DNA of 63,943 nucleotides, counting the filler, from Asterionella formosa (Eukaryota), in assembly GCA_002256025.1 (NCBI GenBank). It is 18 parts of 18 records of this genome, joined end to end, with 100 filler letters (N's around TTAATTAATTAA, not from the genome) between each part and the next. Parts side by side here need not be neighbours in the genome. Positions count along the whole stretch, not along the records: positions 47,467 to 48,748 come from NKIB01003237.1; positions 48,849 to 50,130 come from NKIB01003238.1; positions 50,231 to 51,512 come from NKIB01003239.1; 15 more parts are not named here. The stretch is one strand, 5' to 3'. The notes under the pieces were generated by a model that was not told the DNA's origin, searched no databases, and worked only from the letters and a program-made list of their open reading frames with translations. Below, piece by piece: positions 1-63,943 of the stretch. Each line of letters starts with the position of its first letter. The stretch's first letter is position 1. The translations under genes and the position numbers were made by a program.

Positions 1-1
1 A

Positions 2-163
2 CATTTCAACATCAAATATTTTTATATTACTGATCTTATTGAAAGAAAGGAAGTACAAATCAAGTACTGTCCATCGGATGCAATGTTAGCAGACTACATG
101 ACGAAACCACTGGTTGGAATGAAATTTATTCATTTTCGTCAGGAAATTATGAATTCAAAGTAA
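2..163 (+). mobile_element. 3' end of Ty1/copia pol (RNase H C-terminus); PPT and probable LTR start at ~186
   Basis: Frame 2 reads HFNIKYFYITDLIERKEVQIKYCPSDAMLADYMTKPLVG...*, the copia RNase H ADxxTK motif. It is followed by CAGGAGTG|TGTTGG (PPT then TG). Confidence 0.85.
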
Positions 164-1206
164 GCATCCGTGTCCAGCAGGAGTGTGTTGGAGAAAATAT
201 TTTAGGAAAGAAAATCCCGGTATAAATTACCTACTACATATTGAATCGAATGAATCAAGAAAGAATATGGTACCAGAGAATTCGAAAACAATCTACGCCA
301 ACAGTAAAAACCCATAATTCTATTAAAACTCTTAGGAACGATTACAATCGATCACGGAGACATCGTTGTTATATCTACAGCCTATTTGGTCCCTGACGTG
401 TCCTTACAGGATACAAGAAAGCATAGAGTGCTTCGGGACGCAATGTACAACCGGTGCTCCGGAACAACTTTGTCCATTTATATTTCGCGCCATAATTGCA
501 ATTATTGCCATAGCTCTGCCTTTCATCATGGCGGTAAGAGAGTCGGTACCGGTATATTAGGAAGCAAATGCTGGAAGTGCTGCACGACGAGCTAGTCATG
601 TTGAAAAATATCGAAGCAATCCCCAATTATATCCATGGATGGGAAATTTGGGTTGGCCTTACCCATCAAACAAATATACCGTTGGATAATATGGCTTTTG
701 TTGGAGATTAAATCTTCCTTCCGGCAGACAAGGGATACCTGTTCCAGACCTTTCTGGTCAAGCTTATTTTAAGGTTGAATCTTTGTTAGAACATTCGAAA
801 CGATAAACTGAGAAAATACTGACTTCAGTACCCTTATTATGCCAAGGGTCCCCTTTTCTAACATGCTATCTTTGAGGCATTGTCTAGTGAATCCAGGAGA
901 TTTAAAGCAAATAGGTTCGACTTGGATTGTTTACAATTCAGGATAGAATGTCGATCTCAACATAATCGTCTGATTGACAGGCTTTCGAACCCATCGGCTT
1001 CTTTGCAGAATTTAGATCAAGGGAAGAAGTTGACCAATGAGCAGTGAAGCTGTCCACTACCAAGGTGACGAACAGTTGGTCATCCGTTAACGACCCAATT
1101 TCCTGCAAACTAATCGGTGGAGTTGCCGAATATCAACAACGACTTTGGCGATTGAACTGGGAAAACGCATCGAAATTCGCTGTGTAATTGAAGAAAGCAG
1201 TTCTGA

Positions 1207-3078
1207 CTACGCTTTCTTACAAAAGAAATCTGTCAATCGTGGCTTTTTACGTTGCTGAGCTGCAAAGCATTCCTCTTTCACAGCTTCCCTGATAATTGAA
1301 GAGTTAAGACAAGAGTCAATGTGCATGTTTAGCATCATATTGTCACATCCTTCTATTGATCGGTTGCACATTGGACAACAAAATTGATTTGTTGGTGGTG
1401 GACGAGGATTGCTCATCCTGCGTTTCTCACTCTCAATTCTCTGCCGCACATCATTGGTTTGATCGATAACCTTGCAAGCATTTATCAATGGAGTTTTTAT
1501 TTCGTCGCAGGCTTTAAAATACTTTTGAATCTGCAATTGCTTTGAGTCTTGCCTTTGAACTTCCCGAAAGCTTGAACAGCGCAGTCCAAGAAGGCGAACG
1601 GAAAACGTTGCTGCCTTGTGTTGCTTTCGTAAGTCATTCAGCATTTCAGTGGCAACCTTAACCAAGTCGTCTGGCTTTTGCAAGTATGCACCCTTTATTG
1701 TTTTGGATCGACTCAATATATCAAACGTATGCAGCTTGACTTTCACAGTGATGGTTTGAGCCCAAAGATCTTTTTCGTTCATATCCTGCGATAGCATCCT
1801 GGCAATCTCCTCCATCCGATTATTGACTTCTATCCAAGGTCTTCCAGATTGAAAAGTTCGTTCGCGGCTGATGCCTTTTCTTCCTCCGGATGATTCACTT
1901 TCAGCAGATTCATGGCAACTGGAGCATCCTACAGAGGCTCGGAGGAGAAAGCCAGCGGTTGCCGGTTTAAATAGAAAGTTCACCATTGCCCTTTGTATGA
2001 ACAAATCTTCGACTGTTAAAATTCCAAAGGCTTGTAGTATCTTGTCAGTGACTCTACCAACCCCGGGTACCTTGCGGGTTGGCAAAGGATGTAGAAAGCG
2101 CAACACGTCGTGATGAAAGGGCCCAACCACACACTGTCCATTAGGCTTATTGATATCGCTTGCGATTTTAGCCAGCATAAAGTTGCTTGCGACTCCAGCA
2201 GAACAGGTGAGGCCTCCAGTCGCCTCACATACCTCTATCCTCATTGCTTGAACAATTTTGGCAGCGACTTCGAGGACCACCTCTGGGGGGAAGGAGTTTA
2301 TGTCATCTGCCTCAAGCTTTTCTGGATTTTCTTCCTCAGTTCCAAATAATATCCGATCAACGTCCTCGCGGTAATTTGCATTTAAATCTTGCAACTCGTT
2401 TTGGATTTGTTCATGTGACATTCCCTTGAGGTACAGGCTTACATATGGTCCAATGTCTAAATATGCTTCGTCCAACGAATAAGCTTTCAATCCTGGATCA
2501 TACTGAGCAAGAACTTGCCTAACCTGAGAAGATTTTTCGGTGTATAATTGAAAGTTGGGAGGAACATGAATCAATCGTTCCTTTCCACAAGATAACTCCT
2601 CCACTAGCTTGTCACCTATCCAGCCAGCCATTGCAGATCTGACACCATATTTCCTAGCACAGTAGTTGCTTGTCAAAATCATACCTCCTCCTACACACGC
2701 TGGTTTGTCCTTCAACTCGGGTCGTGACAACGCTTCGCAAGCAAAGTAAAACATGTCCATATCAACAACAACACAAGTAGGGCGGCTTTTCCGGGAAGCA
2801 AGCAGTTGTGTCAATTCCGGTTCCAATTGCGATTCGACTGATTGTCTCCACTTATCATAGTATCGATCCTTGTGCTCAAGTTTATCCTTCATTTGCCTAA
2901 TCTTTTCGTTTACGTACTGGTCTCGTTTGCGCTGTTGTTTCATGTAGGCTGAATCCCCACTTTCTCGCAAAATGATGGTATCAATTTTTGTTCGGTCGAT
3001 GCCATCCATGCCAGCCTTGTCACCTGCTGCAATTACCAGAGCTGATGCCTCCGACGATGCAGCGCTTCGTTCTGTCAT
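1207..3078 (-). CDS. POLK: DNA polymerase kappa (Y-family/DinB)
   Basis: Motifs VVVDMDMFY, SNYCARKYGVRSAM, SLDEAYLD and AKIASDINKPNGQ; C-terminal UBZ zinc finger CPMC...HIDSC; PIP-like RLTDFF. First ATG is at 3078, since the ORF track starts at a non-ATG codon. Confidence 0.95.
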   Translation of the reverse strand: MTERSAASSEASALVIAAGDKAGMDGIDRTKIDTIILRESGDSAYMKQQRKRDQYVNEKIRQMKDKLEHKDRYYDKWRQSVESQLEPELTQLLASRKSRPTCVVVDMDMFYFACEALSRPELKDKPACVGGGMILTSNYCARKYGVRSAMAGWIGDKLVEELSCGKERLIHVPPNFQLYTEKSSQVRQVLAQYDPGLKAYSLDEAYLDIGPYVSLYLKGMSHEQIQNELQDLNANYREDVDRILFGTEEENPEKLEADDINSFPPEVVLEVAAKIVQAMRIEVCEATGGLTCSAGVASNFMLAKIASDINKPNGQCVVGPFHHDVLRFLHPLPTRKVPGVGRVTDKILQAFGILTVEDLFIQRAMVNFLFKPATAGFLLRASVGCSSCHESAESESSGGRKGISRERTFQSGRPWIEVNNRMEEIARMLSQDMNEKDLWAQTITVKVKLHTFDILSRSKTIKGAYLQKPDDLVKVATEMLNDLRKQHKAATFSVRLLGLRCSSFREVQRQDSKQLQIQKYFKACDEIKTPLINACKVIDQTNDVRQRIESEKRRMSNPRPPPTNQFCCPMCNRSIEGCDNMMLNMHIDSCLNSSIIREAVKEECFAAQQRKKPRLTDFFCKKA

Positions 3079-6000
3079 TGCGGGGCAACTGCTGGTACGG
3101 AAGTTCGTTTTCTTTCTTTCCCACTCGTATGACCGAAGAAGCAACGATTACGATGTATGCACAGGTGCAAAAAGTAGACTTCCAGGTATCATGTACCAGG
3201 TATACCAGATATAATTAGAACACTACCGTAGTACATGGTACCTGGTACCAGGTACCGTACCAGTTCCAGGTAGTCTAGTGCGATACCAACTATGTACCGG
3301 TATGCTACTGGTACCGCCAGGTGCCAGCACCGGGGTACTGGTGCTACTTCGTATGTTTTAAGGAAGATAAGGAGCGAGCTTGAAGAATTCTTTCTACCAG
3401 GTACCAGTACTGTATTCCAGTATGATTCACCTTTGCTCCTTGTCGTTATTGTATTTCCTCTACTGTCAGACGCATGGCATAGTATACAAAATACGACATA
3501 ATTTACCTGTCTCTGACTGTATTTGATTCAGAAGAACGCGTGGTTCTTAAAAGAACGCGACCTGGAAAGGCAAAAGGGGAGCAAAGAACGCAAAAATGTA
3601 CGGAAAAGAACGTCAAGCAGGCCTTGCACAATCCACAAGCTATGTACAGTTTATAAAAGGAATTTTCGACTTGTTTCCTGGACCTTCCTGTCATGCAAAC
3701 CAGTCACTGTACATGTGATCAACTTTTTTGAACATCATACTGGTAGGTAGATGCTGGAAGTGAATTGACTCAGACAGAAGATCAGCGTTGCCACAAGAGT
3801 ACTGATTGCTGAAGGTAATACACGACCAAGTGTGGAGACTGCCTGCAAGTATTCTTGTGTTCGAGGCTTGGGAGGTGCAAGTAGGTTGACCAAACGAGTG
3901 GCACCCCCAGCGCTGCAAGAAGGTTGACCTGCGAGGGCCTCCCAAGCCAAGTACACAAGATTACGAGTAGGCAGGCAGACTCCTCCCAAATAGGGTCTTA
4001 ACTAGGCAGTTCACAAACTAGCTATTGGATCGCTTTTTGCCACTACATTGCCCTTTCTGTTAACATTGAAAACCTATTTTAGATAGTTTGTATGTTGGAT
4101 GCAAACTAGCCAATTGCCCTTCATATAAAACATATGTTGTATATTTCATATGTACAGTTTTTGGATTACTCAATCCTGCAATCACCCATCATATAAAACA
4201 TATTTTGTATATTTCATATGCTCCGTTTTTGGACTGCCAAACTACCTTCAATATTTTCAATAACCCCTAGATTTTATTGCCAAAATCGACTGCCGTTTAT
4301 TTAAGGGAAATGGATTACTGATATATATAGCCCCTCAATTGACTGCTGTTTACTTAAGGAAAATCGACTGCCGAAATTGGAAGGGAGTCGGAGGAGCTAC
4401 ATGAAGGCATGAAATCATGGTTTTCTGTTAAGTGTTGATGACAATTCCACCATATACATCCCTGCTATCTTCCAGCATGCTCCAAGATAAAACAACTCTG
4501 TTCATTGATGTCTCAAACATTGACTCTTCATCAAATGGATCTGGCTGGTTGTTGGATAATTCGACTTCTCATATGATTCATATTATTGCATCATGCTTGC
4601 TTCATCACAGTGGTGCCAAAATTTCGGTTCCCCTTTCTGTTGATTTCCGATAGCCTTTCCAGCCAAATACTTCTCTACATTTGATGAGAAGTGATAAATA
4701 AATCAATGATTGTTCAAAAGCGGCCTCAATCAGTTGTTGAGTATCAAAACTCAAAACGTTATGGTGGGTCAAAGTTAGGCTTCCATCTCGTCATTGAACC
4801 GGTATTTTTGTCAGATATGATCAGCCGTTAAATTTTAACTATAATTTTGTAGTTTGTTTTCTACGTGTCCTACACTATCTTAAATCAGATCTTGGCAGCA
4901 AGCTTTAGTGCTCATGTGTTGGCTTTTTTCCGCTACTCTACAATAGCATTGTTTCATTGCTTTCTATTCACAATATTACTTTTGTTACTTCTGCATAATC
5001 TTCTACAATGACAACGAAAAGTTTTTAATCTCAATGAGCTATCGCAAACTCCGCAAAGCAGCTGGAACATGATGGAACCGGTGTTCTGCATTAACTCGTA
5101 TTCAGCAAGGAAGCGAGGACTGGTATGTGCTTGTTGATTGTTGTTGCCATATTTGAGTTCCCGCCATGGTTGAGTATACTAACTATGAAACGTATTTCTT
5201 CCTCTTCTGAACGTTGATGAAGGCTATTGTTATGTTACTCCTCCACTTCCTGACGATGCAACAAATCAGTATCCACTGGTCAAACCAGCTTGTCCAATGA
5301 GGTCAAATATGTTGCCAGTTGATTGTTGTTTTCACGAGGTATAATAAACACACACTACCATTATTCTTTTCCTGTTTCCCAATGCCAGCGAGCCACTTTT
5401 GTCGAAACTCGCATGAAGATTGCAAAGTCTTCAGGTCGCAAACAATGTGGGCAACATATCTCGCCAACACCAGCAACATATCACTCCATTGCTCCCTATC
5501 AACCTACTCAAACCTGTCCTCCTCGATTTTCCAAGCCACAAACGCCCACATCAGCCAGTAAATTTTCGACGCATCCTGTTCCTCCTCCTGCCGGATACTA
5601 CCAGAAGTCTGCGTCGCCAGCACCAAACCACCACTATCAAGCTGCTCCTCCTCCAACACCTCCGCAACCAAAAGTTCGAATCAATACAGAAACCAGCACT
5701 GCCTCTAAATCCATTCAGGCATCGGTTTCTGCTCCTCCAGGCTCAATCTGAACATTTCTGAAATTTTTGTCGTTGCAACGACAAAAAAGTGTGAGTTGAC
5801 AATTGTTAATGAAAATGCGTTGACAAATTTTCGCACCATTTTTCCGCTGACCCATTTTCTTTTTCACTTTTATTCTACTCCCTGCTGGTCATTTTCACGT
5901 CTTACCTTTCGATTTCCGTTTCATATTTTGGTTGCTTCTTAACATCGTGTCGAATTTTCGATGCTTGGTACAATCATTCTTGTGTGACTATTTTTCATGC

Positions 6001-6109
6001 ATAAACCGGCTGGTACCGGTATATTCGGTGGTCCATGCATTTTTGATGTGTCCGAACTTTTTCCCATCAAAATTCTACTCCTGATGTTGCTCGATGGTCC
6101 CCTGCTCAA

Positions 6110-6203
6110 TTCTAAAATTGACTGCAGAAAAATCCACTGTGCCCCATATTGCCCCTAAATTAAAAAAAATCACTTAGAGATACCAAAAACTACTTGGACA
6201 CCC
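6110..6203. mobile_element. Terminus of a GGG/CCC-ended DNA transposon family; second copy at 63445 in opposite orientation
   Basis: TGTGCCCCATATTGCCCCTAAAT..CACTTAGAGA..AAAAACTACTTGGACACCC resembles the reverse complement of 63445-63550. Confidence 0.55.
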
Positions 6204-6262
6204 ACTGTTCTCATCGAAAAGCAAGACGATAGCTAGGGTGGGGGGGGNNNNNNNNNCCCCCC

Positions 6263-6438
<176 letters not shown>

Positions 6439-6995
6439 ATTGCTCAAATAAAAGGAAGGAGGTTTGAACATATAAACTCGACTACCAGTATATTAAACAA
6501 GGATGATATTATTCACGAGAAGGGATGGAAATGGAGAAGTGTCAATGGAAGCCAACAAAAGAAGTGCGCCCAGTCCCAAGGTTTAATTGTTGTTTGTTGG
6601 GGTCAAGTTGACAGAGGTGTTGTTGATGGTGGTACAAGTTTGTACCATATAGATCATCAAGTTTCAGCAGTTTTGGAGCTGGGATTCGAAGCAATGATGC
6701 ATGGTGACCCACTTGAACGTATGCTTGAGGATGAACACAGGAGATGGGAGGTTCCGAACTCTCAAAAATTTTGGGAGATGTCTTTTTATATAAACTCTGT
6801 ACATAATAAAGGTGGTGTTGTGTGTATCCCTGTCTCCGAAATACCGCCTTCCATTGTACGCAAGCCATTAATAATTTACCGGGGTAGAGAGAAGCATGCT
6901 CGAATGTGTACCACTTTGTAGCTACTGGACGAACAAGTCTAGCGGTACACTGGTCATTTGTAATTTGAGTCCACTGCCAGTAACAGCCATACTAA

Positions 6996-7588
6996 GAGCA
7001 TCTCCACCGCATCTACCAAATACCAAAGTCAATAGCAGTTGAAAATATCAAAACAAGTCATTTGGCCAAGGATTTTTTATCAAAAGCCGAATTTTTCATT
7101 TGCTCCCCACTGTATCAACCAAATCCTAAAAAGTCAAATCTCAATCCAAAATTTTTAGCGAATAGGAATAGCACTAGAGTGTAGTTCCATGTGCATCATA
7201 AAATGATGTCTTACCAGTATATTGGCATTTTGGTTTAGTGTACTTCACTTATTCACATGATGATGAAGGAAAGGGCAGCAATAGCGACTCATAGAATGGC
7301 AACCGCTTTTACAACTTTGGTAAAATGCGGCAAGAAAACGAGAAGGCAAAGCTGTTGAGGCATAGGGGAGGAGCTTCTAAGGTGGAAAAGCTGGCTGATG
7401 TAATTTTTCAAATATTAGCATCCGCCTTTCCTGTATATTCCTAATTCTTATGCAGCTAGTACTACGCTTATCTAGTGCTACCCGTCAAAAATTACTATGA
7501 TTATGCATTTTTTGTAAATTAGTATTCTAGAATTTGATAAACTCTCTTCCGTTTTCTTAATTTGGTTTAAGCTACTAGGGAGATAGCT
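6996..7588. mobile_element. Putative PIF/Harbinger (Tourist-like) MITE, degenerate
   Basis: Left end TAA|GAGCATCTCCA..CTACCAAA; degenerate right end TTTGGT..GGAGATAGCT|TAA; TAA on both flanks; AT-rich, non-coding interior. Confidence 0.45.
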
Positions 7589-8133
7589 TAAAATTTGCTC
7601 ATTCTAGCATTGACATGTTAACTTTATTTTTTGCCATATACTACATCAAAATGATAAGTGCTTGTGGATGGCTGACAGGTCCTGCATACCAGTACATATA
7701 CTGCCGACACAACATGTTTCATTTTTGTTTCTTGTTCATACATACATATGTAGCTGGCTGAAGAATTTTCGATCTTGAAATATTGACCTTTCAAGCAAGA
7801 ACGAAACCACTGACTTCCAAAATTATATTAAGACAAAAGTGTGATTGCAGTGTCACTCAAAATGAAATTCTACATATTAGCAATACGCTGGATGAGTGGG
7901 GATATCTCGCGGTCGGTTTTTATTACCACATTTTGTGCATTCAAAGCTGGTGCAGCGTCAGTGACATCGAAGAAAACTAATAACTATTACAAGGTTCTAC
8001 GCTTTTCTTCCAACATTTGCAATCGTCGCTTTTCTCCATTAGCTGTCAGATTCTTTTTTATGCGTCACGAGGATTAAAATGAAAGGATTGGTATCATAAA
8101 CAATGAATCAAACTCGTCACAATAGCCTAGTAA

Positions 8134-9251
8134 TTACATACTTGCTGCATCCTTCGCTGTTCCACCAGTCGCAATGTCGTCTTCCTTCTTTTCTTCCTCC
8201 AGCTTGGAAACTGGCAATTGTTCCTTTGTGACTCCATCCTCCTCTCCATACATAATCTTGTTGTTGACAAGGTCGTGCAAGGCAATGACACTTCGAATTA
8301 GTGCACTCAAGTAAATTGCCATGTGCATATCGTTGGTTTTGATCAACATAGATCGGACCAATTCATCTGTGTTGAGGTTCGGCAATAAGTTCAAAATCGT
8401 CTGCATATTGGCAATTATTTCCTGATTGGGGGTCCTCTCTCCAGCAACACAAGCGTTGAGGTAGTCCTTACACTCTACCAATTTCTCCGTCAAGGTGGAC
8501 AATCCTGACATTTTGGCCTTGATCAAGGATGCGACCGTCGAAACCGTTGGATCATTGATGTCTCGCAGCAAATGCTCCACTCCAACTTCTTCGGCTTCCA
8601 TGGCACCGATTAAGGAGGGTACATGAGCAAACGACTTCCTGACCTGTCGTTGCTTGCTGGAGTCCACGTCTTCCACTACCTTGTAGGCAGTGGTGGGGAT
8701 TGAGGCTCGACCAGGCCGAACATCGATAATGCAAAAGACAGGAGGTACTGACGCAGTTGAAGGGATGCACCTGTTGACAATGTCATAGATGCGCAAGTCG
8801 TTGGGTCGAATCTGAGGGCCTGTCGAGTAGAAACCAACGACACGTTCCTTGGCGTTGACTTTGCGGAACATGACCATCATGTTCTCTAAATAGTTGTGAT
8901 CCAAGTAGAAGACGGCCTGTTGTTAGGTGTAAACAGGTGTGAGTTGTTCGCAGGGTCTACAAGCAACCGAGCATACTTCAAAGTAAGGCACGACCGCATA
9001 TCTTTACATACAGGATTCTTGGAGTCTTCTTCAAAAGGGACAGCAAACGAGTTGGTCGCATCGATTTTTCCTCTCGAAACTGTTCCCAAAAGAACTCCAA
9101 CCACTCGTTTTCTTGTACCTCTAGCAACTCGATGGTAATGGTCTGCTGCACTCAAGAGAACCAACGGATGAACAGTCACATCTTCGATGTCTCCGGAAGG
9201 TGCTGTAGTTACTTCAGGGGCTAATTCGTCTGCTTCCATTAGAGAGTTCAT
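8134..9251 (-). CDS. RPN8: 26S proteasome lid subunit RPN8/PSMD7 (MPN domain); exons 9251-9012 and 8916-8134
   Basis: [29 protein letters not shown] joined to [34 protein letters not shown] across a 95-bp GT-AG intron that keeps frame. Confidence 0.95.
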
Positions 9252-10064
9252 TCTGCTTTCCGTATTCTCGAACTAGGTTAATTGATCAAATAGGGGATTA
9301 AATGTAATGTATGCAATCGTCGTTCTTCCTTGCCTGATGCCAAAGTCAAGCTATGTGTAAGGGGGTTTGACAACGAATGATGAATATCCGAGGAGTGTTG
9401 AAAGTAGTGTTGTCAGTTAATTAAAAAAAAACTACCGGAATAACTGTATTTATTTTAATAGTTCTTTACTGGCTTCAGGGTACATCATTCTTTTCTCGCC
9501 CGCATCACTCTCTTCAATTTCTTATTTTTAGTGCAAACTACCAGGTAGTCTACCAGTATCACATACCGGTATATCATATGTACAGTATAGGTGCGACGCC
9601 GACGACAATAAAAAGAGCGGAATGTTTCTTGAACCTTCTCTACCTCCGGGTTGTAACTTCAATTCATTCACCACACCACCCTGGCTGCACAGTAAGCAGT
9701 ACCAGGTACCAGTACTACCAAGTACGACTCATCAAAGATTCCGTTTTTTATAGGGTAGACTACCGGTACTGCTAACGGTAGACGTATTGTTTGCTCATGG
9801 TTTCATCAGTACATGAGCCCTTGAGCGAAGTTTCCACAGCACTGCTCAGGGAAATTTTACCGAGGACAAGTCGAACGCCTGCTGTATACTGGTGTCGCAC
9901 CCCTGGTTTTGCGAATTAGCAAGCTCATAATGGAAACATACTACCGGTTGCTGGAGAAGCTCAGGTAAAGGCATTGTGACTTGAACTGCCCAGTACAAGA
10001 AGACCGGTACCGGTATGTTCTTGTCAGGAGGGCGTTTGGTGTTGCTCACGTGCAATTAATCCGT

Positions 10065-11252
10065 TTATTCCTTCTTCCGCTTGATACTAAAACAATATAT
10101 ATCCAGCTTATTGCAGATTTGATGAATCGCATGGGATGTCCACCACAGCAGGCGAAGGCCGTAAAAGATACTGAGCATGTTCAGGACCAAGCCCCCAGAG
10201 GTGCCACCATTCACTCGAAGCCATAAACATGCAGCAAACAACGGCACCACATCTGGTTGGAAGCTTCCGTAGGCCGCCTTGGCCATGCTGAAAACGATCA
10301 TTTTGATAGTTAATATAGAAAAACAAAATCCAACAGCTAGCGAAACATATCGACCGTGATATTGAACAACGTTATGCGGAAGCAAAAAGGGGGCCACAGC
10401 AAGTGCAAAAGGAGAAATGAGTTTTGCAATTGCTGATCCAAAGAGACGTAGGTTCTGGACTTTTTGAAAGACTCGTATCAACGACAAAATGATCAAGATA
10501 CTCATCATGCCACACCACCCAATCAAAAGCACATGTATGATTTGTAATTTTTCGCCTACTCGAGCCTTCCAAATCGCTTCTCGGTCGACAAATGCATTGC
10601 ACAATGAAAACAGTCCCAGGCCGTAATTGACTTCGGTGACTCCGATATTCCCAGTTGCATGGGGCAACACGTGCGTATAGTATTCTTCCCACTGCGCCAT
10701 GAAGAACGAGAATTGCAAACTAGCTTGTGCCAGCACTAGGGACCATGTGCCTCCCATCATTGTAAACGCTGAAATTGCTGACAAATGCGATAGATTGCAC
10801 AGGCAATCGAGTCCATGATCAAAGAGCTGTCCCAGGGGCGAGGATGAGTTTGTCCGCCGTGCTTGCTTCCCGTCCATACAATCCAGTGTGTAGTAGGCAA
10901 TGGCACAGTAGGCGTTGACGATAATAACCCAGGAAGGTACAGCGGTGTCCAGGTTGGGCGAGTAGTACCAAGTAAGGAGGTAGCTGGCAAGGCAGTGGAG
11001 ACCTCCAATGGTTGTGACCATGTTGGGAGCTAACCAGAGAGGCAAAAGCTCTGTTAATCGGTTCCAGAACGGGTTCAATGCATTGTCCAGCCAAGTGTAG
11101 GTGCCAGCTCTGTATTGGTGATTGGCGATAAATTCCAATCCATCTTCCGTCAGAACTCCGCGCTTTGGGCTTGGTACGATCCAGGCGTGTTCCGATGTTC
11201 TATCAATTGGCTTTATTGCTGATTCTGTGCTTGGTGTGCTGGTTTTCGTCAT
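10065..11252 (-). CDS. Choline/ethanolamine phosphotransferase (CDP-alcohol phosphotransferase, CEPT/AAPT family)
   Basis: CDP-alcohol motif DCMDGKQARRTNSSSPLGQLFDHGLD, LPLWLAPNMVT and QWEEYYT; multiple TM segments. First in-frame ATG at 11252; true start uncertain. Confidence 0.92.
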   Translation of the reverse strand: MTKTSTPSTESAIKPIDRTSEHAWIVPSPKRGVLTEDGLEFIANHQYRAGTYTWLDNALNPFWNRLTELLPLWLAPNMVTTIGGLHCLASYLLTWYYSPNLDTAVPSWVIIVNAYCAIAYYTLDCMDGKQARRTNSSSPLGQLFDHGLDCLCNLSHLSAISAFTMMGGTWSLVLAQASLQFSFFMAQWEEYYTHVLPHATGNIGVTEVNYGLGLFSLCNAFVDREAIWKARVGEKLQIIHVLLIGWCGMMSILIILSLIRVFQKVQNLRLFGSAIAKLISPFALAVAPFLLPHNVVQYHGRYVSLAVGFCFSILTIKMIVFSMAKAAYGSFQPDVVPLFAACLWLRVNGGTSGGLVLNMLSIFYGLRLLWWTSHAIHQICNKLDIYCFSIKRKKE

Positions 11253-12011
11253 AGTCGATGTGTTCTCTACAATGTCGGTGACGGTACCAGTACGGGTGAT
11301 GACTTTCAAGTGCGTGCCAAAAATGTGGTGTCAAATGATCAATAAAAGAAAAGATAGTATCGGTAAAAAACGCATTGCTTTGCTTCGTGAAACCTCACCA
11401 TCATCTGCAGATATGTATCATCACACATTGCGAGGAACTGTGCATATGAATGGAAAAGTATGAAAATATATTTTATATTGTATGTAGATTAAATTATGCA
11501 AATGAAGACTTTATTTTTACATGCATCAAAATGCCAATGACACTACCTGGTCCTGTCCTGGCACTGACTGCAAGCTACAGTTACTGACTCAAGTCTGATA
11601 CCGGTATTCCAGGAGGGGAGAGTTGCGGCAAAAAAAGGTACCTACAGTACTACATACTACGGGGAATTTTTATCATTTACGGCAAGCACCTTGTCGGGTA
11701 CCGTTGGCATACTCAAATGTATCTCCAGGTAATAAATGGTACCAGGTACCAGGGTACCCTCGTAGTCTCCTCGCACCATCATGATACAGTGATACCGGTA
11801 GCATGCGGTACTACCGATATAATGAATAATCATAAAAAGTACGGAACGGACTACAACCACATTCTTCCTCGGTCGTGCATCATTCATCGCATGCTGAGCG
11901 ACGAATTGACCGAAAATTTCTTACGGTTGGTTTGTCCACTTTTGATCATTCAGGTTTTGTTTGTTCTCGCTCGTTTGACGACGCAGATGTTGACTATCCT
12001 TCGTCGTTGTA

Positions 12012-13670
12012 ATGAGGAGGAATCAAACAATAAATCTTTCAACTATCATGATACAATATGAAGCCCCCAATAGAATCAACTGGTCGTCAACATGTGCCGT
12101 CGCATCCATTGTGCTTGCGTCCATTCAAAACACAGATGCTTTTCTCAGCACGACAATTAACAAAAGAATACAACAACCTAGTTTTGGCGTCAGTACCGTC
12201 GCCCTACATGCCGAACCGCAAAATACTGGATCTAAATCTCGCATTTCTAGCTATGAAACATTTGGAGACGCTGCGTTGTCCAATGAAACCTTTGAAGCTT
12301 TATACAGCGACGAGCTTCCTGAATGGTTGATTGGCCGAGCAGCTGAATGCGGCTGGATGCATCCAACGCTGGTGCAAGAGCGAGCCCTTGATGCCATATT
12401 TCTAGGAAACGATGTTGTCATTCAGTCACAAACAGGATCCGGTAAGACATTGTCGTACCTCCTCCCTCTTTTTGCGAAAATTGATGCATCCCGAGCTTCG
12501 ATTCAAGCTCTTGTCATTGTACCCACGAGAGAACTTGGCTTGCAAGTGGCAAGAGTTGCTAAACGTCTAGCGGCGAACTCGGAGGGGAAAATATTAGTGA
12601 TGAATGTCTTGCAAGGAAGCATGTTGAAGAGACAGCGCGCTTGGGCCTGGGCAGAACCCCCTCAAGTAGTGATTGGTACTCCAGAGGAGCTGACTAATAT
12701 GGTGAGATTCGGAGGCATTAGATACAACGCTGTTTCCTATGTTGTTGTAGACGAAGTTGATGCATGTCTTCTCAACAATGGAGGCAGCATGGCCACAAGC
12801 CTTGCCAGTAGCGGGGCGCTGCATGAGCTCTTATCCCGGCACTTGTCACCAACCTTTGAAGTTGTTGACAAGTCAGACGATATGCCAGGAGGCATCCGGA
12901 TCGACGAAAAGCCGACCACCCGACCGATTTCTAAAACAAGGCAAACCGTATTTTGTTCCGCCACTATTCCCCAACATCGCCATTTTCTTAAGCAATGTTC
13001 ACAGAATAAATGGACAATACAGGAGCCCGTATTCGTATGTGCAAGTCCCGGTGAGCTCATTCCGCCCACCCTCCAGCATACGTATATGGTTTGTGCCGGG
13101 CAACAACGAAAGCTAGGAGCCCTTCGCAATCTTGTAAAGAAACTGCCAAACATTACCAAAGTCCTCGTCTTTTGTGAGGCAAGTCGCCCCATGGACGAGA
13201 TGGCCCAAGTTTTGGCCAATGATTTGAATGGGATTTTTTGGCGTGAGGGGTACGGTGTGGAGGAAGAATCTGGAGCAGTGGCAGTTGTCGGTGTTCTTCG
13301 CTACGAAGACAGTCTCTCGCAAAGATCGTCGGCTATGCTAGGATTTCAAGGAGGTGATGGCGGTGCTGTGGAAGGTCGCCGATTTTCGGATGAGCAAGAA
13401 GCAGGCAACTCCTCAAAAGTCAGAATTCTTTTTTCAACCGACTTGGCTGCTCGGGGTTTGGATGTTACTGATGTATCTCATGTTATCAACTTCGATCTTC
13501 CACTAAATGGTGATACATATGTGCATAGAGGAGGCAGAGCCGGGAGACTGGGGAGAAAAGGAATGGTTATTTCTTTGGTAACTTCTGATCAGGAGTTTGT
13601 TCTGGAGAGATTGGCGAACAAGTTAGCATTGGACCCAAAATGTATTGCTAGACAGGAACCGAAGTCTTGA
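12012..13670 (+). CDS. DEAD-box RNA helicase (DEVD variant), probably plastid-targeted
   Basis: Q motif PTLVQ, SQTGSGKT, PTREL, DEVD, SAT, TDLAARGLD, HRGGRAGR; hydrophobic N-terminal segment ending TDA-F. Start codon choice uncertain. Confidence 0.92.
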   Translation: MRRNQTINLSTIMIQYEAPNRINWSSTCAVASIVLASIQNTDAFLSTTINKRIQQPSFGVSTVALHAEPQNTGSKSRISSYETFGDAALSNETFEALYSDELPEWLIGRAAECGWMHPTLVQERALDAIFLGNDVVIQSQTGSGKTLSYLLPLFAKIDASRASIQALVIVPTRELGLQVARVAKRLAANSEGKILVMNVLQGSMLKRQRAWAWAEPPQVVIGTPEELTNMVRFGGIRYNAVSYVVVDEVDACLLNNGGSMATSLASSGALHELLSRHLSPTFEVVDKSDDMPGGIRIDEKPTTRPISKTRQTVFCSATIPQHRHFLKQCSQNKWTIQEPVFVCASPGELIPPTLQHTYMVCAGQQRKLGALRNLVKKLPNITKVLVFCEASRPMDEMAQVLANDLNGIFWREGYGVEEESGAVAVVGVLRYEDSLSQRSSAMLGFQGGDGGAVEGRRFSDEQEAGNSSKVRILFSTDLAARGLDVTDVSHVINFDLPLNGDTYVHRGGRAGRLGRKGMVISLVTSDQEFVLERLANKLALDPKCIARQEPKS

Positions 13671-13993
13671 GTGGACTAAATTTTTTACTAAATTGTTTTG
13701 CTTTGTAATTATTTACTGGTACATACCTGGTTGTAGCCTTGAAACGTGCTGAATACATTCTTGCTGTTATAGGTATATGTATACCAAATACAGGGAAAAA
13801 ACCAGTACCAGTACCTGGTAGGTTCCCGTACTGCTGCTCCCAATTCCACCGCCGATGATGTCAGACCGTTTCCCTAATTCTTATCCGGTGCTTTTGATTT
13901 TTGTTTGTGCCGATGATAGCCGTGCTGCTGTTCGTTGTTGATCGGCATTCTTGACCAGCTAGATGTTGATCGCGTAGATACGTATCAATTATC

Positions 13994-14998
13994 ATGAGCT
14001 TTGAATCGTTCAAATCGCAGGTGCGAGCATCGGCATTAATGGCTGCGGAAGCTGCTCGAAGTGTCGCGACGTTGGATCAAATGGCCGCTGACGACCAATA
14101 CATTCATTCCGACGGTCTTAATCTTTCGACGAAAATCAAAAGGCCTAACCATGACTCTCAGAAACTAAAAAATCTGATATATGCGGAAGATATCCAACAG
14201 TCGCAATCTCTTCCTGGCAAAGTAGTTAAGCACCAGTCTTCGCTGCTTCCAATCGTGTCAGGTGTGGTGAATGACAATCGACGACCAGGCGGGAAATCGA
14301 TAGAGTATGAGGCAGATGAAAGTGATGATGACGACGACGCTTTCGATGATCCAATCATGTCCATGATTCGGAAAACTAAATCGAATCGGGATCGTCAACC
14401 CAGCAAACCCTTTCCTCCCAACAATCCAAAGCCAGTTGTTGTTGCTGTTTCAATGGAAATTGACGAAGTCCCGAGAATAAAGAACCCACAGCGCTTCATG
14501 TCAGACCTTGAAGATAGAATCTCCCGGGTTGTAGAAGCTGATCCAGAACCCAATATACAGAACGAGTTGCCCGTGTCGGGGACACATTCAGGAGGTTCAT
14601 TGCCGTCTCGATGGAATCTACTACAGTCCATCACCGGTACATCCATCATTGGTCAATACTTATCCCAACGATCCTTTCAAAAAGATGTAAGAGATGAAAA
14701 ACAAAAAAACGCTAAATTTCCGCTAGTATCTAGACAAGCGAAAGTTGGCAACATGAGCAATGAAGAGGACGAAGACCTTATTCAGGCTGTTGGCTCAAGT
14801 TCGATTTTGGGCACTGAAGAAGCCGCTGAATTGGAAAAAATGCACCTTCTGACCCAACAGTCATCAGATCTGTTCACTATGGCATTTCATATTGTCAAGG
14901 ACAATCCACATCATGTCTTTATAGTCCTCACATTGGTCCTTGGGTCGGCATCTTATTTCTATTCAAGACATCGAGGTACAGAAGACGATGTTACATAG
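13994..14998 (+). CDS. Hypothetical protein, largely low-complexity, single C-terminal TM helix
   Basis: 334-aa ATG-initiated ORF in a gene-dense region; C-terminal VFIVLTLVLGSASYFY followed by a short tail. Confidence 0.7.
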   Translation: MSFESFKSQVRASALMAAEAARSVATLDQMAADDQYIHSDGLNLSTKIKRPNHDSQKLKNLIYAEDIQQSQSLPGKVVKHQSSLLPIVSGVVNDNRRPGGKSIEYEADESDDDDDAFDDPIMSMIRKTKSNRDRQPSKPFPPNNPKPVVVAVSMEIDEVPRIKNPQRFMSDLEDRISRVVEADPEPNIQNELPVSGTHSGGSLPSRWNLLQSITGTSIIGQYLSQRSFQKDVRDEKQKNAKFPLVSRQAKVGNMSNEEDEDLIQAVGSSSILGTEEAAELEKMHLLTQQSSDLFTMAFHIVKDNPHHVFIVLTLVLGSASYFYSRHRGTEDDVT

Positions 14999-15119
14999 AA
15001 AGTCAACCTACGTGTACTAATGTTATGTATACCATGTAGTCGAGTTGTAGAGACAATTGCAATCACTTTCAGGCAAACCTATGCTATTTCAAGCATGGTA
15101 GCCTTCTATCCGATGCCCT

Positions 15120-15797
15120 TTACTGTTTAACATTTTCCTGATCAGTTTTGGCCTTGGCCAGCTTCTTCTCGAGTGTTTTTTGGCGAATAAGATCTTCGTA
15201 CTGCTGTCGATCCTCCCAGTTTTTCTTGGCTAGCTTTCTTGTTTTGACAAATCCGACCATCCCAAGTAAGTTGTTGTAAAATCCCATAAAGAAAGACCTA
15301 ACCGAGTAAAACTTTCCTGATGACTTGGATTTGCTCTTGAGTTCTTTGATCAAAATCACCAACTCTTCACCAGGAGCCAAATCGGCAGGAACACCTTCCA
15401 CGCAAGGTCTGATCCACTTGCCGTTGCATAAGGCCTCACAAGTACCACATTCGCCCTTACCGCAACCATACTTGATAAATTGACCCGCCTGGGAAGCCAC
15501 GTCCGAGAGAGGTTGTCCAACAATGGCCACAGTAGACCTCGTTTCATTGCCCTGCTTGAAAACAACTGGGATCGTTCCAATCAAACCCTTATCCTTGTTG
15601 TCAAAGTCACCTCCACCAATGGTTTCCTTCTTCTTCCATTGGGGTTCGTATCCTTTGCCAGTGTCCTTAGCCGCCACCATCCATCGTGTTGCTGTTGCTT
15701 GCTTGCGGCCATTTTGATGCGGTACAAAGGCAGCTACGGTTGAAGCGAGATATATTGTCGCTAACAGGAAGGTCGGGACTTTTGCGAGAGTAACCAT
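15120..15797 (-). CDS. Plastid-targeted 2Fe-2S ferredoxin-domain protein
   Basis: Bipartite presequence MVTLAKVPTFLLATIYLASTVAA-FVP; cysteine motif CGKGECGTC-x11-C; Lys-rich helical C-terminus. Confidence 0.85.
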   Translation of the reverse strand: MVTLAKVPTFLLATIYLASTVAAFVPHQNGRKQATATRWMVAAKDTGKGYEPQWKKKETIGGGDFDNKDKGLIGTIPVVFKQGNETRSTVAIVGQPLSDVASQAGQFIKYGCGKGECGTCEALCNGKWIRPCVEGVPADLAPGEELVILIKELKSKSKSSGKFYSVRSFFMGFYNNLLGMVGFVKTRKLAKKNWEDRQQYEDLIRQKTLEKKLAKAKTDQENVKQ

Positions 15798-16381
15798 AAT
15801 TGAAGAGGGGTCTTGCTGGGATCCAAAACAGCAGGAGGACGCAAGGAAGGCGTTTGTAATGGCAAAAACAAAAGCGACACCCCCTACATATATTCTATGG
15901 ATACAGTACCTGGTACCAGGTAGTCTACTCGGAATCTGATGGAATGATGCATGTAAAGAAAACGACGTAGAAACGCAGACAACAAAAACAGAAAGCCCGA
16001 TATCAAACTGCAACTTGAATATCTTCCTTCTGGTGGCTCAAAACCCAGATTTAGGGTTCGCATTTGTTCCAAGTATATACGTAAATGAATATAATATAAA
16101 CTCTTTTTGATGCCCTCCAGTTGGCTGCAAGTCTTCGTTGGTGGGTTTCTACATACGTTAATCCTTGTTCTCCGGTTCCTTGGGAGTTCATGGCGAACAG
16201 ATGACATACAGGTATCCAAACAGCAGGAGGCACCAATGTACCGGTGGTAATAGAACTCTCTCCGGCAAATCCATCATAGAATAATTGTTCGCCTCATCTA
16301 CACTACATAATTTCTCCTCGACAGGAATCTGAAGTCGATCTTCAACAACGAAAACAAAGAGGAACAATCTACGGAAGAAGG

Positions 16382-18194
16382 ATGATGAAACAGTTCGCAA
16401 TTCTGCTCCTGGTCGCCATGAATGGCTGCCAAGCCTTCAAATTCATGTCCACATGGAAGCTGCCGTCCTTTCAAGACACTCTCATGGAACAAAAGGTCAA
16501 GGACCGCTTTGGAGACAAGAGTAAGTCATGACTTTGCTTGCTGCCGATATGATGGATTAGCGTTTCACTGACACGACATTGGCCTTTCAGAACTTGTCGT
16601 CATTACTGGAACGTCATCAGGTCTGGGACGAAAGACTGCCGTCGCCTTACTGCGGACTGGGGAGTACCATGTGATTGGTGCTGTCAGAGACATTGAAAAG
16701 ATGGAGGCTGTTGCTGAACTTGATGGCTTTGACCTTGACTCCTTTACGCCCATGCACTGTGAGCTCGCATCCTTTGACAGTGTCAAAGACTTCTGCAAGA
16801 GGGTGGAGGACTTCCGCCTGGGAAAGCCTATCGATCGACTCATTTGCAATGCGGGTGTATACCAGCCAAGTTTAGATCATGCCAAGTGGAGTGCGGACGA
16901 TCATGAGCAGACGATGCAGATCAATTACCTTTCTCATTTTTTGATGGTCAGGTAAGTGTGGTATTTTGATATTCTGACATTAGGAAGGGATCGTTTACTA
17001 ACTAATTCATACTCTTTGTCCTTTCTGTTAAAATGTAGTGAGCTCCTCCCTGCCTTGATGAATGCCCCCGACCCTAGAGTCACTATGGTAGGCTCGGTTA
17101 CTGGAAACGACAACACTGTCGGTGGAGGCGGTGTCTATCCCATTGCTGATCTGCATGAACTAGAAGGATTCCGGGTTGGATTCAAGAATCCTATTGAAAT
17201 GATTGATGGCTATTCTTTCAATGGCGCCAAGGCCTATAAAGATTCTAAGCTTTGTCTCATGATGCTTTCCAATACCCTTCACGCCAAGTACAACAAGCTC
17301 ACTGGAATTGCATTTTCCAGCATCTACCCTGGATGTATCGCTGAGTCTCCTCTCTTTCGCGAAAAGCGCCCTTGGTTCCGCAAGTACTTCCCTGTATTTA
17401 TGAAATTTATTACGGGCGGCTTTGTTGGGGAAGAGGAAGCTGGACAACGACTTTTCCAAGTTGCACACGACCCTCGGTGCAGCAAGTCTGGTGTGTACTG
17501 GTCTTGGAATGGAGGACCCCGTGAAGGTAGGGGATTGGAAGCCCTCGAAAAGGGGGGTCAGATCTCTGGAAGCGGTGGAGCTGGAGGTGGATGGGATTCC
17601 ATCTTCGAAAATGATCAATCTGCAAAGGTTTTGGATATGGAGCTAGCCATGGATTTGTTCAAGTACTCAAGCGAAATTACTGGTGCCGAGTGGCCTGATT
17701 TGAAGCAAGTCACTTCTCCATGCCCTACTCTGAAAGTAATTGGGGGTATCTCCAAGTACATGATTGCCAAGGAGGAGATGAAGAGAATGACGGGGGAGCG
17801 TCCCGGTTTTAATGCGGATGGTACTCCCATCAGGGTAACAAAGCTGAAGAAGACTGCCGCGATTGCTGACAAGGTGGTGGGAAGTGTCGTTGGTAATACT
17901 TTTGGTCGTGTCGGCCGTTTTGTCGGAAAACGACTTTTGGGTAGAATCCCTGACGAGGCGTTCGCCCGGGCCGACCTCAAGGCTGAGCTTGAGAATCTTG
18001 CCGTCACTCCCGTTGCTCAAGTCACTAAAGCTTCGGCTGAGGTCGATCAAGAGGTTGAAGTCAAAGAAGCAACGTCAACTGATATCTCAAGCGCAGACCA
18101 GGCAAGTCTCGAAGACGAGATTGCTAAACAAATTTTCTCGGTCGAATCGTCAGACTCCAAGGAAGCTATCTCAAACACTAATCAGGTTGCTTGA
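16382..18194 (+). CDS. POR: Light-dependent protochlorophyllide oxidoreductase with C-terminal extension; exons 16382-16520, 16591-16951, 17039-18194
   Basis: Presequence MMKQFAILLLVAMNGCQA-F; VITGTSSGLG, CNAGVY, GAKAYKDSKL (YxxxK), YPGCIA, SGVYWSWN; two GT-AG introns that keep frame. Confidence 0.95.
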
Positions 18195-18275
18195 GCAAAG
18201 GATCAGTTTTGTATTTTTTAGGAGGGCATACGCACAGAGCAAGGCAGGAGAAGTGCAAAAAGTAAATAGAAATGA

Positions 18276-19601
18276 TTAAGTATTGTTTTCATTTTTGGAG
18301 CTATTTAACGCAGTTGTTATAGCCGACGCTGTCTCCTCGTCAACCGAATTAGATGTCTTCTTGACAACTAGTACTGGACATGCATTTTCGCTTTTCTGGG
18401 ACCTTTCCAACACTGCCTCATGCAAACATACTGCTCGACCATTCTCGCGGATAATATGAACATACTTTGAAATGAATCCTCTCAAGATGTTGTCCTCTGA
18501 TTCCTTCTCGTCCCAAGTCTTTGCGTGAAGTAGAAACAACACAAGAAAGGAAGGAAGGTACCATAATGATGTCAAAAATATTTTGCGTGCTTTGGCATTT
18601 GTTCGATCATAACGAAATTGGTACGCCACATGCAATGCGTAGCCATTGAGCAAGAATCCCTCCAATGCGAACATACTACTTGTCACATTGGTGAGCGTGG
18701 AAAGAACTGGTATAGTCGACAAAAGCCAAGCATTTCTAACAATAATTTTGGAGGTTTCATCTCCATTCTCCTCTTTTACTGGTACCATCTCAAAACCACC
18801 TCTGGCATAGTCAACTCGATGCATGTAACTCAAGGCCATGAAATGAGGGAGTTGCCAATAGTAAAGAGTCCCGTATAAAAGCATGGCTTCCACATCAAGC
18901 ACGCTTCCTCCTGTTGCTGCAGACCATCCCATTACTGGGGGTATGGCGCCAACGACTGAGTCATTAAGACCATTGTCTGTAAGTAATGGAACGAGGATTC
19001 ATGGTATGGTCGCACAGCTGAAATCATTCACATGGCACGTACCGGCTCCAACCCATGTGTTCCAGACTGTCCGAGGCTTCATATAGGTATACAAACCCGC
19101 ATAAAGCATAATATTGGCAGCTCCAAGCGCAGTTGTGTAAGGATCCGTTCCTAGAGCCAAAATACCTGTCCCACTTATACCCCAAACTGATGCTGCTAGT
19201 GTTGCATGACCGGCAGATAGAGTCCCTTTCACTAATGGCCGTTGCTGTGTTCGTTTCATTTGCGAATCACGATCCACCTCAAAGATTTGATTGAACGCGG
19301 CGGCTGAGCTCGAACATAGCATCGTTCCAGCGCAAGCCGCCGTCATGGTAGTCAAGGGGCCTCCAGCAGCAAGGAAGCCTGCGGCTGTTGTCGCCACCAC
19401 TAGTGCCGAGAGTCTAGCTTTGGAGAGGTCTGAATATGCCTTCAACAAAGAAAAATTTGAAGGCTTCGCATCAACTTTGGTATCCGTTGACAGATGTGCG
19501 TATTGTTTTTGTAGAGCGATGAACATGGCCTTGTTGGGAGGCAAGATTGTAACTGGAGAGGCTTTACCCCGAGATCGGCAGAGCACTCGGACGGATGCCA
19601 T
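18276..19601 (-). CDS. COX10: Protoheme IX farnesyltransferase (heme O synthase); exons 19601-19043 and 18955-18276
   Basis: LSKARLS, NQIFEVDRDSQMKRTQQRPL, NTWVGA|VVGAIPPVMGW, WQLPHF and DYARGG; an 87-bp GT-AG intron restores frame. Confidence 0.93.
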
Positions 19602-20085
19602 TACTTGTTGCTTGGTCTGTTGCTATATGCTGAGTGCACGAAATGTCTGAACCTAGTGATGCTTTGGCACTCAACTCGAGATGCATGAACTCAAATGAAT
19701 GCTTGAAAGAAATGTACCGCTAGTAACTGTTGGTGCACTGCTTTTGTAGTCGACACCAACTTGAATCTCGTTCAGCCATGCATCATGGCACGTTTTCAGA
19801 GAAGTGGTATTGGCTGTTGTAGAGACTACCGGGAACGTAGTCGTAAAAAATTAAACTCTCAGTTAAACCCGTAGTGGAAGCTAGCGCTAGTAGTTAACTA
19901 CCTGGTACCAGTAGTACCGTGCACAAGCTAGCGACAATGATCATGAGGTACCTAGTACCGTTGCTGCTTGCTTCATCGTGTATTTTCCTTCTGCATAATA
20001 ATATGCATATAGCTCATGGTGGGAATCCTGCCGGTGTACCAGGTACCAGGTACCGGAAATACGACTCTATTCCATTTTATGTGTA

Positions 20086-20868
20086 CCACTTAAAAACTGT
20101 AAGCCACCGCTACGGCGACTTTTGAACTGTAAGCCACCGCTAAACGGAGTAAACGCACGGTTTGAACTTAGTTTACAAGATACGCTATTTATTGTCACGA
20201 ACGAGTTGTTCAGATTTATATAGCGAGTAAATACTTTCGTACTTGTATTGTTGCATTGTGTACATTGTTAATTAGGTATTATCGCCCAAAGGTTGCTGTC
20301 GACGTGAAATTGCGAAAATTGGATATTTTCACGTTTACTCGATAGAGCAAGCATCACCTTTTATATACGTATTCAGCTATAATAATATTCCTCCGCTAGA
20401 AAACTAATTTAGTATCCTCTAAAATTTATTTGATATGGCTACGACGTCATTGCGCTTTCGCTCGTGCGCCATAATAAAGAGATAAATTCAGTAATGGAAA
20501 ACGTCAAATAGGAATTCCTGGCGCGCCCGAATTATGAGTACAAAAATTAAATGCAAACACAAACAATCACCCATCACCCATCACAATACCAACATCATGA
20601 TCTCGAAAGCGCCTCGACAATGCAAAGCCTTGCCTCGAAAGAAATTGTCTCCTGAAGAGTTGGTCAGTGTTCAGTTTTGTCTTAACAATGTGATTAGGGA
20701 GCTAGAAGCTAAGAAGGCTAACAATGGTGGAAAAATGTCTCATGGTGCTATTTCTAGGACAGTATCAGCTAAGCAATGCATTTTCCCTTGGATATCTGTT
20801 AACCAAGTGAAGAATGAACTAAAACAAAGTGCTAAACTAGAAGTTAAGTCTAGTACTACTAGTATGTA
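20086..20868 (+). mobile_element. Probable left end and N-terminal ORF (20534-20868) of a TA-inserted DNA transposon (pogo/Tc1-mariner-like), cut by contig end
   Basis: TA|CCACTTAAAAACTGTAAGCCACCGCTA with an 18-bp subterminal direct repeat (AACTGTAAGCCACCGCTA x2), followed by a basic ORF. Class assignment is an inference. Confidence 0.45.
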
Positions 20869-20968
20869 NNNNNNNNNNNNNNNNNNNNNNNNNNNNNNNN
20901 NNNNNNNNNNNNTTAATTAATTAANNNNNNNNNNNNNNNNNNNNNNNNNNNNNNNNNNNNNNNNNNNN
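20869..20968. other. Artificial contig linker N44-TTAATTAATTAA-N44; others start at 41836, 43219, 44602, 45985, 47367, 48749, 50131, 51513, 52895, 54276, 55657, 57038, 58419, 59800, 61181, 62561
   Basis: Identical 100-bp unit with stop codons in all six frames; flanking contigs decrease steadily in length. Confidence 0.98.
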
Positions 20969-23287
20969 GGATGGGGAATTATTTGCTAACCACACGCTCA
21001 AGACCGAGTTGTCTCTGCTGCACATCTCGGTGGAGCCCACTGGCGCGTACTCCTCCTCGCAAAACGGAAAAGCTGAGGTCTCCATTAAACTTATTCGACT
21101 CACGGCTCAATGTCTCTTATATGGAGCACAAATGGATCCCTCACTAGTATGGTGTTTTGCTGTCACATATGCCACTTTTCTTCTTAATGTTCGGCCTTGT
21201 GATGCCCATAATGGTCGCACCCCTCATGAAGTGTTCCACAAACAAGCACCTAATTTATCAATGGCCTTTATTTTTGGCTCTCCGCCCCATGTCAAGAATC
21301 GACACGCCAGTCGGCATCGTCCTGATTCTAATACACTTCTTGGGACTTTTGTTGGTTTCCAAGGGACTGCGCATATCTACCAATATATTGGGGATTCCGG
21401 CCGGGTTCAATATGCTCATCATGCTGTTGTTGATGAACTTTGTGTTCACAGACTTCCTAGTGATCGGTCTCCAGCAGCAAAAGCTCTCCTGAATCACTCA
21501 GCTGTTGATGTTTCCATTTCAACACACACGGCCGCTTTGAAAACAGCAATCTCTGATCTTATCCCAAGTTGTTTACCATGGCTAAATCACGACATGTCCG
21601 TAACACAAATTTCTGATCTATTACCAGATGAGGCGCATGGCTTACTTCTCCGTTACCATGCTGATCTAGCACGATGTGAGATAATTGGGATTGAACCCAA
21701 TAGTGCTTTCGGGCGTCGTATGACGAAAGGCCCTATACAAATATTAAAGGGTAGAGTGCTGTTACAGATTAACGGAAATGACGTACGCACTATCAATGAT
21801 ACTGAGGAGATACTTGATGGATATGTCCTTGCTACACATGGGCGTCTTTCTTTAAGTGATCCTCATGATCCACGATTCGTTCCTGGTATGCTCACCAACC
21901 TCACTCTACTGTCGGTGAAGAAACCACGCACAAACCATGACTGGAAAGATACATTCTCCTTCAGTGCAGGGGACATCAGTATGCTTCGCCCAGGATTTAC
22001 TGTCTCTTCCATCACTTCTCATCCCAATACACTCTGTCCACGATCAATTCATGAAGCAATGAAAGGACCATTTCGAGGAGAATGGACCGCGGCGCTCTTT
22101 CATCATCTAGATAACTGTCATAGCATTGGGACCTTTCGCGCTCCAGGCCTTCCACCTCATGATGCAACTCTGCTTCCGGCTGTTTTGGTTCTCAAACATG
22201 TGGTGAATTCAGCCCAACAGATAAATGATCGCAAAGTTCGGCTATGTGTGAATGGCAGCTATCAAATGAAAGGAATGGATTATACTGAATCATTTGCTCC
22301 CACCATACTCGCCATGTCGATCAAAGTTTCTAATCTTGGAAAAGCTTGGGTGTGGAAATGTTTGCTCATGTCCAAGGGCGCAAAGATGCTTCTCGAGAAT
22401 GGGGAGAACATGTTGATAAAGTGCTCTGTGGACAAATGGGCCTAATCAAAAATCGCGCAGATCAATGCATCTACCAAGGTACAATTAATCAATGTCATGT
22501 CATCTTAGCCAGAGCCACTGATGATATTTTGGTCGGAACTTTGTCACTGGATACATACAACCATATTGTTACTACTCTTGAATCTCACTGGAAGATACAC
22601 AATATGGGGCAAGTCTCTCATTTTTTTGGCCTCAGATTCCTTTTTAGTTCCAATTGTATGACAATTGACCAAACTCATATGGTTCGTGCCGCAAACAAAG
22701 TAAAACAGCATACAATACTACTGAAGCAGAACTTGATGCAGCCACCACCTTATCTAAACATGTTTTGTGGCTACGCATTTACATGGAGGATAGTATGTCA
22801 ATTCCTTATCATGATGCTATCTCCATTAGAGAAGACAATTCTCCTGCACAAATCATTGCGCATGCTGGTAACTTAAAACGCAATGTCCCTCATATTGCTA
22901 CAAAACGCAGGCTTTGCAAGAAACTGTCCGTCATGGCAGAGTCCATTTTACCCGGGTCTCGTCTGCTCACAATTTAGCCGACCATTTTACCAAGGCACTC
23001 CCGTATTCTACTCTACGTGCACATTGCATGACTATGATGGGATATCAATTTATTGATGCCGGTCATCGTGCGGTCGCCACGCTCGCACGAAGTGACAAAT
23101 CAGTTCTTTGACAATCATTGATTCTACTCCTTTTATCTCATTTTGTTATGAGATGGGGGGCTGTTATGAATCACCTCTTTACATGACGTGTCAGTATATG
23201 TCTGTGTCTGTTTGTCAGACAGTACCTGTGCATCTTATTTAAATCATCGTTCTTCTATATCAACTTAATCTAATCACTCTTTTAACA
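20969..23287 (+). mobile_element. Ty1/copia 3' portion (integrase, RT, RNase H; deleted and frameshifted), PPT and 126-bp 3' LTR 23162-23287
   Basis: SSSQNGKAE (integrase), RKVRLCVNG..QMKGMDYTESFAP and ATDDIL (RT), EDNS and LADHFTKAL (RNase H); AGATGGGGGGC|TGTTA...TAACA. Confidence 0.9.
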
Positions 23288-23583
23288 AAGACACCTTCCA
23301 ATTTCCGTTTCAGCTTGTCAGGTTAGTTATCGGACTCCCCTCTTCTATCGTCTCCTCGTTCATCGACCTCGTCAATCTCTCTTGTCCCCTCTTTCACTGC
23401 ACTTCTCCATCAGCTTTATCCTGAATAGAAATGGAACGGCTGTTGGTGATGGTATACTTATTCAGATGAAAGTGCATACCATCACGAAAAAGTCCTGAAG
23501 TTTTGTAGATTGGAATTGAATGATTTATAAGTAGTAAGCAATGAGTATGTTTAACAAGTTAACAAGTCAAGAAGTCAAGTTGT

Positions 23584-24234
23584 TTACTTACTAGCAATGG
23601 CATGTTTGAGAGTGGTGACACCGACATTTCTTTTCTCAGACATCACTTTATTAATATCATTCTTATATGTCTGCCAAACCGACTCGAAGTCCTTATCAGT
23701 TCCCATGAATAGGCCTGGGAAGTGAGCACGAAATGTGCGTGCCAGACTAGTTGGTCCCCTTTCATCAAGGTCAATATCACCTGTGATGAACTTTACTTTT
23801 GGAAAAAGTTCAAGTTTGACCCATTGACCAACATTTCGGGTCCAATGCTTGTCTTTTCCAATGCCATGGCCACCAGAAAGTTGAAGTCTTTGCTTCTCCG
23901 TTACTTCCCGAAGCTCGTCAATCTCCTTTCTACTTTTCTTCAACTCAGATTGAAGAAAGTCTAGGGAAAGGTTTGTTTCAATTCCCTTGTGATCAGAAAT
24001 AGTCGAAATGTTTTTCTTACCATCAGTTGATAAAATGAGACTTTCATCCTCATCCCTGAAAAAATCGCTGTTCTCTGCTCCAGGAATAGAGACTCCATTG
24101 TCGCTTTCACTGTCAGATGCAGAGGAAGCCTCAGCCTGAGCAAGCTCCTCAATATGTTTTGACATGATATCCGAAATAGCTTGCCAGAGATTTATAGGAA
24201 TTGGATCTTGAACAATCACTGATTGATCACCCAT
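23584..24234 (-). CDS. Hypothetical protein exon (coiled coil, then ELFPKVKFI segment), probably transposon-borne
   Basis: 216-aa ORF ending at a GTAAGT donor-like site, embedded in a TE nest. No recognisable domain. Confidence 0.45.
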   Translation of the reverse strand: MGDQSVIVQDPIPINLWQAISDIMSKHIEELAQAEASSASDSESDNGVSIPGAENSDFFRDEDESLILSTDGKKNISTISDHKGIETNLSLDFLQSELKKSRKEIDELREVTEKQRLQLSGGHGIGKDKHWTRNVGQWVKLELFPKVKFITGDIDLDERGPTSLARTFRAHFPGLFMGTDKDFESVWQTYKNDINKVMSEKRNVGVTTLKHAIASK

Positions 24235-25156
24235 TTATTCGCAAAAGTGGACATTTTCCCTTTCCCTGATATTGTAAATGGCCATTGTTGCTAGTCTACC
24301 GGTCTACCGGTAGACTGCTACACTAATAATAATCAGGCATCATCACCTTCAAAATTCAACAGTTAGCTAATGAATGGCGCAACAGTAAAAGTACTTGCTC
24401 CTCAAACAAGGACCAGGTATTGTATATAGGACATCCGAGTATTTGTCGTGTACTATTTATCTAGTAGGTCCGAATTGGAATTCATACGATCTTGTCTTTG
24501 AAAGTCGGGAATAAGTTGGCAGGCTTGCTGCCAATCGCTCTTACCTTTGCTGAAATCGATTTTTAATATCATCGAAAACTTGATTGATTTCACCTCCATC
24601 GCTATGGAGATTGATAAGAACTTGTCTTTGATAAGCGGGAACAGGCAGGTTGGACTCAGTGTATAGCATGGGCGAACAAACGATGCAAGTCCCTCTGACT
24701 GTCTTCATTTAGGAGTGCAAAGTCGCTCTTGGAGAGCAATACCTCTTTGTGAAAGTTCTCTTGGCCTGTTTTGACGATCAAAGGCTTTTTTCTTGAGAAA
24801 AGCTGAAATTTTTATGTCTCTGTCTCATGTTTCTCATGTTTTAAGTTCACTTGTGGCATCATCCTTGTCATGAGGAGATGAGAGGTAAGCCGACATGCTG
24901 GTCAGTGACTGACATTGATGAAATTATGGAACTCATGTGGACAATGAACAAGAAGCCGCAGAACACACAAGAGGATGCATCTCTATGAATCTATGACTGT
25001 TATAAATTAAAGTTAAATTTATATAAAATGTCAGATGACTAATCTAAAAAATCTTGATTATCAGAGCGCAACGACGTTATTATGCATAAGATCGCCAAAA
25101 TAATTTGTGTTATAATTCACATATGATATAATTGTTCTTAATATCAGAGTGCGCCC

Positions 25157-27930
25157 AGTATAAGTGGTGTCCATATGATTATTACTTAATTGCCGGTTAT
25201 AGAACCGCTTCCATGGAATATCATAAGATGATGTCAGAATTAAATATTTGGTTTTGAATCTAATATACCGCCATCATTACCTGTACCACCATCACCTCCG
25301 GTATATGATTTATAGCTCACAATTTCTAATAAATACTTTAGGAATTAACCCTCCGCTTCTAAAAATTAAAAAAGCCAACATCAAGCCTCATTGCAAGAGC
25401 TGTCAGCAGTACTAGTATTCACTATAACAAAGTGGTTATGAGCCTAACACTATAAGAGAATCAATTAAGCCTCCATCAGATTACAAGATGAACAACCACG
25501 TCTAACCCAGTAAATCTTCCAACCGTTCCCTCTCAGAGAGGAGGTATTCATACCACATATGGCATCTTCATTGGAGGTGCTCAACTAGATGACACTTACC
25601 ACCTTCTACCAAACCGAAGCGCTTATCGATTCTCGACACAAGGTCATCATGAAAAAACGATTGCTTCCATTAAACAGAAGCTCAGAGATGCCCGCGATTC
25701 TGTAACAACTGTAAAGGTCAATGGACAACTTGAAGCAGCTGCTGGACTATCTACTGAGATACTAGGAAAAGAAAAATTCATCAGTATGTTGAAAGAAAAG
25801 GTGAAAGAGCATGGCCAAAAAACATTCTATGCAATCAAAGACAATGATGGAACTCGTCGCCCAGATACAACCAATTTTTACTTCGAGGCATTTATCAGTA
25901 TGAGTTAGAAGATGTTGAATTGTCACTCATGCTCGTGTTTTCCCTAATTACCTCGACCTTCAGTGAGAAAATGGAAATCAGATTTGACCATCAAGTCAAT
26001 TTTGAGTATCTCTCCGTTGCTTCTCTATTCATGATGATGGCCTTAGAAACCTGCGATGCATCCGTCGCCCATGATGTCGAAGGGGCACGCAACCAACTTG
26101 ACAGCCTCAGTCTTTACTCCTATCCAGGTGAAAAGGCGGCGGATTTGACCACAGAAGCACAACATCTTATCAAAATCATGCAAGGTGACTACGCATTGCC
26201 TGTAAATACCGGTTCCAAACTGATTCAGAAGGTCACAAAAACTTTGTGCGAGTAATTCAATCGTAAAATGTTTACCCTCCTTGATGAAGTCAAAACACTT
26301 GAGCATGACTACAAACTGTCCGATCCTAAGACACTCACCAAGGACCCAAAATACGCCAAGTCTGGCCCACTGGGAATCCTTGCAACTTTGCAAGCAGCTC
26401 ATGGAGCTCTTCTATCTGAACTTGATTGGCCTGCTCTGGCAACCAATGTCCCAGACGTATCCAATCTCTTGATGAACACCAGTGCAAACACCCGCACCTG
26501 CTATCGCTGTGGAAGTGGAAGTGGTGATAATCTCGCTTGCGACTGTCCCCAACCTGCACCTCTTGCTGGCGGATCCAACACTCATAACCACTCTGCTGCT
26601 CTGGCTGATTGGAAATACATCAAACCAGCTAACCTTACTACAACCAAGTGTCGGGCCACCAACAAGATAAGATATTGTCAGCTTAGTCACTTGGACTCGG
26701 CTCACCTTGATAACTATCGTGCCTGTCAGCGAGCTGCTGCAACCATTCAACCTGCCAGCTCCGTTTTGGACACCACCAATGGTCCCAAATCGCACGAAAC
26801 TGCTCCACCAGACACTTCACAGAGTAATTTGTCAGCAGTTGTCAAACCTAACCCCACTCCTGCCGGTCCTCCTGATATCACTACCCCTGCTCCTTCCACT
26901 ACCACTGAACCACTCAACGATATGACCTTCACTGGGGCATGGTGTGCTCCTGTTATCCATCCACTTGATATCGACGTGTCTGTTTGCGGATAAACTCCTA
27001 CTCCAACTACCTTCAGAGAGAGCAAGACAAACTTGCACACTTCTGTCATTGGGAGGGGAAAAACCATTAAAAATAACAATGTGTGTGAGACACATGCAAA
27101 TCTGGATTGCAAAGACCAAGGAGGCACCAACAAGCAACCACTCAACGACTCAAGTGATGGATGTTCTTACAAATATCAATATCTTAGCACATGACCCATA
27201 CTCTTTGTTCACAATGTCAAGCACAAACAACGTCAGCAGTAATCTTCGATACAGGAACATCATTGGGAACTACACACAACATGATACAAGACTTTGATGG
27301 GACACTTACCATTCCAGACTGTGATCTTCGACTTGAAGGTATGGCCAACGGCTTGAAAATAGAGGGAGTTGGACCAGTTGCATGGACACTTAGCAACAAA
27401 GATGGCACAGCCAAATGCTACTATGTCCCTCAATCCAAATGAGACTGATTACTATGAAGACTCATTCAGGTTTCAATTTCATGGCTGTCCTTGTCTGATT
27501 GTTGAGTATGACCCTAGAAATCACCCCCCCCCCCTTGGACAAGCCAGGATTGGATTGGGAATGTTACCGCAGGTGATCTTTGCCCTAACCAACAAGGGAA
27601 ATCAAAACATTAGTGCTGGTCAAAAAAGTCTTTTAAACTGGCATTTTCGCTTCGAACACTTAAACTGCGTGCATTCCCATTTACAGCCAGTCGATTCGCC
27701 TCATCATACAAATGCAATGCATTGGACCTAAAAACGAAATCTGTAAAAACTTAAAAGGACACCGTTCTCCAACACATTCTTCTAAAACCATCGCTAATCC
27801 TGAAGGAATTGGCGCACTGAAGGCTGAACATCTTGGACCTGGTGTAAGATTTTCAGTTGATAACTTCGAATCTTGCCTTTTCGGACACACCTTTGACTCC
27901 TATGGAAAACCATCAGCAGACACCCACAAA
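25157..27930 (+). mobile_element. 5' half of a degenerate Ty1/copia (CoDi-like): truncated 5' LTR to 25429, PBS, gag with zinc knuckle, protease, start of integrase
   Basis: LTR end CTATAACA followed by TGGTTATGAGCC; knuckle CYRCGS..LACDC; protease VIFDTGTS; LLNWHFRF; integrase start FSVDNFES..SADTHK. Confidence 0.85.
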
Positions 27931-29500
27931 CATCTGCAATAAAAAGGATCATGCTTATAGGATCAATGGTATCGTACGCTAAGTGGCACAGGATTTTCGT
28001 ATTATATGATAATTTTTGGATCAAAATTATGATCAAGGTATCCTATAACTATGATGACTTATTAATATTTTACCAACCTTGAAGTATAATGATAATAAGA
28101 ATATTATCATCACACAATGTATATTAACTGATCAACAAAATTACTCATCAACTTCCTAAACCTTCTCATATTATTTCCAATTCCCGTGATTGCCCGATGT
28201 AAATTCTTACTACAACGCATCCTAAAGTCAGCTCAACTCTATGCTATCATTTAAATTGTTTCTTCGTAAATCTATCGTAATCATGATCATAATTCTAATC
28301 ACAAGCATTGTTCAAAATAGATGGTGAAATGGATCGTAATTTAACCATCACATATAGCAATGCTATCTATTATTCTACATGCCAGCGGCCCAATGTTTCT
28401 ATCTCTACTTTGCTCAATATATATTGTTCCTGTCTCGCCAATTTCTTCCTCTATTCTGACTCATGTGTGAGGCAGTGCCTCCTAATGTTGCGTCTCTTTT
28501 GCTGCTGTTAGTGTCACTCTAAACTCGCCAACTATTCCGTTGTTTGATCGGTTTTATTGTCCTATGCAGTGACAGTACCAATGAGAAGGAACAACTTGTT
28601 AGCTAGACATGTTACACTGACACAACATCACGCCATTCCATCGTATCATCTTGCTTGCTTCACTTACCACAGCCAAATCAAAGCAAATGATGCATAAGTC
28701 TGTAATAGCAGTAAATTGTCAGTAGCTAAATTCTAGAATAGGTAAGTTTCAGGTTGCTTTCCAATGTTGCCGAATAAAACTTACCGATTCATTTTCGTCA
28801 CCTTAACTTTAAGAGAAGGTAAAATGGCGTGTCCGTCAGTTTTGTTCCATCAGAAGTGAATAAGTCCAATGACAAGAGCACTTACCAATTTTGCTTTGTT
28901 TTGTTTTGTTTTGTTTTACTTTACATTGGTGCTCCCCAACAAGCGAAACGAGCTGTTGATTCAACTGAGAAAAAAGGAAATGTGCGTGTTGCTACTGCAG
29001 TGGGACAGTAAATCATTATAGTTTAAGGATCATATGATCATAAAATTGAAAAAGGATAAAGGGGGTAGTAAGCGAGCTACAGAGCACCATATGTTCATGA
29101 CTGTCGCTACTGCAGTGGGACATTAAATCATCGTAGTTTTAGGATTGTATGATCATAAAATTAAAAAAGAATAGTCGGAGTAGTAAGCGAGAAATAGAAC
29201 ACCATATGTTCATGACTGTTGCTACTGCAGCGGGACAGTAAATCATCATAGTTTTAGGATTGTACGATCGTAAAATTGAAAGAGAGTAGTCGGAGTAGTA
29301 AGCAAGCAACAGAACACCATATGTTCATGACTGCTGCTACTGCAGCGGGACAGTAAATCATCATATTTTTAGGATTGTATAATCGTATAATTGAAAACAA
29401 GATATGCTATTACTCAAACTCGGTTCTGATTTTGTACATTATAATGTAAATAGCACTGTTGGTTTTATGGTATCATATCTAGACAGCGTATAATATTATA
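27931..29500 (+). mobile_element. Left arm of an AT-rich element with terminus CATCTGCAATAAAAA (right boundary approximate)
   Basis: Copia integrase is abruptly interrupted here; the same terminus occurs at 40428. Confidence 0.65.
28991..29398 (+). repeat. Tandem repeat, 115-bp unit, about 3.5 copies
   Basis: GCTACTGCAGYGGGACA units start at 28991, 29106, 29221 and 29336. Confidence 0.92.
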
Positions 29501-29511
29501 TGTAGTGACTG

Positions 29512-30960
29512 ATGATTCATAACAACGATGGACAAATTGAAGCGCTGTTGGCAAACTACGTGGATGATGGAATTATATGTGGTACCATGAATGCAGTCGA
29601 CTGCATGAGAAATATGATCAAGGAAGATTTTAATATCACAGAACAAGGTCCCCTACGAAAACACTTACTTGTGGAATATATGCGCAAGCACGACAAACTT
29701 GGAGAATACTGGGAGGGACAGCCAAGGAGATTTGTACTGAGATGCTACTGGAATATGAGATGCTTACTGGTAAGAAGATAAAGTCTTATGTGAAACCAGG
29801 AGCACCAGGTAAAACGTTAGGAGCCAACAATGGAGAAACTTTTATGGAGGTGGAATATTGCAAGAGTGTTGGGTAATTATTATGGTCTACTAAGAAAGAT
29901 TCCCCGGACTGTGCCAATGTGGCAGTATGTGAGTTATCTTCGTATTTAAGCTGTCCAGGCGAAGAACACGGGGATGATGTTTCACAAGTTATTGGATTAT
30001 TATTGAACAAGTTGGACAGAGTTCTCAAGATTCGAAAACCTAAGGAATTACGGGTTATTGCTTATGTTAATAGTGACTGGCCGCTAATAAGGTAAGCCGG
30101 AAAAGTACTACAGGTTTTCTGGTTACCATTGGTGGTGCATTGATCAGTTGGCAATCAAAGGGCCAGCCATCCGTTACGCTGTCAAGCAAAGAAGCAGAAT
30201 ACGTTGCGATGTCGCAATGTGCTCAAGAGATAAAATGTATTGCAATGTTACTGAATGAAGTGACAGGTGGTAAAAATATCCTACCAAGCATTTTACATGA
30301 GGATAACACAGGCGCAATATTCACAGCGAAGAATCAACAGCTTGGAACATGAACAAAACATGTTGATATTTTTCATCATGTCAAAAACATGATAGATGAG
30401 GGTGAGTTGCATATTGTTTTTCTAAGGTCAGAAAACAATTCAGCAGACATTTTGACGAAGAATGTCAAAGAGCAGATTTTCACAAGGTTATCTGGACCTG
30501 TACTGAGCGGTAAAATTTTAGAACTTCTTGAACATGGTAACGAGGAGAATGTCAAGAATATAGCATCAATGGCTATAATGAGTCACAAGGACTGTGGACT
30601 CAACTATAGTCCAATGAGTCAAATGGTGTGTTCCCATGTCAAGAAGCTTGCTAATGAGATTGATGTCTCAGATCAATCAGAAGAAGGTTTACATCAACGA
30701 AAAGGGAACATGATGAACAGGTTCTCGAAGTGTAATGAATGGGATTGAAACTTCGTTTTAGTTTAAGCTTATAGTTAAGAAACAGTGAGAAATGACAGAG
30801 TAAGGTACTAGCACAAAGGCTAGCAGCACAAAGGCTAGCAGCAGAAAGAAGATAACAATACTAGTGGTACAAAAGGTAAGACCTAGGTAAGAGGAACCCC
30901 TCAGAAGGGAAGGAGTACGAGATCTTTTAACATACCGTGCGCAGACCTTCCTGGTTTTTT
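29512..30960 (+). mobile_element. Degenerate Ty1/copia RT-RNase H fragment; probable LTR from ~30550 (end approximate)
   Basis: NYVDDG, ISWQSKGQPSVTLSSKEAEY, EDNTGAIF and SADILTKN; GAGGAGAA|TGTCAAG; several stops and frameshifts. Confidence 0.85.
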
Positions 30961-31195
30961 TCAAATATCTCGCAAAATTCTTGTCGCGTGTTCTTCGGCG
31001 AAGTTCGCGCGACTACCATTTCGTCGAATTGATTTTGAGCTCTGATCAGGCTAAACATCCACGGGCAATAACATTGGTCATCACACGGTATACCGGCGTT
31101 AGGTACCCATATCTAATCATTCAAACCCTCTACCTGTAGCTAGTTACCCTGGTAACTGGTATGAGGTAAAAGGTACCTGATACCATCAGGGTACT

Positions 31196-31604
31196 TGTTA
31201 TAGATGAATAGTACTGTCGACAGCTCTTGCAATGAGGCAGGATGAAGTAGACTCTTGAGGATGTTGTTCTAAAAGGCACTTGTTATAGATGAATAGTACT
31301 GTTGACAGCTCTTGCAATAAGGCACCAGGATGAAGTAGACTCTTGAGGTTGTTCTAACTTGTAGAAGCGGAAGGTTTGTAATGACAACGACTAATTCCTT
31401 AAGTATTTATAGGAAATAGTGAGCTATATACTATATACCGGAAGTGATGGCGGTAGAGGTAATGATTGCAGTATATTTGATTCAAAACCAAATATCCAAT
31501 TCTGACATCATCTTATCATGATATTCCGTCTTATGATTTTCCATGGTAACGGTTCTATAACCGACAACGAAATAATAATCATATGTACACCACTCACACT
31601 TTCG
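31196..31604 (-). repeat. 3' LTR of the host copia (inverted relative to 25157-25429), with its terminal ~85 bp duplicated in tandem
   Basis: Reverse complement aligns with 25157-25429. TGTTATAGATGAATAGTACTG occurs at ~31196 and again at ~31281. Confidence 0.85.
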
Positions 31605-31608
31605 TTAC

Positions 31609-34600
31609 TGATAAGATGCTATCTAAAGACGAATTGGCCTGTTAGTGCCCTGCTGTAATGGTAGGTCCAACAAGTTGTGACTTGAGGCCGTTCCAGCAGT
31701 ACTTTTTACTAGGTTAGTATGTATCTACGTAGATGGTACAACCACGTTGTACCAGTACCCATCAAGTACTATGGATATCTGATTCATCAGTTGGTGCGGT
31801 AAGCAGTAAGTCACCAATTCCCCGGAGAACCCGAGCAATCTCGTTCCCGTATTTATCACTCCTCTTGAATCTATAACCCAATAGTTTGATTGACCAAAAT
31901 AGAATAATACTTGCATAGAATATGCAAATCCCTAATCCCTATCCATGCATCAGCTCCCCAACTAACATGGCAAATAGCTTGTAAGTCTGGGCCTTGGTGA
32001 GCACATCTGCAAAATTATACCTTCCATCAATCTTGACTGGATGTACAATTCCGCATGCCGCCGCCTCCCTCCCCTTGTGATATGAGATGGCAACATGTTT
32101 CTTCTTCAAAAAACTATCCTTGATAGTAACATTCTGAACTACTCCAAGGTTGTCACCGAGCAGGTATGAGGCATGAGCCACCCGCACTCCCATTGAGCGT
32201 AGCATATAACGAATAGCTTTGGTTTCTTCAACTGCAATGCGCATAGCACAAAACTCAGCGCCGTATGTTGATGTCTCCACTGCTCCTTATCGCCTACTCA
32301 TAAAGAATACAGGTGTTCTTCCAACGAATATAATCAAACCGGTGATTGACCTGCATGTGATCTTGTCATGGGCATGATCTGAGTCAACAAACGCAGTTAT
32401 GTCCAACTCATCGACCAATGGCTTTGGTAGGTTGCAGTCAACCTCCTCAGATGCTTCAGGGTAGTCTTCACCAAGAATACTTGCGTAGTCTTTAGAAAAA
32501 TCTTCCTCGAATCCTGAGAAGTCAGGCGACCTAGAATCCACAACAATTCGCCTATTCCTATTTGGCCTCCTCTTTAGGTAGCCAAACACTTTCAATACCC
32601 GCTCAAGGTGTCCTTTTCTTGGACATGCAGCAGAGAATCTTGACAATGACATTGTGGCATGTGCGACATCTAATCTCCCAATTGTTACTACCCAATTCAA
32701 CATGCCAATTAATATCTGAAACTTTCGATGTTTGTCATCACTAAGTAGTGTGGTGTCATCGAGTTCTGGATGATCATTTGCACTCATTGGAATTGTAGTT
32801 TTGGGTTGCACACCAAACATCACCTCAATTCTTGCAGTCGACTCTTGTATGTATTTCTTGCATCCAAAACACCACCTGCCCTTCTTGTCCTTCTTGAAGT
32901 CGTTCCCAAGGTAATATTCTGGAGGACCTTCAGACTTGATCATATAGACCTGCTTGAGTCCTTCCATAATTATTTCAGGAGTCTTCGACACTATCATGAA
33001 GTCATCTGAGTGGGAGCAGATATATTCATAGTGTGAAGTATCATTGCTCATCTTGTACCACACATCTTTGTCGTACCTAGTTGGATGGAACCCCATTCCC
33101 CGGATCGTGTCCGCAAAATGCGCCCACCAGCGCTCAGAGCTTGATCTCAAACCATATCGTGCTTTTCGGATGAGAATTATTGATCCCCTCAACTCCTCTC
33201 CAAATTCTGGTCCAGCACAGCAGTATACTAGCTCATTAGTGTATGCATTGACGTTAGCATTTCCAACATCTCCACAAAGCAGCTTCAAGTTCTGCTTGTG
33301 TGCAATCACAGGTAGCATTCTAACACTTATGCCTTTCACAGTTGAAGAGTAAATATTGTTGTCAAGAGCGTCAACTAGATGTCCGCCAGCCACAAGTCTT
33401 GCATTGCGCCGTAGATCTTGTTTGACGTCAAAGATCACTGTTAGTGTAGTCCTTTGATATCCGACTCCAGGGTTAAAATCTGGCTTCTTAAATTCGAAAC
33501 ATTCCATTTCGACAAGTGAGGAGATCTCACGTTGCCTTTTGACAGAATGTGTTTCCACTTTGCTTGTCCAATTCCATTGCATGGGTGACATTTCGTGGGA
33601 ACTCAACGCCATACTTGAGAATTTGCTTCCTAATCTTAGGATGCTTCTTCTTCCTTATGTCGCCACGCCTCACTGTGTGCACCTGATCACATTCATCAAA
33701 ATGATGCTCATTTAACCTTGCAATTCTTCGAACAGCTCGTTTGATGTCTCGAACTGTTTTCTTTGCCCATTGCATGACTCTATCCAGGCGTTTGGAACGA
33801 CTGACGTTATTGTCTACAATGTATTGTGATGTCATGTTTGGATGGTCAAGCTTCAAGTCCTAAAATGATTCCCAGGAGACAATTTCAGTACCCAAGTGCA
33901 CCTCCAACTCAAGTTGCCCGGCCTTCCAGCGATGCGCTCGAATAACAGTTACCCTGGAACCACTCATCTATGTTGCCTCTGTATGCTCTTCAGCTAGCTC
34001 ATTATTGATCTCATCACACATTTCAATGTCATGTGTTGCGTCAAGTGGATCAAAGTCGAACTGAACATCATCGGTGTTGGATGGTGGATTTTTTGATTTG
34101 TTGTTGTCTACTTCTGTTGTAGTGCATTGCTCCTCTTTCCCCCCCCCTGCTCCTTTAGACCCTTTGATGTTTCAATGATCTGAGGAGTAGGAGCAAAATG
34201 AACTAGACGAATAGGATTGTGATCCTCTGGTTCATCTAGAGGTTCAGGAATAGGACTGGTGGGAGCGTTCCTTTTGCGTTTACAATCCTTCATTTTTGTT
34301 ATTCTGGACTTGAGCGTAAGGTCACCATAAGGTACCACCTCATCACTGTAAGGCTCAACTGACGTTTCCTTTCGTGGTTGAACAATATTACGAGTGAGTT
34401 CAACACCTTTTTCCCAATTACCATCAGGACATGTCCAAATGCGATAAGTGAATGCATCGCCATGGTTCCATGCGATACCAACAAACCTTCATAGAAGAAA
34501 GTTTGGGTTGGGGTACTTGGCTGTTGGCTCATAGTAATAGATTGCTTGCCAGAAGGAAAATCGAAACACAGAAATGTCTGGAGTTCTTCCGTCAAGTTTC

Positions 34601-37465
34601 TCAATGGGAGTCCTCCAATCCAGTCCCTTATGTGCGGAATGATTTAGGCAATCAATAATCCACATCATGCAATAGCACCAGAATGTCATTGGAGCTTTTG
34701 CCAAGCGTGGAGATAAAATAGTTTGAGATTTAATGTCCCGGATCTTGAGCTCTGCCTGGTTCTGGTTTTGGTTGTGTGGCTGGGAAAGAATGGATTTGTT
34801 TTGTGATGTTTTCCCGGCTTGTTTTAGTCCACAATGTGCCAGACTGAGTTTGAGAGTTATCAGTCAACAAAATGTTGGGAGCTCCAACCTCATGTAAGAA
34901 ATCCTAGTATGATCCATTTGAATGTGCCTCTCTAAACACACAACATGTAAACAGAAATTGCGATGGAATATGAATGAAGAGTTGCACACATGAGTAGTTC
35001 CGGATAGACTTGATAGATGAGGAAAACCTACCTGAATCTGTCCTGCCATCAAGTCAATTAAGATGAAGAGGAATTAGACGCTTCTTTTGATGCTGTCTGG
35101 GTGCTTCTCTATTATCCATTTCAACTGTTTGGGTGCAGAACTGTGTTGTTGCTTGGAGTGTCTTCTTGGTTACAATCTCATTTGAATTTCCAAGAGGTTT
35201 CTCCCATAGAGATGGCTCCTCTTCAACAATGCTTCCGCGTCCTCTCCTAGATGACTGCTTCAGCAGCTCAGATGAGTTGCTGGGAATTCGTGGTGTCAAC
35301 CAATGAATTGTGTGGGAGTTTGCCTCTTCGATTGTAGGTAGGCGAACATTGAATGTAAGTTTTTCATCATCAGTGGACAATAGTTTAATCTGAATGTCGT
35401 CAACCTCAATGCATTGCAAACCGCCATCCTGTTCAGATATGTCATGAACAATAACATTATTACACCTCATCACATGAGTGTTGATCAGCTCTTCTGTTTG
35501 TCCTGGTCTTTCATCAAAGGCTGCTCCCCCCAACCCAAGTGAATAGGTTTCTTTTGTTTCTGGATGTTCATAAGCAGTGACTGCCCTGACAATTGGAAGA
35601 GTAGTTCCATCCATATTGGCCCCCCAACCATGCAGTTTTGCGCTCTTGCTCACTTTTTCCAGAACTATCCATCCGACTCCGCTAATGACCTCAAAATCAG
35701 TTCCTCCATCAAGCACAACCCTTGCTGCTTCCCCTGGAATGCGTCCACATTGGAGTACTGGGTTGCGATGTCCCTTTTTCTTTTTCCTGGGAGTCACCTT
35801 TTTAGGTTTCTTCTTTTGGGTACTTGCTGTAGGATTTATTTCCTGGTCACTATCATCTCCATCATCCTCACTGTCTTTGTCATCAGAGTCCTTGATTTTC
35901 ACATGAGGTGTAGCCGTATCGCATAATCCAGAAGCTGAGGTCTTTGCCCTTCTAGTCTTCTTCTTGCGCTTTCTTGTCTTTGGCTTGTTCTTGGAGTGGC
36001 ATCCCTCGTCAGATTTGACTGAGTCGTCATCTTTCTTGGCATCTCCATTGGCACCAGTCAACTCGTCGACACGAATCGCCCTTCCTTCATTATTCCTGAC
36101 ACTTCTCCATTTAAATAGATCTTTCTTGATAGAATTGGATTTAATTGTATTGAGTAAGTGGGTAGGGAGGAAAGGAATTTGGTTGTCTTTAGATGGTTTA
36201 GGTGTGGCTCCGCCTTTACTTGTAGAAGTTGTTGCGCGCCTTGCCTTGGTGGAACTCTCTTGTGAGAATCTTTCCAATTCCTGTTCTCTGCTCCAAATAC
36301 ATTGAACACACTCATCAAAAGTCTTGTTGGTGTCACCACAAAGGTTCTGAATGCAAACATCATAGTCTTCATCGTCAATTTGATCAAGGAATTTAGCCCG
36401 CTTTGTTGCTTCAGTGTAGCTTTCATGTTTATCTTCCAACTATCGACTGCAGAGAATGAATGTGTTTATGTACTTGTTAGCTTTCACCTTATTGGACAGT
36501 AGTAACTCATTGAGTTGATTCCTGTAGTGATCAATAAGGGTCCTTGATACTTCTGCTTTTCCATACCACATCTTTAATCCAGTCCAGGCATCATGTCCAC
36601 TCTGGGGCCCATTTGCATCAATTATATGATGTGCAGTCCCCTTATACAGTGCTTTTTTCAGCATGTTGTAAAATTCACAGTCATGTGCCATACCTACTGT
36701 ATCAGCTGGTACTGGCTTGCCTGTATCTGTCAAAAGTGTTGCATATGCCGTCTGCCCAAGTGTTGCACCTGTACCAATGTACCATTCCTCCCAGTTGATT
36801 GGATCCCCAGAAAAATCCTTGAGTGCATCAACATATATTTTCGGGGCCTCTTGCGTAGGGTCTACAGGCATGGCTGGCACTGCTGGTACAGCTGCTTGTG
36901 CCGTAGTTGGCCATGGGCATGCTTATTGTCACCATGACATTCTGCATAGTTGTTTGGACGTTTACGACATGTCCTCTTGCGAGAAATGTCCCGAGTCTTG
37001 CCAACTTGCGCCTAAACAGGATAGAAGAGTTGGGAAGTAACTGGACGATGTCCGCTTCTTCGAGGAGGCAAAGGTTGTCTGTATTTGTCACACCGGCGTT
37101 TGCGAGTGTTTCTAACTCATGTTGAGTCATTCTACTCAATTCCACCACTTTCGGATCCATCATTCTACTAGTCACTCTTCGTCGGCTCATGAACTAGTAG
37201 ACTCGGTCTCATAATCTGATAAGATGCTATCTAAAGACGAATTGGCCTGTTAGTGCCCTGCTGTAATGGTAGGTCCAACAAGTTGTGACTTGAGGCCGTT
37301 CCAGCAGTACTTTTTACTAGGTTAGTATGTATCTACGTAGATGGTACAACCACGTTGTACCAGTACCCATCAAGTACTATGGATATCTGATTCATCAGTT
37401 GGTGTGGTAAGCAGTAAGTCACCAATTCCCGTAGAACCCGAGCAATCTTGTTCCCGTATTTATCA
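31609..37465 (-). mobile_element. Full-length but disrupted Ty1/copia element (gag-PR-IN-chromo-like-RT-RH); LTRs 31609-31858 and 37217-37465; TTAC duplication
   Basis: Near-identical TGATAA...TTATCA LTRs; PPT TTCAAGAGGAG; PBS-like GATTATGAGACC; motifs VLDGGTD, NARLVAGGH, HSDDF, FVDSDHA, ETSTYGAEF and FADVLTK. Confidence 0.95.
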
Positions 37466-37469
37466 TTAC

Positions 37470-40427
37470 TCTCACTCTCAACCAAAAAGAGTCGGGGTCG
37501 CTCACCAACCCATAAGAAGCAGCCAAGCGGCCTGAAAATTGACAATGCAAAGACCTTTGGTGAACTGATCGGTGAGCTGGTCTTTGGTGTCAATAGGTTC
37601 GACATGGATATCAAGGTTGACAATCTTCATGCGAAACCAGTGATATGGGACCCGGATGTGGTTGGTGCGAGGAGATAGTTGTGCCATGCACGCAAATTTT
37701 AGACAAGCATGGTTATCCTCATAGAGGATAGATTGATCAATGACATGAAAAGGAACTGTACCCTCTGCAATATCTGTTAGCGATTTGGAAAGCAATACTT
37801 TGTTTGAATCTCGAATACAATGGGCATAAATTCTTTGAGTATTTCAAAAATTGGACTGGCTGAGGTTGCGCATCGCCTGAGATAGAGCCACATATACAGC
37901 GTCCATGGTACTCAAGGAAATCGGAGTCCGCATCTTGGATACCCAGAGGAGAGGGCTGCCTTTTTACAGCAAAATTTAGCCAGTACGGGACTTGACTGAC
38001 ATGGGATCTTGATTTTTTCAACAGGGAAAAGACCCGCAAAATCGCCATGAAAATAAGAATCAACTCTCTGTGTGTTTGTTGGTTTCAACAGAAGCCCCAT
38101 GGTTTTTGTTTTCTGCAAATAGCGAAGAATGCGTCAAACGGCGGCAATGGCGTGAAAATCACGTGGGGCATGGGAGAATCTAGCAGCTTGATGAACGGCA
38201 TAAGCAATATCTGGGCGGGTATTCGCAGACAGGTACATTAGCATGCCAATGATTGAATTGTATTGCCAGGTTTCAGTGAACAGATCCCCATCGAAATCGA
38301 TTCCTGATGGAGTAGTAGTCGATGGTATATCCACTCAGTTACAATCAGATATGCCAGTTGCTGCAAGGACTTTGTCAATTAGTCCGGTTTGAGTGAGATT
38401 ATATTCCTGCAGTCCGGTTTTTTAAATTTGAGTTCCAAGAAAGGCACCAACATCCCATTCATTTCTAAGTGCAAAAGTGTGATGCTGTTCCTTTTCATGG
38501 ACGCCGAGGCTTTGGATTTCAGCGTCAAGAACAAGTGAGTCCGCTCCAGCAAATATGGTGTCATCGACATAGCAGACACAAATAATTCCTTGTTTCATGA
38601 ACAGGCATGGATCAATTTGAGCTTGAGTGTACCCACGTTCCAAAAGTCCCTCCCAAAGTTTCTCAAAGAAGGTGCAAGGAGCTTGACGAAGTCCATACAG
38701 ACTTTTTAGGAGTCTCAACACTTTATTTGGTGCCAGACTTGAGTCCAAACATGCGAGGGTATTCCAGACATGCTTCTTCTTTGAAATCGGCTCGAGCAAA
38801 TGCGTTGGTGTAGTGGACTTGACGGGTTGAACAGCCCTCAGTGAGAACAGTCAAAAATAGCAAGCGGATGATAGAACAAAGGACAACAGGTGCTTAGGTC
38901 TTGAAGAAGTCGCTGCCCTTCTTTTGGAGATATCCTTGTGCACAAAAGCGTGCTTTGAAGCGATAAGGTGTGCTGTCCGGGAGCCGTTTCAGTTTGAATA
39001 CTACCCATGCACCATTTAATACATTGAGGGTTGCAGTTCTTGGCACGGAGTCCCGGGTATGTTGAATAATGAGTGTTGCAATCTCTATTTGCATGGCTTT
39101 AATGTACGCTTCTGAATTTTCGCCATGAATAGCCTGATGAAATGTTGGAGAGTCGGGGTCATCTTTGCGGCGTGTTTTGGCTGCATACACTCGAGGGTCA
39201 TAATGTTGTGAACACCTGTGTCAAAACAGGTAAGTAATTCTGCCGCATATGCCAGTTGTTTATGTAGAAATTGTCATGCTTGGCTTGGTCCAGCATGGTC
39301 AAGTATGCTTTGTCAATATATTTGTACAATTATACCGACCCTTATTTCTCCTCTGTCAAACTGCTGGCACTGGTGGTGAGGAGTGGGGGAACTGGCAATA
39401 GAATTAATTACAATAGAATCTGGTATGTATTTTGTGTGTGCACTGTTAATGCTGAGTGGAACAGGTGGTTTAGGAGGAGGTATTGAAGAAGATGGTCCCT
39501 CTACAATGCCAGTAACTTCTGCTGGTGTTGATGGTCCTTCAGGTGGTAAGGCTGCCATAATGGAGTGTGGAGGGAAAATCATGGTACGAATCCGCTGTTG
39601 TCGATGCAGCCCCCTCTGTTTTTGTGCTTGTTAATCCGAAGTGAGCCAGTCTTCTTGAAGATTCATTGGTGTGTCAGTGTTTGAATTGCTCGTTATGTAG
39701 GTTGCATTTCCAGACACAAATTGTGCCAGTATTCAAGAGGGTCTTCATCTTTTCCAATTGACACCACCATGGAGAAACTGTTGTCAAAACCACATGATAT
39801 TGAGTGGTAATAATCCCAGTTTGCAAATCAAGGTCCAAAGGGACTTTGCTGGAGTGAATGGATCTCCATCCAAGGAATACACCTCGTTGTGATTGTGGTT
39901 GTCATCTAGGTAATTTCTTCCCAGACTGAAGAGTTGGGTCAAGAACATGCACTGGACATCCCCAAATGTGAAGATCTCGCAGTCGATGTCTGGGAATTGT
40001 GCTTCCAGAGTAGAGAGCAGCTGGGCGAAGAGAATGATTATTTGGTGTATAATTGTAAAAGTGCAAAGTGTAAGTAAATGCCATAGGCCAAAAGGTCCTG
40101 TCAATCCCTCCTTTCCACTGACTGGAAGCATGAAGAATCATTGAGTGTGCCAAGTCAGATGCTGTTCTAATAGCCTGTTCAGCTACACCATTTTGATATT
40201 GTGCATTTGTTCCACAGTATTGAAGATGCTGAGTATGTTCTTGAATGTGTTGAACAAAACAGGTTGCCTTGAATGACCCACTGTCAGTAGGGTATTATTG
40301 TACAAAGACACCATTTTCCATTGCCGGTTGCTCATAGTTCTGATGGTTTCAATAGCAAAGAATCCCAATTGGTGCTCCACCTGAATGTATGATCCGGTAC
40401 CATGATCTACAAATATGCAGCCCCCTT
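37470..40427 (-). mobile_element. 3' half of the host copia (integrase core, RT, RNase H), degenerate and inverted
   Basis: KGGCIFVDHGTG..EHQLG, WGCPVHVLDP, FKARFCAQG, LKSLYGLRQAP, YVDDT, RPDIAYAVHQ and LTDQFTKGL; continues in frame from 27930. Confidence 0.88.
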
Positions 40428-41835
40428 CATCTGCAAATAAAAACTACCATATTTCCATGATGCATCATAGGATTGTGATCATCTAATAATAATTTTTCGT
40501 TATATCATCTAATAATTTTGATGAATGCCCTTGTAATTTAAATAGAAACCCTTTTGACTACATATATTTAATTTTTATATGTATTGTTTCTATTAGATTC
40601 CTGTATTCGAATTTCTTGGTAGGATAATGTACCAGCTGAAGTGATGTAGTTTGGCTTGTCATTTCCATCTGTCATCACTGTGATTTTTGCAACCACAAAA
40701 AATACTAGCGATGACAAGAGGAATGATTGTTTGCGATAACGAGGTCTTCAATTGTTGGTCATGTGATCATTATTTCTTTGAGTAATCATCATGTGCAGTG
40801 AACCTTTGTTCATAATCATTCAATTAAGAGTTTACAGGAGAGAAGAAATCATTCGAACTTGTAATGGTTCCGCACACAGCGCACATTGTGAATCCATTTC
40901 GTCGACCACCTGCATTGCAATCTTGCCAATCAACTTGTAAACAAACACATTCTACTTGTTCTCGTTGACATTTTTAATTCTCACATGATACTACATCTAC
41001 TATTGAGATTCAGCATAGAAGGAGATACGAAAATGTGCGTAACAGACTACTGTCCACATAGCTTTAGTTATAGAATGATTCTGAGTACAATTCCTTTTTA
41101 TGTCGCTCGTTTCTGCATTTGGCATGCTGTACTTGTATTTACTATAGAACTTGTCCGCATCTTTGATACCATCAAGAAAGCGAAAGCAAGTGGCTCTCTT
41201 CATTGTTGTTTGCTCGTAGGAAATATTTGATATCTGTATCGTCATTTGCTCGTTGGAACTGTCCATTGCCTCAAACCTGCTTAGTGTGTGCGTACACACA
41301 CTGCCGACTCATTTTCATTGTTATGTTGTTCTTGTATTCACTGTTGAACTTGTCCGCATCTTTGTTACCATCAATAGAGCGACAAGTGGCCTGGCTCTCT
41401 TCATTGTTGTTTGCTCCTGGAAAAGTCGGTGTCCGTGTCATCCTCATCAATAGCGGGACAAGTTTTATTCATCATTGCGGTTTGCCGCTGGAAAAATTGG
41501 TACCCGTGGTATCGTCATTCGCTCGTTGGAACCACTGTCCGTTGCCTCAAACCTGATGAACGTATGTGTATGTGCACTGTCGACTTGTTTACATTACAGG
41601 AGTGACTTACTTAGCTACTAAAGTGCGTGTTATAATATCATACTCTGTAGTACGATGCAGAATTTTACAGTTCCCAATCATCTTGCTCATCATGATTAAT
41701 CAGATGATAATGTGATATCACGATAGGTTTACATCGATGCATATATCATCAAAGTATGATACTTAATATTGAATAAAGTATATCACATAGCTATGATGCA
41801 TTGATCATAGAACTGTGATGATTTCTTAAAGTGTT
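40428..41835. mobile_element. Other arm of the CATCTGCA-ended element, with imperfect ~200-270-bp internal repeats (41120-41560)
   Basis: Starts CATCTGCAAATAAAAA; GAACTTGTCCGCATC and TTGCCTCAAACCTG each occur twice; 41270-41835 recurs at 58519-59070. Confidence 0.65.
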
Positions 41836-42942
41836 NNNNNNNNNNNNNNNNNNNNNNNNNNNNNNNNNNNNNNNNNNNNTTAATTAATTAANNNNNNNNN
41901 NNNNNNNNNNNNNNNNNNNNNNNNNNNNNNNNNNNTTAATCTGCAGTTTGTCAATGCATTCAGCCATTTTATTTTAGCTAATGAATACCAGTATAACTAT
42001 TCATATTGTATTGAAAAGTGCTGACCTATATGGACCATCAAACAGCCATTTAAACAACTTACAATGTAAATCTAATATATCATGCTTTTCTATTAGTATG
42101 TAGATATGATGATACATTTTTTAAATATAAATTTCTTTCTGACCTCTTTCTAGTATAGAATAGGTAATGACTAACTGATATAGTACACAATCATTTGAGA
42201 ATACAGTGATTCATGACTGATGTGTGCTAATGGTGAATCATTCCTACTCGTGCTGCATGATCATGCACCAAAAAATAAATTTGGACACATTTTTGAACTT
42301 GCTTTTGTTAGTACATATTAGCTATACCACTATAGCTATTTATGCATCTGTCACATAAAATGCATATCCATGTGAATATATGTATGAAAAGGCAACAAGC
42401 AAAACGACCAAAACATGATCATAACCTAATACTCCGAGTACAAAGCACCAGTGTGCATGTACTGTCGCCTGTGTATGCGTCAGCATGGGCGGTGCATCTC
42501 ATCGTACTGTACATACCGGTATCCGGTTCTTGCCCCTGAATCATTTTCCGATGAATTAATATGCGGTACCTGGTACCCGTAAACAATACTGAGCAGTACC
42601 TGACCTCGTACCTGGTGCACCGTACCATTATAATTCATGATCATTTATAATGCACGTACGTACAGTATAAACGGTGTTTATGTTTAGTAACACTACCTAG
42701 TACCTAGTACTCCTACCAGGTACATACGGGTACCGGTAAGCAAAAAGAGGCAATGACAGCAAGCGAAGTAATAATTATTATATTATAAAAACATTGTCAT
42801 CTAAGAATAGAAATATATGAACTAAATATTTCTAACAGCATACCGGTACTGTAGCCACACTCCTCGGATGGATAATACCTTATTGATGATGGTACTAAAA
42901 AAACGCATTTTTCACACCTCTCATTAAATAATCATTTTCATC

Positions 42943-43218
42943 ATGTCATTTTGGTCCAACGCTGTTGGTGGTGGCGCTGCTGCTGCTACTGTAGATGATG
43001 GCTGGGATGATGATATTGAATTGTCTGATGATGAAGAAGAAGAAGAAGGAGACGAAGCAGAAGAAGCAGACGGAGAAGACCTCGACGACCACGACAGCGT
43101 AGAAGCTGCAACAACATTACATACAAGTGTACCTACTATCGGTGGAGGGTTATTAATCGGGCGATTGTCTCGCTTTTTTGAATCACCCCCACCAACACCA
43201 CCAGCAGCAACGACAACT
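42943..43218 (+). CDS. N-terminus of an acidic hypothetical protein (truncated by contig end)
   Basis: MSFWSNAVGGG..DDGWDDDIELSDDEEEEE, open to the contig end, with GC content higher than the upstream DNA. Confidence 0.6.
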
Positions 43219-43318
43219 NNNNNNNNNNNNNNNNNNNNNNNNNNNNNNNNNNNNNNNNNNNNTTAATTAATTAANNNNNNNNNNNNNNNNNNNNNNNNNN
43301 NNNNNNNNNNNNNNNNNN

Positions 43319-44036
43319 CCCGTCAACCTTACTTGGTGCAACTGATTACCCAGCTTGCTAAAATGCGCACCCCAATCACTGTTGCTAAGGGCCTTCAACT
43401 TGCCAACTCAATTATTGAAGGGACCCCAACATATGACAAATTAATTGCATGGAAAGAGAAGCACAACATACAATACCGAATCCATGGAAACTGTCAACTT
43501 GGACTGGGATACTGGCAGGGATTCACAAAAAGAAAAAACACCTTGTGACAAGCAAGAAGGCAGTGAAATTTGAATCCAAGAGAGCCGATTGGTGCACCTT
43601 CCAGAATTTCGAAACCATGTACAATGACGTTTATGAAGAGATGGTGAGGGGAGGAATTGCCATGAAGCTGAATGCAAAAGTCAAGCTCAGCAAGGAAGGA
43701 GGATTAATTGTTGAACATGCACATGAAGCTTTTGGGTTAGAAACAAAATACGACCTGATATGACCAGACAAGCTCTTGTTTGTGGATGAGGTAGGATCAA
43801 ATACAACTCAAGCAAAAGATGGGAATGTTGGTGGTGAGAAACGACTGTCTGCAACTGGTCAACAACCTCAGATACGCAGTGCCACAAAGGATAGCCACTT
43901 CATAGTCTTGGGTTTCACAGCTGCCAATGGGATGCCTTTGATGTGTGCTATAATATTTGCTGCAAAAGAGCTGGAACAAGCATCTACAACGCCGATTACT
44001 GGTACAGCCGCCACAAAAAAAGGTAGTCAAATATGA
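43319..44036 (+). pseudogene. pogo/Tigger-like transposase remnant (CENP-B-type HTH + start of DDE)
   Basis: LQLANSII..YWQGF..KRADWCTFQNFETMY..FVDEVGSNT..FIVLGFTAANG, broken by a frameshift and a TGA. Confidence 0.75.
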
Positions 44037-44731
44037 TCACCCAGATTAATTATTCGGGTGGCCCAACATGACGAATTTAGTTACGTACATAATTTATGGG
44101 TATGACATCACATAAAAATATAATGCATCATACAATATATATGAACGGAGTGAACTAAAATAGTTTCGACAATTTCCATAATTATTTTAGAAACCCACAT
44201 AATTTTTGGGGCCAACTGACAATATTTTCTGGCCACACAAAGAAAAATTTGTTCAGTAATAATCTCTATAATATGGTCCTTTTCTCAACAATTCGCAACA
44301 TTCCCGTTCACAAATATTCTTCACTCTGACTACCATTAATTCAGTTTGTTTGCTCCTATTTTATCTTTACTTTGATCACATTAATACCTCAAGGTTAAAC
44401 AAATATATATTCTAGTCAAACAAATAATTATGTGTAACCAATCAACGTTTAAATTAAATTCTAGCTACAATCGCAAAATCAATCAAATTAATTGCTTCGC
44501 TATATAGTTTATATTGATACTTTCTATAGATCGCAATTCTCAGACCAATACAACAAGCAATGGATGTTCATTCTTGCAGCTGGATGCTGTAACTAATCGC
44601 ANNNNNNNNNNNNNNNNNNNNNNNNNNNNNNNNNNNNNNNNNNNNTTAATTAATTAANNNNNNNNNNNNNNNNNNNNNNNNNNNNNNNNNNNNNNNNNNN
44701 NGCGGGTTCGCATTTTGGAGATCAGAAAACA

Positions 44732-45984
44732 ATGACAATGAAGATTGTGGAACTACTTCGATCGTTGTTGCTCGTGGCCACACTTCTAGTAACCAGCACC
44801 TCTGTGCTAGCGAACGAGGCCGTGATTTCGACAGAATTTGAAGTGGGTGTCGATGGTCAACAAGAACAAGTTCTGCAGCTGGAAATCAACAAAGGCATTG
44901 GAACCCCTGCAGCTGATACCGCAGCAGATCTTGAACCAGAGGCTCGCGGTCGAGACCCAGACGAACTCGCCTCTGAAATTCCATCGCCAAAGCCGAAGCA
45001 TCATGAAGAAGAAGCCTTACTAGTTCCAGCCAGGGAAACGCCAGACGACGATGGCGACAATGGTGAGGACCTTCCATTGGTGATCCCTACGAAAGATGAC
45101 TGCCGAGATCGTGAGGAAGAGTGCAAATTCTGGTCGTCCATTGGCGAATGCGACGCGGAAAACGGGAACCCTGCGTTCATGTACCAATACTGTCCCAAGA
45201 GCTGTAACCTATGTGGGAGAGACGACATTGCTGACTTGATTCAACAAGCTTTGAACTCTGTTCAGGTGAAGGTTGTCGATGAACCTATCTGTAATGACCT
45301 GAACGAAAAATGCGCTCTTTGGGAATCTATTGGAGAGTGTGAAGCGGTTGATGGAAATCCGGCCTACATGTACATTAACTGTCCAAAGAGCTGCAATCTT
45401 TGTGGCAAGGGAGATATTGACATTTTGCTGCGTCGGGCATTGAAATTGCATAGCGACGACTTGGCCATTTCTGGGTGGGGAGAGGAACAAAATACTCTAA
45501 ACGATGACGCATTTAACGATTTGAAGAATAACATAGATCAATACATGCTGGAAGAAATCAACGTCGAGGTGAAATATAAGTCGTATAAAAAAAGATGCCG
45601 AAATCGATATAAGGAATGTTTGTTTTGGGCCTATAAAGGAGAGGTAAGTCCAGATGTATTGTTTGCAGGGATCAGTGGAGATTCTCATGCATTTCTGCAG
45701 CTCAAGAATTTTTTCTTATTATACATGTACTATTTCCGCCTTTTTGTTCAACATTTTACTAATTGGTAGTGCGAAAGCAATCCTGACTTCATGGAAATGC
45801 AATGCGCACCAAGCTGCAAGACCTGTCACAAAGTATCCTTTAATTATAAATGTCCTTTGCCTGAGAATATTCCTGAAGTCAATGCATGGCAACCTGGTGA
45901 CCTTGACAAAATGTTTGAACGGATCGTGGCTACCATTCCAAATGTAAATATCCATTCTCGACCAAGCCCTGTCGAATCCGAAGA
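44732..45984 (+). CDS. Secreted ShKT-repeat protein, probably the N-terminal part of a prolyl 4-hydroxylase (3' truncated); intron 45644-45769
   Basis: Signal peptide; three ShK motifs C-x6-C-x2-W-x3-GEC..NP..M..CxxSCxxC, the third completed by splicing. P4H is inferred from the usual architecture only. Confidence 0.85.
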
Positions 45985-46084
45985 NNNNNNNNNNNNNNNN
46001 NNNNNNNNNNNNNNNNNNNNNNNNNNNNTTAATTAATTAANNNNNNNNNNNNNNNNNNNNNNNNNNNNNNNNNNNNNNNNNNNN

Positions 46085-47366
46085 CACTATAATTGCAGGC
46101 ATGACCATTGACTACAACCATCACTGTAAACTTGAGTTTGGAACATACGCACAAGTCCACGAGGAACACGATAACAGCATGACTGCACGCACGGTTGGGG
46201 CCATTGCCCTACGCCCAACAGGAAACCACCAGGGAGGACACTTCTTTTTCAGCCTAAGCACAGGTCGGGTCCTAGCTACCTAAACCGCAGCCATTGGACT
46301 GTGCTGCCAATGCCCACTGATGTTATCGATCGCGTTCACAAAATGTCACGTCGGGATGAAAATGAAGTCACCCTATACTTTGCCACAAAACGCGGTCAGA
46401 TTGAAGATGAGATGCATGACGATGTTGACGATGACACCTTTGATCCAGCCAACAATGACAATACTGACGAAGATGATGACGACAACGCTGATGCCGCAGC
46501 ACCCGTCCACATCGTAGGAGTGAATGACAATAGCGATGTAGAAGATGGAGACGAATACGATCTCGAAGCCATGGAACCAGGCAATGAACTAAACGAAAAC
46601 ACTGCCGAACTCAACGATGAAGAAGAAGTCGACAAGGAACCCAACCCGCCTGATAATGATGAACCAAGAGATGACAACAGCGATGTAGATGGTGAAGACA
46701 AACACGATCTCGAAGCCACGGAACCAGGCAACGGAATAAACGAAAACACTGCCGAACCCAACAATGAAGAAGAGGTCGATGAGGAACCCAGTATCGAACA
46801 ACGGATTCAACAAATGGGCGCCGCATATGGCCAGAGACAACACCAATACGATCTGCGGGCTCGCAAGCCTCGCGACTATAGTCACCTACATGTCATACTA
46901 GAAGGCACCGTCATGACCCAACACAACATAAAGAAAGGGCTACAAGTATTCGGCGAAGCCGGTGTGGAGGCTGTGCTTAAGGAATTGAACCAATTACATG
47001 AACGTGGAGTACTCAAACCAACAAAAAACTTATCACATGAGCAGCGCATGGATGCACTACAATACCTCATGTTTTTGAAACAAAAACGCAATGGAACAAT
47101 TAAGGGCCGTGGCTGTGCTGATGGTCGGAAGCAACGTCAGTACACAACTAAGGAAGAAGCTAGCTCTCCAACTGTCGCAATTGAATCAGTCATGCTGTCA
47201 TGCGTACTTGATGCGCTAGAAGAGCGCGACGTAGCCACGGTTGATATTCCTGGCGCATTCATGCAAGCTGACATGGATGATCTAGTTCATATGAAGCTTG
47301 AAGGAAAAATGGCCGAACTCCTGGTGCGCATTGACCCAAAATTATATCGCGAACATATACAAATCG
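46085..47366 (+). mobile_element. Ty1/copia pol fragment (end of integrase, acidic linker, RT)
   Basis: CKLEFGTYAQVHEE..GAIALRPTGN, IKGRGCADGRKQR, SSPTV and VDIPGAFMQA; one frameshift near 46280. Confidence 0.9.
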
Positions 47367-47739
47367 NNNNNNNNNNNNNNNNNNNNNNNNNNNNNNNNNN
47401 NNNNNNNNNNTTAATTAATTAANNNNNNNNNNNNNNNNNNNNNNNNNNNNNNNNNNNNNNNNNNNNATGACAGAAACTATTCAATTGATAAGGAGGACGA
47501 TAAAATTCCGGTATCATTTGCTTGTGAATGATTTAGTAATTATATAATTAATTAGATCCAGACAATTTCATTTCTTTTGATGGCCTGTCTGTATTGATGA
47601 ACTAACAAATTAACTCTCCTACTTGTATATGCTTGCTTTTCACTTGCAGTTAGAGCATCAATAGTGGTCTGTCCTCTGCATCATCAACATCAAAATCGTT
47701 GCCACCAGAAAACTCTGCCTTTATTATTGTTTGCTTCTA

Positions 47740-48240
47740 AAGATTGAGCCAAGCGATGCGGATGCATGTCATGCTGTGTATCCATCAGATCCTCCCTCAT
47801 TTGTTACTCTTGGGAGACCATCATCATCATTTTCTCCATCAACTGCATCTTCTAAGCATATCATCATCGCCAATCAATTCTTTCCAGTCATCATTCCCAT
47901 CATTTAAAAGCAAAATATTGTGAATACAGAAGTAAGTAATAACAACATTCCTAATTTGCTTATTGTTGTTCAGCTGTATAGGATTCTTGAGGATCATGAA
48001 CCTCTTCTTAAGAATGCTAACGAAACATTCCACATTTTTCTTGCCAGTTCCAGATGATCAATTCAAATCCCTTTAGCGGAATCATCGAACTGATGCTTGT
48101 AGCGAGCTATCATCAGCTGAGGCCATTTATGATATCCTTCATCAGAAATAAAATAGAAACCCTTCTCAATCCAACAGTTCCATCTTTTTTGTAGTACTCC
48201 CAGATACTGTTACTCCAAATTTTGACTGCTGTGCACTCAA
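47740..48240 (-). pseudogene. PIF/Harbinger transposase C-terminal remnant
   Basis: VECFVSILKKRFMILKNPI..CIHNILL..DG resembles the Harbinger VExxFGxLKxRF..LHN motif. Confidence 0.7.
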
Positions 48241-49646
48241 TAAGTAGTAAAATGAGGACAGGGGAACTTTTTGAATCTATCACCTCCTCAACAACAACTT
48301 GCTTTAAAGTAAGAAAGGAATAATTCAATTTCATCGCTTCAAATTATACGTACGCTGCTGTCACTGCCTCCACCAACCCATCCACATCGTGATTAGCACG
48401 CTCCACTGAATCCAAGACCACTCTGACGTGCCCGAAAAAAATGAGATTGTTGATATTCATGTCTGTTGAGTTTGCCGGTCGCCCTGTTAAATTGATTCCC
48501 ATCCATCCAAAGTAGCTGCGTCTAGAAAGGGAGCATAATCACTTCCGAAATCAGTGCTTGCATGGTCATTTTGGATGTATACTGTCTTAGAGCCGTTGAC
48601 ATCAACCAGCTGGTACTTCTCCCAAATCACTGGAATTGCATTGTTGATGATTGTGTCTGCATAGCTCTGCTTGCTTTGTAACCTGTAAATTCGTCATTAT
48701 CATTGTCCCTGCTGGTCGTTTATCGGCTTCCTAAGCGCTGGAGTCTGCNNNNNNNNNNNNNNNNNNNNNNNNNNNNNNNNNNNNNNNNNNNNTTAATTAA
48801 TTAANNNNNNNNNNNNNNNNNNNNNNNNNNNNNNNNNNNNNNNNNNNNCGTTGCTGGATGATGGGGAAGCGTGTGCTTCTTCGGCGTTGCTTGTCCTCAT
48901 GGTGCCTGATGGTATGTTACAACGGATGGAAAGCAAGTTGAACCAGCTATGATGTGTGTTGTGGGATGTCGGTCTGCAGTTGGGCTGATGTGAAAGTCAA
49001 GGACATCATACATATATAATTTTAGACATTCAGATGTCCGGGACCACCAGTGTACATGTACTACCGGTAGCTTTACTATTACTGCCAGAATTTAGTGTGA
49101 CATACCGATACATACTTCTGTACTAAAGTATGTGCTTGCTACTCATCAACTACGGTACCTGGTACCGGGTACCTGGTACTGGTACCAGGTAGCACCATGA
49201 AAAGCATAGCTGCGGTACATCATCAACTGTATCCATTATGTACATACCAGAATAGATTGAGTGGATATATATAGCACAGGAAAGACTCAAATACCGGTAG
49301 GTCTATAGGCTATATCACCAAAGCATGTACCAGTATATGTACAAATCAACTTTTTTATAATGCCAACCCCATCATCAGGACTCCAGAATATGTTTAGGCA
49401 ACTTGTATAGCTTCTACAGGTAAATGATACAAGTGCATGGATATCCACATTGGGAGAATGTCAAAATAAACCAATACTAGCTGCAATATATGGTACTCCT
49501 CCTTGAATTCCGTTTTGAGAAACAAATGCAATCAAGTTACTAATTTGCCAAATATCAATCAAATGAAAAGATACTTTATCAAACAAAGGTGTAATCTATT
49601 AGGGATTTTATTATTATGGAATGTGAGGGACATGAAAAAGTTCTGG

Positions 49647-50130
49647 CTATTTCTTGGTGCTGTTGACAAAGTGCCGCAGGTTTGCCCGTATCGTATGTAC
49701 ACCTTCTGCTTCATCGTCATTTGTCCAGCCAAACTCAAGTCGATGAAGCTCAATGTGAAAATCATCCACTGCCTTGATGAGCAGTTCCCAGTCATCAAGG
49801 GGAATCTGTAGACCCTCAAAGCTATTGTGTGATATTTGAGTCAAAATCTCCTTCAAATTCAACATGTGAGCTTCAATAGCTCGGGGTGGTGGGTCTTCCT
49901 TATGAAGTGTGATAGGCCGATATATTTGTAATTCATCGTTTCCATTTGTTGATTGCACAACGCTCCTTGACGCAACATTCCGTCGATTTACACCAGAATT
50001 GGTGCCATTGAGGCTGTAACGACGGCCAGACATCAAGTCACTGACCACAACCGTTTCGCCTCGCCACACGCGAATAATCTTCGGCATCACAATTTGCCAG
50101 ATTGTTGTGAATGTAATCCCCATAAACAAA
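49647..50130 (-). CDS. C-terminal part of a hypothetical membrane protein (copy A)
   Basis: Open from the contig edge. The frame is intact in the second copy, with 2 aa differences and several synonymous changes. Confidence 0.7.
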
Positions 50131-51028
50131 NNNNNNNNNNNNNNNNNNNNNNNNNNNNNNNNNNNNNNNNNNNNTTAATTAATTAANNNNNNNNNNNNNN
50201 NNNNNNNNNNNNNNNNNNNNNNNNNNNNNNCGTTGCTGGATGATGGGGAAGCGTGTGCTTCTTCGGCGTTGCTTGTCCTCATGGTGCCTGATGGTATGTT
50301 ACAACGGATGGAAAGCAAGTTGAACCAGCTATGATGTGTGTTGTGGGATGTCGGTCTACAGTTGGGCTGATGTGAAAGTCTAGGACATCATACATATATA
50401 ATTTTAGACATTCAGATGTCCGGGACCACCAGTGTACATGTACTACCGGTAGCTTTACTATTACTGCCAGAATTCTGGAGGTTTATTATATACATAGTTC
50501 TCCTTGGTAGTGTGACATACCGGTACATACTTCTGTACTACAGTATGTGCTTGCTACTCATCCACTACCTGGTACTGGTAGCACCATGAATAGCATAGCT
50601 GCGGTACATCATCAACTCTATCAATTATGTACATACAAGAATAGATTGAGTGGATATATGTACCGGTAGAACAGAAGAGACTCAAATACCGGTAGGTCTA
50701 TATATCACCAAAGCATGCATATGTACATATCAATTTTTTTAGAATGCCAACCCCATCATGAGGACTCCAGAATACCCTGTAGGCAACTTGTATAGCTTCT
50801 ACAGGTAAATGATACAAGTGCATGGATATCCACATTGTGGGAGAATGTCAAAATAAACCAATACTAGCTGCAATATACTCCTCCTTGAATTCCGTTTTGA
50901 GAAACAAATGCAATCAAGTTACTAATTTGCCAAATATCAATCAAATGAAAAGAAACTGTATCAAACAAAGGTGTAATCTATTAGGGATTTTATTATTATG
51001 GAATGTGAGGAACATGAGCAAGTTCTGG

Positions 51029-51512
51029 CTATTTCTTGGTGCTGTTGACAAAGTGCCGCAGGTTTGCCCTTATCGTATGTACACCTTCTGCTTCATCGTC
51101 ATTTGTCCAGCCAAACTCAAGTCGATGAAGCTCAATGTGAAAATCATCCACTGCCTTGATGAGCAATTCCCAGTCATCAAGGGGAATCTGTAAACCTTCA
51201 AAGCTATTGTGTGATATTTGAGTCAAAATCTCCTTCAAATTCAACATGTGAGCTTCAATAGCTCGGGGTGGTGGGTCTTCCTTTTGAAGTGTGATAGGCC
51301 GATATATTTGTAATTCATCGTTTCCATTTGTTGATTGCACAACGCTCCTTGACGCAACATTCCGTCGATTTACACCAGAATTGGCGCCATTGAGGCTGTA
51401 ACGACGGCCAGACATCAAGTCACTGACCACAACCGTTTCGCCTCGCCACACGCGAATAATCTTCGGCATCACAATTTGCCAGATTGTTGTGAATGTAATC
51501 CCCATAAACAAA
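51029..51512 (-). CDS. C-terminal part of the same hypothetical protein (copy B, probable allele)
   Basis: Near-identical to 49647-50130; both contigs are 1282 bp and have the same end sequences. Confidence 0.7.
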
Positions 51513-51612
51513 NNNNNNNNNNNNNNNNNNNNNNNNNNNNNNNNNNNNNNNNNNNNTTAATTAATTAANNNNNNNNNNNNNNNNNNNNNNNNNNNNNNNN
51601 NNNNNNNNNNNN

Positions 51613-52894
51613 CATCAGCGGACCCTACGCGAAATCCGCTGTTGGCAATCAGTACTGGGTCATGGCAGTGGACGACTACACAAGAAAGCGCTGGAGCTAT
51701 TTCATTAAAAAGAAGAGCGATATCGGAACAGTCATTGAAATTTTACTATCAAGTTTAGCCGGAGCCGGTCACAAGACAAAGTATGTCCGTTGCGATGACG
51801 CAGGCGAGAATACTAAACAATTGAGAAAGGTATGTGAAAATCGCGGTATAAAAATGGAATTTACTGCCCCGCACACTCCACAACACAATGGTGTAGCGGA
51901 ACGCGGTTTTGTCATTGTGCGACAGAGGGCACTAGCAATGATGCTAAGTGCGAAACTAACAGATGAGTACCAAGGGCTATTATGGGCAGAGGCGGTACAT
52001 ACAGCTACACGTTTAACAAATAGTACAGTTAACTCAGTAACTAAAAGAAGTCCCGACGACATGTTCTACGGCGAAATGAATCCAAGAAGGCCCTACAAGT
52101 TATACAAGCAATTTGGGCGCGTAGGATGGGTTACTGCAAGACACAACATCAAGAAATTAGACGCACGTTCTTTCAAGTGTGTCTTTTTGGGTTATTCGGA
52201 GGACCACTCCCAAGATACGTATCGTATGTATAATCATGAGACTAACACTGTAATCAATACACGCGATGTTAAGTGGAGTGAGTGGCATGGAACAAACGCA
52301 CCTACGGACGGACTAGGAAAAATCTACAAGGACAATGCTAAAGAGAAAGTAACAGTTCAACCAGAAGCTGAAGTCAATAATGATGGATTAGATGATGATT
52401 TCTACAATGAAGATTTACTACCAGAAGGTTCAGACAACAAGGAAGATGATGACGACAAGGATAAATCAACCGCAGACACTGAAAAAGGAAAATCTACCTC
52501 AAGGAGTGTGGACAATAGTTAAGAGAAATGACGTGAACAAGAGAGCTCTTAAGACAAGATGGGTCTTCCGTATTAAGGAGGACGTGATAACTGGAAAGAC
52601 AGTATACAAGGCACGGTTGGTTGTAAAGGGATATGAACAGATCCCGGGAGTTGATTTTACTGAAACATTCGCTCCTGTTGCAAGTGATGCTACAATAAAA
52701 ACTGTTCTGGCTGTTACTTTGTACTATGGTTGGATAGCGGAAGCAATTGACGTTGAAGCAGCGTTTTTAAATGCTGACGTCGACGAAGACATTTATATTG
52801 AGCCCCCAGAAGGATTGACAGGGATCGATCAGAATATACATATCTGCAAATTAATTAAGGCTATGTATGGAATTGTACAAGCTCCAAGATGCTG
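51613..52894 (+). mobile_element. Ty1/copia integrase-RT fragment
   Basis: VDDYTR, VRCDDAGEN, TPQHNGVAER, YKARLVVKGYEQIPGVDF, IDVEAAFLN and AMYGIVQAP. Confidence 0.92.
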
Positions 52895-54168
52895 NNNNNN
52901 NNNNNNNNNNNNNNNNNNNNNNNNNNNNNNNNNNNNNNTTAATTAATTAANNNNNNNNNNNNNNNNNNNNNNNNNNNNNNNNNNNNNNNNNNNNGTTGTT
53001 CTTTGGCTCAGTAGAATGACAGGCAGCTGGCTGCTGCTGATGATGCATTTTAGGAAACATTTTTTGTCCATGCTTTCTATTCCTTGCTTCGAGTATTGAA
53101 AGAATTTATTCATTATTGAGTTTCCAAATACCAGTAGTGAATTCAACAAGGCAAACTTGAGTTTCAAACGTAGCTTTATGTACTACTTTCACTGTCCAAT
53201 CAACCTGAATCCCAAGTGCCAAGCAGCTTATTTTGGACGGATTACGTAGGTAACATTCAATCTTTCTACATGAGGGTCGGCTGACTCGAAAAATCGTTTT
53301 TGAGTTACATAGCTGTGAACATAGACTCTGTTTTTGTAATTAAATAATTAGCATCTAAATAAATTAATCGACCAAATTAACATACATAAATACAAGCCGA
53401 CAATGCTAATGTGTTGATTTTTCTACTTGTATGATCTTATCCATCATCATCGTTATCGTCAAAATGGATTTTGACTTCGCCGATGCGCCTGTTCTTGATT
53501 GTCAGATCCTTGACTTGATGGACAGCAATAATGGCCGCAGTTGCAACCATTATCATTTTTGCGGGTCAACTGTAAAGGTCGGCTCTGTGGTTAATTGCTC
53601 TTTGTGCACAGTGCTGGACAAGAGACTTCAAGAACTTGATGACGCTATCAAGGTGACCATGAAATGTGACCTCCAAGGAATGTGCGGGCCAACTCAATTG
53701 CTCCTTCCCCAGCTGCTTGCCTATCAAGTAGCATCCCCACCCATTCCAAAGCTGCCTTCTCAGTGTGAAGAATCTCAAAGTTGTTGTTGTCGTTTCCCGT
53801 AATGTTAAATGTAGAACAATTTAATCTCCCTGCATCAAATGTAGGGAATGCTGATTCTTCCATGGAGTCCCATTGACCTGCTGACTGTAACGCCCTATAA
53901 AAGATCAATGATATTCAAATCCGGTCTGTTTCCTTGTTGCCTATTCAAATGAATATCCCATTCTTCATCTGTTTCAGCTGCTACAAAAAAATTGTCAATC
54001 AAATCTTATGGTACGTTAAAGCTATCCAATGATCGCACTCATGCCGAAATAAAAATGAATAAATGGACACAATTAGTACCGGTTTTATTCGTCCATAAGG
54101 TACAATGGGACCTGTCTTTTCGTCAGCTGCACCCTATGGAACCCTAGGGACTACATGAAAAAGACAGG

Positions 54169-54230
54169 TGGAGAATGCAGGAATTGAACCTGCCACCGCA
54201 ACAGGTGTGCTAACCACTAAGCCATTCCCC
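54169..54230 (-). pseudogene. tRNA-derived element (Ala-like), short anticodon arm, followed by TTTTT and a hairpin
   Basis: GGGGAATGGCTTAGTGGTTAGCACACCTGTTGCGGTGGCAGGTTCAATTCCTGCATTCTCCA has an acceptor stem, A box and T arm/B box, but is only 62 nt. Confidence 0.6.
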
Positions 54231-54469
54231 TGCCTGTTGCAGCTGCTAGAAAAGGAACAAAGTAAGAACCAATATNNNNNNNNNNNNNNNNNNNNNNNNN
54301 NNNNNNNNNNNNNNNNNNNTTAATTAATTAANNNNNNNNNNNNNNNNNNNNNNNNNNNNNNNNNNNNNNNNNNNNCATCAAATCCAGTCACGAATAAAGC
54401 GAAACTTCGTTTGACAATGAGGAAGCAGCACTGATGGTCAAAATGGAGATTGACACACCGGTAACTCAC

Positions 54470-54583
54470 CACATGAAGAAGACAGCCGCAACCATCCAGC
54501 TTCACATCGGGAGACGCATGGTTGCATCTTCGGCAGGTATCCTGTCTTGCAGGGCTCGTCGAGGTTGATGGACAGCTGATCAT
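54470..54583 (-). CDS. First exon of a Cys/His-rich (RING-like) hypothetical protein
   Basis: MISCP..CRRCNH..GCGCLLHV followed by a GTGAGT donor at a codon boundary. Confidence 0.5.
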
Positions 54584-55184
54584 ACCGGTATCTAGACAAC
54601 AGCGATCCCCCGATCGAAAGATCCTTTTTTGGGACGAGCAAAATAATGAGACCTTACTAAATAAATAATCTACACCGTACAAGCTCATACTGGAACAACA
54701 TACCGGTAGGCAGTGTCACTGGTGCCGGCATATTGCAATGTAGAGATGGTACTGGTACACCTGGGAGTACCAAGCAGCACCTGGTAATACTCTTTATTTC
54801 ATGCTTACGTATGTACTCCGCAGTATTTAAGAAACAGGCATGCAATTGTTACCGGTATGATTCGTTTCGAATTTATTATTGTGCTCCTGCTAGCCGACCG
54901 TTAAAATTTGTGCATACTGGGAACAAACAACAATTTTTATGCAGAGATGGTGAGCAATCCTGCACATCGATACAGATATATATAGAGTTGGGGTTATGTC
55001 AAATATATCGGAATTCAATAATGAGAGAACTCGACTAACACCCATTCTATACTTTGATGTCAGTTCAGGAAATGAGTTATACATAAGGATTAATTAATAA
55101 GCTCATATATTCAACAAATACTACTACTTCTAGTTAGATACTTCACTTTGAATTCAAAAAGAGTCGAATTAGAAGACAACAAAC

Positions 55185-55656
55185 ATGGCAATGTATTCAA
55201 GGGTTCCTGTGATTCCTTTGATCAAAGACTACAATGTATTGACTATCAAAACTAAAACGTTCAGAGTTGCTTTAACCGGTGGAAGGTTTGAATCGTTTGA
55301 TCAAGATATGATCGATGGAAGCTCAGTGGAAGCATTGTTAATTGGAGTTAGTCAATTTCGTGATATGGCTAACACATGTGACTTTAGCCCTGCAGATACC
55401 TTTTCCTATTTTAAAAGGTGTTTGACAGACATTGCCTTATCGGATTGGTTGAATGTGGAAGTACACCCAGAAGATCAATCTTACGATAGTTTCGAAGAAG
55501 CGATGGCTTTATGGTTAGACGATCGTTTGCCAAATGAGAGTTTTCAACATCAACGACAATGGATGCTACGTTATTTATCTAAACCCTTTTCCATGTTGGT
55601 AATGGATTACGGAGCTCGTATTAAAACTTTAAACAGGCTACTTCAACTAATGCCTC
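55185..55656 (+). mobile_element. Probable LTR-retrotransposon gag N-terminus (gypsy-like)
   Basis: FKRCLTDIALSDW..FEEAM..QRQWM..KPFSMLV..RIKTLN capsid-like pattern; open to the contig end. Confidence 0.6.
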
Positions 55657-55756
55657 NNNNNNNNNNNNNNNNNNNNNNNNNNNNNNNNNNNNNNNNNNNN
55701 TTAATTAATTAANNNNNNNNNNNNNNNNNNNNNNNNNNNNNNNNNNNNNNNNNNNN

Positions 55757-57037
55757 TTTGGATAGGAGGACTGTCCTCATCAGGTTCTTCAATCACTTCT
55801 GGAGGTTCTGGCTCCTCCAAAATCAACTCAGGGTCATAAATTTCACTCATAGTCAATCTGATATCGTTGGTAGCATTCGTTATGTCTGCCCAAGCATAAA
55901 TATCTCTTGTTTCAACCACTTTACTGGTTACTGGATTGTACATACGATACACATCCCTGGCATGGTTCTCACCATAGTAGCCAATCACTACCATGGGATT
56001 TGCTTTCTCTTTGAACTTCCCTTTCATTGTGGACCTGTTTGTAACATAACCAACTCTTCCAAACTCAATCAAGTGTGTGTAGATGTCACTTGGTTTTCCA
56101 TAAAATAACTCATCAGGTGGTACTGCACTTCGGGTGTTTGGAAGGGAATTTCCTAGTATTGCTGCTGTTTTTGTCGCTTCAGCCCATAATTTAGCTTGCA
56201 TCTCTTTGGTCCATGCAGCAGATATCATCATTGCCAGTGCACGCTTTGCATCACGTGAAAACATCCTTTCCACCACTCCATTGTGCTGTGGTGTGTGAGG
56301 TGCTGTGTACTCCAACTGAATTCCATATTCTCCTTCACATATTTTTCGTAATTCAAACATATGCTCGCCCGCATTGTCACACCGTAGATATTTTACTGGC
56401 TTCCCAGCAGCCTTCAACTTGTCCAAAATTTCCTTCAGTACTTTTGTTATGCCATTCTTTCTTGCTCCATGAAAATCCCATGATTTCCTTGTTTTGTCAT
56501 CAACAAATTTATACCAATAACGTGACCCCATCACTGTCTCTGAATATGGGCCACTTGTATCCATGTAGATTCTCTCGCCAGGTTTTTCTGCTACCACTGT
56601 AGTCACCTTGTTTGTTCGTTTCTGGGTAGCTTTTGCTCGTGCACAGCCATCACACACCAACATTTTTCCAACTGGTATAATCTTAAGTGCTTGCAGCATT
56701 TTTCGCACCACTTTTTCTGTTGCATGCCCGAATTTTTTGTGTGCCTCATTAATGTTCATTAGTTCTCTCTTCTGTTTCTTAATCATTCCATCATCATTTT
56801 TAGTTTCTTCAATATTGTAGACCTCTTTTGCTCCAGCAACACGCTGTGCAATCAGATAAGCCATACCATCGGTTCCTGTCTCAAAACTCATGATGCCACC
56901 AGAATCATTTAATATCTTGGATCCTTCTTTTCCAGCCACAAATTCGTTTCCTTTCTCTGTCAACCTGCCAACACTTATCAAATTTCGAGCAAAACCGGGA
57001 ACAACCATCACTTTTTCCAATTTCAGTGTTTTCTTTG
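55757..57037 (-). mobile_element. Ty1/copia pol fragment (protease end, zinc-binding domain, integrase), uninterrupted ORF
   Basis: VPGFARNLISVG, HKKFGH..CDGC, LRCDNAGEH, TPQHNGVVER and LWAEA. Confidence 0.93.
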
Positions 57038-57269
57038 NNNNNNNNNNNNNNNNNNNNNNNNNNNNNNNNNNNNNNNNNNNNTTAATTAATTAANNNNNNN
57101 NNNNNNNNNNNNNNNNNNNNNNNNNNNNNNNNNNNNNAATTTAGGTAGAGAAGAATGCAAAGTGACGTCGTTATATATTTTAACATAACAAAAAAATCTA
57201 TTCAGACACTAAATGAATCTACCGAGAGAAATACTATCTAATAGCTATATGCATAAATAAAAGGTGATG

Positions 57270-58418
57270 CAAGCTGAAAGGACCTCTCCTTTCATTCCCC
57301 CTATGAATCCCTCAGTCCTCCCCCATCATCCCCCCCCTCCTGTTCAGTCCAGTGGCTTGGCCTCTGTGGCTGATTCCGTCACCATTGTCTCTTCCCATGC
57401 TGCCTCTGTTGCCACTAAGGCCGATATCCAGGCTGCCCTTGTGGCCTCCATTACATCTTCCGATAATAAGAAGGAGGCAGGAGCTTTCCATGAGCCTTCC
57501 ACGCTTCAATGGGGATCCTACAAAATTCAATGAGTGGTTCACCATGTTGACCACCCGCCTGAGCACCCCAGTTTGGCGCCACATTCACCTTGCCTCTCCT
57601 GATGATCCCTCATATGAATCTCTCTCCCAGGCATTGTCTTTGGTTCTCATTGTGGCCCTCCATGACCAAGCTGCTGATCATTGGTGCAGCCGTAATGATA
57701 TCCTCCACAATGGTAGTATTGGTTTGTTATCGTTTTCTATTGGCTCTTGGTCCTGCCTTTCACGCCTTTGTCCAACCCTACCTCTTACACCAGAAGGACA
57801 CCACCACCATGACACTGGTCACACTGACTGCTTCTTCCAAGACATACACTGACAACCCTGGGTTTGACTCCTCCAAGATGGCTCACACAGGTCGCCATAT
57901 TGCTGCTCCTTCCTCCTCTGATTCCTCAACCTCCCCAACCGCATGGATTGGGACCACTTCCTTCAATACCTCCCAGACCAGGGCTATGCAGCAATTCGAA
58001 TGCCCAATTCATCGCTGCAATCATCATGACCTTGCTGCATGTAGTCTGGTTTGCCTCCCGTTTCTCCATTGTTCCCAAACCTCTCTCCTCCTCTGGTGGT
58101 GGGGCCTCCGTTGATATGTTTCCTGACCGCCAATGTTTCATTGAATATGTCCCCCTTACTCACTGTTTTGTCCGGGTGGCCAACAATGATCATACCCCAG
58201 TCCTTCTTGGTCGTGGTAAAGTTGCCATTCAACTTGGTGACTACTTTGTCTGATTGTCTATCTGCCTTCGTGTCCCTGGCCTTGATATACCCTGGCTGCT
58301 ACCTCCATTTTCCTACTTTTGCCCTTCCGGTTGAAGACTCCTCTGATTGTCTCCTTCCTTTTCTCCCTGCCCCATTAGCCTCCTCTTTCTTGTGTGTCTA
58401 CTGATTACACTCTTGATT
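57270..58418 (+). mobile_element. Degenerate copia gag-protease remnant
   Basis: LPRFNGDPTKFNEW (gag), CPIHRCNHHDLAAC, and protease-like GASVDMFPDRQCF..VRVANN..GRGKV. Confidence 0.65.
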
Positions 58419-58518
58419 NNNNNNNNNNNNNNNNNNNNNNNNNNNNNNNNNNNNNNNNNNNNTTAATTAATTAANNNNNNNNNNNNNNNNNNNNNNNNNN
58501 NNNNNNNNNNNNNNNNNN

Positions 58519-59360
58519 GCCTCAAACTTGCTTGGCGTGTGCGTGCACACACTGTCGACTTGTTTTCAATGGTATGTTGTTCTTTGTATTCACTGTTGAA
58601 CTTGTCCGCATCTTTTTTACCATCAATAGAGCGACAAGTGGGTCTCTTCATTGTTGTTTGCTCCTGAAAAAGTCGGTGTCCGTGTCCGTGTCATCCTCAT
58701 CAATAGAGAGACAAGTTCTTTTGTTGGAAAAATTGGTACCGTATCATCATTCGCTCGTTCGAACCACTGTCCGTTGCCTCAAACCTGATTAGCGTTTGAG
58801 TACCAGTACCCGGTATGTGCACTGTCGACTTTAGTACATTACAGGCGGAGTGACTTCGCTACTAAATTGCGTGATATAATAATATACCCTGTAGCACAAT
58901 GCAGAATACAGTTGCTTCCCAATCATCTCATCATGATTGATAAGATGATACTGTGATATCATGATAAGGTTACATCGATGCATACATCACTGAAGTATGA
59001 TACGTAATATTGAATAAAAAATATCACATAGCTATGATACATTGATCCTAAAATTATGATAATTTTATGAAATATATATGATATAATTTTGATCAAAATA
59101 TGATCATGTAAAAATAGTATAATGACAATAAAATACGATAAAATATGTACGCAAGTGTTATCGATACATCACAGAATATAAATCAAGCAATCATAAAGTA
59201 TGTAAATTAATATATGTGTTTGTCGTTTAATGTATACAGTTAAAGTCAACAGTTAATATGATAGTATTATACAGTGGATAGGATCTAAGTATACGGATGC
59301 GTTGATATGTACATCACTATAATATGATTTGTGATATGGATTGATGCATATCACATACCG
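58519..59360 (+). repeat. Second copy of the AT-rich element interior seen at 41270-41835
   Basis: Colinear similarity from GCCTCAAAC through TATCACATAGCTATGAT. Confidence 0.85.
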
Positions 59361-59412
59361 GTATCCTCAACAATCAGCCATCACGTTCATTGTCGTGTCG
59401 TCTTTCCTTGTT

Positions 59413-59799
59413 TTAGCTATATATATGCTCAGATCCGTTCCATTGCAAATCTTCCTTCAATAGGTCAAACTCGTCATCCTTGAGCATTTGCCTTCCAGTG
59501 GCATCGTAGGACTGAAGCGCGTCCAGAAAGATACGCTCCTTTTCGGCTACTGTGAGACGAACAAGTTCCCCACTTTCCGGATCGACGACACAGTATTCCT
59601 CGTCAGGACTACTTTCGTTTTTGCTTGATTCCTATGGGGAAAGATGGAAGTAAGAATCTTTATTTACTCATAAGTAGTTACTAACAAAATGGTTATTTGT
59701 TTTTAATCAAGTACAGCCATTTGCAAGTAACCGGACGCTGGTGTCGTTTCTTTTGCTCCATCGACCGAGTCGGACAGAAGTGTCATGTTTATGACAAGT
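59413..59799 (-). pseudogene. PGRL1: PGRL1-like (PGR5-like 1) gene fragment with intron 59632-59714 and premature stop
   Basis: Spliced frame reads ..EEYCVVDPESGELVRLTVAEKERIFLDALQSYDATGRQMLKDDEFDLLKEDLQWNGSE-HIYS*, which matches the PGRL1 EFDxLKEeLxWxGS motif. Not in the ORF track. Confidence 0.75.
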
Positions 59800-59899
59800 N
59801 NNNNNNNNNNNNNNNNNNNNNNNNNNNNNNNNNNNNNNNNNNNTTAATTAATTAANNNNNNNNNNNNNNNNNNNNNNNNNNNNNNNNNNNNNNNNNNNN

Positions 59900-60720
59900 A
59901 CCATTTGGTCAACACACTACCTACTAGGATTGGATCGCTCCAGCTGGAGGGATAGAGATAGTACTAGAGCCTACCATGAAACAGAGGACTAGAGCAGCAG
60001 ACTACACAGCTTTACGAGCAAGAAGATTTGTCAACACATTCAATTCTTGAGTGATCAAACCTATTTTGACAAAAAACAAAAAATATTGGCAGCCACTTTG
60101 GAAATGATTGACTGGGATAATTTTTCCGGAGTTATGGGAAGAAAGCAATCAAACAAAAATAGGAACACACTTTAAAAATACATCCTCCACGGGACCCCCA
60201 GTAGGGGGACGACGTCAACTTACACACCAGGGAACCAATATGTCCCATCACATTCACAACTGGAGAGCAATGAGCATCTATTTTTGTGTCAAGATGCAAT
60301 GATCAACCACAACAAGAGTATAGGAATGACAGGTTTGCCTCGAAACTAACACTGCGTCTGGCACTGCCAGGAATGACACGCATCTGGACTCCATTCGTAG
60401 ATCTTGCGAGATTAGGAGGATCAGTTCAATCCCACCTCATTACCTTCCACATTGAATAAGAAAAAATTAGAAAATATACGGACAGTGATTACGAATCCAC
60501 AAACGATTGGGAAGGTGCTCACGCTCCAAGGGTACTTGTGTGTTCAGTGGATCAAAGCAGTTCAATCCTCAATGGGAGATTTCTGCCCACGGTAGCAAAA
60601 TGCAATCAATGGTACCAAACAGCCACCAAATTAATAATAAGAGACACTGTACAGTGATTGAGAGGACAGTAGAAAGAATACGATTTTTGCATAAGGTGTC
60701 CGAAAAAGCATAAACCATCA
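59900..60720 (+). mobile_element. Possible non-LTR retrotransposon ORF2 C-terminal remnant
   Basis: Fragmentary IDWDNF..KYILHGTPVG..CP..EHLFLC and QTIG patterns spread over broken frames. Confidence 0.4.
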
Positions 60721-62660
60721 GTCAAGGGAGTTCATGATCATTTCCGTGATGCTAAGTTTATATTTGTGTAAAGAACAAGCATTATATTGTTGAATGGCTG
60801 AAAATATGTCTATAGTAAGCTGTCAAATGTTCTTATCAAGATTCCATAGAACTATGGGCCACGACAATTAGTGTGTACATGAAACTCACTACAAAATTGA
60901 CATAGAGGAATTTCTTGCATCTTGAAATGTTATACCCTCTCCAAGAATACTGTTGCTCAAGTTTTCTTATCTTTTTCTACAAAACATAGAAAACCTTATC
61001 TAGTCAAAGTTACCAAGATAATCGCAGCAGACTCAACACTGCCTCGTTTTGGTCATATCTTCAAAACTGAGCAAATGACGACCAAAAAAACTTCCAGCGT
61101 TGATTTCAAATTTTGTTGTCAATACTGGTACAAAAAAATTTATTTTTTAAATAATAATCTCGTCTATGTTAGTCTACATANNNNNNNNNNNNNNNNNNNN
61201 NNNNNNNNNNNNNNNNNNNNNNNNTTAATTAATTAANNNNNNNNNNNNNNNNNNNNNNNNNNNNNNNNNNNNNNNNNNNNAAAACAATTGTGACGAAAAA
61301 GCGCAGAACAGATCAAGAGCGAGATTTCATAGGAATTAAAAAAACAGGGCATATATGATGCACTGCTCCTTGTGTAGACTAGCTATATTTGATCATTTCC
61401 ATATTTCATACTATACAGGTGCATGGATGACTCCTCCCGCCCTTTCATTAGATATGCAGCCATGTTGCGATAATTCTACAGGACCTATAGGATTGGTAGT
61501 CTGGTGGTCATCATTTCCGCATTGTCTATACCAGTAGGAGTCATGTATGCATGCATGCTGCGATAATTCCCACAAGACATAAAAATTTGGTAGCTTAGGG
61601 CTTATCACTTCCATACTGTAGTATACAGGGGGGAAGGAGTTGCATGCATGAGCAACTACTCCGGTATAAACAATGATCTTTAATCAATAAATTTTGATAT
61701 GTGAATTTTGGTCAATATGTCTATATACATAAATGTATGGCTGATTTCGACCATTTGAAAAATTGGCGATGACTCGCCTCCCGCTTATTAAGGGGCTTAA
61801 TTAAATCAGCCTCTGACTTGTAGGTACAAGAATTGACACAAAAAAATTGAAAAAACTCAAAAGGTCGTGGAAAACTATGAACTCATCATACATTGTATAT
61901 ATTTGAATCATGCACAATCAAAGTTGATATTATTTTTCACAGGTAGGATTTGCCGTTTAAATGAGCGTGTTCAAAACTATGCAAATGTTCAACTATGTAT
62001 ACATTTAAACTTCTTACAAATCTTTATAAATATATGTATTGCTTCATGGCTGAAACATTTGAAATCATGTTTTCATGTTCCTTGTCATCCATTCACTTTG
62101 CTCCTGAAATGAAGGATTATCACACATGATGACGTGGAAAACGAAATTGATAATACCACAGCACAATGATAATTGCGGCTTAGAAGAGAAGGCGGAATCA
62201 ATTGATGGTAAGTCAAGAGCAAATTCCTTTCATATTCCTTGTCATGCATCCACTTCCTGAAATGAAGGATCTCAAGCAACAATCACCATATTAGTATGGA
62301 AGTGCATGGATGGCCTTCTTAAAAAATGCCATTGACATTGTTGCTATTACTTACTGTTGTGATAAATACTATTCAAACAAATATTTCAGGGGAAGTAGAA
62401 GACCATGTTGCCACAGCTGCTATGCAAGAGGCTTTGTTCATAGAGTACTACTAGTAGTGTGTTACCCAACCACAAAAGGAAACAGCATGCAGTGATCAGA
62501 AGTAAGTTTTTCGACTACTGCAGTCACAAATAATTCCCTGCAACACTGGCCTAGGAATAANNNNNNNNNNNNNNNNNNNNNNNNNNNNNNNNNNNNNNNN
62601 NNNNTTAATTAATTAANNNNNNNNNNNNNNNNNNNNNNNNNNNNNNNNNNNNNNNNNNNN

Positions 62661-63444
62661 AGGGTTTTCACATGTTTGTACATAGACCACAACAACATAT
62701 CCATCTTCAGTCTTCTCACGTATAAAATGATATCTGACATCAATATGCTTTGTCCTTGATCCAACTTGTTGGTTTTTGCTTAGGAAAATCGCTCCAGTGT
62801 TATCCTCAGCAATTATTGCTGGCAGTTCCACATAGTAGACCTCATCCAGCAATAGATTTGTAACAAATGTAGTATCCTTGACACCGTCGCTTAGGCTGAC
62901 ATACTCAGCTTCTGTGCTTGATGTTGTTACAATGTTCTGTCCTTTGGATGACCAAGTCACCAAGGAGCGTGCTCCAATAGTTCCGAGATATGCACTTGTA
63001 CTTTTGCGAGTATCAGGGTTAATTGCAAATGCACTGTCAACAACATCCATTGGGCGCATTTCTTTAGGGGTTCGCATCTTCATACGCCGATGTTTCTTGT
63101 CTGCATGTAAGAATCCCAACAGACGTTCAACCGCCTTCCAATGAGCCTCTCCTGGATTCTCCAGATGCTGAGACAATTCTCGACATGCATTGGCACAAAT
63201 TGGAGATATCTTCTTTACAAAGTATAAGATTTTTCCAACCATGGATCTGTATTCACTATGTAGAACAGTGTGGGCATCATTCTTGGACAAACTTGTACCT
63301 GGCAATCCGGGAGTTGGTGCAATTGCGGGATAACGTCCAAAGAGATTCTTATAGTCTTCAAACATTCCTTCAACGAAATCCTCCATAGTAGATTCAAGAA
63401 ATCTTCCATCAGCAATTCCCGCTCCAGCTATCGTCTTGCCATTC
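62661..63444 (-). mobile_element. Ty1/copia RT-RNase H fragment
   Basis: YRSMVGKILY, RKSTS, WSSKGQNIVTTSSTEAEY, EDNTGAIF and RTKHIDVRYHFIRE. Confidence 0.93.
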
Positions 63445-63943
63445 GGGTACTTCTAAGTAATTTTTAGTCTCTAAGTAATTTCTTAAGTAATGTTTATTTA
63501 AGGGCAATATGGGGCACATCGAATTTTTCGGCAATAAAATTGCCGATTTTAGCATGACAACCAAAATAACGGTAATATGCATGGAGATGGTACAACAAGC
63601 GTAAAACACACGAGAATGATTGTAACATGCAACATCAATGAAAATTGAACATGATGTTTGGAGCAACCAAAGTATGCAATGCGATGTAATAAGTAGCATC
63701 AAATGAGAAATAGAAAAAATTGTTTTGGGTTAGAAATGAAATAAAAAATAAGAGTTCCAATGGAGACGTATGCATTGTGAATCATTGTAGTACTTACACA
63801 CCAGCAGGCAACATTGACTTTCCATCACCACACAATCGAAGACCAAAATAAGAAGGGAAAAGCTGAACCCAATCTTGACCTACATCGTTATGTAGCGTAA
63901 ATGGTCTGGTTTCTGCAACCATGCGCATCGCTGTAGTAGCCTG
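63445..63943. mobile_element. GGG-terminated DNA transposon end inserted into copia RT
   Basis: RT homology stops at GGGTACTTCTAAGTAATT; short TAAGTAAT repeats; similar to 6110-6203. Confidence 0.55.

Follow-up and report, generated by a model that had tools for sequence, protein, structure and literature searches.

Two forms of one intergenic locus in Asterionella formosa differ mainly by short C..G words set between TA dinucleotides, which raises the question of what process writes such words. We analysed a stretch of 63,943 nt (the window), which is composed of 18 size-sorted contigs split by 17 artificial linkers. Two of these contigs carry the locus, with the following features.

48849..50130, plus strand: contig A (haplotype A), 1282 nt; A-type contigs occur in runs X1 and X5
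50231..51512, plus strand: contig B (haplotype B), 1282 nt; B-type contigs occur in runs X1, X5 and X7; first and last bases as in A
48749..48848: artificial linker of 100 nt, N..TTAATTAATTAA..N, preceding contig A; the same linker recurs at 50131-50230 and 51513-51612
48849..48975 (B 50231-50357): identical left flank, 127 nt; first A/B mismatch at 48976
A 50004-50130 = B 51386-51512: identical right flank, 127 nt; last A/B mismatch at 50003
49650..50129 (B 51032-51511), minus strand: ORF end (160 aa; stop codon 49647-49649), corresponding to the C-terminus of a 763-aa 7tm_3 (family-3 GPCR-like) protein, PF00003

Two alleles of one intergenic locus

The initial annotation had described A and B as two copies of one locus. 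They do not lie side by side in a genome but are separate 1282-nt contigs across an artificial linker, and they are alleles, not a genomic duplication, because both forms recur in contigs of independent studies (three of the four sequencing studies) and at a ratio of about 1:1 in an algal sample. The depths of A and B add up to that of the shared flanks (94 + 53 versus 160-165 in X1; 500 + 482 versus 764-846 in X5), and the A:B depth ratio varies from sample to sample. Since both identical flanks are exactly 127 nt long, the pair points to an assembly bubble in a k=127 de Bruijn graph, with A and B as its arms. Equal lengths and identical ends, in a window that is itself a string of small contigs, do look suspicious, but it is very hard to credit that A and B are assembly errors or diverged paralogous loci, given their recurrence in independent studies, their additive and sample-dependent depths and flanks of the kind that bubble arms carry; moreover, the equal length may be a selection effect of the size-sorting, and the same words are also found in 20-kb contigs and in other assemblies. 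The ORF end matches the 763-aa protein P0001 with 99% identity (E 5e-101) and contains six A/B mismatches in 480 nt. This 7tm_3 gene is followed downstream by the variable stretch, which is intergenic.

Indels between the alleles are mostly TA-bounded units

Across 1238 aligned columns, global alignment of A and B showed 27 mismatches; its eight indel sites are all confined to A 49092-49493. In this central stretch of ~400 nt, at least eight indel sites stand against 14 mismatches. The sites and the words shared by both alleles are listed here.

49062..49069 (B 50444): TACCGGTA, common to A and B; the alleles also share a word at 49292 (B 50687)
50475..50507: 33-nt insertion, B only; left side not TA-flanked; the largest indel; also in the B-type contig of X7
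A 49151..49191: chain of six units, cgg, cctgg, ccggg, cctgg, ctgg and ccagg, set between TAs (TAcggTAcctggTAccgggTAcctggTActggTAccaggTA); from the alignment
B 50566..50580: chain of two units, cctgg and ctgg, set between TAs (TAcctggTActggTA); counterpart of A 49151-49191
50661..50668: TACCGGTA (TAccggTA), B only; the counterpart in A is TA (49270-71), next to an A/G change; CCGG inserted after 49271 in X1 and X7
49307..49311: 5 nt extra in A, TA ggc TA; absent from X1, X5 and X7 contigs
49328..49335: TACCAGTA (TAccagTA) in A, CA in B; from the alignment and run contigs
A 49389..49396, B 50773-50781: TA tgtt TA in A versus TA ccctg TA in B; one site, two different fillers
50836..50837: TG duplication, B only; ordinary slippage, not of TA form
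49489..49495: TATGGTA in A, TA in B; from the alignment

Every string quoted in the initial annotation is present at its place. Its description of the indels as mostly TA-bounded words holds for six of the eight sites, which take the form TA-filler-TA, although it had left out the 33-nt insertion and the TG duplication in B. The enrichment of indels at TA, which it had proposed as a check, is borne out in the A/B stretch. Four of the seven simple indels were scored as TA-form by script (P ~1e-4), or five when CCGGTA, inserted next to a substitution, is included, under a null in which a random insertion in the variable region takes the TA..TA form with a probability of ~0.04.

A TA duplicated around the filler faces a single TA in the other allele at four sites (B 50661; A 49307 and 49489; X6 49061), and at A 49328 the empty allele carries CA, not TA. 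In the alignment, the isolated insertions CCGGTA, CCAGTA and TGGTA have nothing but TA in common with their flanks. Run X6, from another population, adds a third allele with a further gain: TACCTGG is inserted at the shared TACCGGTA (place 49061) on a B-like background, yielding TACCTGGTACCGGTA. In X5, the only contig over 49489 keeps the TGG unit alongside B-type letters at 49572 and 49576 and a TG insertion at 49450. Among single words in the A/B stretch, two of five are common to both alleles. B has TACCGGTA at 50518 where A reads TACCGATA; as this sole relevant polymorphism is not at a CpG, we rejected the derivation of CCAG/CTGG from CCGG by CpG-transition decay. The first four nucleotides of the 33-nt insertion complete a perfect 12-nt palindrome, CCAGAATTCTGG (50467-50478). 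Fold-back (snap-back) templated insertion fits this palindrome, but it was discarded as a general source since it cannot supply C/G fillers at AT-rich sites.

The length difference between the two chains requires at least two events. Sequencing depth at the A chain (49151-49191) is ~100x that of its flanks in all four runs, since similar chains are present at hundreds of other loci; as these loci map onto the tract, 49150-49192 is not genotypable from the runs.

The words form a sharply defined, genome-wide class

After a poly-C artefact, the most over-represented words of the window are TACCGGTA (40x), TACC[A/T]GGTA (36x) and TACCAGTA/TACTGGTA (11x). On both strands of 60,961 nt (B excluded), TACCGGTA occurs 36 times versus 0.9 expected and TACCWGGTA 18 times versus 0.5; the excess of TACCGGTA is 40x against a second-order and 17x against a third-order expectation. 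TA stands on both sides of 18 of 111 CCGG and 18 of 102 CCWGG sites in the window, where GGCC, CATG, GATC, CGCG, GCGC and GGWCC show no comparable bracketing. Further clusters lie at 3194..3410, 9539-9768, 10008-15, 11599-11800, 13714-13820, 15902-15922, 19899-20052, 42514-42853 and 54583-54857 in a word scan of the window.

Only perfect palindromes are enriched, namely TACC(W)GGTA and TACCAGTA/TACTGGTA. The initial annotation had built the fillers by variable trimming of CCA/TGG or CCG/CGG termini. This proposal did not survive the counts: unequal or one-sided words are at expectation (TACCGTA/TACGGTA 1.0x, TACCATA/TATGGTA 0.8x, TACCTA/TAGGTA 1.1x), and the full 3+3 retention product TACCATGGTA occurs 0 times. 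Variation in TACC-N-GGTA is limited to the centre (A 215, T 215, C 7, G 7), while the eight outer positions are at least 91% fixed. The flanks of the words are mutually unrelated; after filtering, the flank profile comprises 7 words of the window and 60 of the loci, a number too small to yield a target consensus.

The words recur in a second genome represented in metagenomes, from which we fetched 123 related loci (234 kb). A protein atlas placed a DEAD-box helicase no more closely than among eukaryotes, and the Pfam families of the window (ShK and Copia) and of the loci (DUF6824, DUF285, ferritin and PAP_fibrillin) suggest that the DNA is diatom-like. Word spectra differ between the two genomes, and TA-CTC|GAG-TA is also in excess (42x) in the second. 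An all-against-all megablast of the 123 loci returned no allelic pairs and only two self-overlaps, and a scan of JGI metagenomes with the neighbouring ORF gave 114 pattern matches, no relatives and so no additional alleles. Altogether, the C..G fillers are a genome-wide and sharply defined class, of which we found no published description in open-access papers or on bioRxiv.

Excision scars or unit duplication as possible origins

We read these TA-bounded C..G words, tentatively, as scars of TA-targeting cut-and-paste transposons of the Tc1/mariner type that were inserted and later excised, an origin that we regard as quite possible though somewhat short of probable. Insertion would duplicate the TA, and excision would leave behind 2-3 terminal nucleotides of either inverted end, CC.. 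from the left one and ..GG from the right one. Once joined, the ends would produce the palindrome TA-CC|GG-TA, and a single A/A or T/T mismatch, resolved either way, would give TA-CC-W-GG-TA. Each scar would offer two TAs, on which further events could stack as chains. The transposon as maker, the identity of its ends and the chemistry of joining are what we infer here.

Published footprints resemble the words in several respects. The canonical footprint of Sleeping Beauty is 'cag' or 'ctg' between TAs (PMC5224488), with the same A-or-T pattern at its centre as in TACC-N-GGTA. The filler letters correspond to the first letters of published Mos1 and plant Mariner ends: Mos1 inverted-repeat oligonucleotides read TA|CCAGGTGTAC, with the 5' break 2-3 nt inside the element (PMC2642840), and a plant Mariner terminal inverted repeat (TIR) starts with CTCCCTC (PMC4423477, Table 1), which matches the TA-CTC|GAG-TA word of the second genome. 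Tc1/mariner footprints and the words share a duplicated TA around a palindromic filler of 2-5 nt with an A-or-T centre, and both favour non-coding DNA beside genes. DNA-transposon polymorphisms in rice (74 upstream, 24 downstream and one in an exon; PMC4423477) likewise avoid ORFs and favour upstream-type DNA. In contrast, natural rice footprints are messy, with 8 of 94 perfect (PMC4423477), whereas the words are sharply defined, which counts against scars. To leave a 5-nt filler, the ends would also have to be cut with a stagger of 5 nt or joined over an overlap with one mismatched base; neither is documented for the superfamily in the account drawn on here, which gives 2-4 bp (PMC7913693). 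Unlike known footprints, moreover, the words are frequent and uniform enough to rank as the genome's top words, they are stacked in chains, and one-sided products are not enriched.

Neighbouring words share TA exactly in 172 of 426 gaps, and gaps of -1 or 0 were never seen; words chain only via a shared TA. In favour of scars, the unit gained in X6 (CCTGG) differs from its neighbour (CCGG) and lies beside a word common to A and B. The stacking of units suggested in the initial annotation is in keeping with this chaining and with the fresh, different unit in X6, but a source transposon was not found.

The main competitor is that GGTACC(W) units grow and shrink by replication slippage or unequal exchange, the TA..TA appearance being a matter of repeat phase. 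The difference between A 49151-91 and B 50566-80 does sit within an array, the TG indel is plain slippage, and the ggc unit may have arisen as an imperfect copy of GTCTA, which adjoins it. Identical neighbours are more frequent than expected in the second genome (110 of 317 versus 41.9; CCWGG pairs are the same in 100 cases and different in 56), and therefore unit duplication also acts. The chains thus resemble mini- or microsatellite arrays in their 6-7-nt period, in the allele-dependent number of units and, in the second genome, in this excess. In the window, however, 65 of 79 chains are single words in unrelated flanks, the chains are mixed in unit length and sequence, and identical units are adjacent in 1 of 21 cases, versus 2.1 expected from shuffles. 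Gains at a plain TA, as in the isolated CCGGTA, CCAGTA and TGGTA insertions, lack an adjacent template, the new unit in X6 is unlike its neighbour, and random decay of old arrays would not confine variation to the centre base and leave the outer positions fixed. Simple slippage hence fails for the isolated sites; copying of an adjacent unit is seen only in the TG indel and, in part, in the second genome. As an account of the words in general, we consider slippage or unit duplication unlikely.

Placement relative to genes

No words lie inside ORFs in 89,776 nt. Intergenic density rises from 0.19/kb in convergent through 0.81/kb in tandem to 1.26/kb in divergent regions, the convergent deficit being based on 12 regions and 5.1 kb, and only 4 of 93 words of tandem regions lie in the fifth adjoining the stop of the upstream gene. 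Together with a sharply defined palindrome of spacing 0 or 1 that is common to two genomes, this placement would suit a putative site of a dimeric DNA-binding protein, TACC(W)GGTA, kept upstream of genes by selection. Against such a promoter palindrome, the words are gained and lost whole, as indel units bounded by TA, and not by point changes, A and B share only two of their five single words, and the distance to the ATG is not fixed (median 676 nt, quartiles 452-1013). An overlap of exactly TA in chains would be odd for independent binding sites, and the word spectra differ between the two genomes; on balance, selection for a binding site is a doubtful explanation.

Search for a source element

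Neither the 127 window ORFs of 90 aa or longer nor the 126 locus ORFs of 150 aa or longer contain a DDE transposase, and a TA-flanked TIR element that could serve as source was found neither in the 61 kb of the window nor in the 234 kb of metagenome loci. The longest TA-flanked inverted pairs included three long nested pairs in locus L074, two in L054, word arrays, the telomere-like repeats of L009 and, in the window, the arms of a Copia-bearing inverted structure. Some long pairs sit in loci assigned to neither genome, and none starts with a word filler, so we did not treat any of them as the source. Within 297 kb, Mos1-like TIR starts occurred 0 times and Stowaway-like starts three times, all unpaired. 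A 147-nt stretch of B, TA|CCGGTACATA..TATGTACCGG|TA (50518-50668), was rejected as a MITE, because A has the same interior. The initial annotation had called for sites with a full element in one haplotype and a footprint in the other, and at the A/B sites the contigs of the four runs, from which rare variants drop out, contain no such joint or inserted element. In a sample of less than 0.3 Mb, however, missing elements are weak evidence of absence.

In another explanation, no transposon takes part: staggered breaks made at TA by a nuclease or domesticated transposase and sealed with self-complementary CC(W)GG fillers, or a bias of methyltransferase or repair. Such a process would agree with enriched fillers that are exclusively symmetric and self-pairing, with 297 kb free of elements and with the high flux of indels relative to mismatches in the central stretch. 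CCGG and CCWGG are classic cytosine-methylase sites, and both are cores of the words. On the other side, the origin of the C/G letters is left unexplained, and we know of no enzyme that seals staggered TA breaks with CC(W)GG fillers. A precedent is HIP1 (GCGATCGC) of cyanobacteria, a single 8-nt palindrome tied to methyltransferases, with a methyltransferase-site core and a genome-wide over-representation of more than an order of magnitude (PMC4390886). HIP1 was examined over whole cyanobacterial genomes, and the portion of that account drawn on here mentions no restriction to non-coding DNA (PMC4390886), whereas ORFs are word-free here; the present words are eukaryotic, non-coding and promoter-side only, and consist of TA-bounded indel units that chain. 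A transposon-independent process at TA therefore seems to us an improbable source, and we give equally little credence to its broader form, in which TA-specific writing and erasing of fillers (CCGG and CCWGG; in another species also GWC and CTCGAG) by a nuclease or domesticated transposase, and not by resident mobile elements, would run continuously on the promoter side of genes in diatom-like algae and, in place of point mutation, be the main source both of their regulatory-region indel polymorphism and of their top words.

Short mobile palindromes are known from another setting. The G+C clusters of yeast mitochondria are mobile GC-rich palindromes of 30-50 nt, dispersed in non-coding DNA rich in AT, and the target letters duplicated at them are AT-rich as well. 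The words resemble them as short, dispersed, GC-rich palindromes flanked by duplicated AT-rich target letters, but they are fillers of 4-5 nt in a nuclear genome.

Implications

If the words are not scars, an explanation is needed for a mutational process that is sequence-specific, or for a promoter palindrome that is very abundant in diatoms. If, as we tentatively prefer, they are scars of excised transposons, footprints can be the dominant contributor, in the promoter-side DNA of a major group of primary producers, to both word content and indel polymorphism, and words of the form TA-X-rcX-TA would provide a simple sequence read-out of former DNA-transposon activity, including cases in which the elements themselves are rare or gone.

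Allelic Variation at the A/B Locus

Positions 1-63943 are not one genomic stretch: they consist of 18 contigs sorted by size, two of 20,868 and 20,867 nt and sixteen of 1280-1283 nt, and each contig is tied to the next by the same 100-nt linker (N..TTAATTAATTAA..N; 17 in all). These linkers are artificial, and features apparently spanning one have no real adjacency. The contigs A (48849-50130) and B (50231-51512), described in the initial annotation as two copies of one locus, do come from the same locus but are separate contigs that fit alleles, not adjacent copies. Both measure 1282 nt and share their first and last bases. In a global alignment, 27 of 1238 aligned columns are mismatched and indels occur at 8 sites. 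The first mismatch lies at 48976 and the last at 50003, which leaves exactly 127 identical bases at either end of both contigs, so that the two may be the arms of a k=127 de Bruijn bubble. Their equal size is most simply a by-product of size-sorting, by which only equal arms become adjacent; A and B are the sole near-identical pair among the window contigs.

Logan contigs from four runs of four studies (X1, X5, X6, X7) were placed on A. The depth in X1 was 94 for the A type and 53 for the B type, with common flanks at 160-165, and in X5 ('algae metagenome') 500 and 482, with flanks at 764-846; a 721-nt B-type contig of X7 includes the 33-nt insertion of B. As the two depths sum to the flank depth in a ratio that differs by sample, A and B fit alleles, and these placements exclude an assembly artefact or paralogous loci. 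Two coding features border the variable part:

49650-50129 (contig A), minus strand: end of an ORF, 99% identical to the C-terminus of a 763-aa 7tm_3-domain protein
48900-48898, minus strand: possible ATG of the next gene, read from sequence, with only 17 open codons before the contig end

The 480 bases of the ORF contain 6 mismatches and the first 244 nt contain 2; another 14 fall in the central ~400 nt, where all 8 indel sites also lie. Together with the ORF position, this spread places the variable stretch downstream of the 7tm_3 gene.

Indels between the Two Alleles

Every string quoted in the initial annotation is present, and most indels are indeed of the TA-filler-TA form it described (6 of the 8 sites in the global alignment). 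In B, 33 nt are also inserted at 50475-50507 and a TG is duplicated at 50836-37, both outside this form and both missing from that annotation. At least two events are required to account for the tract difference (six units in A, two in B). Among simulated random insertions of matched lengths in the same region, ~0.04 took the TA..TA form, compared with 4 of 7 simple indels counted by script (P ~1e-4), or 5 of 7 if a CCGGTA insertion beside a substitution is included, which bears out the suspected enrichment at TA. The isolated CCGGTA, CCAGTA and TGGTA insertions have only TA in common with their flanks and are not slippage copies; the TG duplication is plain slippage, and a ggc unit may have been copied, imperfectly, from the adjoining GTCTA.

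On a B-like background in X6, TACCTGG is added behind 49061, turning the TACCGGTA common to A and B into TACCTGGTACCGGTA. Since both alleles are without this unit and it is unlike its neighbour, the simplest reading is that a different unit was newly gained at the TA of an existing word (words being the short C..G palindromic fillers bounded by TA). The TGGTA unit at 49489 is not confined to the A type: one X5 contig that has the B-type letters at 49572 and 49576 carries it as well, thus it segregates separately, via recombination or recurrent change.

The 33-nt insertion and its upstream flank complete a perfect 12-nt palindrome, CCAGAATTCTGG (50467-50478), the signature expected of fold-back templated synthesis in break repair. 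Only B carries TACCGGTACATA (50518-50529) and its reverse complement TATGTACCGGTA (50657-50668), a 12-nt inverted pair 127 nt apart that could be chance, given the local word density; A differs by point or indel changes at both ends of the pair.

TA-Bounded Words across the Window

Pfam matches of the window ORFs indicate an intron-poor eukaryote with Copia-type retroelements, and include a Y-family polymerase, a DEAD-box helicase, a ShK-domain protein and RVT_2/rve fragments. A language-model search for proteins resembling the helicase also pointed to a eukaryote, at a level above phylum. The stretch is present in 20 listed public runs from 15 studies, labelled freshwater, lake, riverine and algae metagenomes. 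The organism is taken to be a freshwater alga, probably diatom-like. The top 'enriched' k-mer is poly-C from 6250-6438 in the first 20.9-kb contig, where two poly-C runs (96 and 78 nt) come after an N run, which looks like a scaffolding or sequencing artefact. After it, the top 8- and 9-mers were TACCGGTA (17x), ATACCGGTA (31x), TACCAGGTA (22x) and their overlaps (third-order Markov expectation, B excluded).

Words were counted in 60,961 nt of the window, with B excluded. On both strands, against second-order expectation, we observed 36 TA-CCGG-TA (0.9 expected), 18 TA-CCAGG/CCTGG-TA (0.5 expected) and 25 TA-CCAG/CTGG-TA (2.2 expected). TA stood on both sides of 18 of 111 CCGG and 18 of 102 CCWGG cores; six control cores had no dominant flank, and the sequences past the TA showed no relation among the words' flanks. 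Depth over the A tract was ~100x that of its surroundings in all four runs and the loose ends agreed poorly (0.44-0.59), which points to hundreds of other loci with similar chains. Words cluster in nearly all intergenic regions of the gene-rich 20.9-kb contig and are almost absent from the Copia-rich one. The pattern is genome-wide, broader than the A/B stretch in which it was first noticed.

Two further repeats were seen. Inverted arms at 25157-25347 and 31392-31600 (pieces of 72-128 nt, 86-88% complementary, ~6 kb apart) flank degenerate Copia-like gag/pol ORFs with zinc knuckle and RNase H-like parts. The end of the second 20.9-kb contig (41268-41824) resembles a 1281-nt contig (58519-59065) over ~560 nt at 80% identity, as a paralogue or a repeat family.

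Words in a Second Genome

JGI metagenome contigs were scanned for three 7-nt-spaced GGTACC units, giving at least 124 stretches; among the matches listed, 54 loci (234 kb) with GC <0.48 and at least two words were kept. Their long ORFs (DUF6824, DUF285, ferritin, PAP_fibrillin, Copia and similar) suggest an intron-poor, plastid-bearing, diatom-like eukaryote as the source. With 150 nt masked on each side of the ascertained arrays, 168,211 nt were left in 16 loci of at least 3 kb, in which TACCWGGTA was still 66x over expectation. TA-G(A/T)C-TA (6x), TA-CTCGAG-TA (42x) and chains of TA with one-letter C or G fillers were also enriched. In the window TAGWCTA reached 1.8x and TACTCGAGTA had 0 occurrences; as these extra words are weak or absent there, the word spectrum is species-specific.

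Loci of GC 0.43-0.46 (L020, L023, L065, L069 and others) have long TAG/CTA-rich intergenic stretches and contain TAGACTA/TAGTCTA 161, TACTCGAGTA 13 and TAGCTAGCTA 8 times. A 1.6-kb contig, L009, bears inverted telomere-like TTTAGGG/CCCTAAA repeats (190-1450) and a GGTACC array. In L050 (JGI/ENA), two Copia copies stand in tandem and agree at 97% over 4.7 kb; its positions 4779-5529 match window 62661-63414 (99.3% identity over 754 nt), and the locus either comes from the species of the window or has a very recent Copia family in common with it.

Anatomy and Placement of the Words

In the loci, TACC-N-GGTA has A or T at its centre 215 times each and C or G 7 times each; the window counts are A 11, T 7, G 1 and C 1. 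The eight outer positions are all fixed to at least 91% relative to one-mismatch neighbours. Of 426 pairs of successive canonical words, 172 have exactly the TA in common; gaps of -1 or 0 are absent and each gap of 1-25 nt occurs at most 7 times. Single words make up 65 of the 79 window chains. Adjacent units are identical in 1 of 21 window pairs (2.1 expected from shuffles) and in 110 of 317 pairs of the array-ascertained loci (41.9 expected), where the centres of neighbouring CCWGG units agree 100 times and differ 56 times; this excess in the loci indicates that some unit duplication occurs too.

Genes called from ORFs on the 20.9-kb contig and 13 long loci served to score placement, with ascertained-array regions counted apart. 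No word fell in 89,776 ORF bases. Divergent intergenic regions held 9 words in 8 regions (1.26/kb), tandem ones 18 in 29 (0.81/kb) and convergent ones 1 in 12 (0.19/kb), a marginal deficit with ~4.7 words expected. In tandem regions 4 of 93 words lay in the fifth adjoining the upstream stop, and the words stood at widely varying distances from the next ATG (median 676 nt).

Possible Origins of the Words

A duplicated TA around a short palindromic filler is the mark of Tc1/mariner excision. Canonical Sleeping Beauty footprints are 'cag' or 'ctg' between TAs, with an A-or-T centre as in the TACC-W-GGTA words (PMC5224488). Tc1/mariner footprints span 2-4 bp, and one family favours palindromic AT repeats as targets (PMC7913693). 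The Mos1 ITR oligonucleotides read TA|CCAGGTGTAC and TA|TCAGGTGTAC, the 5' break falling two or three nucleotides into the element (PMC2642840). A CCAGG-ended element that kept two letters per end would leave exactly TACCGGTA, and TACTCGAGTA is what TA plus three letters from each end of a CTC-starting element would give; plant Mariner TIRs begin CTCCCTC, in agreement with the CTC of this second-genome word (PMC4423477). Rice DNA-transposon polymorphisms are found mainly upstream of genes (74, against 24 downstream and 1 in an exon), which fits the scar reading; natural rice footprints are mostly messy (8 of 94 perfect), which counts against reading the words as scars (PMC4423477). A CCWGG filler requires a 5-nt stagger or a one-base mismatched overlap, and the cited passages of the scar literature describe neither.

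The variable trimming of CCA/CCG ends proposed in the initial annotation predicts one-sided and unequal products, and none was enriched (TACCGTA/TACGGTA 1.0x, TACCATA/TATGGTA 0.8x, TACCTA/TAGGTA 1.1x), while its full 3+3 product, TACCATGGTA, had 0 occurrences; that form is unsupported. No DNA-transposase family turned up in the 127 window ORFs that reach 90 aa or in the 126 that reach 150 aa in 17 loci, and Copia was the only transposon-type domain. In scans of window and loci, no TA-flanked inverted pair starts with a word filler; the pairs found were word arrays, Copia-structure arms, telomere-like repeats and a few long pairs in L074 and L054. Across 296,627 nt there were 0 Mos1-like ITR starts and 3 Stowaway-like starts, all unpaired. 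The sample is small (<0.3 Mb), so the missing element weakens the excision reading and does not refute it.

The longest TA-flanked inverted pairs of the locus scan, L074:2168-2358 (up to 87 nt) and L054:1919-2125 (up to 31 nt), have non-word termini starting AAT and GCT/AAA; each may represent a small TIR element, and both loci are placed in neither studied genome.

A TA-specific break-and-fill process independent of transposons would fit the enrichment of self-pairing fillers only and the lack of elements found. We know of no enzyme for it or for a methylase- or repair-linked bias, and neither offers a source for the C/G letters. The latter, a related option, might resemble the bias proposed for cyanobacterial HIP1 (PMC4390886). 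A putative promoter-binding palindrome fits in part, agreeing with the location and sharp definition of the words, but not with their turnover as whole TA-bounded units, the TA shared exactly between neighbours or the poor allele conservation (2 of 5 single words common to A and B). Pure slippage fails on the isolated insertions without template, the X6 unit unlike its neighbour and the heterogeneous chains, although slippage probably contributes to array length.

Searches of open-access papers and bioRxiv brought up no account of these words. Tc1/mariner excision footprints are, tentatively and somewhat short of an even chance, the best single mechanism for the words, as yet unproven.
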